From assembly GCA_038245295.1 (NCBI GenBank), contig JBBRSP010000046.1, forward strand, positions 1 through 33,025: DNA of 33,025 bases. Reading direction: 5' to 3'. A program made the translations under genes and the position numbers. The stretch is from Candidatus Binatia bacterium (GTDB lineage Bacteria > Desulfobacterota > Binatia > HRBIN30). The notes below the pieces were generated by a model. That model saw nothing but the letters and a program-made list of their open reading frames with translations, ran no database searches and was not told the origin of the DNA. Every line of letters starts with the position of its first letter. The first letter of the stretch is position 1. Below are positions 1-33,025 of the stretch, piece by piece.

Positions 1-118
1 CCAGACCCGCCATCGTCTTGGTGATCGCCGCCGTCAACGTCGTCTTGCCGTGGTCGATGTGCCCGATCGTTCCCACGTTCACGTGCGGCTTTTTGCGCTC
101 AAACTTCTGCTTCGCCAT
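1..118 (-). CDS. tuf: Elongation factor Tu, 5' part (runs off window edge)
   Basis: Reverse strand from ATG at 118 reads [34 protein letters not shown], the EF-Tu N-terminus with P-loop GHIDHGKT. It lies downstream of the typical Tyr/Gly/Thr tRNA cluster. Confidence 0.98.
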
Positions 119-162
119 CGCTCAAATCCTCTAGTTCCAAATCGTCGCAACAGAAATACGGA

Positions 163-236
163 AGCCCAGGAGCGGAATCGAACCGCCGACCTCCTCCTTA
201 CCAAGGAGGTGCTCTAACCGACTGAGCTACCTGGGC
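163..236 (-). tRNA. tRNA-Thr(GGT)
   Basis: GCCCAGG TA GCTC AGTCGGTTA GAGC A CCTCC TTGGTAA GGAGG AGGTC GGCGG TTCGATT CCGCT CCTGGGC T: complete cloverleaf, CCA not encoded. Confidence 0.97.
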
Positions 237-339
237 GTACCCTACCTAAACTGAAATCTTCGCTACTCTTCGCTCCCTGGGTCCCGACCCGTGTTGCATT
301 CAAAAGTCCCAACCTAGACCGCCAGAAAAAAAAGGAAAG

Positions 340-413
340 AGCGGGAAACGGGATTCGAACCCGCGACCCTCAGCTTGGAAGGCTGATGCTCTAGCCATCT
401 GAGCTACTCCCGC
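340..413 (-). tRNA. tRNA-Gly(TCC)
   Basis: GCGGGAG...TCAGC CTTCCAA GCTGA...GGTTCGAATCC...TTCCCGC T: complete cloverleaf. Confidence 0.97.
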
Positions 414-449
414 TCACCTCTTCCCTGGTCCACGTCCGGCGGTTCTGAG

Positions 450-532
<83 letters not shown>

Positions 533-544
533 GTACATCGCAGG

Positions 545-618
545 AGCCGATGACCAGACTTGGACTGGCAACCTACTGATTATAAGTCGGGCGCTCTTCT
601 ATCTTGAGCTACATCGGC
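545..618 (-). pseudogene. Degenerate tRNA with a tRNA-Thr(TGT)-type body and anticodon TAT
   Basis: GCCGATG TA GCTC AAGATAGAA GAGC G CCCGA CTTATAA TCAGT AGGTT GCCAG TCCAAGT CTGGT CATCGGC T. Acceptor, D and T stems pair. The anticodon stem has 2 mismatches, the D-loop lacks GG and the T-loop reads TCC instead of TTC. It occupies the first (thrU) slot of the thrU-tyrU-glyT-thrT-tuf cluster. Confidence 0.75.
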
Positions 619-697
619 TCGTTCCTACCACCTATTCTTTTCCGTGACGGCTGCGCTCGGGCGCGGCACGCTCGGCGCCGCGTGGCGCGAATCGTGC

Positions 698-726
698 TCA
701 CTACATGACCAGCTTTTTCGTGTCAA
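698..726 (-). promoter_or_regulatory. Candidate sigma70 promoter of the tRNA-tuf operon
   Basis: TTGACA (726-721), 17 nt spacer, TAGTGA (703-698), then a GC-rich stretch upstream of the first tRNA. Confidence 0.45.
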
Positions 727-1483
727 GCCAACGGCGCCGAATCTCGAACAGGGCGACGGCCGTGGCGACCGACACATTGAGGGACTCAACCTTCCGTTCC
801 ATGGGAATCGACAACAGAAAATCCGCCCCCGCCTGCACCAACGGCCGCATCCCAGCTTCCCCCCCGACGACCAGCACCAGCGGCTCGGGTAGGGTTGTAT
901 CGTACAGAGAGTTGGCGGCATCGGCCGTGAGCGCGGCGATCCAGTACCCAGCGTTTCGGGCTTCGGTCAGGCTGCGCGCGACATTCGTCACGCGCGCAAT
1001 CGCCAGCATCGCCGTCGCCCCGACAGAGGCCGCCTCGACGACCGCGGAAATCCCCACCGCGTTATCTTTCGGCAGCAGGAGGCCGCCGGCGCCCACGGCC
1101 GCAGCGCTGCGTATGATCGCACCCAAATTGTGCGGATCCTGAACGCGGTCGACACAGACGACTAATCGCTGCTGCGCCGCCAGCAACGCCGCCGTTTCGA
1201 CGTAAGGAAACGGGCGACAGCGTGCCGCGACACCGTGATAGCGGTCAACTCCAGCCAGCAGTCGTTCGAGCACCTGCCGCGGGACTTTCTCCACCTTCAC
1301 ACCACAACGTTGCGCCGCCTCCGCAACACCGCGATGGCGGTCTTGGCGCTCGGCATCGAGGAACACCGTCTCCAGGCGTGCCGGCTTGGCTTCGAGCCAT
1401 GCCTCGATCACATGCCGCCCAAAGACAATGTCCGGATCCGCGTGCGGCGGTCCTGTCGCCTTTCCAAACTTGCGGCGATTCAC
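701..1483 (-). CDS. rlmB: 23S rRNA (Gm2251) 2'-O-methyltransferase, SpoU/TrmH family
   Basis: Motifs VFGRHVIE, DRVQDPHNLGAIIRSA, LVVGGEAGM, IPM..VESLNVSVA. The start is uncertain; GTG 1483 was chosen to avoid overlap with lptF. Confidence 0.92.
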   Translation of the reverse strand: MNRRKFGKATGPPHADPDIVFGRHVIEAWLEAKPARLETVFLDAERQDRHRGVAEAAQRCGVKVEKVPRQVLERLLAGVDRYHGVAARCRPFPYVETAALLAAQQRLVVCVDRVQDPHNLGAIIRSAAAVGAGGLLLPKDNAVGISAVVEAASVGATAMLAIARVTNVARSLTEARNAGYWIAALTADAANSLYDTTLPEPLVLVVGGEAGMRPLVQAGADFLLSIPMERKVESLNVSVATAVALFEIRRRWLDTKKLVM

Positions 1484-1498
1484 TAGGGTCGAAGAGTT

Positions 1499-2635
1499 TT
1501 GCGGATTGTACATCGCTACCTCATGCGGGAGATCCTTGCTCCGTTCGGGCTGGGCATTGGGATCTTCACGTTGATCTTATTGATCGCTCGGATCTTGAAA
1601 CTCGTCGAAATGGTCGTCAATCGCGGTGTGCCGTTCACCGTGGTCGTCAAATTATTCTGTCTCATCCTGCCGGGCTTCCTTGAAGTTACGGTCCCCATGG
1701 CCACCCTTCTCGCGGTCATTGTGGCTTTCGGTCGGCTTTCCTCTGACAGTGAGATCACCGCCCTGAAGAGTTGTGGGGTTAGTCTGTACCAGATGGCAGT
1801 GCCAGTGTTCGTCTTCGCCCTGCCGGTGTTCGCCGTATCCGTGCTGATCTCGCTCGTCGCTCGGCCCTGGTCCAACACGCAACTCCGCAACACTCTCTAC
1901 GAGATTGCCCGGTCCCGCGCGAGTGCCGCCATCAAGGAGAAAATCTTCACCACCGAGTTCGAAGGCATGGTCGTCTACGTCGACCACATCGTACCGCCCG
2001 GAAATTCCCTGCGCGGCATACTGATCGCCGATCACCGCGACCCGGCCCAACGGAATACGGCGATCGCAAAGGCCGGCATCCTGGTTCCCGCAACAGACAC
2101 CGATCGACTAACCATCCGGTTGATCGACGGTGCGGTGCATACCTTCTATGAATCGGATCGCAGCTACCACCGAACCGACTTCTCCACCTACGACATCAGT
2201 GTCGACCTCAACACCCCGCTCGGCGGTCAGAGTCGGCGCGAGCGCGACCCGAACGAGTTGACCTGGCACGAGTTGCAAACAGAAATCGACCGCCTTCAAT
2301 CGGTGGGGCAGCCGGCCCTGGCGGAACGGGTAGAGCTACATCGCAAGCTGGCCATTCCTGCCGCTTGCCTGATCTTCGCTCTCGCCGGCATCCCTCTGGG
2401 AATTCGCCCATCGCGCGCCGTGCGCTCACGCAGCCTGGCGGTGAGCATCTTCCTCATATTCCTGTACTACCTATTGCTGACGCTCGGCGAGACCCTCAGC
2501 CAGCGGGGCGCACTCCCACCCGTCGTCGGCATGTGGTTGCCGAACGGGATTCTTCTACCGACAGCCCTGCTTCTCTTCTGGCGCAGCGCCGCGGAGCGAA
2601 AACTTTCAGAGCTGTTCCGACCTTCTCGGAGTTGA
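1499..2635 (+). CDS. lptF: LPS export ABC transporter permease LptF
   Basis: MRIVHRYLMREIL N-terminus, GRLSSDSEITALKSCGVSL, ELHRKLAIP, TM helices flanking a periplasmic domain; paired with lptG. Confidence 0.93.
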   Translation: MRIVHRYLMREILAPFGLGIGIFTLILLIARILKLVEMVVNRGVPFTVVVKLFCLILPGFLEVTVPMATLLAVIVAFGRLSSDSEITALKSCGVSLYQMAVPVFVFALPVFAVSVLISLVARPWSNTQLRNTLYEIARSRASAAIKEKIFTTEFEGMVVYVDHIVPPGNSLRGILIADHRDPAQRNTAIAKAGILVPATDTDRLTIRLIDGAVHTFYESDRSYHRTDFSTYDISVDLNTPLGGQSRRERDPNELTWHELQTEIDRLQSVGQPALAERVELHRKLAIPAACLIFALAGIPLGIRPSRAVRSRSLAVSIFLIFLYYLLLTLGETLSQRGALPPVVGMWLPNGILLPTALLLFWRSAAERKLSELFRPSRS

Positions 2636-2639
2636 TCTC

Positions 2640-3737
2640 ATGCAACGGCCGCTCCTGCTTCCCACCACCAGCCGCTACCTGCTGCGCGAGACGCTCTCGC
2701 TGCTGATCCCGATCCTCCTCGGGTTCATCCTGATCTACGTGGTCGTCGATGTTTTCGTCAGGCTCGACACGTTGCTGCGCCACAGCGCGACATTGTGGTC
2801 TTCGCTGCGATACTTCGTCTTCAAAGTTCCGCTGATTGTGACGCAAATCTTGCCACCGGCGGTGATCGTGTCGGTGATTTTGAGTCTCGGGATGCTGGCG
2901 AGGCACAATGAAATCATCGCCTGGCGTGCCTGCGGCGTCAGCTTGATGGAGATGGCCACACCTCTGTTGCTGGCCGCCTTGCTCCTGAGCTTCGCGGCGT
3001 TGGCGTGGAACGAGCTCGTCGTTCCGTACAGCACTCGTCGCTATCAACAGATCAATCTGGAGGAGATCCGCAAACGCGAGCGCCGTTCCCTGCTGAGCGA
3101 CCACGAAATCTGGTACCATGGCGAGCTTGGCTTCTACAACATCGGTTACGTCGACAGCGCCCGACACACGTTGGTCGGCGTCGTCATCTATCCAACCGAC
3201 GCTTCATTCGCCGTGTCGCGCATCTGGCAAATCGGCAAGGCGCGCTGGACCGGTGAGACATGGGAGCTGGACGATGTCCAGGAGCACTTGATCGATGCCG
3301 CCGACGGCACAACGCCCCCGCCGCATCCGTTGACCGGACTGCCGGAGCGCTTCGATGATTTCCTGGAAGTCCAACAGGACTCCGACGAGTTGTCGTACCT
3401 GACCCTGCACGAGCGGCTTCAATCACTGCACAACAAGGGGATCGATGTTACGCCGTATATGGTCGACCTCAACTTGAAGCTAGCGATTCCATTCAGCTGC
3501 CTGGCGCTGGCCGCGATCGGCATCCCGCTAGCGGGACGCGTCCGCAAACACCCGAGCCTGGCAGCGACGACCGGTGCCGGTGCCGCCCTGGGATTCGGCT
3601 ACTGGGTGATCCTCGGGCTCGGCAACTCGCTCGGACAAACCGGCGCCATACCGCCGCTGGCAGCGGCATGGAGTGCCAATCTCGTGTTTGGTCTTCTCGC
3701 GGCGACGTTGTTTCTACGCCCCGAGTCTGGGAACTAG
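2640..3737 (+). CDS. lptG: LPS export ABC transporter permease LptG
   Basis: [40 protein letters not shown]; YjgP/YjgQ family, directly downstream of lptF. Confidence 0.92.
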
Positions 3738-4132
3738 CGCTTCGAGTATTGTGGCCGCTTGCGGGCTTTGTGACGCCCGTACTTCTTGCGTTCCACTTCA
3801 CGCGGGTCGCGTGTGACGTATCCGGCCTTTTTCAAGGCAGGACGTAGCTCGGGGTTGGCTTCCATCAGCGCCCGCGTGATGCCGTGACGGATGGCTTGTG
3901 CCTGCGCCGCCACACCACCACCGCAGACGTTGACCTTGACGTCGAACTGTCCGGCAGTTGCCGTCAATTCGAACGGCTGATGGATGACCATGCGCGATGT
4001 CGGGCGGCCAAAGTAGTCATTCAAGCCGCGTCCATTCACCTGCACCTGGCCTGAGCCCGGCAGCATGAAAATGCGTGCAATGGCGGTCTTGCGCTTGCCT
4101 GTAGCGCTGATGGCTGACTTACGGTCCGACAT
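3734..4132 (-). CDS. rpsI: 30S ribosomal protein S9
   Basis: [27 protein letters not shown]-terminal [17 protein letters not shown]. Confidence 0.99.
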
Positions 4133-4151
4133 AATCTCTCAATCTCCCTGA

Positions 4152-4586
4152 CTACACAGCCGACGGTTGCTGAGCTTGATGCGGGTGCTCAGCACCGCGG
4201 TAGATCTTGACCTTGGTCGCCAGCTGGCGGCCAAGACGGTTCTTCGGCAGCATTCCGTTGACGGCGTGCTTCAGAACACGCTCCGGATGGGTCTCGAGCT
4301 CGTCCGCCGCGGAGCGCGTACGAACTCCGCCGGGCCAGCCCGTGTGCCGCTTGTACTCTTTGGTTTCGGCCTTGGCACCGGTCCAACGCATGCCGCTCGC
4401 GTTGATCACGACGACGAAGTCACCAGTGTCCTCGTGGGGCGTAAACGTCGGCTTGTTCTTGCCGCGCAAAATGTTGGCGATCTTGGTCGCCAAACGGCCG
4501 ACGATCTGTCCCTGGGCATCAACGAGCTGCCATTTGCGGGCCGCCAACGCATCTGCCCTTGATGGCATGTAGGTCTTGTTCATCAC
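4152..4586 (-). CDS. rplM: 50S ribosomal protein L13
   Basis: KWQLVDA..GRLATKIA..LRGKNKPTFTPHEDTGDFVVVINA, GMLPKNRLGR, HPHQAQQP. The start may be 4583. Confidence 0.99.
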   Translation of the reverse strand: MMNKTYMPSRADALAARKWQLVDAQGQIVGRLATKIANILRGKNKPTFTPHEDTGDFVVVINASGMRWTGAKAETKEYKRHTGWPGGVRTRSAADELETHPERVLKHAVNGMLPKNRLGRQLATKVKIYRGAEHPHQAQQPSAV

Positions 4587-4649
4587 TCTACCTTGTCTTC
4601 GATCCGTTCGATTGAGTTCGGAGTTTATCGAGGCAGCGATTCGTGACGG

Positions 4650-4726
<77 letters not shown>

Positions 4727-4817
4727 GCAATCTTTCGCGTTCGCTCCTACGACTCTCCGTGTAACCTACTCCTAATTTACGCAGTCCATTGCGCCAGCGA
4801 GCTCAGCCAGTCTTGAG

Positions 4818-4889
4818 TGGGCGGTATCCGATTTGAACGGATGACCCCCGGCTTGTAAGGCCGATGCTCTCCCGCTGAGCTAACCGCCC
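4818..4889 (-). tRNA. tRNA-Val(TAC)
   Basis: GGGCGGT TA GCTC AGCGGGA GAGC A TCGGC CTTACAA GCCGG ... ATCCG TTCAAAT CGGAT ACCGCCC A. Confidence 0.96.
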
Positions 4890-4917
4890 CAATCTCATCC
4901 GCGGGCGGTGGTCGCCC

Positions 4918-5190
4918 TTAGTTCAGAGCGTCTCGTAGCGTTTTGCCCGCCTTGAACTTCGCCGCGCGCGAGGCAGCGATGTCGATGGTCTCGCCAGTCT
5001 TCGGGTTCCTACCCGTGCGAGCCTTGCGGGTGGAAACGGCAAAGGTACCAAAGCCGGAGATGTTAACCTTGTCCCCCTGCTTCAATGCCGCCACCACGTC
5101 GTCAAATACAGCGTTTACGGCTCGCTCGGCGGTTGCCCGGGGCAAATCCACCTTGCTGGCAACCGATTCGATCAGTTCAGCCTTAGTCAT
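4918..5190 (-). CDS. hup: HU family DNA-binding protein
   Basis: MTKAELI.., GFGTF, RKARTGRNPKTGE; conserved position after lon. Confidence 0.96.
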   Translation of the reverse strand: MTKAELIESVASKVDLPRATAERAVNAVFDDVVAALKQGDKVNISGFGTFAVSTRKARTGRNPKTGETIDIAASRAAKFKAGKTLRDALN

Positions 5191-5225
5191 AGTTTTTCTT
5201 CACTCTCGGCCTAAAAGGCCGCCCG

Positions 5226-5254
5226 CAGATAACAGCGCCCCATGCAGCTGTCAA
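5226..5254 (-). promoter_or_regulatory. Candidate sigma70 promoter for hup/tRNA-Val
   Basis: TTGACA (5254-5249), 17 nt spacer ending TGT (extended -10 TGn), TATCTG (5231-5226). Confidence 0.5.
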
Positions 5255-7704
5255 GAAAGATGCGTCACCATCGGCTCCTCCGGCCGCTCGAACGACTCCG
5301 TCGGCGGAATCTTGTCGGCGCTTGGTGGCACCTTCAAGAAGTGATCCGGGTGAGGCAATACCAGTGCCAGTCGCAACACGTCGTCCATGTGCTCGACCGT
5401 CTTGATTTCGACGTTCTTGAGCACCGTTGCTGGAATATCCTTGATGTCTTTCTCATTCTCGGCCGGGATAAGGACCAGATTGATCCCGCCCCGATGTGCC
5501 GCGAGCACCTTCTCCTTCAGCCCGCCAATCGGCAGGACGCGCCCGCGCAACGTGACCTCACCGGTCATCGCTAAATTGTTACGCACCGGAATTTTCGTAA
5601 GCGCGGAAACCAAGGCCGTTGCCATCGTGATACCCGCCGACGGTCCATCCTTGGGAGTGGCGCCTTCCGGAACGTGAATGTGGATATCGATGTGTTGGTA
5701 GAAGTCCTCGGCCAGCCCGAGGCGGGCCGCCCGCGAACGCACGTAACTCATCGCTGCTTGAGCCGACTCTTGCATCACGTCGCCCAAGCGACCGGTGATG
5801 ATAAGTTTACCCTTGCCGGGCATGATCGTGACTTCGGTAGCCAGCAGCTCGCCGCCGAGCTCGGTCCACGCCAAGCCCGTCGTCACGCCGATCTGCACTT
5901 CCGCGTCGGCTTTGCCAAAGCGGAAGCGCGGTGAGCCGAGGTACTTGGGAAGGTTCTTGGCGGTCACCGTGATCTTCATCGGTTCGCCACGTTTGAGGAT
6001 TTCAACCGCCACCTTGCGGCACACCGCCGCCAGCTCACGCTCCAGGCTGCGGACGCCTGCCTCGCGCGTGTAGTAGCGGACGATGCTGGTCAGGGCTGAA
6101 TCAGCAATATCGATTTGCTCGGGTTTTAGCCCGTTCGCCTCGCGTTGCTTGGCGATCAGGTACTTCTTGGCAATGTTGATCTTCTCGAGATCGGTGTACC
6201 CGGCGATCCGTATCACTTCCATACGATCCTGCAGCGGTCGCGGAATCCGATCGAGAGCGTTCGCCGTCGTGATGAACATGACACGCGACAAGTCGTAATC
6301 GACGTCGAGGTAGTGATCGTTGAAGGCCGCGTTCTGCTCCGGATCGAGGACTTCGAGCAGCGCCGAGGACGGGTCGCCACGAAAGTCCATCGACATCTTG
6401 TCGACTTCGTCGAGCAAGAAAACCGGGTTGCTCGACCCTGCCTTTTTCATGCTCTGGATGATCTTACCCGGCAGAGCCCCGATGTAGGTGCGTCGATGGC
6501 CGCGGATCTCCGCTTCATCCCGCACGCCGCCGAGCGACACACGCACGAACTTACGTCCGGTGGAACGGGCAATGGATTTCCCAAGCGAGGTTTTGCCGAC
6601 TCCCGGAGGGCCAACCAGGCAGAGGATCGGCGCCTTGTTGGCCTGACCGACCAGTGACTGCACGGCGAGGTATTCGAGGATTCGCTCTTTGACCTTCTCG
6701 AGACCGAAGTGGTCCTCGTCGAGAATGGCCTCGGCCTCGCTGATCTCTAGCTTGTCCTCCGTATAGTCGTTCCACGGAATCGACAGCATCCAGTCAATAT
6801 AGTTGCGAACGACCGTCGCCTCGGCCGACATCGGCGACATCATCTTGAGCTTCTTGAGCTCTTTCTCGGCCTTCTCGCGCGCTTCGGTCGATAGCTTCTT
6901 CTGCTTGATCTTCTCTTCGAGCTCCTGGATCTCGTTCTTGAACTCGTCCTTCTCGCCGAGCTCCTTTTGGATCGCCCGCATCTGCTCGTTCAGGTAGTAC
7001 TCTTTCTGCGTCTTCTCCATTTGCTTCTTGACGCGAGTACGGATGCGCTTCTCGACCTCGAGGATCTCGATCTCCGAACGCATGTAGCCCAGCACCTTCT
7101 CGAGGCGCTCTGCCGGGTTCATCGTTTCGAGCAACGTTTGCTTGTCTTCGAGCTTGACGCCCAGATGGGCGACGATCGTGTCGGCCAGACGCGACGGGTC
7201 GTCGATCGACGCCACCGACATGATCATTTCAGGCGGGATCTTCTTGTTGAGCTTGACGTAGTTTTCGAAGGTCGAGTTGACCGAGCGGACCAAAGCCTCG
7301 ACTTCAGTTGTCTTGTCGCAGACCTCTTCCAACTCCTCGGCCTGCACCAAGAAGTACTCGGGCTCTTCGAGGTAGCGCACGACGCGGGCGCGACGTTTAC
7401 CCTCGACGAGCACCTTCACGGTACCGTCGGGAAGTCTCAGGAGTTGCACCACGGTACCGAGAGTTCCGATCTTGTAGATGTCCGTTTCGGCGGGTTCGTT
7501 GGTCTTGGCGTCACGTTGCGCCGCCAAGAGGATGAACTTCTGCTTGTTCATCGCTTCTTCGAGGGCCTTGATCGATTTTTGGCGCCCTACGAAGAGCGGC
7601 ACCACCATATGAGGGAAGACGATAATATCCCTGAGCGGCAACAACGGCACCCTCAACCCACCACCCGCATCGGGAGTATCGCGCTTGTCGTTACGAAACA
7701 GCAT
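5251..7704 (-). CDS. lon: ATP-dependent protease Lon
   Basis: Lon N-domain [12 protein letters not shown], Walker [17 protein letters not shown], catalytic KDGPSAG and PIGGLKEK. Confidence 0.99.
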
Positions 7705-7740
7705 CGGCGAATCCCTTCCTCCTTATAGACCGCGAAACAA

Positions 7741-8994
7741 CTAAGCGGTCTCGGCCGCCTTTTGGTAAAGCACGATCGGTTGCTCGTGCTTCGTGATCAC
7801 TTCTTCCGAGATGACCACCTCTTTGATGGTTGGCTGCGACGGGATGTCGTACATGATGTCCAACATCGCCGTCTCGAGGATGGCCCGCAGGCCACGCGCC
7901 CCGGACTTGCGCTTCAACGCCTCACGCGCGATAGCCGTCAACGCGCCGTCCGTGAACTTGAGATGGACTGCCTCCATCTCGAAGAGCTTCTGGTACTGGC
8001 GGGTCAGCGCGTTCTTCGGCTCGCGCAGGATGCGCACCAGATCTGCCTCAGCCAATTCGTCGAGCGTTGCGATCACCGGCAATCGTCCAACGAATTCCGG
8101 GATGAGACCAAACTTGAGTAGGTCCTCCGTCTGGACTTCGTGCAGCAGATCACTGACGCTGCGCTCGTCGCGCTGCCGCACGTCGGCACCAAAACCGACG
8201 CCCTTCATGCCGATGCGACGCCGGATGATGTCGTCGAGACCGACGAAGGCACCGCCGCAGATGAACAGGATGTTCGAGGTGTCGACCTGCAAGAACTCCT
8301 GCTGCGGATGTTTGCGTCCACCCTTCGGCGGCACGCTCGCCGTCGTACCTTCGATGATCTTGAGCAAGGCCTGCTGAACACCCTCACCCGAAACATCACG
8401 CGTGATCGACGGATTGTCGCCTTTGCGAGAAATCTTGTCGATTTCGTCGATGTAGACGATGCCGCGTTGCGCCTTTTCGACGTCGTAGTCGGCATTCTGC
8501 AAGAGACTCAGGATGATGTTCTCGACATCTTCGCCAACGTAGCCAGCCTCGGTGAGACTGGTGGCATCGGCGATCGTAAACGGCACCTGGAGAAATCGTG
8601 CCAGGGTTTGCGCCAGCAGGGTCTTGCCCGATCCGGTCGGGCCGATCAGCAGAATGTTCGACTTCTGAAGCTCGACATCACCGGTGACCAACTGGCTATC
8701 GATACGCTTGTAGTGATTGTGAACCGCTACCGCGAGAATCTTCTTGGCGCGTTCCTGCCCGATCACATATTGATCGAGGACCTTCTTGATGTCGGAAGGT
8801 TTGGGGATCGTCGAGGTGGAGCTCAGGCTTTCGTCTTGGTCGCATTCCTCTGCAATGATGTCATTGCAGAGATCAATGCACTCATCGCAGATGTAAACGG
8901 TGGGTCCCGCGATCAGCTTACGGACTTCGTCCTGGCTCTTGCCACAGAAGGAGCAAACAAGATTCCCGCTCCGCTCATCTCCGTGCTTCGCCAT
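7741..8994 (-). CDS. clpX: ClpX ATPase
   Basis: Zn finger [31 protein letters not shown] pore loop, RKHP. Confidence 0.99.
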
Positions 8995-9001
8995 ACCACC
9001 C

Positions 9002-9595
9002 TCACTTCTTCGCCGCGCGAGCCGCGATCACCTCATCCACAATCCCGTACTCCACCGCTTGCTTACCGCTCAAGAACAGATCCCGATCCGTATCTTTTTC
9101 GATACGCTTCAGGCTCTGCCCTGTGTGTTTCACCAAAATACCATTCATCTGGTCACGCAAGCGTAAAATTTCGCGCGATTGAATATCAATGTCCGCCGCT
9201 TGCCCCTGCACCCCACCCAACGGCTGATGCAGCATGATACGCGAGTGCGGCAGGACGTAGCGCTTTCCGGCGGCGCCTGCCGCGAGCAACCATGCAGCCA
9301 TGCTTGCCGCTTGCCCCAAACACAATGTCGAAATCGGCGGCCGCACGTACTGCATCGTATCGTAGATCGCCAACCCGGCCGTCACCGAACCACCCGGTGA
9401 ATTGATGTAGAAGTGGATGTCGCGCTCGGGGTCTTCCGATTCGAGGAACAGGAACTGCGCGGTCACTAGATTGGCGATGTCATCGTTGATCGCCGACCCG
9501 AGAAAAACGATTCGATCTTTGAGGAGACGGGAGTAGATATCGTAAGAGCGTTCGCCGCGCCCCGTCTGCTCGACAACAAATGGAACCAGGCTCAT
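9002..9595 (-). CDS. clpP: ClpP protease proteolytic subunit
   Basis: [27 protein letters not shown], catalytic AASM, MLHQP, DRD. Confidence 0.99.
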
Positions 9596-9627
9596 AAGGC
9601 CACCGCCAACGTCATGCGTTCACCACG

Positions 9628-10947
9628 CTAGCCGTTTTCCGCCGCATCAGCAACGTGAGATGGCTCGATCTCGCGAATGCGGGCTCGACCCATGAGCAAC
9701 TCGGACGTCTTCGACTGCAACATGCTGCCGCGAACCTGTTCGCGCACTCGCGCGTCGGCATACACGGCGCGTGCGCGCTCCGCTGCATCACCCGCCTCCT
9801 CCACGAACTTGGCGATCTGTTCGTCCAACTCCGCATCCGACACACTCAGCGACTCTTGTCGCGCCACCGCTTCGAGAATCAACCCGAGTCGAACCTGCTG
9901 TTCGGCACGCGGCGTCATCTCCGCGCGCAACTGGGCCAGAGCGCCAGTCTCGTCGCGCGGCCTCATCTTGCGGCGGCCCCACTCTTCCCAAACATCTTCG
10001 ACGAGCGACTCGGTACGACGCTCGACCATGGCGCGCGGCACCAGGAAGTCATTCTTCGCCAGCAATTGATCAAACAACCCCCGCCGCGCCACTTCCTCGC
10101 TGTCCTTGGCGTGGTTCTGCTGCAGCCGGTCGCGCAACTGGCCGCGCAACTCTTCGAGAGAGCCGCTGTCTGCCGCATCCTTGGCGAACTCGTCATCCAG
10201 AGCCGGCACATCCTTGCGCATCAGGCCCTGCAACTTCGTCTGAAACACAACCCGCTTGCCGGCGAAGCGTGCGTCCGGTGCGGTTTCCGGATAGTCGACA
10301 TCGATCGTGACATCACTGCCAACTTCGACGCCGATGAGCCCCGCGTCGAAAGCCGGCGGGAAGCCGTTGGCGCCCAGTTCGATGTAGCGGCTCTCGGACT
10401 TGCCGACGACCTTACCGTCGAGACGCGCCTCGTAGGCAACGTCGACGACGTCACCCGCAACAACGATCCGACGATCGTCGATCGGCAGCAATTTCGCCTG
10501 CGCGTTACGCATGCGCTCGAGTACCGCCTCGATCTCCGCGTCAGTAACCGAAACCTTCGGGCGCTCGACGTCGAGTCCGTCGTAATCCTTGGCGACGACT
10601 TCCGGCTTGATCTCGACCGTCGCCGTGTAGCGCAACGCCGTGCCCTCTTCGGCTTGATCGGTGGCGATCTCGGGGCGTCCAATCGCGTGGATGCCCTCGC
10701 GCTCGATGGCTTCGCTGAAGGACTGCTGCAGCAAGCGATCAAACACGTCGGCACGAATACGATCACCAACCATTTGCTTGACGACGTGACGCGGGGCGCG
10801 GCCCGGACGAAAGCCAGGAAGGCGAATCGTGCGACTCACATCCTGGTACGTCTTCTCGAACTCCGCCTTCACTTCGTCGGCAGGTACTTCAATGATGAGA
10901 CGACGCCGTACGGCGTCGATTTCTGAGATTTCTACTTTGGCTGCCAT
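9628..10947 (-). CDS. tig: Trigger factor
   Basis: Ribosome-binding signature LPGFRPGRAP, FKBP-like middle domain, LDDEFAK; tig-clpP-clpX-lon-hup synteny. Confidence 0.97.
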   Translation of the reverse strand: MAAKVEISEIDAVRRRLIIEVPADEVKAEFEKTYQDVSRTIRLPGFRPGRAPRHVVKQMVGDRIRADVFDRLLQQSFSEAIEREGIHAIGRPEIATDQAEEGTALRYTATVEIKPEVVAKDYDGLDVERPKVSVTDAEIEAVLERMRNAQAKLLPIDDRRIVVAGDVVDVAYEARLDGKVVGKSESRYIELGANGFPPAFDAGLIGVEVGSDVTIDVDYPETAPDARFAGKRVVFQTKLQGLMRKDVPALDDEFAKDAADSGSLEELRGQLRDRLQQNHAKDSEEVARRGLFDQLLAKNDFLVPRAMVERRTESLVEDVWEEWGRRKMRPRDETGALAQLRAEMTPRAEQQVRLGLILEAVARQESLSVSDAELDEQIAKFVEEAGDAAERARAVYADARVREQVRGSMLQSKTSELLMGRARIREIEPSHVADAAENG

Positions 10948-11042
10948 TCTTGAATGCGATCCCTGGTCGTTTGCTTAAGCACACGCATATGGGTGGTTCA
11001 AGGAAGCGCCGCGTCGGCCCGATCAAGGATGCGCATCACTCG

Positions 11043-12521
11043 TCAGCAACGACTCAAACGATCGAGAATGTTGCGCGTGACGGCGTCAACATGCCGGTCG
11101 TCGAGGCCGTACGACCAATCCGTGCAACCACTACTTACGGTCGTGCCGCCATTCTGGAAGCTGCCAAGAATCGCATGACCGTACCGCAAACGTTCACAAC
11201 TCGCGGCGCTGTCGTCGCCGAGCAGCCGCTGCGCATGGAACTCCAACTCGTACTCGCCGCCCGGCGCCAGCGGCAGTTCCGTCGAATGCTTGTCGAAGGG
11301 CATCGCTGGTGCGCTTGCAACAATCTCGAAGGAGGCGGGGGTTCCATCGCGACCCGTCGCTACCGGTCGTCCGTCGAGCATCGTCACCTCGCAGCCATCA
11401 CATTCGTACCCAGCGACGAGCGGCGCGGCGCCCAGCACATCACCGAACGCGAGGCGGGTATTCTCGAACATCCAATGCTCCGGGCGATGGACCAGGTATC
11501 CGCCGCTGCCCAGCGGTACGCTGCTTGTGATGCGCGAGTAGCCGCCACGGGTGAACGAGGATCCGGTCAGGCGCGTTTCCGGACGACCGACCAGGGGATC
11601 GGACCATAAGGTCGTCACTCGTTGCGGACGCGACGCGTACAACGGATCCTCTCGGAAGCGATGCTTGAAGCACACCTGGCGAGCGTCCTCGAAACGGATC
11701 TGCCAGTACGACACGTTGCCAGAGAAGAACGCGGCATTGCCGCCGCCTGCGACGAACGACTCCACAGCATCGCGCATCTCCCACGACCAGTACTCGTCGT
11801 GCCCGACGCTGAGATAGAGAGCGTAACCGTCGAGCCGCTGCCGTCCGTGATGTAAGTCGGCACCACACGCGTAATCCAGCTCGTAGCCGTTGCGCTCGGC
11901 CCAGATGGCGAAGCGGCGCTCCCAGTTCGCCCAACCCGCCATGCCGTTCCACGGTGAGAGATCGTGGCGGCTGGTGAACATTACGTAGTCCTCGGCTCCC
12001 GTTCCCGGACGCACGCTCGCCAGGCGATGCCCCGCTTCGTCCGGCTTGTCGAGAAAGCCGCGGGCCAACGGTCGTTCAACCGACGTCGCCGTCGCCCCCG
12101 TGTAGTAATTGAGCCCGCCCATGTCGTTGTAGGCGTTCCACGTCGTCGTCGACAGCACCCAGAGGATCTTGCCGGTGCGTTCGGGTTTGGTACGCACAAC
12201 GAAGTAGGCCGTGCAGGCGTCCGCCCTTGTTGCCCCAGCACCGGTCAAGCGAACCAGGTACAGGCCGCTGGGCCAGTCGCTAGCAATGGGCACGCGCAAC
12301 GTCGCCGGCCAATCGAAGCCGCGTTCGAAGCCCGCCTCGGGAATCATCTGCGGCGCCGTGGCGACGGATGTCGCTCGCCAGACCACCTGCGGGTTGGCGC
12401 CGTCGCGCACCACTTCGATGTCGACGTGGGAGTCAGCTGCGGAGATGTGCAGGCTGACCACCTCGCCGGGTAAGACACTTTGTGGAATACAGTAGGCCAA
12501 GCTGGCAGCGCGATCCGACAT
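11043..12521 (-). CDS. N,N-dimethylformamidase large-subunit-like metalloamidase
   Basis: W-P-S-G-L-Y, YFVVR, TTWNAYN, SVGHDEYWS, GGNAAFFSGN..WQIRFE and GYECDG motifs resemble the DMFase beta-subunit C-terminal family. Start placed at ATG 12521 (MSDRAA) to avoid overlapping the divergent SDR. Confidence 0.8.
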   Translation of the reverse strand: MSDRAASLAYCIPQSVLPGEVVSLHISAADSHVDIEVVRDGANPQVVWRATSVATAPQMIPEAGFERGFDWPATLRVPIASDWPSGLYLVRLTGAGATRADACTAYFVVRTKPERTGKILWVLSTTTWNAYNDMGGLNYYTGATATSVERPLARGFLDKPDEAGHRLASVRPGTGAEDYVMFTSRHDLSPWNGMAGWANWERRFAIWAERNGYELDYACGADLHHGRQRLDGYALYLSVGHDEYWSWEMRDAVESFVAGGGNAAFFSGNVSYWQIRFEDARQVCFKHRFREDPLYASRPQRVTTLWSDPLVGRPETRLTGSSFTRGGYSRITSSVPLGSGGYLVHRPEHWMFENTRLAFGDVLGAAPLVAGYECDGCEVTMLDGRPVATGRDGTPASFEIVASAPAMPFDKHSTELPLAPGGEYELEFHAQRLLGDDSAASCERLRYGHAILGSFQNGGTTVSSGCTDWSYGLDDRHVDAVTRNILDRLSRC

Positions 12522-12627
12522 GGAGCACCGGTACAAACTGGATGCGCCGGACACAAGAGGCGCCGGGCCAGAGCTTCCCATCGACCACGCCAACCTGTTA
12601 ACCCAGGTCGGCGAAGGAGAGACAACC

Positions 12628-13473
12628 ATGGCCGCAGATCTCGACGGGCGCGTCGTTCTCATCACCGGGGCGAACACCGGCATCGGACGTGTCACCGCAA
12701 CCGAGTTGGCCGGCCGCGGCGCTCACGTCTTCCTGGCGTGCCGCTCAGCGGAGAAGGCCCAGCCCGTCCTCGACGAGATCAACAGCCGCGCCGGCATCAA
12801 GCGCGGCGCCGCAGCCGAGTTTCTGCCGCTCGACCTGACAGACCTCGCTTCGGTGCGGAACTGCGCCGCCCTCTTCCTCAAACGGAAACTGCCGCTCCAT
12901 ATCCTCATTAATAACGCCGGCCTAGCTGGGCAGCGTGGCCTGACCAAGGACGGCTTCGAGTTGGCTTTTGGCGTGAATCACCTCGGCCACTACCTTCTGA
13001 CCGAGCTGCTGCTGAAAACCCTGCGACGTAGCGCCCCAGCGCGTATCGTCATCGTCAGCAGCCGCGGTCACTATGATGCCAAGTCGATCGACTGGGACGC
13101 CTTACGCCAATCGACGCCGAGCATCACGGGGCTGAACGAATACGCGGTCTCCAAACTCTGCAACGTGTTGCACGGCAAGCGGTTGACCGAACGCCTCGAC
13201 GGCAGCGGCATCGAGGCGTTCTCGTTGCATCCGGGTGTCGTCGCCTCGGACGTCTGGCGCAGCGTGCCGTGGCCCTTCCGCTCGGTGATCAAACTCTTCA
13301 TGCTCTCCACGGAAGACGGAGCACGCACCTCGATCTACTGCGCCACCTCACCGGACGTCGCCGGCAAGAGCGGCGCTTATTTCGACGACTGTCGCGAACG
13401 CACCCCGAGTCAGCTCGCCTTGTCGAGCGAGCTGGCACACGAGCTGGAACGTCGCTGCAACGCTTGGCTGTGA
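12628..13473 (+). CDS. Short-chain dehydrogenase/reductase (retinol dehydrogenase/WWOX-like)
   Basis: ITGANTGIG, LINNAG, FGVNHLGH, RIVIVSS, YAVSK (YxxxK), LHPGVV; AGGAGA SD before ATG 12628. Confidence 0.93.
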   Translation: MAADLDGRVVLITGANTGIGRVTATELAGRGAHVFLACRSAEKAQPVLDEINSRAGIKRGAAAEFLPLDLTDLASVRNCAALFLKRKLPLHILINNAGLAGQRGLTKDGFELAFGVNHLGHYLLTELLLKTLRRSAPARIVIVSSRGHYDAKSIDWDALRQSTPSITGLNEYAVSKLCNVLHGKRLTERLDGSGIEAFSLHPGVVASDVWRSVPWPFRSVIKLFMLSTEDGARTSIYCATSPDVAGKSGAYFDDCRERTPSQLALSSELAHELERRCNAWL

Positions 13474-13630
13474 TCTTCGCAGGGCAGGCACCGGTTGCTT
13501 CTTGACCCTCAGCGCAGCGTGCGGGAGAACCTGAACATGAATCAGATCCTTCGTGAGGCTCGCCTCGCCTGGACCGCAATGCAGTCGCAAGCTGTCTTGA
13601 AGTGAACGCCGCGCCGGATTGGAGATCGCC

Positions 13631-15058
13631 ATGGCGCTGCATCAGCAACTGACTCGCGAAATCGACGAAGGTCCCAGTGGTCCCCATATCGGCGCCTTCT
13701 TCGACGTCGACCGCACCCTCATCGCACGCTTCTCGGCTCTGGACTTTCTACGTGATGGCATCTGGAGCGGACGCGTCGGCCCCTGGGAATTGCGCGATGC
13801 GATTACCACGGCGGTGCAATTTCAACGTCAGCAAATCGGTTTCTCGGCGTTCGTCACCGGTGTCAGCGGCATGCTGCTCGGACAATCGGAGGCCGAGTTC
13901 GCCGAAACCGGCACACGCATCTTCGCCGAGCGTCTTGCCGGCGCGATCTATCCCGAATCACGCGCCCTGGTCGAAGCGCATCTGCGCAAAGGTCACACGG
14001 TCGCCCTTGTGTCGGCAGCCACGCGCTATCAGATCGAGTCGCTGGCGAGCGATCTCGGCATCGAGCATATCCTCTGTACGCAACTCGAAGTGAAGGACGG
14101 ACGGTTCACCGGCGAAGTCGTCCGTCCGACATGTTACGGCGAAGGCAAAGCGTTCTACGCGCGCCGTCTGGCGCGAAAGCTCCGGCTGCACCTGAAGCAA
14201 AGCTACTTCTACACCGATAGTGATGAGGATCTGCCGTTGCTCGAGATCGTCGGAAGACCGCGGCCGCTCAATCCGAACCGAGCCCTCACAGAAATCGCCA
14301 CGGCGCGCGGTTGGACAGCCCGCCGCTTCACCAGCCGCGGCACACCCAGTGTTGCAGAAGTCGTACGCACGGGCCTCGCCATCGGCAGCATCGTGCCCTC
14401 TTTCCTGCTTGGCGTGCCGGCGGCAATTCTCGATGGCACATGGCGGCGGGCCATCAACATCGCCACGGGAACCTGGGGTGAGGTTGGCACCGCACTGGCC
14501 GGAGTTGACGTCCAGGTCGTCGGCGAAGAGCACCTGTGGTCGCACCGCCCTGCCGTCTTCATTTTCAACCATCAGAGCGGCGTCGACATGTTGCTGATCG
14601 CCAAGCTGCTGCGCCGCGACATCGTTGCCGTCGCCAAGCAGGAGCTGCGCCGCAACCCGATTTTTGGCCCGGCCTTCGCTTTGGCCGGAACCGTGTTCAT
14701 CGATCGCTTCGATCGCGACAAGGCAATCGAAGCGCTGCAGCCGGCGGTCGATGCGCTGCGCCAAGGCTTGTCCCTGGTGATTGCACCGGAGGGCACACGC
14801 AGCCCAACGCCGCGACTCGGCAAGTTCAAGAAAGGCGCCTTCCACATGGCGATGGCTGCCGGTGTACCCATCGTGCCGATCATCTTCCGTAACGCGTTGG
14901 ACGCCTTACCAAAACACGGCATCGTCGTGCGCGGTACGGTCATCGAAGCCGTCGTGCACGCGCCGATTCAGACGGGCCATTGGACGTTGGACAATCTCGA
15001 AGATCAAATCGAGGCGGTGCGACGCATCTACCTAGATACACTCGGACAAGAGCACTAA
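13631..15058 (+). CDS. Bifunctional HAD-IB phosphatase / lysophospholipid (PlsC-type) acyltransferase
   Basis: N-terminal HAD motifs FFDVDRT, VSAA, GEGK, YTDSDEDLPLL; C-terminal acyltransferase motifs NHQSGVD, FIDR, APEGTRS, FKKGAF. GGAG SD before ATG 13631. Confidence 0.9.
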   Translation: MALHQQLTREIDEGPSGPHIGAFFDVDRTLIARFSALDFLRDGIWSGRVGPWELRDAITTAVQFQRQQIGFSAFVTGVSGMLLGQSEAEFAETGTRIFAERLAGAIYPESRALVEAHLRKGHTVALVSAATRYQIESLASDLGIEHILCTQLEVKDGRFTGEVVRPTCYGEGKAFYARRLARKLRLHLKQSYFYTDSDEDLPLLEIVGRPRPLNPNRALTEIATARGWTARRFTSRGTPSVAEVVRTGLAIGSIVPSFLLGVPAAILDGTWRRAINIATGTWGEVGTALAGVDVQVVGEEHLWSHRPAVFIFNHQSGVDMLLIAKLLRRDIVAVAKQELRRNPIFGPAFALAGTVFIDRFDRDKAIEALQPAVDALRQGLSLVIAPEGTRSPTPRLGKFKKGAFHMAMAAGVPIVPIIFRNALDALPKHGIVVRGTVIEAVVHAPIQTGHWTLDNLEDQIEAVRRIYLDTLGQEH

Positions 15059-15165
15059 CGGGTTTTACCGATACGGTTTGGAAGTTTGCTCGCCGCATGA
15101 CATTGGGCGACGGGTCCACGGACGCGGCAACGGCGAGTAGTGTCACCGTCAGCCGCCTTCCAGCT

Positions 15166-16449
15166 TCAGTCCAAAACGTGAAAGACCAGGCCCGTCAACA
15201 GTTTTGGGAAGAAGTAAGTCGACTTCTGCGGCATGGTTTGTCCGGCACCGCAGACCGACACGAGGTCTTCGACGTGCGGCGGCTGCATGAAGAAAACCGC
15301 CTCGGCTCCCGAGGACAACGCCCCGAACGCCTCGCCTTCGTCATGCGTGTAGATGAGCTTCCCCGCCTGCCCGGCCGCCACGCAGTCGAGCTCGAGTAGG
15401 CCGCTGAGCAGCACCGAGTCGAGCACCGCGACGTCGAGACGTCGTACCTCGGGCGCAACATCCGGCGCATAACGCTGCGCCAACTGCTCGTCGCGCAATG
15501 TGGCGATCCACATCGTGTCCTTGCCTTGCAGCGCCACCCCGAAGCTGCCGTGATTCGGCGCCGCCTGCAACGCGGCGCGGAAGTCGGCCTGCGCCGCGAT
15601 CGGGTACTCCTGGAGATTGAAGTGCTCGCGCAGGACGGCTTCGGCACGTTTGACGTCGAACTTCTCGACTTCCTTGATGACGCGATGCGTGGGCAGGATC
15701 ACCAGCCCGGGATCGTGCATGCTGGTCAGATACATCAGGATGAAGTTGTGCGGCGCCTCGGGATCGGTGTCACCCTCGGCGTGGCGCAGATCGCGATAGG
15801 CCAGGGCCGTCTCGTAGCGATGATGGCCGTCGGCAATGATGATCTCGGCATCCGCCAGGGCGGCAAGTACGTTGCTGGTCACTTTGCCTTCCGGCAGTAA
15901 CCAGACGCGATGGCGTTCCCCCGCGTCGTCGACCAGATCCATGTCGGCTGGCTTGCGGCCCGCCACCACCTTGGGAAACTCGAGGGCATCCGGGCGCTGA
16001 GCATACAGTCCGAAGATGGGGCTAAGGTTAGCGCGGCAAGCGCGCATCAGTTTCAATCGGTCTTCCTTGGCACGCGCGAACGTCCGCTCGTGCGGCCGAA
16101 TCCGCCCGGTAGAGAACGGTTCGAGACGCACCGCCGCCAGAATCCCGGAGCGCTCGTGTTCGCTGCCGTCCGGTAGGCGAAAGTTCTCGACATAATAAGC
16201 CAGGGACGCCTGCGACTCCTGCACGAGGATCTTCTCGTCACGCCATTCCTGGAAATGCTTTGCCGCATCTGCGTAGGGGTCGGCTTCGCGATTGAGGATC
16301 AGCCGGATCACGTTGTCGGGGTGGCGGTCATAGAGCTCGGCGCGTTTGGCCGGACTGATCACGTCGTACGGCGGGGCAACGACCTTCTCCAATTGAGGCA
16401 GCAGAGCTGGGTTGTATCGTAGTGGCCGAAAGGTCCGCATCATCACCAT
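15166..16449 (-). CDS. DUF1015 family protein
   Basis: APPYDVIS, IRPHERT, NLSPIFGLY, IADGHHRYETA, LVILPTHRV, MPQKSTYFFPKLLTGL. Confidence 0.9.
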   Translation of the reverse strand: MVMMRTFRPLRYNPALLPQLEKVVAPPYDVISPAKRAELYDRHPDNVIRLILNREADPYADAAKHFQEWRDEKILVQESQASLAYYVENFRLPDGSEHERSGILAAVRLEPFSTGRIRPHERTFARAKEDRLKLMRACRANLSPIFGLYAQRPDALEFPKVVAGRKPADMDLVDDAGERHRVWLLPEGKVTSNVLAALADAEIIIADGHHRYETALAYRDLRHAEGDTDPEAPHNFILMYLTSMHDPGLVILPTHRVIKEVEKFDVKRAEAVLREHFNLQEYPIAAQADFRAALQAAPNHGSFGVALQGKDTMWIATLRDEQLAQRYAPDVAPEVRRLDVAVLDSVLLSGLLELDCVAAGQAGKLIYTHDEGEAFGALSSGAEAVFFMQPPHVEDLVSVCGAGQTMPQKSTYFFPKLLTGLVFHVLD

Positions 16450-16455
16450 GAGTCT

Positions 16456-17067
16456 TCAGTTCCCTTCCCAAGCTTCTTGCAGCGTCGCCGCCGGGATCGC
16501 TCCGGCGCGCATGATCTGCAGTTCCTTGTCCGCGCGCACGACGCTCGAGGCCGGTTCGCCGGCTAACACGCCGCCATCGACATAAGCATCAACGCGATCT
16601 TCGAAATAGTGGTACGCCAACTCGAGAGTGAGCGGCGGCTTGGCCCCCGCCGGGTTGGCGCTCGGTGTTGTCAGGGGCCGGCCAAGGCGCCGCACCAACT
16701 CCATCGCCAGCGGGTGGCTCGAGACTCGGACACCGATCGTCCCGCTGCCACCGGTCAGAACTTCCGAAACGGACGGCCGCGCCGGCAAGACCAGAGTAAG
16801 AGGTCCGGGCCAAAAGCGACGCGCCAAACGGATCGCTTTGTCCGGCAGGACCGCCGCAAGCTGCGATACCATTTCAAGATCGCTGACCAGCACGGCAATC
16901 GGTTTGCCGGGCTCACGGCCTTTCAGTTCGATCAAGCGCTGCAGCGCTTGCGGATTGGCGGCATCAACGCCCAGCCCGTAGAGGGTTTCGGTCGGGTAGA
17001 CGACCGCTCCTCCATCGTGAAGAAGGCGCGCCGCTGCGTCGACACTGGTCGAAACGATCGCCGTCAT
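16456..17067 (-). CDS. tsaC: L-threonylcarbamoyladenylate synthase (TsaC/YrdC)
   Basis: YPTETLYGLG, KGR..KP, FWPGPLTLVL, IGVR, TPSAN; single YrdC domain, start at MTAIV. Confidence 0.93.
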   Translation of the reverse strand: MTAIVSTSVDAAARLLHDGGAVVYPTETLYGLGVDAANPQALQRLIELKGREPGKPIAVLVSDLEMVSQLAAVLPDKAIRLARRFWPGPLTLVLPARPSVSEVLTGGSGTIGVRVSSHPLAMELVRRLGRPLTTPSANPAGAKPPLTLELAYHYFEDRVDAYVDGGVLAGEPASSVVRADKELQIMRAGAIPAATLQEAWEGN

Positions 17068-17078
17068 GGCGTCACGGC

Positions 17079-18353
17079 TTACTTTGAACCGAGAGCGCGG
17101 TGGCCGATGTCGCGGCGGTAGTGCAGGCCATCCCACTGGATCTTTTCAACCGCACCGTATGCTTCGGCAACCGCATCGGCGATCGTCGTGCCAAGAGCCG
17201 TAACCCCGAGCACACGCCCGCCGTTGGTCACAACAGCATCACCGCGCTGCGCCGTGCCGCCATGAAATACCGCGCCATTCTTCCACGCGCTCAGTGCGTC
17301 GAGGCCGCGGATGACCTTGCCCTTCTCGTAGTTGCCCGGGTACCCCGCCGCCGCCATCACCACACACGCGGCGGCACGTTCGTCCCATTCGACCTTCTGC
17401 TCAGCCAACCGACGGTCAATGCAGGCTTCCATCAACTCGACCAGGTCGCTGCGCAACCGCAACATCAGCGGCTGGCATTCCGGATCTCCAAAGCGCGAGT
17501 TAAACTCCAATACCTTCGGCCCCTTCGCCGTCACCATCACGCCGGCGTAGAGCACGCCGCGATAGTCGATCTTCAGTGCCCGCAAACCGTCCAACGTCGG
17601 CTGCATGATCTCGTTCATGACGCGATCGTGCAGCTCGGGCGTCATGACCGGTGCCGGCGAGTACGCCCCCATGCCACCGGTGTTCGGCCCGAGATCTCCA
17701 TCGAAGGCCCGCTTGTGATCCTGCGACGATGCCATCGGCAGTACCGTCTTGCCATCCGTCAGAGCAATGAACGACACTTCTTCGCCCTCGAGAAATTCCT
17801 CGACGACGACACGAGCACCGGCATCGCCGAACAGACGCGACACCATGATCTCGTCAACCGCGGCGTGGCCTTCCTTGATGCTTTGACAGATCAGGACGCC
17901 CTTCCCCGCCGCCAGGCCATCGGCCTTGACGACAATCGGCGCGCCGACTTCCGAAATGTAACGCTTGGCCTCGTCTGGATCGGCGAAGGCACTGTAGAAT
18001 CCTGTCGGGATCTCGAAGCGACGGAAGAGATCCTTGGTAAACACTTTGCTGCCTTCGAGCTGCGCCCCATCGCGCGTCGGACCAAAGGCGCGCAGGTTGC
18101 TTTTCTTGAATTCGTCAACGATGCCGAGTGTCAGCGGCAACTCCGGCCCGACGACCGTCAGATCGATCGCGCGCTCGCGTGCGAAACGCACCAAGGCCGC
18201 GACATCGTCGGCGGCGATTGGCACCAGGTCGGCGAGATCGGCAATACCGGCATTGCCCGGCGCGCAGAAAACCGCGGTAACCCGCGGCGATTGGCGAATC
18301 TTCCACACCAGCGCGTGTTCGCGCCCGCCGCTGCCTATGACGAGAACCTTCAT
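17079..18353 (-). CDS. purD: Phosphoribosylamine-glycine ligase
   Basis: MKVLVIGSGGREHAL, VVKADGLAAGKGV, QDHKR..GPNTGGMGAYSP, EFNSRFGDPE. Confidence 0.99.
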   Translation of the reverse strand: MKVLVIGSGGREHALVWKIRQSPRVTAVFCAPGNAGIADLADLVPIAADDVAALVRFARERAIDLTVVGPELPLTLGIVDEFKKSNLRAFGPTRDGAQLEGSKVFTKDLFRRFEIPTGFYSAFADPDEAKRYISEVGAPIVVKADGLAAGKGVLICQSIKEGHAAVDEIMVSRLFGDAGARVVVEEFLEGEEVSFIALTDGKTVLPMASSQDHKRAFDGDLGPNTGGMGAYSPAPVMTPELHDRVMNEIMQPTLDGLRALKIDYRGVLYAGVMVTAKGPKVLEFNSRFGDPECQPLMLRLRSDLVELMEACIDRRLAEQKVEWDERAAACVVMAAAGYPGNYEKGKVIRGLDALSAWKNGAVFHGGTAQRGDAVVTNGGRVLGVTALGTTIADAVAEAYGAVEKIQWDGLHYRRDIGHRALGSK

Positions 18354-18363
18354 CCTTACCCCA

Positions 18364-19920
18364 TCAGTGTCGGAAGTGGCGCACGCCGGTGAGCACCATC
18401 GCCACACCAAGTCTATCGGCCGACGCAATCACTTCGTCATCTCGCACGCTGCCGCCCGGCTGAATGATTGCCACGGCGCCGGCTTTGACGGCCTCTTCCA
18501 TTCCGTCGGGGAAAGGGAAGAACGCGTCGCTTGCCAGCACCGAGCCCTTCAGGGAAATGCCGACACGCGCCGCCTTGTCGCGCGCCGCGTGCACCGGATC
18601 GACACGCGAGGTGGCGCCGCCGCCGACGGCCAGAGTGCCGTGCTCGTTTACGAAGGTGATGGCATTCGACTTCACGTGTTTGACCACCTTGAGCCCAAAC
18701 GCCATGGCCGCGTACTCGGCATCGGTCGGTTTGCGTTTGGTCACCAGCTTGGCGCCACGCGGATCCTCGATGGCGCGGTCGCCGTCGGACACCAACAGGC
18801 CGCCGTACACGCCGCGCACCTCCCGCGTCGACGTGCGCAACGGCGCCGGATTCCAGAGCATCACGCGGCGGTTTTTCTTCTGCTTGAGGAACTCAAGTGC
18901 CTCGGGCGAGAAGTCGGGAGCGATCAGCACCTCGGTGAAAATCTCATCGACGTGTTTGGCCAGTTCCAGCGTCCACGGCCGGTTGCTGATCAAAATGCCG
19001 CCGAACGGTGAGTCGGGATCCGTCGCAAATGCGCGTTTGTACGCTTCCAGGTCGTTGACGCCAACGCCAACGCCGCACGGCGTATTGTGTTTGAGGATTG
19101 CCACGCAGGCTTGCGGGTCGTCGGCAAACTCGAGCATCAGATAGAGCGCCGCGTTGATATCGACGATGTTGTTGTACGACAGCTCCTTGCCATGCAACTG
19201 CTGCGCCACGTCGAAGAAGGTGCCGTAGAGTGCGGCGGTCTGGTGTGGGTTCTCGCCGTAGCGCAGGTCCTGCGCCTTGTGCAGGCCGATGTGAACCGTC
19301 TCCCCAAGGCTGACACGTTTGCCCGATTCGTCGACGCTGCCCAGGTAATCGGCGATCATGCCGTCGTAGTGGGCCGTCGTCTGGAACGCTTTGCGCGCCA
19401 GGCGCGTGTTCGTGGCAACCGACACGGCACCGGCGTTACCCTTCATCTCGGCGAGCAGGTTGGCGTAGTCGGCAGGGTCGACCAGAACGGTGACGTCATG
19501 GTGATTCTTGGCCGCCGAGCGCACCATCGACGGGCCGCCGATGTCAATGTTCTCGATCGCGTCCTCGAGCGTGCAATCCGGCTTGGCGATGGTCGCCTCG
19601 AACGGGTAGAGATTGACGACAACCATATCGATCGGCTCGATGTGGTTGGTCTTCATCTGCTCGCGATGTTTGGCGTCGCCGCGAATGCCGAGCAGACCGC
19701 CGTGAATCTTCGGATGCAGCGTCTTGACCCGCCCGTCGAGGATCTCCGGTGAGCCGGTATAGTCACTCACCGCGACGACGGGGATGCCGTTGTCCGCGAG
19801 CAGCTTCGCCGTGCCGCCCGTCGACAGCACCTCGACGCCGAAATCACGCAACCCTTTGACGAACTCGACCAATCCTTGCTTGTCGCTCACACTGATCAGC
19901 GCCCGTGCGATCTTCGCCAT
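18364..19920 (-). CDS. purH: Bifunctional AICAR transformylase / IMP cyclohydrolase
   Basis: RALISVSDK, GRVKTLHP, IDIGGPS, LRYGENPHQ, KHNTPCG, ASDAFFPFPD, RHFRH C-terminus. Confidence 0.99.
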   Translation of the reverse strand: MAKIARALISVSDKQGLVEFVKGLRDFGVEVLSTGGTAKLLADNGIPVVAVSDYTGSPEILDGRVKTLHPKIHGGLLGIRGDAKHREQMKTNHIEPIDMVVVNLYPFEATIAKPDCTLEDAIENIDIGGPSMVRSAAKNHHDVTVLVDPADYANLLAEMKGNAGAVSVATNTRLARKAFQTTAHYDGMIADYLGSVDESGKRVSLGETVHIGLHKAQDLRYGENPHQTAALYGTFFDVAQQLHGKELSYNNIVDINAALYLMLEFADDPQACVAILKHNTPCGVGVGVNDLEAYKRAFATDPDSPFGGILISNRPWTLELAKHVDEIFTEVLIAPDFSPEALEFLKQKKNRRVMLWNPAPLRTSTREVRGVYGGLLVSDGDRAIEDPRGAKLVTKRKPTDAEYAAMAFGLKVVKHVKSNAITFVNEHGTLAVGGGATSRVDPVHAARDKAARVGISLKGSVLASDAFFPFPDGMEEAVKAGAVAIIQPGGSVRDDEVIASADRLGVAMVLTGVRHFRH

Positions 19921-19934
19921 GACCCGCTCCTCCC

Positions 19935-21056
19935 CTACTCCACCAAAATTCTTGGCACTCGTTTGCCGAGGCGTGTCAGGAATTCGTAGCCGACCGTGTC
20001 CTGCCACGCGGCCACTTCATTCACGTCGATGTGCGCGTCGCCTTGTTGGCCCCACAGCACAACCTCGTCTCCCAGTTGCGCCTCGGGAATGTCGGTCAAG
20101 TCAACCATCGTAAGATCCATACACACGGTTCCGGCAATCGGGGCGCGCTTGCCGCGCACCAGCACGCTGCCGCGATTCGACAGTTGTCGTCCATAGCCAT
20201 CGGCGTAGCCGATCGACAAGACGCCGATGCGACTCGGACGCTGCGCCACGAAGGTTTGCCCGTAGCTGATCGGCACTCCGACGGCGACCTGCTTGATCTG
20301 CAACACGTGGGTAACCAGTCGCATCGCCGGACGGATTTCGTCTGGCACCGCGGTCGCCGACGGACCGGCGCCGTACAAGACGATTCCCGGGCGTGCCAAC
20401 GTGAAGTGTGTGTCGCGCCGCGCCACACTGGCGGCACTGTTGGCGAGATGGACGTCGCGCGGCGAGAAGCCAGCCGATTTGGTCATGGCCAGCGCAGCTC
20501 GAAACCGTTCAACCTGATGGTCGGAGATCTCGCGGTCGACACGATCGGAGTTGCCGAAATGCGAGAACAAACCTTCAAGTTGGAGGCCCGTACCGCGCAA
20601 TTGCTCGAGCAACGGGCCCAACTCATCGGGCAGAACACCGATGCGGCCCATGCCCGTGTCGACTTTGAGATGCACCCGCAGGCTGCGTCCGGCGGGCAGC
20701 GCGGCATTCAGGTCACGCACCATCTCCGCATGCAGGACCGCGGTGGCAAGGTCATACTCGAGCAGTGTCGACACATCGGCACCACGCGACCCGGCGAGAA
20801 TCAGGATCGGACGTTTGATCCCGGCATCCCGCAGCTCGAGTGCTTCGTCGAGGGTCGCCACACCAAACGCGTCGGCGCCGGCGGCTTCGAAAATCGGCCC
20901 TACCAGCTTGGCGCCGTGGCCGTAGCCATCGGCTTTGACGATGGTGAGCAGGCGTGCCGAAGCATCGACGCAGCGGCGCACAGCGGCGAGATTGCAGCGC
21001 AGCGCCGAGGCGGAAATTTCGGCGTACGTGAGACGACCCTGAGTTGGAGAAATCAT
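19935..21056 (-). CDS. alr: Alanine racemase
   Basis: PLP lysine motif VKADGYGHG, HLKVDTGMGRIG, SHF, HLANSA, RPGI.LYG, ISYG, GYADG, VCMD. Confidence 0.98.
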   Translation of the reverse strand: MISPTQGRLTYAEISASALRCNLAAVRRCVDASARLLTIVKADGYGHGAKLVGPIFEAAGADAFGVATLDEALELRDAGIKRPILILAGSRGADVSTLLEYDLATAVLHAEMVRDLNAALPAGRSLRVHLKVDTGMGRIGVLPDELGPLLEQLRGTGLQLEGLFSHFGNSDRVDREISDHQVERFRAALAMTKSAGFSPRDVHLANSAASVARRDTHFTLARPGIVLYGAGPSATAVPDEIRPAMRLVTHVLQIKQVAVGVPISYGQTFVAQRPSRIGVLSIGYADGYGRQLSNRGSVLVRGKRAPIAGTVCMDLTMVDLTDIPEAQLGDEVVLWGQQGDAHIDVNEVAAWQDTVGYEFLTRLGKRVPRILVE

Positions 21057-21099
21057 CGATGCGTTAAGAAAGCGCCGGAGCTACCAGAGGCCCTCCGTG

Positions 21100-21128
21100 T
21101 TGTAAAGGTAGATGCCGGTGACTATCAC
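21100..21128 (+). promoter_or_regulatory. Candidate promoter for thiS-thiG-thiE (probably leaderless)
   Basis: TTGTAA (21100-21105), 17 nt spacer, TATCAC (21123-21128); the thiS ATG starts 7 nt after the last base of the -10. Confidence 0.45.
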
Positions 21129-21134
21129 GATGAC

Positions 21135-21335
21135 ATGCGGGTGACGCTCAACGGCGAAGAGAAATCGATCCCCGATGGCCTCACGGTCGCCGGCCTGATC
21201 GAGCGCTTGGCGCTACAGAATCGACGCATCGCCGTCGAGCTCAATCAGATGATCGTCCCGAGCAGCAGTTACGCCGAGCGCCACCTCGCCGAGTCGGATG
21301 CGATCGAGATTGTCCATTTCGTCGGCGGGGGATGA
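21135..21335 (+). CDS. thiS: Sulfur carrier protein ThiS
   Basis: 66 aa, MRVTLNGE...IAVELN..IV...D.IEIVHFVGGG with C-terminal GG; upstream of thiG. Confidence 0.96.
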   Translation: MRVTLNGEEKSIPDGLTVAGLIERLALQNRRIAVELNQMIVPSSSYAERHLAESDAIEIVHFVGGG

Positions 21336-21347
21336 GGAACGCAAGAT

Positions 21348-22121
21348 ATGTCTGACCCGTTTATCCTCGCAGGGAAATCGTACACCTCACGACTGATCGT
21401 CGGCACCGGAAAATACCGCGACTTCGACGAGACGCGCCGCGCCATCGACGCCTCCGGCGCCGAGATCGTCACCGTCGCCGTGCGGCGCGTCAACATCACC
21501 GACCCGGGCAAGGAGAACCTGCTCGATGCGCTCGACATGAGCCGCATCACCATCCTGCCCAACACCGCCGGCTGTTACACCGCCGACGAGGCGATCCGTA
21601 CGGCCCGCCTGGCGCGCGCCGCCGGCGTCGGTGATCTATTGAAGCTCGAAGTCATCGGCGATCAGAAGACCCTCTTCCCCGACGTGCAGGCAACACTCGA
21701 AGCAGCCGCGGTCCTCGTCAAAGAGGGCTTCCAAGTCCTTCCCTATATAAATGATGATCCGATCGCCGCGAAGAAGCTCGAAGACCTTGGCTGCGTGGCG
21801 GTAATGCCGTTGGCCGCGCCCATCGGCTCCGGTCTCGGCATTCGCAATCCCTACAACATCAAGATCATCCTGGAGCAGAGCACCGTGCCGGTGATCGTCG
21901 ACGCCGGCGTCGGCACCGCATCGGATGCGGCGGTCGCCATGGAGCTCGGGTGCGCCGCCGTGCTGATGAACACGGCCATCGCCAGCGCCCAGGACCCGAT
22001 CGCCATGGCGCGAGCCATGCGATTGGGAGTTGAAGCCGGCCGCCTCGCATACCGCGCTGGGCGAATCCCGCGCAAGCTCTACGCTACGGCCTCCAGCCCG
22101 ATCGAAGGGTTGCTGGGGTGA
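21348..22121 (+). CDS. thiG: Thiazole synthase
   Basis: [49 protein letters not shown]. Confidence 0.99.
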
Positions 22122-22126
22122 CGCTC

Positions 22127-22227
22127 CACCGCAGAGGCGCAGAGGCGCTAAGGATGCGACGGAGATTGCCACCCCTGTCGCCACCATTCCCGCATCCGGG
22201 CTCGGCGGACTCGGCGACTCTGCGGTG
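22127..22227. repeat. Intergenic palindromic element with CGC(A/C)GAG-type units
   Basis: Perfect 10-bp terminal IR CACCGCAGAG (22127-22136) / CTCTGCGGTG (22218-22227); each arm has 3 related units; inner IR GGATGCG/CGCATCC. Confidence 0.7.
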
Positions 22228-22248
22228 ATCTTGTTCCCCTGATCTCCA

Positions 22249-22902
22249 ATGTGGGCTCCACGTCTCTACCTGGTCACGGATCGCACGCGCACCAAAGGTC
22301 GCGATCTCATCGAAGTGGTCGATGCCGCGCTCCGTGGTGGCGTCGATGCGGTGCAGCTGCGCGAGAAGGATCTGTCGGCGCGGGAGCTGGTTGAGCTCGG
22401 GCTGCGGCTGCGGCAAGTTTGCACTCGCCGCGGCGCCAAGCTGCTCGTCAACGATCGCGTTGATGTGGCGCTCGCGGTAGGCGCCGACGGCGTCCATCTC
22501 CCGGCGGCATCCTTCTCCCCGGCGGACGCGCGTCAACTGCTCGGCCCCAACTCGATCATCGGCGTCTCTACCCATTTTAAGGAAGAAGTCGAACACGCGG
22601 CGGCGAACGGTGTCGACTTCGCCGTCTTCGGGCCGATCTTCGACACAGAATCGAAGCGCCCTTACGGGATGCCGCATGGCATCGAGAACCTACATGACGT
22701 CTGCACGTCCGCTCGAGTTCCGGTGGTTGCCATTGGTGGGATCATGCTCGACAACATCGCGGCGGTCGCGAAAGCTGGCACCTCCGGTGTAGCGGTGATC
22801 GGCGCCATCCTCGAAGCGCCCGAGCCGGCTCAGGCAAGCCGCGAGTTGAGGAGGCTTTGCAATCGCTCCCACGCGTGGCGCCAGGTGATCATCGACGGCT
22901 GA
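22249..22902 (+). CDS. thiE: Thiamine-phosphate synthase
   Basis: LYLVTD, VQLREK, VNDRVDVA..ADGVHL, IGVSTH, GPIFDTESK, PVVAIGGI. Confidence 0.96.
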   Translation: MWAPRLYLVTDRTRTKGRDLIEVVDAALRGGVDAVQLREKDLSARELVELGLRLRQVCTRRGAKLLVNDRVDVALAVGADGVHLPAASFSPADARQLLGPNSIIGVSTHFKEEVEHAAANGVDFAVFGPIFDTESKRPYGMPHGIENLHDVCTSARVPVVAIGGIMLDNIAAVAKAGTSGVAVIGAILEAPEPAQASRELRRLCNRSHAWRQVIIDG

Positions 22903-22914
22903 GGCTGTGCCCTC

Positions 22915-22970
22915 TGCGCAGGGAACCGGAGCAGGGAACTCGCAGGGAACCCACCGGTTCCCTCGGCGCA
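22915..22970. repeat. Short repeated/palindromic element after thiE
   Basis: GCAGGGAAC three times (22918, 22931, 22942); IR AGGGAACCGG (22920-22929) / CCGGTTCCCT (22954-22963). Confidence 0.6.
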
Positions 22971-22993
22971 CCACAGTAGCGAGATCGGCTCTA

Positions 22994-23321
22994 GTCCGAG
23001 CCCGACCAACGTTGGTTTATCAACAGCCGAAGGTCAGGATCCGGCGAAGCCACTTACGTCGGATAAATTAGAAATTCGCCCCGGCGATACCCGCCGTATG
23101 AAGCACCAGGAAGCCCCAGGATCGCGTCCCAGGGGTCGGGATGACCTTCTCTAAGTGGTGTCCAGGCAAATTCCGAGTGGATGTCCTGCGAATGCCCGCC
23201 GCTCCTTAGAGATGCATTTTGGCGGTCAGAAACCTGCGTCTAAGCTTCAAAATGAACCCGAAATGAAATGCTTCGTCTGCGAAGTCAATCGCTTCGGTTG
23301 GTCCGACCCCGACCAACGTTG
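22994..23321. repeat. 21-bp direct repeat pair 307 bp apart
   Basis: GTCCGAGCCCGACCAACGTTG (22994-23014) and GTCCGACCCCGACCAACGTTG (23301-23321), 20/21 identical, each ending in the palindrome CAACGTTG. Confidence 0.7.
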
Positions 23322-23467
23322 CTGCCGGCAGCTTCCGCACTGCCGATGAAGTTGGTGGTCAGGCAGGCGTGCCAGGAGAAGACTTCGGCGACCGCCAGCA
23401 TGGGCACGATCACGTGCCAACTTTTCGGAGTGACGCGGGGGGATTTTCGTCCTAAGGTGACCGGATC

Positions 23468-24496
23468 GTGACCACGCTGGAGAAATACCCCCTTCGTTTT
23501 TCCACCCGCGAAGCCCTCGGAGCGCTTCCCTGGTTCGATGTCGACCATGGCGATCTGCGCCTCGTCGACGAAAGCGTCGGTCCGATCATCGACGTCCACA
23601 CGCACTACTCGCTGCCGGCGGTACGTTCAGCGGTCGATCTGCACGTGGCAACGCCCGACTCCAACCTGTTGCTCGGGCGCTGCTGCACCCACCACCTCGA
23701 CGTCTACGCCAACCAGAACTTCACCCCGGTTGAACTGCAAGCACTCAAACGCGAGCTCGTTCTCGGCGGAATCTTGGGACGTGGAAAGCGCCTCGACCAC
23801 ACGGTCGTCAACATGGCCCGCGACATGCAAAGCATGGGAATCACCCACCAGGTCGTCCTCGGCATCGATATGCCCGTGCCCACCCGTCACGTTGCCATTA
23901 CCTTGAACACCGCAAAGGAACGCGCCGACGCGACGGCCTTCGGATCGATCTACCCACGCCGTCGCAATCGACGGCAGCACTTCGAAGAGCAGCTTCACCT
24001 GGGTTCGCTGGGCGTCAAGATTCACCCGCCCAACATGCTCCTTCCCGCTGACGATCCGCGCGCCATGGAGATCTACCGATGGTGCGGCGAGGCCAACATC
24101 CCCGTCTTCTGGCACTGCGGGCCCGCCGGCATCGAGCCCAGGCGCGGACAGGAATGCGGGCAGGTCCGCCACTACGAGCGGCCGCTGGCTGAGTACCCGA
24201 AGACCACGTTCATTCTCGGACACTCGGGGGCGACGCAGCACCGGGAAGCCATCGATCTCGCCCGACGCTACGCAAACGCCTACCTCGACATTTCCTGCAT
24301 TTCCCTCGAACAGCTCCGCGACGTCATCGCCGGCGTCGACCACGACCGCCTGCTGTTCGGCTCGGACTGGCCCTTTTACCACCCGATCCTGCCGCTGGCG
24401 AAGGTCCTGATCGCCACCGAGGGACATCCCGCGCTGCGACGGAAGATCCTGCACGACAACGCGGCGCGCCTGCTCGAGCGGATCGGACCGAGCTAG
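23468..24496 (+). CDS. Amidohydrolase family protein (amidohydro_2 type TIM-barrel metallohydrolase)
   Basis: IIDVHTH, GVKIHP, PVFWHCG, FILGHSG, YLDIS, LLFGSDWP, KIL.DNA.RLL; GTG start with AAGGTG upstream. Confidence 0.9.
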   Translation: MTTLEKYPLRFSTREALGALPWFDVDHGDLRLVDESVGPIIDVHTHYSLPAVRSAVDLHVATPDSNLLLGRCCTHHLDVYANQNFTPVELQALKRELVLGGILGRGKRLDHTVVNMARDMQSMGITHQVVLGIDMPVPTRHVAITLNTAKERADATAFGSIYPRRRNRRQHFEEQLHLGSLGVKIHPPNMLLPADDPRAMEIYRWCGEANIPVFWHCGPAGIEPRRGQECGQVRHYERPLAEYPKTTFILGHSGATQHREAIDLARRYANAYLDISCISLEQLRDVIAGVDHDRLLFGSDWPFYHPILPLAKVLIATEGHPALRRKILHDNAARLLERIGPS

Positions 24497-24580
24497 CCCC
24501 AATGCCAGTCAGTTAAGCGGATTCGGCAAGGGCGACGGATACTTGTAGCGAACTTTCGAAGCACGATTTGCGTTAATTCG

Positions 24581-24879
24581 GGGACGTTGTGACAACTTCC
24601 TCAAGTCTCAACTGAAAGCGATTCGGACGGATGGAAGGGGCGGAGGGCTCACTGAGGTTGGCGGATTAAGTTGAGACGGGAGATGCAGTCCGCGGCGATC
24701 CGATCGAGGTCGATGGCGAAACGCGACGCCTTCGTCGGGGCTTGGCTCACGCCGCGCGGCACAGTTGGCAGGGAAAGACAGCCACAGGCAATGACTGCGG
24801 TGCATCGATGCCAGAACTCCCGGACCGGGGGTTCTGAAATGGATTGGTCGGAGAGTTGAGAAAGTCCTTACAACGTCCC
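24581..24879. mobile_element. MITE-like element, ~299 bp, with 29-bp imperfect terminal inverted repeats
   Basis: Left end GGGACGTTGTGACAACTTCCTCAAGTCTC (24581-24609) vs reverse complement of right end GGGACGTTGTAAGGACTTTCTCAACTCTC (24851-24879): 24/29 identical, outer 10 perfect. No transposase inside. Confidence 0.6.
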
Positions 24880-24933
24880 GTCGAAGGGCCCGATGCATCA
24901 ACTGCGCGGTTCGCTCAACGGGGCGATCGCGCC

Positions 24934-27048
24934 TCACGGACGCCAACTCTGGTTCACGTCGCCAAACAGCACGGCGACAAAGTCCTGGGCGGTCTGCTGA
25001 CCGGAGAGGGGTTCGTACATGATCCTACCCGGCTGGCAGTCCGCACTGCTGACGATCGGCTGCACCGGCCGGTGCGCCGGTGTCTGCAGGACTTTCGGAA
25101 CAAAGATCCATTTGGAGCCGCAGACATCGGCGACAGGGAGATTGGGGATGAGCCCAACACGGTATTGCAGCAGGAGCGCCGCATCGAGGGAGGTAAGCGT
25201 TCCGCTTCCATTCACGTCACCCGCCAACTGTTGTTCGGCAGTGCCCTGATCGAGATTCACCACGATGCGCAGGATGGCACTCGCGTCTATGGCAGAGATC
25301 GATCCATTCTCGCCAGCCGTATTCGATGCCGATAGCTGCCAAGTGCTGGTCGACAGTGCCGAGAAGGCAAACTGACCATCGAGGCCGGTGATGGCGCTGG
25401 ACGAACACGGGCCGTCGAGAGTCATGGTGACATCCGGCACGAGCACTCCGCTACCTTGGTAGCGCACCTGCCCGACCAAATCGCCGGCCAGTGTCGGCAC
25501 AGGCGTCAGTGTCGGGGTCACGGTTCGCGTCAGCGTCGGCGTGCGGGTTCCGCCGGTCGCCGTAAGAGTCGGCGTCCCAGTCACAGTTGATGAATTGGTC
25601 GGCAACGCCGTCGCCGTGGTCGTCGGCGTGTCGGTCGGCGTCCAGCTGACGATCGGGGTCAGAGTAACCGTGCCCGTTACGGTTCGGGTTGCTGTTACGG
25701 TGCGCGTCGCGGTTGCCGTGCGCGTCGCCGTCGACGTTCGTGTCACCGACGCCGTGCAGGTCGGGGTGAGGGTCGGGCCGCTGGTCGCGGTGTCGCTGGG
25801 CGTCACCGTCGCCGTCTGCGTGGACGTCGATGTCGACGTTGGAGAGGGAGTCGACGTGCCGCTCGGGGTGCTCGAGGGCGTGCCGGTTGGGGAGCGTGAT
25901 GGTGTCTGCGTCGGGGTGGACGTCGGCGTCGCTGTAAAAGTCTGCGTCGGCGTGTTCGTTGACGTCGACGTTGGTGTCCGTGTGGGTGTGAGCGTCGGCG
26001 TCTGGGTGATGGTCGGCGTCTGAGTAGGCGTGCGCGTTGGTGTGAGCGTTACGCTGGGTGTGTTGGTGATCGTGGGGGTTTGGGTCGGGGTCTGCGTCGA
26101 CGTGGGAGTTTCGGTCGGTGTCCGCGTCGTTGTCTGGGTAACGGTCGGGGTCTGCGTCGGAGTGCCCGTTGGCGTCGATGTCGGCGTCGATGTCGGCGTC
26201 TGCGTCGGCGTCCTGGTCGGCGTCGACGTGGGCGTCTCTGTCGGCGTGCTACTCGGCGTATCCGTAGGCGTGCGCGTTGGTGTCGCCGTCGCGGTGTTGG
26301 TTGCGGTTCCCGTGACGGAAGCGCTATTGGTCGGCGTCGACGACACCGTGGGCGTACTCGTCGGCGTGCTCGTGGCCACCGCCGGCGTATTTGTCGGTCC
26401 GCTGACGTTGATCGAACCGTTCGCTCCCGTGGTACCGGCGAACAACATACCGTTGATATCAAAGGCCTTAGGAGCGGGATTCAGCAACGGGTATGTCCCA
26501 CCGGCTGTCGTCGCAAGAATCAGGAAGTTGCAGGTCATCAGCGTCCCGTCGCCGGTGAGCTGCGTCGGTGTGGAAAAATTGAGCAGGCCGACGCGGGCGA
26601 CGTTGCATGGCGCGATGCCGGGGCCGGTGCAACTGGCGTCCGTGGTGCAACTCTGTTGGCCATTGCTGCACACCTTACCGGCTGAAAGGAAAAGCGGGGC
26701 CGGCGCGATCGCTGTGTTGAGCGTGCAGTCCGTCGCTGGGCTGATGCTGAATCGCGTGTTGTCGAACTGGATGTCGTTCTGCGTAGTGTAAATCGCATTG
26801 CCGTTGAGTACGACGGTCAATGGCACAGCGGCGCTGCCGCCTGCCATGCCGGTGGCGGAGCCGATGCTCACGACAGGCGGCGGCGGAGTAGCGGTCGGGG
26901 TCTTGGTTGGAGTCCGCGTCGCTGTGGACGTTGGTGTCGCTGTCAGCGCCAAGGCTGCCGGTGCGCCACCCATGAGGGCTGCCACGGCAAGACTGAGCGC
27001 AAGCGACCAAGCCACGGCCAGTCTAAGACTGCCGTGGCCCGATCGCAT
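24934..27048 (-). CDS. Secreted protein A: signal peptide, cohesin-like domain, Thr/Pro linker, carboxypeptidase-regulatory-like beta domain, dockerin-like module
   Basis: Signal peptide ending ALA. Cohesin-like domain ~26404-26874 ([29 protein letters not shown]...GTYPL, NGSINV). Dockerin-like ~25140-25314 ([17 protein letters not shown]...[23 protein letters not shown]), plus terminal FGDVNQSW. Confidence 0.8.
25492..26400 (-). repeat. Thr/Pro-rich (TPTx)n coding low-complexity linker, ~300 aa
   Basis: 12-bp-period degenerate repeats encoding [12 protein letters not shown] in gene A. Confidence 0.95.
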
Positions 27049-27138
27049 TCCTACTGATGCCCCAATAAGATAGATAAGCGTGATCCTACTCCCTCAACAG
27101 CCTCGGTTTGGCAGTGCTCCGCGCTCGTCTCCGTGTTG

Positions 27139-29133
27139 TCACGGATCATTGCAAACGAGACGCGTGAGCCCCTTCTGCCGACAGCCGATCCAAGGGGGAC
27201 CTGAAACGGCCACCGGAATATCGTCGCTGCGATCTGGTGGGCCCTGGTGCAAGACAACAGTGACTGGCCCGGCCGGCAGCACGAAGCCAGTTTCCCCGTC
27301 GCCAATCTGACGCCGGGAAATAGCCACCCTGTAAAGCTTCGGACTCGGTCGGACCCTGAAGGTGGCTCGGGTGTGGGTGAGCTTGTCATAACACCGCAGC
27401 GACCCGAGCCTACCGAATGTCTTGCATCCCGTGAGCGCGATCGTCGCGTGGAATTGGTTACTATCGGTTACGTCAAGAGTAATCGTCTGCGTCAGCAGCT
27501 GCATCGGCAGGGTTCCACCCGTGTCGTTGTCATTCAACGCCGCGCGCCGGATGATGACATAGCCGTTATCCCGGGGAACGGATTTGTCGATCTTCAGAGT
27601 CACCTTGTTCAACAGCCAGAGCAACGATGGTGTGCTGGTCGTGGTGGCTGTGACGGTGGGCGTAACTGTGCGTGTCGGCGTCGCCGTCCGGGTCGGCGTG
27701 TTGGTAGCCGTCGGGGTCGATGTAGATGTAGCGCTCGGGGTCGGCGTCGCCGTTCGGGTCGGCGTGTTCGTGGATGTCGGCGTCGACGTTGGCGTCACGG
27801 TCGGGGTCCGGGTCGGGGTTGATGTCGGCGTATCCGTCGCGGTCGGCGTCGCGGTGCGCGTCGGTGTCTGCGTCGGCGTCGACGTTGGGGTATTCGTGTG
27901 CGTCGAGGTTGGCGTCACAGTAGGCGTCTGAGTCGGCGTCGATGTCGGCGTCTGTGTCGACGTAGGCGTCTGGGTCGGCGTCTGCGTCGGCGTTCTTGTC
28001 GGTGTCGAGGTTGGTGTCTCTGTTGGTGTCTGCGTCGGCGTAGAGGTTGGCGTCTGGGTCGGCGTCTGCGTCGGGGTTCTTGTCGGCGTCGACGTTGGCG
28101 TCTCTGTCGGCGTCTGCGTCGGCGTAGAGGTTGGCGTCTGGGTCGGCGTCTGCGTCGGGGTTCTTGTCGGCGTCGATGTTGGCGTCTCTGTCGGCGTCTG
28201 CGTCGGCGTGCGGGTGATTGTCGGCGTCTGCGTCGGGGTCTGCGTTGGGGTCGACGTCGGGGTCTGGGTCGGGGTCTGCGTTGGTGTGTTGGTCGGTGTC
28301 GAGCTAGGAGTTCGCGTCGGGGTTTCCGTCGGGGTCTGCGTTGGCGTCGACGTCGGGGTCTGGGTTGGGGTATGGGTCGGTGTGCTGCTTGGTGTCGACG
28401 TGGGGGTTTGCGTTGGGGTCCGCGTCGGCGTGCTGGTGGGTAAGATCACCACGATGGAGCCGTTGGCTCCCGTGGTGCCGGCAAACAGGGCGCCGTTGAT
28501 ATCGAAGGCTTTCGGCACCGCATTCAGCAACGGGTACGTTCCAGCTGTCGTCGTCGGCAGAATGAGAAAGTTACAGGTCATCAGGGTCCCGTCGCTGGTG
28601 AGCTGCGTCGGCGTGGACAAGTTGATGAGGCCGACGCGGGCGATGTTGCATGGCGGGACGCCGGGGCCGGTACAGCCGGCATCGGTCGTACAGGTTTGCT
28701 GACCGTTGCTGCACACCTTGCCGGCCGAAAGCTGCAGCGGTGCGGGCGCAATCGTTGCGTTGAGTGTGCAGTCCGTCGCTGGAGTAATGCTGAAGCGCGT
28801 GTTGTCGAACTGGATGTCGTTCTGTGTCGTGTATATCGCATTGCCGTTGAGCGTTACCGTAACCGGCACAGCCGCGATGCCGCCCGGTCCGTTCGAATCG
28901 GATCCGACATTCAGGATGGGCGGCGTCGGTGTGTGTGTCGGCGTTGCGGTGACCGTTGGTGTCTGAGTCGTGGTCCGCGTTTGAGTCGGGGTACCCGCAG
29001 CAAAGACCGGCGGCGCGGCGGCAGCAGCGAGGATCAGCACGGCAGCAGCAGCGCTCAAACGCACCGGGAGCCAACGTCGAACCGTGCCATACGGCGATCG
29101 CCTTGTGATTGTTCTTGTGGCGCTGCGTGTCAT
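27139..29133 (-). CDS. Secreted protein B: signal peptide, cohesin-like domain, Thr/Pro linker, uncharacterised basic C-terminal domain
   Basis: GGAG SD 7 nt before ATG 29133; hydrophobic stretch ending VFA; cohesin-like domain 28447-28917, ~80% identical to that of protein A (126/157 by hand count); C-terminal ~160 aa domain with two Cys pairs. Confidence 0.8.
27631..28440 (-). repeat. Thr/Pro-rich (TPTx)n coding linker, ~270 aa, containing three 84-bp tandem copies (27957-28208)
   Basis: Copies starting at 28041 and 28125 differ at one base; the copy at 27957 is more diverged. Confidence 0.95.
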
Positions 29134-29332
29134 CTGCAACTCCATTTCCTTTGTTCGGCTGCGCCCCTGCGTCCGCGATCGCTTCACTGGCAATCTACGC
29201 GCAACGCTTTCGCAGCTCCCTTATGCTTCAAACTCTCTCGCCTCGCCCCGGGTTTGAGAACCGTCGCGCAGAGTCCCGGGCCACCAGCGGCCCGAGACCC
29301 CCACGGCAGACTCCGCGCCCGTCGGCATTCAC

Positions 29333-29812
29333 TTATCCACCGACCTTGACGGCACCGCTCTTGCGGCTCAGTCGGAAATCGTGTCCGGCGGCGTCGGACG
29401 CCGACGGGAGGTTGCGCAAGGCATAACGTCGTGGCCGCGCCGTCGCGGATACGTCGAACGTAACCGTCGCCACTTCGCCGTCCGGGATCGGGTTCTGGTT
29501 GAGCCCGAAGAGAATCACGCGCAGCACACCCGGGCTGGCTTCAGCGCATTGGACCATCTTGTCCGCGCTCCCGCTGGTGAGAGCCGCACCCGCGGCACAG
29601 CGCGGATTCGACAACGCCGCGGGATCGAAGTTGATGTCGGTCATCAGGGCCGTTGCCGCCGTTCCGCCACCTTGTTGGTAGCTGACCGGGACGCTCACGG
29701 ATTGACCCGCCTGGGCGGCAACGTGTGCGACCTCCAGTTCACCGGCCCAGACCTTCCCTGCACCGAGCATGACCAGCATGCCACTCAGTCCCCAAATCGC
29801 TCGTCGCGTCAT
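29333..29812 (-). CDS. Secreted protein C: stand-alone cohesin-domain protein
   Basis: AGAAGGAGA SD before ATG 29812; signal peptide ending VWA; cohesin pattern AGQSVSVPVS, DINFDP, GVLRVILFG, IPDGEVATVTFDVSATA, SGAVKV. Confidence 0.82.
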   Translation of the reverse strand: MTRRAIWGLSGMLVMLGAGKVWAGELEVAHVAAQAGQSVSVPVSYQQGGGTAATALMTDINFDPAALSNPRCAAGAALTSGSADKMVQCAEASPGVLRVILFGLNQNPIPDGEVATVTFDVSATARPRRYALRNLPSASDAAGHDFRLSRKSGAVKVGG

Positions 29813-29856
29813 CGTCAGTCTCCTTCTTGCGCGCTGGAGGCAGATGTGTCGGTTCG

Positions 29857-32800
29857 TCATTGGCATTCACCTGTTGGGTCGTCGCCGAGGAAGCGATTGA
29901 TCGCCTGTTGCACCTCGCCGATGGTGATCTTGCCGTTCAGATCGGAGTCGCCGGCCGGACAGCTCCTGATTGGGACACTGATGTTGCACAGGGGCTTGCC
30001 GCCGGGCAGTTGGAGGATCTGTACGAGCTTGAAGATCTCGCCGACGTCGACTCCGCCGTCCGCGTTGCAGTCGCCGGTGCAGGTCGTGAGATGGACCTGC
30101 GTCGCCGAGCCGCCGGCGCCCAGGATGTCAGCACCACCCGGGGTGGAAGCCTGGAAGTTCTGGTTGGTCAGCTGGTAGGTTCCAACCGGTGAACCGACCG
30201 GGATGCTGACATTGCATTCGTAGAGAGTGCTGTCCGGCATCGCCAGGTTGGACGGGAAGCCCAGGACGGCAACACTCTGGGTTGCGCCCGGACCGATCGG
30301 CACGCTGGAGATGCTCTTGTTATTTGCGGGGTTGACGACACAGGTGCCCACCGAGAATGGCGTCGCCGGGAACCCGACCTCGTTGACGGTCGAACTGACG
30401 GGGTTGCCGTTCGCGGTCAGCGTCGTGAACAAGCAGGCCAGGCCGCCGGGTCGACCGACAGGTACCGGGACCGACGCATTGACCTGGTCGATGGCTGGAC
30501 AGGTCGGGCAGACCTCGTTTTGACACGTGGCCGAACAACCGTCGCCACCGATGATGCCGCCGTCGTCGCACTGCTCGCCAGCTTCGATGGTGCCATTGCC
30601 ACAGACCGATGCAGCGAAGTTTAGGGTGGCGTCCTGCGTCAGGACCGTGAAGAGCACGTCCCCGTTGGTCATGAGCACCCGATCCTTGAGGCACGGGTAC
30701 GGTGAGGCCGTCGGGCTCGTGCTGTTGCACGCAGCCACCAGGACGTTGTCGTTGAACACCTGGATCTTGAACGGATTCGCACCCATCAGGATCGAGGCAT
30801 CGACGGTGAGGTTGACGATCAGCGGGTTGCTGGCCGATGCCGTCGGGCTGGTTGCCGAGGACACGTCGCTTTGCGCCGCCAAGGAGCTGTACCCGGCGCT
30901 CACAACGGTTCCATTGTTCTCGGTGATGCTGATCGTTCCGGTGCTGGCTATCGGGCAAGTAACCGAGGTGACCAACGTATGAGCCGGCGTGGCCCCGTTG
31001 CCGTCATCCGTGGTGACGACGCCGCCATCACAGATGCTGCAATCGCCGGTATGTACGCAACCTACGCCGACCTGGCAGATGTCATCCGTACACGTCACCG
31101 CGTCGCTGCAAACGGCGTCGACCGGAGCGTGCTGACAACCTGTCATCGCGTCGCACGAATCGTTGGTGCAACCGATGCTGTCGTTGCAGTTCAGCGCTGC
31201 TCCTGAGGTGCAGATGGCGCTCTGACAGGTCTCGTGCCCGTTGCACACGGTACTGTCATCGCAGGCGCTGCCATCGACCTTCTTGATGTCGGCCGGGCAT
31301 GCATTCGTCGAGCCATCACATGTGTCGGCCAGGTCGCAGTTGTCGGCGGCCGTGCGGCACACATGGGTTGAAGGTTGTTTGGCGTCTGTCGGACAATCCG
31401 CGGCGCTGCCGGTGCAGTTTTCGGCAACGTCACAGACGCCGCTGACGCCGCGGCACTCGGTGGCCGCCGACTGGAAGACATCGATTGGGCATGCAGCGCT
31501 GCCACCCGTGCATACCTCGGCCACGTCACACACACCGGCCGTGGCACGGCACTCGGTGCCGCTGGCGACGAACCCGTCGGTCGGACACGCCTGGTCGGCA
31601 ACGCCCGTGCAGTTCTCGGCCACATCACAGAGGTCAGCCACGGGGCGGCACGTTGTCGATGCCGGTGCGATCACGTCTGGCGGACAGCCGGCGCTGCTAC
31701 CCGTGCAATGCTCGTCCGGATCACACAGATCACCGGAGCCGGGGTTGCAGACCGTTGTGCTCGGGACGAACGCGTCAGCCGGGCAGTTATCGGTGGAGCC
31801 GTCGCAGTGGTCATCCAGGTCACAGATGCCCGCTGATGGCCTACAGACGGCCGAGCTCGGCTTTTTGGCGTCTGGCGGACATGGGTTGGTCACGCCGTCG
31901 CACTTGTCGGCGGCATCACAGTCGCCGACTGAGGCACGACAGGTGAACGTGGTCGGCTGTTTCGAGTCTGCCGGGCAGCTGTTGCCGCCGTCGCAGCTCT
32001 CGGCAACATCGCACGGTGCGTTTTCGTTACGCTGCGAGTTGTCGATGGCCAGGAACGGGAAGTGGCTGTAGACGATCCAACCGTAGCGATTGCCACCTAC
32101 CGTCGTACCAATGATGTCGCTCGGGTCGCTGAGCGTCCAAGTGTGCAGCGGCGTGCCCGACGCATCGCGCAGGATGAAGTCGACCTTCAGCAGGCCGGCG
32201 CCACCATCGTAGTAGTGATGCGAGAACGTGTACCAACCGCTGCTGGTCACCGCGAACGGGTCGTTACCCGGGTTCTTCGGCCAGCCTGGCGAGTTGTTTC
32301 CCGCCGAGATCACGAAGCGCGGACCGCTGCCGGTCACATCGGAGTCGTCGTAGAAGCCGACGCTGTAGATGTAGTCGCGACGGAAGTCGGCCTTGCAGGT
32401 CTCGCCCATCGGGCAGTCGCCATTGGTTGTGCACGACGTGGCGTTGGTAACGCTGCAGTGTGCCGCCGCGTCGCTGATGGCCGAGTCGTAGTCGAAGCGT
32501 GTATCGTTGGCATACGCACCGCCGACGTTCAGGTAGATGTCGGTTGAGGTGGTGAAGCCGTCGGCTGGGAACAAGTGGTTGTAGCCGCCGAAGCGGGTGA
32601 ACGGTCCATCGGGGCCACCCATGGCATCGGTCTCGGCGAACGGCACCTCGGCGTGGAACTCGCCGCTCTTCGAGGTGATTCCGTGGGTACCGGACGCGAC
32701 CCGAGCGATATCGTTCGGGGCGCTGTTGAACCAGCCGGTCAAGTCGACCTCGAAGCCGGCAAAGAACTGGGAGCCGACTGGGCGACAGACGCTGTCGCTC

Positions 32801-33025
32801 TTGGCATCCGACGGACACGCAACGCCCCCACCCGTGCAGTTCTCGGCCGGATCGCAATTGCCGGCTGAGGCACGACATTCGGAGGTCGACGGCTGGTAGC
32901 CATCGGTCGGGCAAGCGGCCGCGCTGCCAGTGCAGTTTTCGGCCACGTCACAGGTGCCGGCTACAGCACGGCACTCGGTGGCCGCTGATTTGAAGACATC
33001 GCCTGGGCAAGCTGCGCTGCTGCCA
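29857..33025 (-). CDS. Large Cys-rich surface protein D (5' end beyond window): disintegrin-like repeats, inserted beta domain, myxobacterial Cys-rich repeat, cohesin-like domain, C-terminal dockerin-like module
   Basis: Frame is open to the window edge (GSSAACPGDVFKSAATECRAVAGTCDVAENC...). Ten complete ~32-aa CR-x5-CD-x-(A/D)(E/D)-x-C(T/D)G-x4-CP-x-D units (31264-33025); CNDSIGCTNDSC-type repeats; CGNGTIEAGEQCDDG..DGCSATCQ (30520-30603); cohesin-like 30088-30483; dockerin-like GDCNADGGVDVGE / GDSDLNGKITIGE (29860-30081). Confidence 0.85.
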   Translation of the reverse strand, partial: GSSAACPGDVFKSAATECRAVAGTCDVAENCTGSAAACPTDGYQPSTSECRASAGNCDPAENCTGGGVACPSDAKSDSVCRPVGSQFFAGFEVDLTGWFNSAPNDIARVASGTHGITSKSGEFHAEVPFAETDAMGGPDGPFTRFGGYNHLFPADGFTTSTDIYLNVGGAYANDTRFDYDSAISDAAAHCSVTNATSCTTNGDCPMGETCKADFRRDYIYSVGFYDDSDVTGSGPRFVISAGNNSPGWPKNPGNDPFAVTSSGWYTFSHHYYDGGAGLLKVDFILRDASGTPLHTWTLSDPSDIIGTTVGGNRYGWIVYSHFPFLAIDNSQRNENAPCDVAESCDGGNSCPADSKQPTTFTCRASVGDCDAADKCDGVTNPCPPDAKKPSSAVCRPSAGICDLDDHCDGSTDNCPADAFVPSTTVCNPGSGDLCDPDEHCTGSSAGCPPDVIAPASTTCRPVADLCDVAENCTGVADQACPTDGFVASGTECRATAGVCDVAEVCTGGSAACPIDVFQSAATECRGVSGVCDVAENCTGSAADCPTDAKQPSTHVCRTAADNCDLADTCDGSTNACPADIKKVDGSACDDSTVCNGHETCQSAICTSGAALNCNDSIGCTNDSCDAMTGCQHAPVDAVCSDAVTCTDDICQVGVGCVHTGDCSICDGGVVTTDDGNGATPAHTLVTSVTCPIASTGTISITENNGTVVSAGYSSLAAQSDVSSATSPTASASNPLIVNLTVDASILMGANPFKIQVFNDNVLVAACNSTSPTASPYPCLKDRVLMTNGDVLFTVLTQDATLNFAASVCGNGTIEAGEQCDDGGIIGGDGCSATCQNEVCPTCPAIDQVNASVPVPVGRPGGLACLFTTLTANGNPVSSTVNEVGFPATPFSVGTCVVNPANNKSISSVPIGPGATQSVAVLGFPSNLAMPDSTLYECNVSIPVGSPVGTYQLTNQNFQASTPGGADILGAGGSATQVHLTTCTGDCNADGGVDVGEIFKLVQILQLPGGKPLCNISVPIRSCPAGDSDLNGKITIGEVQQAINRFLGDDPTGECQ

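Follow-up and report, generated by a model that had tools for sequence, protein, structure and literature searches.

Organization of the D-C-B-A locus

The window analysed here, a 33,025 nt stretch comprising contig JBBRSP010000046.1 of the Candidatus Binatia bacterium assembly GCA_038245295.1 (Binatia; HRBIN30), carries at positions 24934..33025 four open reading frames in the order D-C-B-A. All four, with all of their features in the window described below, lie on the minus strand. An initial annotation made from the letters alone had recognised four co-oriented neighbouring genes and a cohesin in each of them, and both observations are borne out, the cohesins by Pfam, a genome-built HMM and hhalign. 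D and C overlap or lie 44 nt apart, C and B are separated by 187 nt and B and A by 90 nt. Since the gene upstream (on contig C62) is divergent and the gene downstream is convergent, D-C-B-A forms a closed run. A promoter and terminator scan of the locus gave results at chance level. We used the Pfam cut-offs for Cohesin (PF00963, 24.1 bits) and Dockerin_1 (PF00404, 22.9 bits), and a reversed-ORF control returned 0 matches at E<1e-3 with all three HMMs. The earlier statement that the cluster contains no enzyme domains holds only in the sense that no enzyme family of Pfam or NCBIfam matches; beyond that, a domain of 250 aa in D is uncharacterised. No protein of the locus matches TIGR03901, the model for the MYXO-CTERM tag (C-terminal Cys motif, membrane helix and basic tail).

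The part of gene D in the window (29857..33025) is the 3' portion, encodes more than 1055 aa and is open at its 5' end, as expected from the earlier view that the N-terminus lies outside. The ends of C62 and of the window contig (C46) overlap by an exact, unique 95 bp, and because of this overlap we place the D N-terminus, probably, on C62, where the candidate 5' part (G000:C62:10235-11312) encodes a signal peptide, a domain of ~150 aa and Cys repeats. The junction falls within a collapsed repeat of ~3x depth, and other assembled contigs neither confirm nor contradict the join. From its N-terminal side the D product in the window consists of a Cys-repeat stalk, a conserved domain of 250 aa, a second Cys stalk, a domain of 140 aa, a Cys-rich acidic repeat, a cohesin and a dockerin-like module; the stalk, the cohesin and the dockerin-like motifs of the initial annotation are thus all present, and the 250-aa and 140-aa domains had been missed. 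A CBM-like identity for the N-terminal domain, suggested by a motif, was dropped when Pfam, PDB and homologue searches all gave nothing, and Disintegrin matches were taken as likeness between Cys repeats. No paralogue of the 140-aa domain was found within the genome.

The larger domain (251 aa, 32020..32772), which we refer to as the passenger, has many invariant D, G, W and Y residues and 235 homologues, in which it is accompanied by T9SS, FlgD-Ig, PEP-CTERM, CnaB-dockerin/cohesin or B-type C-terminal domains. Among 120 listed homologues 26 carry a CnaB-dockerin module like that of A, most of them with a cohesin annotated in the same chain. Neither Pfam nor the PDB provided an assignment for the passenger; the Atlas leads were DUF6645/DUF6772, with low shared counts.

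The D cohesin (30088..30474) is divergent (genome-built HMM E 1.2e-9; hhalign 97.9% against the family profile of C) and directly adjoins the dockerin-like module (29869..30093), a Cys-containing Binatia type. This module has no Pfam match; it was recognised with E 1.3e-15 by an HMM that was built from the genome with Pfam hits as seeds. It has two intact Ca loops that fit a 12-residue pattern (30037-30075 and 29914-29952), with VG and IG at loop positions 10/11 where the family norm is (V/I)D. When the D-type profile was compared with the PDB, the 45 matches were weak and mostly to EF-hand proteins, with a single dockerin among them.

Gene C (29333..29812, with an RBS-backed start at 29812 in an ORF spanning 29333-29866) encodes a lone cohesin (29342-29734; PF00963, 35.6 bits) behind a signal peptide which, like those of A and B, was assigned by eye. 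Its family profile matches 25 PDB entries, all of the cohesin type, and its two closest relatives are stand-alone basic cohesins; the initial annotation had cast C as a possible cap or competitor. A complex prediction for the C cohesin and the D dockerin, both entered as alignments, scored 0.21 against a mark of 0.32 and weighs neither way.

A basic C-terminal domain in B

Gene B (27139..29145, with an RBS-backed start at 29145 in an ORF spanning 27139-29193) encodes a signal peptide, a cohesin (28447-28911; genome-built HMM E 7.7e-31), a Thr/Pro linker and a basic, four-Cys, mainly beta domain (27142..27621) that we call BCT. The cohesin is ~80% identical to that of A, and the two genes share 72% DNA identity over 977 bp. 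BCT is an undescribed family: it matches nothing in Pfam or NCBIfam, nothing by Foldseek at E<=0.001 and nothing in a word-index search, and its Atlas matches are unnamed clusters only. A profile search nevertheless gathered 645 clusters at E<=0.001, and in 141 of the best 150 the domain forms the extreme C-terminus. The structural model is confident and its fold scores are middling, the best VIA match being an archaellin (Z 5.8, rmsd 4.4, 129 aligned); the possibility that BCT is itself a cohesin was discarded (hhalign 0.3%).

Two other proteins join BCT to the passenger of D. In P0070 a D-like stalk and passenger (47% identity over 614 columns) are fused to a BCT that is 46% identical to that of B, the closest of the 32 first collected, and P0181 is a second such fusion; a later search found in P0180 one BCT nearer still to that of B. 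Cohesin and BCT are joined in six other proteins among the best 150. Since BCT is fused to the passenger domain of D in these two proteins, B likely tethers D, and the earlier suggestion that B might be an anchor gains support from the fusion proteins.

A dockerin nested in a CnaB-like domain of A

Gene A (24934..27048) encodes a signal peptide, a cohesin (26404-26868; genome-built HMM E 1.7e-31) that clears the Pfam cut-off only together with its frame neighbours, a Thr/Pro/Ser linker and a CnaB/transthyretin-like sandwich (24937..25494) into which a dockerin is inserted (25129-25320; Pfam 29.9 bits). The modelled dockerin has three helices and lies nearest to the Acetivibrio cellulolyticus ScaB adaptor dockerin 4uyp_B by Foldseek (E 0.01, prob 1.00, TM(target) 0.73, 61 columns aligned with rmsd 2.2); the profile match had E 9.5e-11. 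One Ca loop is intact (25183-25221), and the first lacks its N-terminal half throughout a 29-row alignment; an invariant Gly-Asp at the C-terminus of the protein (24943-24963) may supply the missing half. The claim that D and A both end in duplicated Ca-binding motifs is therefore correct for D, with its two intact loops, and fails for A, in which the module is nested, non-terminal and built of one intact loop and a half loop.

Alignments with CnaB run from residue 1 to residue 178 of the model, ~90 residues being aligned, so that the sandwich wraps the dockerin. In type II X-module/dockerin dyads a separate beta-sandwich X module stands ahead of the dockerin, and we rejected this identity for A both on account of the wrapping and since 5k39_B aligns poorly (rmsd 11.9). 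A gene on contig C21 shares 74% identity with the C-terminal region of A, and behind A-type modules there is often a basic tail with weak cohesin likeness (hhalign 54%). Because the dockerins of A and D belong to different classes, and differ at loop positions 10/11, the proposal that A and D chain head-to-tail is unsupported.

A genome-wide cohesin-dockerin set

A census of the 62,861 six-frame ORFs of the genome found 144 D-type and 15 A-type dockerins in 157 ORFs, and 37 cohesins in 23 ORFs, so the expectation of dockerin-tagged proteins encoded elsewhere proved correct. Five ORFs, none of them at the four-gene locus, have multiple cohesins (6, 5, 3, 3 and 2). Both modules occur together in 14 ORFs; 143 of the 157 dockerin ORFs have no HMM-detected cohesin, though seven of these have a weak cohesin-like tail, and some cohesin-bearing proteins have no dockerin. 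Cohesin-dockerin genes and clusters recur in the genome.

Both loops fit the 12-residue pattern in 108 of the 144 D-type copies, and in 87 of these 108 they lie 32 residues apart. Several members clear Pfam Dockerin_1. Four or more Cys are present in 108 of the 144; most cellulosomal dockerins are not known to have such Cys. An acidic residue at one strand position, presumably that of the dockerin-contact Asp, is retained in 46 of 53 cohesins.

Membrane-anchor signals are recognisable on scaffoldins elsewhere in the genome. C11:89684 combines a cohesin with a MYXO-CTERM tag above cut-off, C12:33301 and C21:55310 have MYXO-CTERM-like tails below cut-off, and C31:68228, with five cohesins, has a lipobox seen by eye. 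The genome also encodes a match to the myxosortase core that is only just above threshold (NF040914, 100.6 vs cut-off 100) and, inside a T2SS-like operon, GspD (TIGR02517, 485.9 vs cut-off 351).

The cargo that carries dockerins includes propellers, peptidases, decaheme cytochromes and an MbnH/MbnP pair. MbnH and MbnP are periplasmic in methanotrophs, so that docking may not always take place at the outer surface. Among 165 scanned ORFs there were two glycoside hydrolases (GH10 and GH44, both dockerin-bearing) and one heparinase-like protein. CBM3 and GH9 were not found in this 96.6% complete genome by searches that detected their positive controls; GH48 also gave no match, and there the control genomes were equally silent. 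These counts, together with LptF/G, which mark the organism as LPS-bearing, agree with the earlier description of a non-cellulosomal set in such a host.

Cytochromes of the OmcA/MtrC type suggest what the dockerin may do. Of 30 such loci in the order, 20 have a lipobox and no dockerin (19 by pattern, one by eye), and in the other 10 a dockerin directly follows the signal peptide and there is no lipobox; the two never occur together, and we therefore consider that the dockerin likely substitutes for the lipid anchor on these proteins. The label changes four times on a quick tree, with at least two changes forced by well-supported branches.

Among 121 genomes of the class 18 have dockerins, all within the 20 that have cohesins, although this co-occurrence is mostly that of one clade, the same from which the profiles were built. 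At least 50 D-type matches were present in 12 of 15 relatives. The locus itself is far less widespread: across 51 other genomes of the order the D passenger occurs in one, close A/B-type cohesins occur in three, in other architectures, and the four-gene cluster was not found. A synteny scan of genome contigs gave two 33% Bryobacterales matches only, and a metagenome scan none. The idea of a conserved, dedicated four-gene system thus finds no synteny behind it, and the recognisable anchors lie elsewhere; the cluster is not self-contained but belongs to a genome-wide set as one of its loci.

Discussion

We consider it reasonably likely that the locus, with its four likely secreted modular proteins, belongs as a part specific to its lineage to a non-cellulolytic cohesin-dockerin set that spans the order and likely serves surface display. 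The proteins would be exported by Sec and the T2SS, the outer membrane would carry the scaffoldins with MYXO-CTERM or lipoprotein signals, and dockerins loaded with Ca would plug cargo into the scaffoldin cohesins. D would be a long adhesin-like passenger and adaptor whose dockerin binds the B cohesin or the closely similar one of A, and the basic C-terminal domain of B would hold D on the surface or matrix. On the basis of the two fusion proteins, the pairing of B with D would restore non-covalently what relatives have as a single polypeptide. A would act as a class-switching adaptor and C as a free monovalent cohesin.

A broader claim, which we put forward tentatively, is that one Binatia order may use cohesin-dockerin pairing as a general surface-display platform, on which the dockerin would repeatedly have taken over from the lipid anchor of outer-surface decaheme cytochromes; this locus would contribute two undescribed parts, a split-loop, CnaB-nested dockerin and a BCT tether. 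If so, the secreted proteins held by MYXO-CTERM- or lipoprotein-anchored scaffoldins would number from dozens to over 100 in each genome and form arrays like those of cellulosomes, serving electron transfer, proteolysis and adhesion, and the BCT tether could either be part of the passenger chain or be connected to it by a cohesin-dockerin bridge.

It is unlikely, in our judgement, that the genome-wide system is real and the four genes are merely a recent shuffle of modules, each plugging separately into partners elsewhere. Such a history would account for the lack of synteny, the duplicated cohesin of A and B, the similarity of A to the C21 gene and the 187-nt C-B gap, but D and C abut or overlap, the four genes form a closed run and the passenger-BCT fusions connect D with B.

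We regard it as quite unlikely that cohesins and dockerins pair mainly inside single chains, or among copies of one protein, to give a mesh that polymerises by itself and is adhesive, as the initial annotation proposed, or a coat resembling an S-layer, in place of cargo display. The 14 ORFs with both modules, their adjacency in D, the cohesins that accompany A-type dockerins on passenger homologues and the cohesin-like tails of A-type modules would fit a mesh, and cohesin/dockerin proteins of syntrophic SRB are treated as adhesins in the cited sections of PMC10553843. Against it stand the large majority of dockerin ORFs in which no cohesin is detected, the anchored multi-cohesin proteins, the dockerin in the lipobox's place on cytochromes and the different classes of the A and D dockerins.

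That the D-type module is a disulfide-stabilised, Ca-binding EF-hand pair acting as a secretion or surface tag with a non-cohesin target, the cohesins being spacer sandwiches, strikes us as very unlikely. The weak, mixed PDB matches, the many Cys and the cohesin proteins that have no dockerin could be read in this way; the co-distribution of dockerins with cohesins, their repeated genes and clusters, the anchored multi-cohesin proteins, the regular loop spacing, the members that clear Dockerin_1 and the retained acidic residue all argue for dockerins. Finally, the genome passes the minimal cellulosome screen of Minor et al. (one dockerin-GH and one multi-cohesin protein, as given in the cited part of PMC11557425) through its dockerin-bearing GH10 and GH44, but with two glycoside hydrolases among the scanned ORFs and neither CBM3 nor GH9 found, a true cellulosome with its enzymes elsewhere is hardly conceivable.

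Taken together, the genome-wide system is of greater importance than the four-gene locus, which is a local variant. Within the system the choice between lipobox and dockerin on OmcA/MtrC-type cytochromes amounts to a direct, testable functional statement, that of the dockerin as tether. If surface display is the correct reading, an uncultured bacterial group would build its surface arrays from modules, perhaps with electron-transfer proteins among them, and would offer new Cys-stabilised cohesin-dockerin pairs and a Gram-negative anchoring route for engineered display.

Comparison with known systems

Many genomes are known to encode cohesins and dockerins outside cellulosomes, for the most part with no established function. 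Searches for Binatota dockerins or Binatia cohesins found no Binatia system in the literature, whose supplements could list such proteins. The tag, the protease family and the T2SS of MYXO-CTERM/myxosortase sorting (PMC11980579; 10.1101/2023.06.07.544157) are present in this genome, but the tag is on none of A, B, C and D; by word search, the main texts of both sources do not name Binatia or Binatota, nor does that of the myxosortase preprint name cohesin or dockerin.

Closer in kind, as far as the cited sections describe them, are the 'Planctosome' of Nemodlikiaceae (PMC6461901) and the Cloacimonadota Stygibacter complex (PMC8542988), likewise genome-inferred bacterial cohesin-dockerin scaffolds, for peptidases, with an anchor and adaptor architecture and a C-terminal domain proposed for attachment. 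Those comprise a handful of proteins, whereas here we find an order-wide expansion, several anchor types and redox cargo. The sets of ANME archaea and syntrophic SRB (PMC9012536, PMC10553843) likewise have, in the parts cited, scaffoldins with up to five cohesins and a dockerin, non-CAZyme cargo and a proposed role in surface attachment, their pairings being predicted. The ANME cargo consists of ABC-type binding proteins and S-layer domains (PMC9012536), in contrast to the propellers, peptidases, decaheme cytochromes and MbnH/P here, where a T2SS and a myxosortase-family protease are also present.

With the cellulosomes of Acetivibrio cellulolyticus and Ruminococcus flavefaciens, built of adaptor, anchoring and monovalent scaffoldins, the present set has its module families in common. 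It differs in its diderm host, in anchors that are MYXO-CTERM-like, lipoprotein or possibly BCT in place of SLH or sortase, and in its Cys-rich modules and CnaB-nested dockerin. Its scale is similar to that of large cellulosomes, with 157 dockerin ORFs here and 206 in P. cellulosolvens, yet glycoside hydrolase cargo is nearly absent and there are almost no cellulases, a departure from the near-linear relation between dockerins and DocGH reported in the cited part of the same survey (PMC11557425).

The four-gene locus and its distribution

Four neighboring minus-strand ORFs, D (29857–33025), C (29333–29866, better start 29812), B (27139–29193, better start 29145) and A (24934–27048), close the contig of a genome of 6.63 Mb that is 96.6% complete; LptF/G are encoded in the same window, which comprises all of this contig, C46. 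ClpX of this genome belongs to a 90% cluster in which the named members come from Deltaproteobacteria MAGs and one 'Candidatus Binatia bacterium'. The initial annotation saw in them four genes with cohesin and dockerin-type modules and no recognizable enzyme, and the family matches largely bear this out. The C cohesin lies above the Pfam cut-off, as does that of A when taken with its frame neighbors; the B cohesin is ~80% identical to that of A, and the D cohesin is divergent (1.2e-9 by HMM and 97.9% by profile-profile match). A profile of the C family had 25 PDB matches (best E 1.4e-12), all of which we take to be cohesin-type entries.

The end of another contig, C62, shares with the D start an exact 95-bp overlap, the sole such overlap genome-wide; joined here, D would gain a small domain and Cys repeats behind a signal peptide (by eye). 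Because this junction falls within a repeat at ~3x single-copy depth (reads of one run, maybe the assembly's source), the length of D is uncertain. The neighbors on either side are a divergent gene upstream of D, on C62, and a convergent one downstream of A, and thus, if the C62 join is right, the run is a four-gene cluster. Elsewhere in the window, an N,N-dimethylformamidase beta-subunit-like protein (11043–12695) adjoins a tig-clpP-clpX-lon run.

The D-C-B-A cluster was not found in other genomes, nor was synteny found in related ones, so that a dedicated, conserved assembly is not borne out. The two closest relatives of C (46–49%) stand alone, one of them 1.3 kb from a contig end. Of the order's 51 other genomes, one carries the D passenger and three carry close A/B-type cohesins, in other architectures. 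In a sample of 121 class genomes, 20 have a cohesin match at E ≤ 1e-10, and 18 of these, with none outside them, have the Cys-rich D-type dockerin at E ≤ 1e-12; the counts come from profiles built from the source clade and from related, non-independent genomes. Sixteen of the 18 are the sampled members of the source order, 13 of these with at least 50 matches. The locus is one lineage-specific piece of a far larger system that extends over the genome and the order. By eye, Bryobacterales cohesin proteins adjoin apparent exopolysaccharide genes (L001:9791-10996, L002:9914-11035).

The B C-terminal domain and the D passenger

The basic C-terminal domain of B (BCT) matched no family profile; its model is mainly beta with a confident fold (pLDDT 94.8), and the domain has four invariant Cys. 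It occurs in 22 of the 121 class genomes and in 645 protein clusters. Among the best 150 matches it is C-terminal in 141, basic in 127 and joined to cohesin in six other proteins, three of them also with a dockerin; 56 are ≤260 aa, some being fragments. In several genomes a large protein with BCT at its end precedes a short gene that encodes BCT by itself, apparently behind a signal peptide (L144, L151, L152, L142/L163). Another C-terminal domain is common to the secreted proteins L130:1261-5169 and L131:15951-17234 (37% identical), and that part had no family match. Since no membrane helix or sorting tag was seen in B by eye or family scan, any anchoring by B would be non-covalent.

For the D passenger (32020–32772, minus strand, 251 aa), 235 homologues were recovered; they bear diverse modules for surface sorting or docking, among them an A-type module (dockerin within a CnaB-like sandwich) in 26 of the 120 listed. 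P0070, the same protein as G007:C163, has a BCT 46% identical to that of B fused to the stalk and passenger of D (47% identity, E 5e-150), and contains neither cohesin nor dockerin. P0181 is a second passenger-BCT fusion; the BCT of P0180 is closer to that of B than is that of P0070, yet P0180 has no passenger match. These two fusions suggest that the D dockerin and B cohesin may bridge what elsewhere is one chain. Weighing these fusions against a cluster found only here, we regard it as unlikely that the four genes are an unlinked shuffle of parts.

The dockerins of A and D

The last 186 residues of A are predicted (pLDDT 95.3) to form a sandwich that resembles CnaB/transthyretin folds (Z 7.3, rmsd 2.5, 94 aligned) and holds an inserted dockerin, which is closest to the A. 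cellulolyticus ScaB adaptor dockerin. The dockerin noted initially is thus present, but it is not a terminal, duplicated Ca motif: it is nested, and its second Ca loop alone is intact. A Gly-Asp, invariant in the alignment at the end of the A-type domain, may complete the first loop, judging from sequence and topology. Behind A-type modules there is often an Arg-rich tail of ~120 aa with weak likeness to cohesin (L004, L005, L022, L023, L033, L172-L184), which is absent from A itself.

The D C-terminus has two intact Ca loops and belongs to a Cys-rich family with 144 copies in the genome. Head-to-tail chaining of A and D, as originally envisaged, is not expected by default because their dockerins have different residues at loop positions 10/11, which we take to be the dockerin specificity positions. 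A self-polymerizing mesh, for which both proteins have a cohesin and a dockerin-type module, appears quite unlikely. The D-type profile gave weak PDB matches, most of them to generic EF-hands and 1 of 45 to a dockerin, so the module is safest called dockerin-like.

Of the order's 52 genomes, 35 encode OmcA/MtrC-family cytochromes; from the 45 listed matches we examined the N-termini of 30 loci. A lipoprotein signal (19 by pattern, one by eye) stands at the start of twenty, none of which has the dockerin; in the other ten a signal peptide leads directly into a dockerin with no lipobox, the two being mutually exclusive. The label changes four times on a quick tree, at least twice on well-supported branches; all ten dockerin-bearing loci are from one family, six forming one clade. 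One such decaheme cytochrome with an N-terminal dockerin is in the source genome (G000:C5:218779-221448; L093:4-2673; order loci L219-L248). The simplest reading of these sequences is that the dockerin would do the lipid anchor's job; the swap does not show cohesin to be its partner. Given that the 18 dockerin-bearing class genomes all encode cohesins, a non-cohesin target for the dockerin-like module seems very unlikely.

The genome-wide set

HMMs seeded from Pfam matches and searched against 62,861 six-frame ORFs of the genome detected 159 dockerin-type and 37 cohesin domains, with zero matches in a reversed-ORF control. The census of dockerin-bearing proteins called for by the initial annotation thus gave 157 ORFs; cohesins are in 23, both modules in 14, and two to six cohesins in five. 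A Pfam scan (cut-off 1e-5 for part, 1e-6 for the rest) of 165 ORFs, the set minus the window genes plus four borderline cases, found no family in 89; the cargo includes many beta-propellers and beta-helices, six peptidases, two MtrC-like cytochromes, MbnH/MbnP, two GSDH-type propellers, two esterases, one heparinase-like protein and only two glycoside hydrolases. Searches of the genome for CBM3 and GH9 came up empty, positive controls being detected, while a GH48 search drew no match in the genome or in the control genomes. A cellulosome, scaffoldins aside, is scarcely credible.

MYXO-CTERM is above cut-off on one cohesin protein, with similar tails below it on two more; one five-cohesin protein has a lipobox, a myxosortase-family protease is barely over its profile cut-off, and GspD lies within a T2SS-like operon. 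In M. xanthus, myxosortase cleaves MYXO-CTERM proteins, which reach the surface via the T2SS (PMC11980579).

Several loci merit description. Adjacent MbnP and MbnH genes (G000:C15:108127-110481; L068:17212-19566) both have dockerin-like modules, that of MbnP being about half a module. At G000:C11:82714-91207 (L038:2715-11208), a Coh-Coh-Doc gene precedes a propeller-Doc-Coh-Doc gene adjoining the MYXO-CTERM cohesin protein. A second four-gene cluster (G000:C21:55310-64205; L036:5311-14206) encodes a Doc-Coh protein whose tail is MYXO-CTERM-like, a six-cohesin scaffoldin, a Coh-Doc protein and the closest paralogue of A (C-terminal module 80% identical). The five-cohesin protein with the lipobox, which was read by eye, is at G000:C31:68228-72184 (L086:6229-10185) and also has CHRD domains. 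Cohesin matches across stop codons (G000:C18:39011-39424, C4:139330-139734) are possible split or broken scaffoldin genes.

Proposed mechanism and comparison with known systems

Beside the observed modules, counts, anchor signals, export genes, lipobox/dockerin swap and fusions, we favor as reasonably probable a mechanism in which proteins would be exported through Sec/T2SS and their dockerins would dock Ca-dependently on anchored scaffoldins. At the locus, D would be held via B, A would be a class-switching adaptor and C a free cohesin. The locus itself is a local variant, and cohesin-dockerin binding is predicted from sequence.

We found no literature on Binatota with dockerin or Binatia with cohesin in a search of the main texts of mostly open-access papers, and no precedent in it for the scale, the cytochrome anchor swap, BCT or the nested dockerin, each of which is open to testing. 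In a RefSeq survey, dockerin numbers track dockerin-GH numbers, and its main text has no word beginning 'Binat' (PMC11557425). Non-cellulosomal cohesin-dockerin sets have been described from ANME (PMC9012536), syntrophic SRB (PMC10553843), Planctomycetes (PMC6461901) and Cloacimonadota (PMC8542988). Compared with a complex cellulosome, the scaffold of the Binatia set would work alike, whereas the set fails as a cellulosome on its cargo.
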